Below are positions 1 through 4,118 of a DNA stretch of 4,118 bases, piece by piece. The notes below the pieces were generated by a model. That model was given only the letters and a program-made list of their open reading frames with translations. It had not been told where the DNA came from and did not search any database. Numbering within the stretch: position 1 is the stretch's first letter; each line of letters begins with the position of its first letter. Source of the stretch: a virus (taxonomy: Duplodnaviria > Heunggongvirae > Uroviricota > Caudoviricetes); IMG/VR virus record IMGVR_UViG_2534681774_000012, positions 1 to 4,118 of that record; one strand, given 5' to 3'. Both the position numbers and the translations under genes were made by a program.

Positions 1-2
1 TT

Positions 3-215
3 GTGCCTGATTTGATTGACGAACCCATGAATAACACCACGCGTCTGCAATGCATGAGTGCTGCCGTGATTGCGCTGACACGATGGGAACCCCGCATTGC
101 CCTGGATGCCATCGACGTTGTCTGGAAAGCGGGAGGCCGCGCCGGGGTGACACTGTCGGGCACTGTCATGCAGACCATGCAGAATGTTGAGTTAACCATC
201 ACGCTGAGGGAGTAA
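3..215 (+). CDS. W: Baseplate assembly protein W (gp25/GPW family), 3' portion only; the gene begins upstream of the window
   Basis: Open frame runs from the window edge to TAA at 213-215; the GTG at 3-5 is an artefact of the window boundary, not a real start. The C-terminal sequence (...LTRWEPRIALDAIDV...GVTLSGTV...ELTITLRE) resembles the recalled P2 gpW C-terminus, and the gene sits immediately upstream of J as in P2. Confidence 0.8.
   Translation: MPDLIDEPMNNTTRLQCMSAAVIALTRWEPRIALDAIDVVWKAGGRAGVTLSGTVMQTMQNVELTITLRE
206..212 (+). promoter_or_regulatory. Shine-Dalgarno-like element (GAGGGAG) for J, embedded in the 3' end of W
   Basis: GAGGGAG at 206-212, 6 nt upstream of ATG at 219; W stop TAA at 213-215 lies between, consistent with translational coupling. 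Confidence 0.6.
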
Positions 216-218
216 ATC

Positions 219-1115
219 ATGCCCGCCGTTGACCTTTCCCAGTTACCGGAACCCGCCATCATCGCGGAGCCTGACTTTGAAGCAATTCTGGCTGACACAA
301 AAGCCATGATGATTGCGTCCTATCCCGCCGAACAGCGTGAAGCCGTTTCCGCCGCACTGGAGCTGGAATCGGAACCCCTTAACGTTATCGCTCAAACCAT
401 GTCGTTTCGTGAAATGCTGTTACGCCAGCGGGTCAATGAGGGTGCACGCGCCTGCATGTTAAGCCACAGCGCCGGGACAAACCTGGACAACCTCGCAGGC
501 AATATGAACACAAAGCGCCTGGTTATCACTCCGGCAACGGATACCACCGACGCGGTGATGGAGAGCGACACCTCGCTGAGACTGCGGGCGCAACGGGCGT
601 ATGACGGCCTGAGCGTTGCTGGCCCGTCAGGCGCATACGAGTATTTTGCCCGCAGCGCCAGCGGTCTGGTGCGTGATGCGCGGGCTATCAGTCCGTCTCC
701 GGCAAATGTGACGGTTTCCATCCTGTCCACTGAAGGCGACGGCACGGCAACGGAGGCGTTGCTTAATACCGTTCGCGCCGTTCTGAATGCAGAGGATACC
801 CGCCCGGTGGCCGACCGCCTGACCGTACAGAGCGCCAGAATCGTGACATGGCGGCTGAATGCAAAACTGTACTTTTACCCCGGCCCGGAATCCGAACCTA
901 TTCTGGCCGCGGCGGAATCGTCATTCAGGAAGTGGCTGGCTGAACAGGGGCTTATCGGTCAGGACGTGGCGTTGTCAGCCATTGCTGCCGCACTGCATGT
1001 GCACGGTGTGCAACGCGTGGAGATAATCGAACCCACACAAAATATGGCCATCAGCGACATACAGGCGGCGCGCTGTGAGTCATTCACCATCAGCGAAGGT
1101 GGGCGTAATGAGTAA
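219..1115 (+). CDS. J: Baseplate assembly protein J (Baseplate_J family, T4 gp6-like wedge protein)
   Basis: 298-aa ORF with ATG start and an upstream SD; size close to P2 gpJ (about 300 aa). Position between W and I and GC-rich coding composition fit a P2-like baseplate gene. Confidence 0.88.
   Translation: MPAVDLSQLPEPAIIAEPDFEAILADTKAMMIASYPAEQREAVSAALELESEPLNVIAQTMSFREMLLRQRVNEGARACMLSHSAGTNLDNLAGNMNTKRLVITPATDTTDAVMESDTSLRLRAQRAYDGLSVAGPSGAYEYFARSASGLVRDARAISPSPANVTVSILSTEGDGTATEALLNTVRAVLNAEDTRPVADRLTVQSARIVTWRLNAKLYFYPGPESEPILAAAESSFRKWLAEQGLIGQDVALSAIAAALHVHGVQRVEIIEPTQNMAISDIQAARCESFTISEGGRNE
1097..1103 (+). promoter_or_regulatory. Shine-Dalgarno-like element (AAGGTGG) for I, inside the 3' end of J
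   Basis: AAGGTGG at 1097-1103, 4 nt upstream of ATG at 1108. Confidence 0.5.
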
Positions 1116-1638
1116 TTCACTGTTACCGCCATCAGCCAGCAATTTCATGCGTTGTGCCGAAGCTGTCGGAACACGCATTACAGACATCCCGGTAGACCTC
1201 AACACGCTGTGGTCGCCGGACACCTGCCCGGTGCATCTGCTGCCTTATCTCGCCTGGGCATTTTCCGTTGACCGCTGGGATCGCAACTGGCCGGAAGAGA
1301 CAAAGCGACAGGTGATTCGTGATGCATGGCTGATACACCGACACAAGGGAACCATCAGCGCACTGCGCCGGGCCATTGAGCCGCTGGGATATCTCATTCG
1401 TGTGTCTGAGTGGTGGGAGTTCGGCGGGGAACCGGGAACATTTACCGTTGAAGTCGGCACGCTGGACAGTGGCGTGACGGAGGAAATGTATCTGGAAATG
1501 GAGCGGTTGATTGCTGATGCCCGCCCGGTCAGCCGCCACATGACAGGGCTGAATATCATTCAGGAGATCCCGGGAGATATTTTCGCGGCGGCAGCAACTT
1601 ACGACGGTGAAGTCATTACCATTTATCCGGACGATTAA
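1108..1638 (+). CDS. I: Baseplate/tail protein I (P2 gpI-like)
   Basis: In-frame ATG at 1108 gives 176 aa, matching P2 gpI length. Its N-terminus (MSNSLLPP...) and motifs (LWSPDTCP..LLPYLAWAFSVDRWD, YDGEVITIYP) match recalled P2 gpI. The start overlaps the J stop in ATGAGTAA. The ORF track's longer 187-aa version starts at a GTG at 1075 with no SD and is less likely. Confidence 0.87.
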   Translation: MSNSLLPPSASNFMRCAEAVGTRITDIPVDLNTLWSPDTCPVHLLPYLAWAFSVDRWDRNWPEETKRQVIRDAWLIHRHKGTISALRRAIEPLGYLIRVSEWWEFGGEPGTFTVEVGTLDSGVTEEMYLEMERLIADARPVSRHMTGLNIIQEIPGDIFAAAATYDGEVITIYPDD

Positions 1639-1640
1639 GC

Positions 1641-3611
1641 ATGAGTACCACAACACGTAAATTTAAAACCGTTATCACCAATACGGGTGCCAAAAAATTA
1701 GCTCAGGCAGCCGCGCCAGATGGTAAGCCTGTCCGCCTGACTCATATGGCCGTGGGTGACGGCGGCGGCACTTTACCCTCGCCAGACAGTAAGCAGACCC
1801 GTCTGGTGCATGAGGTGTGGCGACACACTGTTAATCGCGTCTTCCTGGACGCAACACATCAGAACCGCATTATTGCGGAGCTGGTTGTTCCTCCAGAAAC
1901 GGGCGGATTCTGGATCCGGGAAATTGGTGTGTTTGATGAGCACGGCGATTTAATCGCAGTAGGCAATACTGCCGAAAGTTACAAGCCAACCGTTGCCGAA
2001 GGGTCAGGACGTGCACAAACATTTCGCACCATTCTGACCGTATCCAGCACTGCCACTATGGCGCTTACCGTGGATAACACCATGGTAATGGCCACAGTGG
2101 ATTACGTGGATGACAAACTGAAAGAGCATGAACAGTCACGACGTCACCCGGACGCCTCGCTGACCGCAAAAGGCTTTGTTCAACTTAGCAGCGCCACTAA
2201 CAGCACATCTGAAACGCTGGCTGCGACGCCAAAAGCTGTTAAGGCGGTAATGGATGAAACGAACAAGAAAGCGCCCTTAAACAGTCCTGCACTGACCGGA
2301 ACGCCAACAACGCCAACTGCGCCAAAAGGGACTAATAATACTCAGATCGCAAGCACGGCTTATGTGATGGCCGCGATTGCCGCACTTGTAGACTCGTCGC
2401 CTGACGCACTGAATACGTTGAACGAGTTAGCGGCGGCGCTGGGAAACGACCCGAATTTTGCGACCACCATGACTAAAGCGCTTGCGGGTAAGCAACCGAA
2501 AGATGCCACCCTGACGGCGCTGGCCGGGCTTGCTACTGCGGCAGACAAGTTTCCGTATTTTACGGGGAATGATGTCGCCAGCCTGGCAACCCTGACAAAA
2601 GTCGGGCGGGATATTCTTGCGAAATCGACCGTTGCCGCTGTTATCGAATACCTCGGTTTACAGGAAACGGTAAATCAGGCTTCTGGCGCATTACAGAAAA
2701 ACCAGAACGGCGCAGATATTCCAGGAAAAGATATCTTCACCAAAAATATTGGTGCCTGCCGCGCATATAGCTCATGGGTGGATATTGGTGGCGATAGTCA
2801 GGTCTGGACAACCGCGCAATTTATTTCGTGGCTGGAGAGTCAGGGAGCATTTAACCATCCTTACTGGATGTGCAAAGGCTCATGGGCTTATGCAAATAAT
2901 AAGGTCATTACAGATACAGGTTGCGGAAATATTTGTCTTGCAGGTGCTGTGGTGGAAGTTATTGGCACTCGCGGCGCAATGACCATACGCGTTACTACGC
3001 CGAGCATGTCCAGCGGTGGCGGAATTACTAACGCTCAATTCACTTATATTAATCATGGTGATGCTTATGCTCCTGGCTGGCGAAGAGACTACAACACGAA
3101 AAACCAGCAGCCTGCATTTGCTTTAGGGCAAACAGGAAGCAGGGTTGCAAATGATAAAGCTGTTGGCTGGAACTGGAATAGCGGCGTTTATGATGCAGAT
3201 ATCAGTGGCGCATCGACATTAATCCTCCACTTCAATATGAATGCGGGGAGTTGCCCTGCTGTACAGTTCCGCGTGAATTATAAGAACGGCGGTATCTTTT
3301 ATCGTTCAGCGCGTGATGGTTATGGCTTTGAAGCTGACTGGTCAGAGTTTTACACCACAACCCGCAAACCCTCTGCGGGGGATGTTGGTGCATATACGCA
3401 GGCAGAATGTAACTCAAGGTTTATTACAGGTATTCGCCTGGGCGGTCTGTCATCTGTTCAGACATGGAATGGTCCCGGCTGGTCTGACAGGTCAGGTTAT
3501 GTCGTTACGGGTTCAGTTAACGGAAACCGTGATGAATTAATTGATACAACTCAGGCAAGGCCAATTCAGTATTGCATTAATGGAAGGTGGTATAACGCGG
3601 GGAGTATTTAA
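1641..3611 (+). CDS. H: Tail fibre protein H (P2 gpH-like); conserved N-terminal shaft/attachment region plus a divergent distal receptor-binding region
   Basis: 656-aa ORF. The N-terminal about 350 aa match recalled P2 gpH motifs (MAVGDGGG, IIAELVVPPETGGFW, AESYKP..AEGSGR, HEQSRRHPDASLTAKGF, QLSSATNSTSETLAATPKAVK, ALVDSSPDALNTLNELAAALG, FPYFTGNDVASLATLT). It is followed directly by a tail-fibre assembly gene. ATG at 1641 lies 2 nt after the I stop. Confidence 0.9.
   Translation: MSTTTRKFKTVITNTGAKKLAQAAAPDGKPVRLTHMAVGDGGGTLPSPDSKQTRLVHEVWRHTVNRVFLDATHQNRIIAELVVPPETGGFWIREIGVFDEHGDLIAVGNTAESYKPTVAEGSGRAQTFRTILTVSSTATMALTVDNTMVMATVDYVDDKLKEHEQSRRHPDASLTAKGFVQLSSATNSTSETLAATPKAVKAVMDETNKKAPLNSPALTGTPTTPTAPKGTNNTQIASTAYVMAAIAALVDSSPDALNTLNELAAALGNDPNFATTMTKALAGKQPKDATLTALAGLATAADKFPYFTGNDVASLATLTKVGRDILAKSTVAAVIEYLGLQETVNQASGALQKNQNGADIPGKDIFTKNIGACRAYSSWVDIGGDSQVWTTAQFISWLESQGAFNHPYWMCKGSWAYANNKVITDTGCGNICLAGAVVEVIGTRGAMTIRVTTPSMSSGGGITNAQFTYINHGDAYAPGWRRDYNTKNQQPAFALGQTGSRVANDKAVGWNWNSGVYDADISGASTLILHFNMNAGSCPAVQFRVNYKNGGIFYRSARDGYGFEADWSEFYTTTRKPSAGDVGAYTQAECNSRFITGIRLGGLSSVQTWNGPGWSDRSGYVVTGSVNGNRDELIDTTQARPIQYCINGRWYNAGSI
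3598..3604 (+). promoter_or_regulatory. Shine-Dalgarno-like element (GGGGGAG) for G, inside the 3' end of H
   Basis: GGGGGAG at 3598-3604, 9 nt upstream of ATG at 3614; H stop TAA at 3609-3611. Confidence 0.6.
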
Positions 3612-3613
3612 TT

Positions 3614-4118
3614 ATGATGCACTTAAAAAACATTACTGCTGGCAACCCTAAAACAAAAGAGCAATACCAGCTAACGAAACAATTTAACATCAAATGGCTT
3701 TATTCAGATGATGGAAAAAACTGGTATGAGGAACAAAAGAACTTTCAGCCTGATACGTTGAAAATGGTCTATGACCGTAACGGCGTTATTATTTGTATTG
3801 AAAAGGATGTTTCAGCAATTAATCCAGAAGGCGCAAGCGTCGTTGAATTACCTGATATTACAGCAAATCGCCGGGCTGATATTTCGGGTAAATGGATGTT
3901 CAAAGATGGCGTAGTGATAAAGCGAACTTATACCGGGGAAGAGCAGAGGCAGCAGGCAGAGAATGAAAAGCAAAGCCTGTTGCAACTTGTCAGGGATAAA
4001 ACCCAGTTATGGGACTCACAGCTACGGCTGGGCATCATTTCCGACGAGAGTAAACAAAAATTAACAGAGTGGATACTCTTTGCGCAGAAAGTCGAATCTA
4101 CAGACACTTCCAGCCTGC
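3614..4118 (+). CDS. G: Tail fibre assembly chaperone G (Tfa family), 5' portion; the ORF runs off the 3' end of the window
   Basis: Open frame from ATG 3614 (tandem ATG at 3617) to the window end with no stop, which is why it is missing from the ORF track. Translation MMHLKNITAGNPKTKEQYQLTKQFNIKWLYSDDGKNWYEE..FQPDT..NPEG.SVVE.PDIT.NRRAD.SGKWMFKDG closely matches the recalled P2 gpG N-terminus. Position immediately after H. Confidence 0.85.
   Translation, partial: MMHLKNITAGNPKTKEQYQLTKQFNIKWLYSDDGKNWYEEQKNFQPDTLKMVYDRNGVIICIEKDVSAINPEGASVVELPDITANRRADISGKWMFKDGVVIKRTYTGEEQRQQAENEKQSLLQLVRDKTQLWDSQLRLGIISDESKQKLTEWILFAQKVESTDTSSL

Follow-up and report, generated by a model that had tools for sequence, protein, structure and literature searches.

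A probably phase-variable, Mu S'-type tail fibre tip in a P88-like prophage of Escherichia coli

The window and its relatives

The window (the whole stretch of DNA that was analysed, 4,118 nucleotides) is a tail-gene block from a P2-like prophage of the Xuanwuvirus/Peduoviridae type. Its genes belong to a locus with the order W-J-I-H-G, as for the P2 gpH-type fibres of Peduoviridae (Table 1). The window differs from the chromosome of E. coli FDAARGOS_1059 (positions 2530209-2534326) by a single base, at position 2723, and its reported identity to E. coli O111:H2 strain 12A is 100.0%. The nearest deposited phages are Escherichia phages 520873 and 503458, P88 and P884B11, all of which are Xuanwuvirus (Peduoviridae). 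For the DNA flanking the window, we used the FDAARGOS_1059 region (L007), and coordinates in other sequences refer to P2 (L006), the ETEC-2264 region (L008) and phage 520873 (L001).

In FDAARGOS_1059, the locus reads H, tfa(+), tfa(-), silent tip(-), recombinase(+), and H is annotated as 'phage tail protein' (WP_000108566.1). The two candidate starts of gene I differ in source: RefSeq places it at L007 8108, giving an 8-nt overlap with the end of J, while the GTG start comes from a mechanical list of open reading frames. Across window positions 2550-4118, G+C content falls from approximately 0.54 in the constant part of H to 0.47 in its variable tip and 0.37-0.40 in the chaperone gene. This stepwise fall is consistent with separate origins of an invertible cassette and the P2-like backbone.

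Table 1. Features of the tail fibre locus, in window coordinates unless prefixed L007 (E. coli FDAARGOS_1059)
Feature	Position	Strand	Remarks
W, 3' end	3-215		
J	219-1115		
I	1075 (GTG, mechanical ORF list) or 1108 (RefSeq) to 1638		
Tail fibre gene H	1641..3611	+	ORF, 656 aa; P2-type constant part fused to a Mu S'-type variable part
Constant (Sc-equivalent) part of H	1641..2640	+	Tail-collar fibre domain aa 6-153; Phage_fiber_2 repeat aa 173-213
gix/cix-type inverted repeat, 34 nt	2641..2674	.	Putative left boundary of invertible segment
Variable (Sv'/S'-type) receptor-binding part of H, predicted	2675..3611	+	aa 346-656
H/chaperone-gene stretch	3558..3960	+	Last 18 H codons and chaperone 5' part; ~69-70% DNA identity to P2 H/G and silent module
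Tail fibre assembly (chaperone) gene, Mu U' type	3614..4118	+	First 168 codons; cut by window end; in full L007 10614-11147
Silent alternative tip, predicted	L007 11707-12543	-	Outside window; RefSeq 'hypothetical protein' from internal codon
Inverted partner repeat	L007 12560-12593		94% complementary to the first repeat
Serine recombinase/invertase	L007 12648-13235	+	Just past second repeat, outside window; Resolvase and HTH_7

The constant part of H and the break with P2

The N-terminal part of gpH is an ordinary P2-type fibre base. Pfam finds PF12571 (E = 3.4e-52) and PF03406 (E = 2.6e-21) in it, and its DNA is 96% identical to that of P88 and phage 520873. A BLASTP alignment to P2 gpH (NP_046775, translated from L006) is continuous from the N-terminus through ...VAAVIEYLGLQETVN, and similarity is kept to ...IEYLGLQETVN, which is aa 345 of gpH. 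Relative to P2, a 46-aa repeat is missing once, and the last ~170 of these 345 residues are almost identical to P2 gpH. Beyond aa 345 the alignment is sparse and heavily gapped, and the P2-type distal receptor-binding part was not found in gpH after this residue by BLASTP against P2 gpH. In blastn, DNA similarity to P2 H (91.7%) stops exactly at nt 2674; the break with P2 lies at aa 345/346 (nt 2674/2675). The original prediction had described gpH as P2-like to about aa 350 and divergent from about aa 355 (nt 2700), so the break it saw is real but sits slightly further upstream.

The two sides of this break also differ in composition, in agreement with the earlier description of the distal part as rich in W, Y, N and G and containing Cys. 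Comparing aa 346-656 with aa 1-345, tryptophan makes up 3.9% vs 0.6%, tyrosine 4.8% vs 1.4%, asparagine 7.7% vs 4.6% and glycine 12.9% vs 6.4%. Cysteine makes up 2.3% of the distal part (seven residues) and is absent from the first 345 residues.

Within the constant part, the number of Phage_fiber_2 repeats (~46 aa each) differs between phages. There is one in the window (2157-2279, aa 173-213) and two in P2, and the number also separates our locus from P88, 520873 and 503458. The H gene of ETEC-2264 (L008 3273-5687) has 528 nt more than ours on the upstream side of the junction and contains several repeat matches of ~80 nt. Because repeat number varies among the H genes of close relatives, fibre length differs among near-identical prophages.

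Identity of the variable tip

The distal part of gpH has close and well-annotated relatives. Compared as proteins, aa 346-656 share 98% identity with P7 Sv, 95% with both Mu S' and the SfMu protein, and 89% with P1 Sv' (~303-311 residues aligned); P88 has a silent copy with 96% identity. In a megablast search of phage records, nt 2700-3611 gave 98.8% identity to the P7 C segment, where the match is annotated 'Sv; carboxy-terminal end of tail fiber protein gpS'. S' of Mu and D108, annotated 'carboxyl terminal end of tail fiber protein (S') in G(-) phage', followed with 95.0-95.4%, SfMu with 94.1% and P1 Sv' with 87.3%. P7 Sv is the closest allele, with DNA similarity beginning at nt 2685, and gpH differs from it at seven residues: I365, S378, V380, D381, M456, D566 and R649 (T, A, L, N, T, N and T, respectively, in P7).

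A solved structure covers the same part. When we searched PDB sequences with phmmer, gpH aa 334-656 matched 8JU3, 'Tail fiber protein S, Tail fiber protein S'', with E = 1.6e-218 (a whole-sequence value) in a residue-for-residue alignment. A structural paper on phage Sf14 ascribes 8JU3 to Mu gp52 and lists among its references Mori et al. 2024, Virology 593:110017, a study of the Mu(-) tail fibre structure (PMC11821841).

A rival reading, that of the original prediction, is that this distal part is a new receptor-binding fold with an unfamiliar class of receptor. Pfam alone might give that impression, since the distal part yields nothing but a sub-threshold gp37_C match (20.3 bits vs a cutoff of 22.5), so domain databases by themselves leave it unannotated. 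However, its full length is 95-98% identical to Mu S' and P7 Sv, it matches 8JU3, and decades of genetics stand behind the Mu G segment and the P1/P7 C segments. These identity and structure matches already refute a new fold, to which we give almost no probability. The distal part can instead be assigned to the variable receptor-binding module of the Mu S'/D108 S'/P7 Sv/P1 Sv' type, one that is already characterised. The original prediction was right to see a receptor-binding module that determines host range and is of non-P2-distal origin. Its suggestion that the inserted domain may be uncharacterised does not survive, as Mu S' and P7 Sv are well-characterised fibres that align at high identity along the full length, the very observation it had named as grounds for abandoning the idea.

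It had also been proposed that the final stretch of gpH becomes P2-like again, i.e., that an internal domain had been swapped. We looked for a second breakpoint near aa 595 and rejected it, as DNA identity to Mu S'/P7 Sv stays at 95-99% to the end of H and into the next gene, and the P2 resemblance of the last 70 aa amounts to 37% identity with the end of P2 gpH. The impression of a P2-like end arises because the stretch spanning the last H codons and the chaperone gene start is approximately 69-70% identical in DNA to P2 H/G: blastn gives 69.8% to P2 (L006 1957-2360) and 69.0%, inverted, to L007 11760-11357. This resemblance reflects old shared ancestry of the fibre tip and not a second crossover. 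The swap is thus not internal and has no second breakpoint in H. The whole gpH C-terminus and its chaperone gene form one module, which passes position 3560 and reaches beyond the window end.

Chaperone genes and the silent alternative tip

The gene that follows H encodes a tail fibre assembly protein with 95% aa identity to Mu U' and a strong Pfam match (PF02413 Caudo_TAP, E = 1.1e-29). Further downstream in the source genome, the DNA between the two repeats holds, after the S'-type tip and this U'-type chaperone gene, a second chaperone gene and a 'hypothetical protein', both on the opposite strand. Read in frame from the repeat, the latter gives ...LGLQETVNRARNAVQKNGDTLSGGLTFENDS... and ends ...RPIQKYINGTWYNVAQV, which is P2-H/Mu-S-like. 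A P2-like distal part is thus present at the locus, silent and on the other strand, 2 kb downstream. This silent tip is in fact a 3' part of H with neither promoter nor start codon, which would be expressed solely after inversion. The FDAARGOS_1059 locus therefore carries two in-frame alternative C-termini in opposite orientation, each with its own chaperone gene.

The recombination site and invertase

The junction between the two parts of H coincides with a 34-nt repeat, TTATCGAATACCTCGGTTTACAGGAAACGGTAAA, at 2641-2674, which encodes ...VIEYLGLQETVN. Inside it, a 26-bp site occupies 2641-2666, and we take its central TC (2653-2654) to be the crossover dinucleotide, as in gix/hix sites generally. 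The repeat matches the Mu G-segment boundary repeat, annotated as a boundary in the Mu record, at 32 of 34 positions. Its inverted partner lies 2885 nt away, downstream. SfMu and Mu likewise have 34-bp inverted repeats, which are the target of Gin (PMC4406740). Just past the partner repeat, the recombinase gene is an intact ORF whose product is 86% identical to Mu Gin. In Mu and P1, the Fis-dependent recombinational enhancer (sis) is located inside the invertase gene, in its 5' part. P88 and phage 520873 share the locus order of FDAARGOS_1059, and a DNA invertase is annotated in both.

We read the H junction as a functional-looking gix/cix site of a Gin/Cin-type invertible segment and not as an anonymous recombination scar, so the tip swap would be a programmed, reversible switch. 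An alternative is that a one-off recombination event, illegitimate or homologous, grafted a foreign tip onto a P2 gpH and became fixed, with the repeats and invertase surviving as relics. The two repeats of the locus do mismatch at 2 of 34 positions, both in the outer half-site, and the authors of the SfMu study suspected that one change beside the core could lower inversion (PMC4406740). However, the central TC and inner halves are identical in the two repeats, and the invertase ORF has no break.

Relic sites can persist, and P2 provides an example that bears on the same alternative. At the constant/variable junction, the same position as in our locus, P2 H (L006 1125-1158) retains a gix-like sequence, TTATCGAATATCTCGGTTTACAGGAAACGGTAAA, and the part of the P2 tail region that we examined has no annotated invertase. 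For this reason, the P2 sequence is probably either left over from an ancestor with an invertible segment or a hotspot at which modules are exchanged. According to Haggård-Ljungquist et al. (1992), P2, Mu and P1 have reportedly exchanged parts of their tail fibres horizontally, and a relic site in P2 fits with this.

Both orientations in public genomes

The fixed-graft alternative can be set against genomes that carry the segment the other way round. We built the flipped junction computationally by joining the constant part, up to the repeat centre, to the reverse complement of the segment's far end. E. coli ETEC-2264 and a second genome contain this sequence, with 100.0% identity across 633 nt. 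ETEC-2264 and FDAARGOS_1059 share accessions for eight proteins (V, W, J, I, both chaperones, the recombinase and the next tail protein), and in ETEC-2264 the order of the two chaperones is swapped and the S'-type module is inverted, with 98.5% DNA identity. A near-identical prophage region therefore shows exactly the flipped arrangement.

Across 5,426 complete E. coli genomes, the window's junction (at least 80% of junction length) occurs in 126. The alternative, P2-H-like tip junction occurs in 355; since fixed P2-type H genes would match the same query, flipped copies can number no more than this. Both orientations occur in public genomes, in different strains. Direct measurement of inversion in cultures has been published for P2-like prophages of EPEC E2348/69 (PMC4272514). 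Together with the intact invertase and the matching repeat cores, these observations make a fixed one-off graft very improbable. For the source strain itself, we infer inversion from its intact repeats, its intact invertase gene and the opposite orientation in the near-identical prophage region. Nothing that we observed speaks against the reading we prefer, a phase-variable S'-type tip on an invertible segment of a P88-like E. coli prophage, which is very likely correct as a whole.

Comparison with known systems

A close precedent for the switch as a whole is Mu, whose S' (gp52) and U' (gp51) are G(-) products. The likeness of the variable part extends from the gix site to the stop codon, and the chaperone, the boundary repeat (save 2 nt) and the adjacent invertase are shared as well, in the same gene order, in which the two tip-chaperone pairs point towards one another. 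There are also differences. Our locus has a P2/P88-type constant part (PF12571 N-terminus, 345 aa) and not the Mu Sc, it belongs to a P2-like prophage whereas Mu is a transposable phage, and its variable part carries approximately 15 substitutions.

P7 holds the closest allele of the tip, as a C(+) product, and in P7 and P1 switching is likewise done by a serine invertase (Cin), acting at cix sites. However, the invertible Sv part of these phages is much longer (~520 aa in P7), with the cix site ~650 nt upstream of where similarity to the window begins. They also differ in the constant part and baseplate adaptor, and in P7 the chaperone gene is split into Ua and Ub.

P88 and phages 520873 and 503458 are the closest relatives in the backbone (~96% DNA identity through W, J, I and the constant part of H), and they share the locus architecture, including the invertase. 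P88 has the same S'-type tip in the silent orientation. P88 was sequenced with its segment the other way round, and the published work on its host range deals with the other tip (PMC5285337). The expressed tip of phage 520873 (H at L001 7641-9626) is a hybrid that matches the window's tip from aa 492 on alone (88% aa identity). The stretch before this shared part is different and begins ...IEYLGLRELGTSGEKIPLLSTANT, as in P7. The hybrid suggests further recombination within the variable part.

P2 gpH aligns with ours throughout the N-terminal 345 aa, and the P2 fibre tip motif and gpG chaperone are distantly related to ours (37% aa, ~70% DNA). However, the only distal part in P2 is a fixed one of Mu S type, the counterpart of the silent alternative tip here. 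Every defining feature that we tested, both of Gin/Cin-type invertible segments and of the S'/Sv' tip family, is present at the locus.

Proposed mechanism and host range

Based on the homologous systems, we propose that the switch works as follows. The constant part of H would attach the fibre to a P2-type baseplate. Downstream of the recombination site, an invertible segment of ~2.9 kb would supply two alternative tips, each followed by its own chaperone gene, and the Gin/Cin-family serine invertase encoded just beyond the segment would flip it. In the window's orientation, the S'-type tip and U'-type chaperone are in frame and would be expressed from the late operon. After inversion, the P2-H/Mu-S-like tip and its chaperone would take over. 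By analogy with its homologues, the tip would be a trimer, folded by the chaperone, that binds lipopolysaccharide (LPS) and so sets which enterobacterial strains are adsorbed. Through the invertase, a population of lysogens would then yield two types of virion with different host ranges. Our analysis establishes the sequence identities, the inverted repeats, the neighbouring invertase gene and the occurrence of both orientations; expression of the fused gene, LPS binding and the actual host range of this allele are predictions from homologues.

Mu G(+) particles (with S and U) infect E. coli K-12, and the G(-) host range includes E. coli C, Citrobacter, Erwinia and others (PMC4406740). The two Mu fibres are said, in the Sf14 paper, to recognise different LPS regions (PMC11821841). 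In P1, Sv and Sv' control host specificity through LPS: outer-core sugars are the reported ligands of S, and O-antigens those of S' (PMC13172314).

Membership of this family does not, however, settle what a given allele binds. Despite >95% identity between the S' parts of SfMu and Mu, SfMu requires the O-antigen of S. flexneri serotype Y, and S. flexneri did not support plating of an induced Mu lysate (PMC4406740). Receptor specificity is not uniform within the S'/Sv' family, and fine specificity is not safely transferable between alleles. The original prediction had called the specificity of the distal domain unknown. This no longer applies to the module family, which is known, and holds narrowly for the exact LPS epitope that the allele binds. 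It is possible, though we think it rather doubtful, that the seven substitutions relative to P7 Sv and the further differences from Mu S' give this tip a fine LPS specificity (core type or O-antigen) unlike that of every tested member. If true, this would be a new allele specificity and not a new kind of module.

Implications

Nothing at this locus is new in kind: it is a known module in a known arrangement, and another copy of a textbook host-range switch in a common family of E. coli prophages. It matters mainly for annotation. To automatic pipelines, the fused gene is no more than a 'phage tail protein' and the silent tip a 'hypothetical protein', and precise names are now possible for both. 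Since the orientation in an assembly captures one state of the switch, a host-range prediction made from a single assembly would be incomplete. The module is common to P2-like, Mu-like and P1-like phages, and it thereby illustrates the horizontal exchange of a cassette, tip plus chaperone, at a conserved recombination site.

Follow-up and report, generated by a model that had tools for sequence, protein, structure and literature searches.

What makes the G+C content of a tail-fibre gene fall within an unbroken reading frame? The question is raised by the gene H in a 4,118-nt stretch of phage DNA, all of which we analysed and refer to as the window. An initial annotation had interpreted the fall as the signature of a laterally acquired host-range cassette, made up of the fibre tip and its chaperone, from a lower-GC donor. 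We consider it very probable, as one joint reading, that the window represents the W-J-I-H-G tail module from an E. coli prophage of the P88-like kind (Xuanwuvirus, P2 family) and that the step in H indicates where an invertible element of the Mu G-segment type has its left crossover site. The window contains the following features.

3..215, plus strand: W, 3' part, a baseplate gene (GPW/gp25 family); open reading frame and RefSeq annotation of the identical locus; G+C 0.563
219..1115, plus strand: J, a baseplate gene; open reading frame and annotation; G+C 0.586
1108..1638, plus strand: I, a tail gene; open reading frame and annotation; G+C 0.557
1641..2654, plus strand: constant part of H, residues 1-338; Pfam and BLAST; G+C 0.535
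2641..2674, plus strand: left 34-bp inverted repeat, inside the H frame; inverted-repeat search and alignment to Mu
2655..3611, plus strand: H residues 339-656, the variable part, which forms the receptor-binding tip of the fibre and belongs to the Mu Sv' (G(-)) type; G+C 0.47
3614..4118, cut by the window end, plus strand: G, a chaperone for tail-fibre assembly (Caudo_TAP), Mu U' type; G+C 0.417, GC2 0.32
2653..4118, no strand assigned: left, currently expressed arm of a putative invertible AT-rich segment of ~2.9 kb; composition, locus map and a flipped copy in strain ETEC-2264

A composition step at silent sites within H

The best single change-point in the window, estimated by maximum likelihood, fell at nt 2610-2640 (LLR 22.7, compared with a maximum of 7.3 in 300 shuffles), with a G+C content of 0.562 to its left and 0.453 to its right, and the base counts on the two sides of a split at 2652 differed with p=5.5e-11 (Fisher's test). 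Sliding 200-nt averages ran at 0.55-0.62 over nt 1-1600, 0.52-0.57 over nt 1600-2700, 0.47-0.51 over nt 2700-3500 and 0.345-0.39 over nt 3500-3900, and at 100-nt resolution the value dropped from 0.58 at 2501-2600 to 0.42 at 2651-2750. The in-frame GC3s followed the same course, from 0.64 in W, 0.63 in J and 0.585 in I to 0.518 in proximal H (1641-2654), 0.387 in distal H (2655-3608; p=0.001 against proximal H) and 0.415 in G; with the genes left and right of the break pooled, it was 0.58 versus 0.40 (p=2.5e-10). Sliding windows, change-point and GC3s thus confirm the compositional break that the initial annotation had placed inside H. Its hand count of 22/60 G+C at nt 3614-3673 was reproduced and that of 37/60 at nt 219-278 came to 36/60; the A/T runs aaaaaacattac and aaacaaaaga, which it had located near nt 2700, are actually found at nt 3625 and 3651, where G begins.

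Within H, GC2 stayed flat across the break (0.497 versus 0.516), and codons ending in G or C were rarer to its right in 13 of 16 amino-acid families. Since GC2 is unchanged where GC3s drops, the step in H is a matter of silent sites and not an effect of amino-acid composition, which does account for part of the AT-richness of G (GC2 0.32). A second, smaller step in GC3s was found at the I/H junction (0.619 to 0.518, p=0.004), so that W, J, I and proximal H do not make up a single homogeneous block.

The window is identical to a 44-kb prophage locus of E. coli FDAARGOS_1059 (L003) except for one synonymous base, which allowed us to read the region beyond the window from that locus. Uniformly low G+C across the rest of the prophage had been named as an outcome that would overturn the cassette reading; the flanking structural genes have a G+C content of 0.53-0.60. 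Between them lies a trough of 0.37-0.49, extending from L003 22.65 kb to ~25.6 kb, with a slow recovery across an invertase gene. These prophage-wide values come from a composition profile of the 44-kb locus, the formal change-point being that of the 4,118-nt window. In the profile, G+C also dips elsewhere in the prophage, at L003 1-2.5 kb, at 8.5-10 kb and at 33.5-36 kb.

Paired crossover sites, an invertase gene and a silent arm

The change-point adjoins a gix-type 26-bp crossover site, TTATCGAATACC-TC-GGTTTACAGGAA, at 2641-2666 within the 34-bp repeat. Its TC core occupies 2653-2654, and the H reading frame (1641-3611) continues unbroken through it, the codons across the site specifying I-E-Y-L-G-L-Q-E. 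Upstream, the constant part of H consists of a Phage_tail_fib N-terminal domain and one Phage_fiber_2 repeat (Pfam), and in a BLASTP comparison with P2 H the identity is high up to EYLGLQETVN and then collapses. Downstream, the variable part matches residues 171-488 of PDB 8JU3 ('Tail fiber protein S,S''; E=7e-213), with an additional weak Pfam match to gp37_C. The composition step therefore does coincide with a conserved/variable protein boundary, as had been claimed: H residue 338/339 corresponds to the junction of Mu S' at residue 170/171. G, whose complete form ends at a position equivalent to 4147, matches Pfam Caudo_TAP (E=1e-33) and Mu U (PDB 5YVQ_B; E=3.5e-63).

The inverted partner of the 34-bp repeat lies at L003 25560-25593, with the arms 2885 nt apart and 94% complementary. 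The right 26-bp site that it contains (L003 25568-25593, minus strand) has the same TC core and inner half-site, GGTTTACAGGAA, as the left one, and the outer half-sites differ at two positions (TTATCGAATACC versus TTATCTAAAACC). Exactly two matches to the site occur in the 44-kb locus, compared with none in shuffles, and a search of the same locus for extra gix-like sites, as in a multi-state shufflon, found none. Both repeats align with the ends of the Mu G segment, and the 'G-segment boundary' annotated in Mu maps to window position ~2653. The right-hand site of phage 520873 also aligns in the comparison of sites.

The putative invertible segment runs on to L003 25581, and is followed at L003 25648-26235, 1.5 kb beyond the window end, by a gene for a 195-aa invertase, WP_000905056.1, with Pfam Resolvase (E=1e-50) and HTH_7 domains. 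The protein is 86% identical to Mu Gin, with 119 of the first 120 residues identical, and carries the motif MLIGYVRVS with Ser9. A 177-nt stretch at its 5' side, made up of the upstream spacer together with ~120 nt from the beginning of the gene, shows few differences from the Mu gin region and overlaps by alignment the stretch annotated as the cin enhancer in P7. The silent arm of the segment holds a Caudo_TAP chaperone gene and a fibre C-terminus, both inverted and colinear with Mu Sv-U; its tip corresponds to P2 H residues 380-669 at 97% amino-acid identity, compared with 47% for Mu S. A terminator hairpin lies between the two chaperone genes, and a search for promoters within the segment revealed no excess. 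By its sequence, the locus possesses the serine invertase, the inverted 26-bp sites and the fibre-gene layout of a Gin/Hin/Cin/Pin-type system. The break is no passive scar of transfer; the initial annotation overlooked the crossover site at which it lies.

The flipped junction in other genomes

We constructed the flipped junction in silico and found it at 100% identity over 602 nt in E. coli ETEC-2264 and one other genome. At coverage of at least 80%, the flipped junction occurs in 356 genomes, compared with 126 complete E. coli genomes that carry the junction of the window. The flip leaves the H reading frame open, and in ETEC-2264 the product is annotated as one 804-aa tail-fibre protein. 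The ETEC-2264 prophage encodes V, W, J, I, both chaperones and the invertase under identical WP_ accessions, and its 2885-nt interior is the reverse complement of ours, with ~25 mismatches that all fall in the first ~660 nt. These alignments show that the prophage occurs in both orientations, in different strains. In principle, each of the two orientations might have become fixed long ago, but the nearly identical flanks speak against such a history.

Different relatives on the two sides of the junction

BLAST matches to window positions 1-2640 came from Peduoviridae (P2-like phages) only, whereas 2675-4118 matched Muvirus (Mu, D108 and SfMu, 94-96%), Punavirus (P7/RCS47 97.7%, P1 89%, D6 92%) and P88. 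The P88 match ends at nt 2679, which we at one point read as the start of another cassette; this was wrong, P88 having the same cassette in a record that is flipped. At the DNA level, the expressed arm shares 96% identity with Mu Sv'-U', beginning exactly at the repeat, and window positions 2641-4118 are 95-98% identical to the Mu Sv'-U' arm and part of the P7 C segment. With incongruent relatives across the junction, and with composition and codon usage that differ from the backbone, the region is a mosaic, and in this respect the initial annotation was right: distal H and G form a laterally exchanged host-range cassette of fibre tip and chaperone that evolves separately, with Peduoviridae relatives on its left and Muvirus, Punavirus and P88 relatives within it.

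Such a cassette could have been acquired once from a lower-GC donor by illegitimate or homologous recombination and have stayed static ever since, the step being the scar of that event. The taxon incongruence and the G+C step are as real as this account demands, and P2 is a fixed case of just this kind: its H contains the same site (TTATCGAATATCTCGGTTTACAGGAAACGGTAAA) and the same G+C step, from 0.57 to 0.42, and it lacks an invertase, a second site and an alternative cassette, making it a frozen single-state version. The account is nevertheless improbable for our prophage, in which the machinery of inversion is complete, with the second site, the silent cassette and the invertase gene all present, and which is found in both orientations. 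Nor is a lower-GC donor established. The G+C step accompanies the cassette in Mu as well as in P2 and is missing in P7, where the local backbone around the C segment (0.44-0.50) has the G+C content of the cassette; this profile fits a P1-like compositional home of about 47% G+C and makes a P1-like origin conceivable, which is suggestive and not decisive, and falls short of proof. Mu, P1/P7 and the P2-like phages all carry the cassette with the same AT-richness, so that its composition singles out no donor, and we could at most infer a donor or a direction of transfer.

It is highly improbable that the AT-richness arose without any transfer, through functional constraints on fibre tips and chaperones such as their amino-acid usage or selection for mutability or expression. 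The very low GC2 of G would fit such constraints, as would the fibre regions of Mu and P2, which are AT-rich relative to their neighbours, but in H it is GC3s that falls while GC2 holds steady, and the 95-98% nucleotide identity to unrelated phage families, starting exactly at the repeat, makes convergence impossible, so that constraint can largely be rejected as the only cause. A chimeric assembly or heterogeneity by chance, which the general patchiness of prophage G+C might by itself bring to mind, can be dismissed given an LLR three-fold that of any shuffle and the recurrence of the junction in complete genomes.

Comparison with known inversion systems

Invertible fibre segments have been known since the 1980s-1990s (Mu G, P1 C, e14 P and p15B Min), and over the same period such segments were also reported from P2-like prophages, as was the horizontal swapping of fibre tips between P2, Mu and P1. 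Haggard-Ljungquist et al. are said to have reported in 1992 that tail-fibre genes are transferred horizontally among unrelated phages.

A close counterpart is the Mu G segment with its invertase Gin, which likewise has 34-bp inverted repeats, a segment of ~3 kb and the same site core and inner half-site. In the G(-) state its gene order is also the same, with the constant fibre part followed by Sv', U', inverted U, inverted Sv and the invertase gene. Unlike in Mu, the virion module of our prophage is of P2 type (Peduoviridae) throughout, constant fibre part included, the left outer half-site differs at two positions (GAAT for CAAA within TTATCNAANACC), the silent tip is of P2-H type, and the invertase has diverged from Gin in its C-terminal HTH region. 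The host ranges of Mu G(+) and G(-) and the 34-bp repeats have been described, and for SfMu it has been speculated that one change beside the core may block inversion (PMC4406740); the mechanism of Gin, including Ser9 and Fis, is likewise documented (PMC3575834).

The C segment of P1 and P7, inverted by Cin, follows the same principle, and P7 is the closest DNA match that we found, part of its Sv together with Ua/Ub being 97.6% identical to window positions 2688-4118. In P7, the C segment is ~4 kb long and the homologous stretch starts ~640 nt into it, the cix sites are other sequences, and the chaperone gene comes in two pieces, Ua and Ub. The constant part of P2 H is of the same type as ours, with 84% DNA identity over 1869-2638.

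The architecture of P88 is identical to that of our prophage, with H, a chaperone gene, an inverted chaperone gene, an inverted fibre fragment and a DNA invertase gene, and with 95-96% identity over 1-2679 and 2675-4118, the P88 record having the orientation opposite to the window's. The H shaft of the window, with its one 44-aa Phage_fiber_2 repeat, is shorter by comparison, and in phages 520873, 503458 and Shae_phiSM the Sv' arm differs over its initial ~500 nt. The C-terminus of the P88 fibre sets host range (PMC5285337), and phase variation through inversions in P2-like prophages of EPEC (E2348/69) has been measured experimentally (PMC4272514).

A model for the invertible fibre segment

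Combining these results, we chart a model in which the constant 5' two-thirds of H and the late promoter lie outside the element, and the element itself holds two back-to-back cassettes, each with an alternative fibre C-terminus and its matching chaperone. By analogy with Gin, Hin and Cin, the Gin-like serine invertase encoded just beyond the right site would bind the two inverted 26-bp sites, assisted by host Fis on an enhancer at the 5' end of the gene that encodes it, and would cut at the central TC/GA, rotate the strands by 180 degrees and religate them, flipping 2.9 kb. In the state of the window, H is joined in frame to a Mu S'-type tip, with the U'-type chaperone next; in the flipped state, H is joined to the P2-H-type tip, with the U-type chaperone next. 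With two fibre states, we propose, a lysogen population would release virions of two host ranges. That inversion would change host range is suggested by Mu G(+)/G(-) and by swaps of the P88 fibre C-terminus.

The model also offers an origin for the composition step. The cassette family would move as a unit among Mu, D108, SfMu, P1, P7, D6 and P2-like phages and retain its own composition, which would explain why the segment is AT-rich; placed in a P2-like structural module of 0.53-0.60 G+C, it would appear as a trough edged at the shared recombination site.

Discussion

The mechanism proposed here is a textbook one, already known from Mu G, P1 C, e14 P and the inversions of P2-like prophages, and we claim nothing conceptually new for it. 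A tentative, and on present evidence rather doubtful, extension is that the gix-type site serves not only as an inversion switch but also as a vehicle by which phages exchange cassettes with one another. For three phage lineages that are unrelated, the homology breakpoints coincide with the borders of this one 34-bp repeat: homology to Mu begins at 2641, and P2/Xuanwuvirus homology that excludes the cassette stops at 2638-2640 or 2679. P2, as noted above, retains an orphan copy of the site. Together, the breakpoints at the repeat edges and the orphan site of P2 suggest that such exchange could be routine, with co-resident Mu-like, P1-like and P2-like prophages recombining at the site, either through intermolecular action of the invertase or within the short repeat. 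If so, E. coli phages would routinely swap their receptor-binding modules in this way; the idea is old, and it implies no new kind of element. Less likely still, the lysogen may use the switch for its own benefit, in analogy to PinQ/PinR, where inversion blocks adsorption of T2 (PMC12529663).

For annotation, a G+C step within an H gene of the P2 family would flag a host-range switch that works by inversion, together with its crossover site, and a prophage 'tail fibre' call would represent one of two expressed states, here the Mu-S'-type, with a hidden state of P2-H-type. This may be relevant to predicting the host range of prophages and to the use of their fibres in engineered phages or tailocins.

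Compositional break within the tail-fibre gene

The window carries part of the tail module:

3-215, + strand: W, 3' end
219-1115, + strand: J
1108-1638, + strand: I
1641-3611, + strand: H, tail fibre
3614 to past the window end, + strand: G, tail-fibre assembly chaperone, most of the gene

A single synonymous base distinguishes it from the otherwise identical chromosomes of E. coli FDAARGOS_1059 and O111:H2 strain 12A (nt 2723, A in the window and G in both chromosomes, CCA vs. CCG, Pro; Mu also has A). The prophage hosting it is of the P2 family and lies between an integrase gene and raiA, in a 44-kb locus of FDAARGOS_1059 (L003), of which the window corresponds to 20001-24118, and the phages nearest to nt 1-2679 are the Xuanwuviruses P88, P884B11, 520873 and 503458 (95-96%). 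Near the right end of the prophage (L003 33606-35319) are a Hok/Gef toxin gene and a Com-like regulator with a DNA methyltransferase gene, the latter pair resembling Mu com/mom and forming a further Mu-like module within a P2-like genome.

The initial annotation had described distal H and G as markedly AT-richer than W/J/I and proximal H, and a sliding window, a change-point scan and GC3s all show this drop. In 200-nt windows, G+C was 0.55-0.62 before nt 1600, 0.52-0.57 from there to nt 2700, 0.47-0.51 to nt 3500 and 0.345-0.39 for nt 3500-3900. A single change-point likelihood scan peaked at nt 2610-2640 (log-likelihood ratio 22.7, vs. 7.3 for the highest among 300 shuffles), with G+C of 0.562 to the left and 0.453 to the right. 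Measured in frame, GC3s was 0.64 in W, 0.63 in J and 0.585 in I, then 0.518 in H 1641-2654, 0.387 in H 2655-3608 and 0.415 in G (step within H, p=0.001; all left vs. all right, p=2.5e-10), and GC-ending codons were rarer right of the break in 13 of 16 amino-acid families. Because GC2 is flat across H (0.497 vs. 0.516), the shift within this gene sits at silent sites. A weaker GC3s step occurs at the I/H junction (0.619 in W/J/I vs. 0.518 in proximal H, p=0.004); where I stops and H starts there is also a short AT-rich patch (window 1610-1700, G+C 0.367).

The earlier hand counts of 60-nt samples were correct within one base (36/60 and 22/60), but the A/T runs quoted near nt 2700 lie within G (nt 3625 and 3651). 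Equally low G+C across the remaining prophage was not found: flanking structural genes have 0.53-0.60, and the trough (0.37-0.49) covers L003 22.65-25.6 kb, with G+C recovering through the following gene.

Crossover sites and a Gin-like invertase at the break

The essential point, missed by the initial annotation, is that the break is very probably the crossover site of a programmed Gin-type inversion switch. It lies on one arm of a 34-bp inverted repeat:

window 2641-2674: left arm
L003 25560-25593: partner, 2885 nt downstream

The left repeat contains the 26-bp site TTATCGAATACC-TC-GGTTTACAGGAA and its partner TTATCTAAAACC-TC-GGTTTACAGGAA, while both ends of the Mu G segment read TTATCCAAAACC-TC-GGTTTACAGGAA. 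These are the only two sites of this type in the 44-kb locus, where none is expected by chance. The annotated 'G-segment boundary' of Mu maps to window ~2653, corresponding to the central TC (2653-2654) in the Leu338 codon of H. The right-hand site is directly followed by a gene whose 195-aa product has Resolvase and HTH_7 domains, is 86% identical to Mu Gin (119/120 over the first 120 residues) and retains Ser9, the catalytic residue of Gin (PMC3575834). Moreover, a 177-nt stretch comprising the upstream spacer and ~120 nt of the gene's 5' end aligns with the beginning of Mu gin with few differences. It covers what is annotated in P7 as the cin enhancer, an identity that points to a putative recombinational enhancer.

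Alternative fibre tips and both orientations

Starting at the repeat's first base, the window aligns at 96% identity with Mu Sv'-U', which is the arm that G(-) phage express, and the match continues through a hairpin terminator just past the window end. Residues 339-656 of H match residues 171-488 of PDB 8JU3 ('Tail fiber protein S,S''; E=7e-213), and G, a Caudo_TAP protein, matches the Mu chaperone U (5YVQ). Beyond the window, the segment's second half lies on the opposite strand and holds another Caudo_TAP gene and a fibre C-terminus lacking a promoter or start. This silent arm is colinear with Mu Sv-U, yet its tip has diverged (L003 24707-25579, - strand), with 97% amino-acid identity to P2 H residues 380-669 and 47% to Mu S. 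Since the silent tip is P2-H-like and not Mu-S-like, the element is predicted to toggle H between a Mu-S'-type tip (the window state) and a P2-H-type tip, and not between two Mu tips. The hairpin terminator (L003 24151-24170) sits at the segment centre between the two convergent chaperone genes, and GC skew is mirrored around this centre (~24160), the left arm having positive values (+0.09 to +0.18) and the right arm negative ones (-0.09 to -0.17; L003 22600-25600).

We constructed the predicted inversion junction by joining window 2353-2654 to the reverse complement of L003 25579-25280, which keeps the reading frame open. Two genomes, one of them E. coli ETEC-2264, contain all 602 nt at 100.0% identity, and a further two match at 99.8%; among complete genomes with at least 80% junction coverage, 356 were flipped and 126 window-type. 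ETEC-2264 and FDAARGOS_1059 share RefSeq accessions for V, W, J, I, both chaperones and the invertase, and the ETEC-2264 repeats are likewise 2885 nt apart, enclosing the reverse-complemented interior with ~25 differences, all within the first ~660 nt. P88 has the same layout, its record being in the flipped state.

Phase variation of invertible loci was measured directly in P2-like prophages of EPEC (PMC4272514), the fibre C-terminus determines host range in P88 (PMC5285337), and host range differs between the two orientations of Mu (PMC4406740). Inversion in this prophage would presumably alter host range as well.

Cassette exchange and fibre length

Window 1-2640 matches Peduoviridae only, with P2 and Wphi aligning over 1869-2638 (84%) and ending three bases short of the repeat. 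Window 2675-4118 matches Mu/D108/SfMu (94-96%), P7/RCS47 (97.7%), P88 (95.7%), D6 (92%) and P1 (89%). Because relatives switch at the repeat, these 34 bp form a shared joint of otherwise unrelated genomes, a breakpoint pattern consistent with the old hypothesis that the site itself mediates cassette exchange between phages. Other joints lie upstream (homology to PhiR44_2 and 500465-2 ends at nt 1551-1573, and to Chuche at nt 2245) and inside the Sv' arm (window ~3150-3205). Phages 520873, 503458, Shae_phiSM and P884B11 match the cassette only from ~3150-3205 on (distal ~900 nt, 91-94%), its first ~500 nt differing, and in vB_EcoM-12474 phages the homology is confined to window ~2694-3397 (85%).

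These incongruent matches uphold the part of the initial annotation that proposed a laterally acquired fibre tip plus chaperone as a host-range cassette; the lower-GC donor it invoked is unproven, as the cassette is equally AT-rich in every carrier. Mu shows the same step (G segment 0.41-0.50, baseplate genes 0.51-0.56), while the P7 backbone around the cassette (0.44-0.50) shows none. A P1-like compositional home is compatible with this pattern, which establishes neither donor nor direction. In P2 (NC_001895.1), G+C falls from 0.57 to 0.42 within H at an orphan 34-bp gix-type repeat (TTATCGAATATCTCGGTTTACAGGAAACGGTAAA, ~2356-2389) without an invertase, second site or second cassette; this locus seems to be either a descendant of the switch that became fixed in one state or its precursor.

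The H shaft contains one 44-aa Phage_fiber_2 repeat (residues 173-213, window ~2157-2279), compared with two in P2 H, and related E. coli prophages are longer over this interval by about 132, 263, 392 and 530 nt, suggesting that a 132-nt repeat varies in copy number, and hence fibre length.

Taken together, of six features that define the Gin/Cin/Pin family, five can be traced in sequence: the serine recombinase, the paired crossover sites, the alternative fibre ends with their chaperones, the occurrence of both orientations and, by similarity to Mu, a putative enhancer. The sixth, a change of host range on inversion, is presumed, and the element very probably belongs to this family. Its biology is already known, and prophages of this type have previously been sequenced and annotated.
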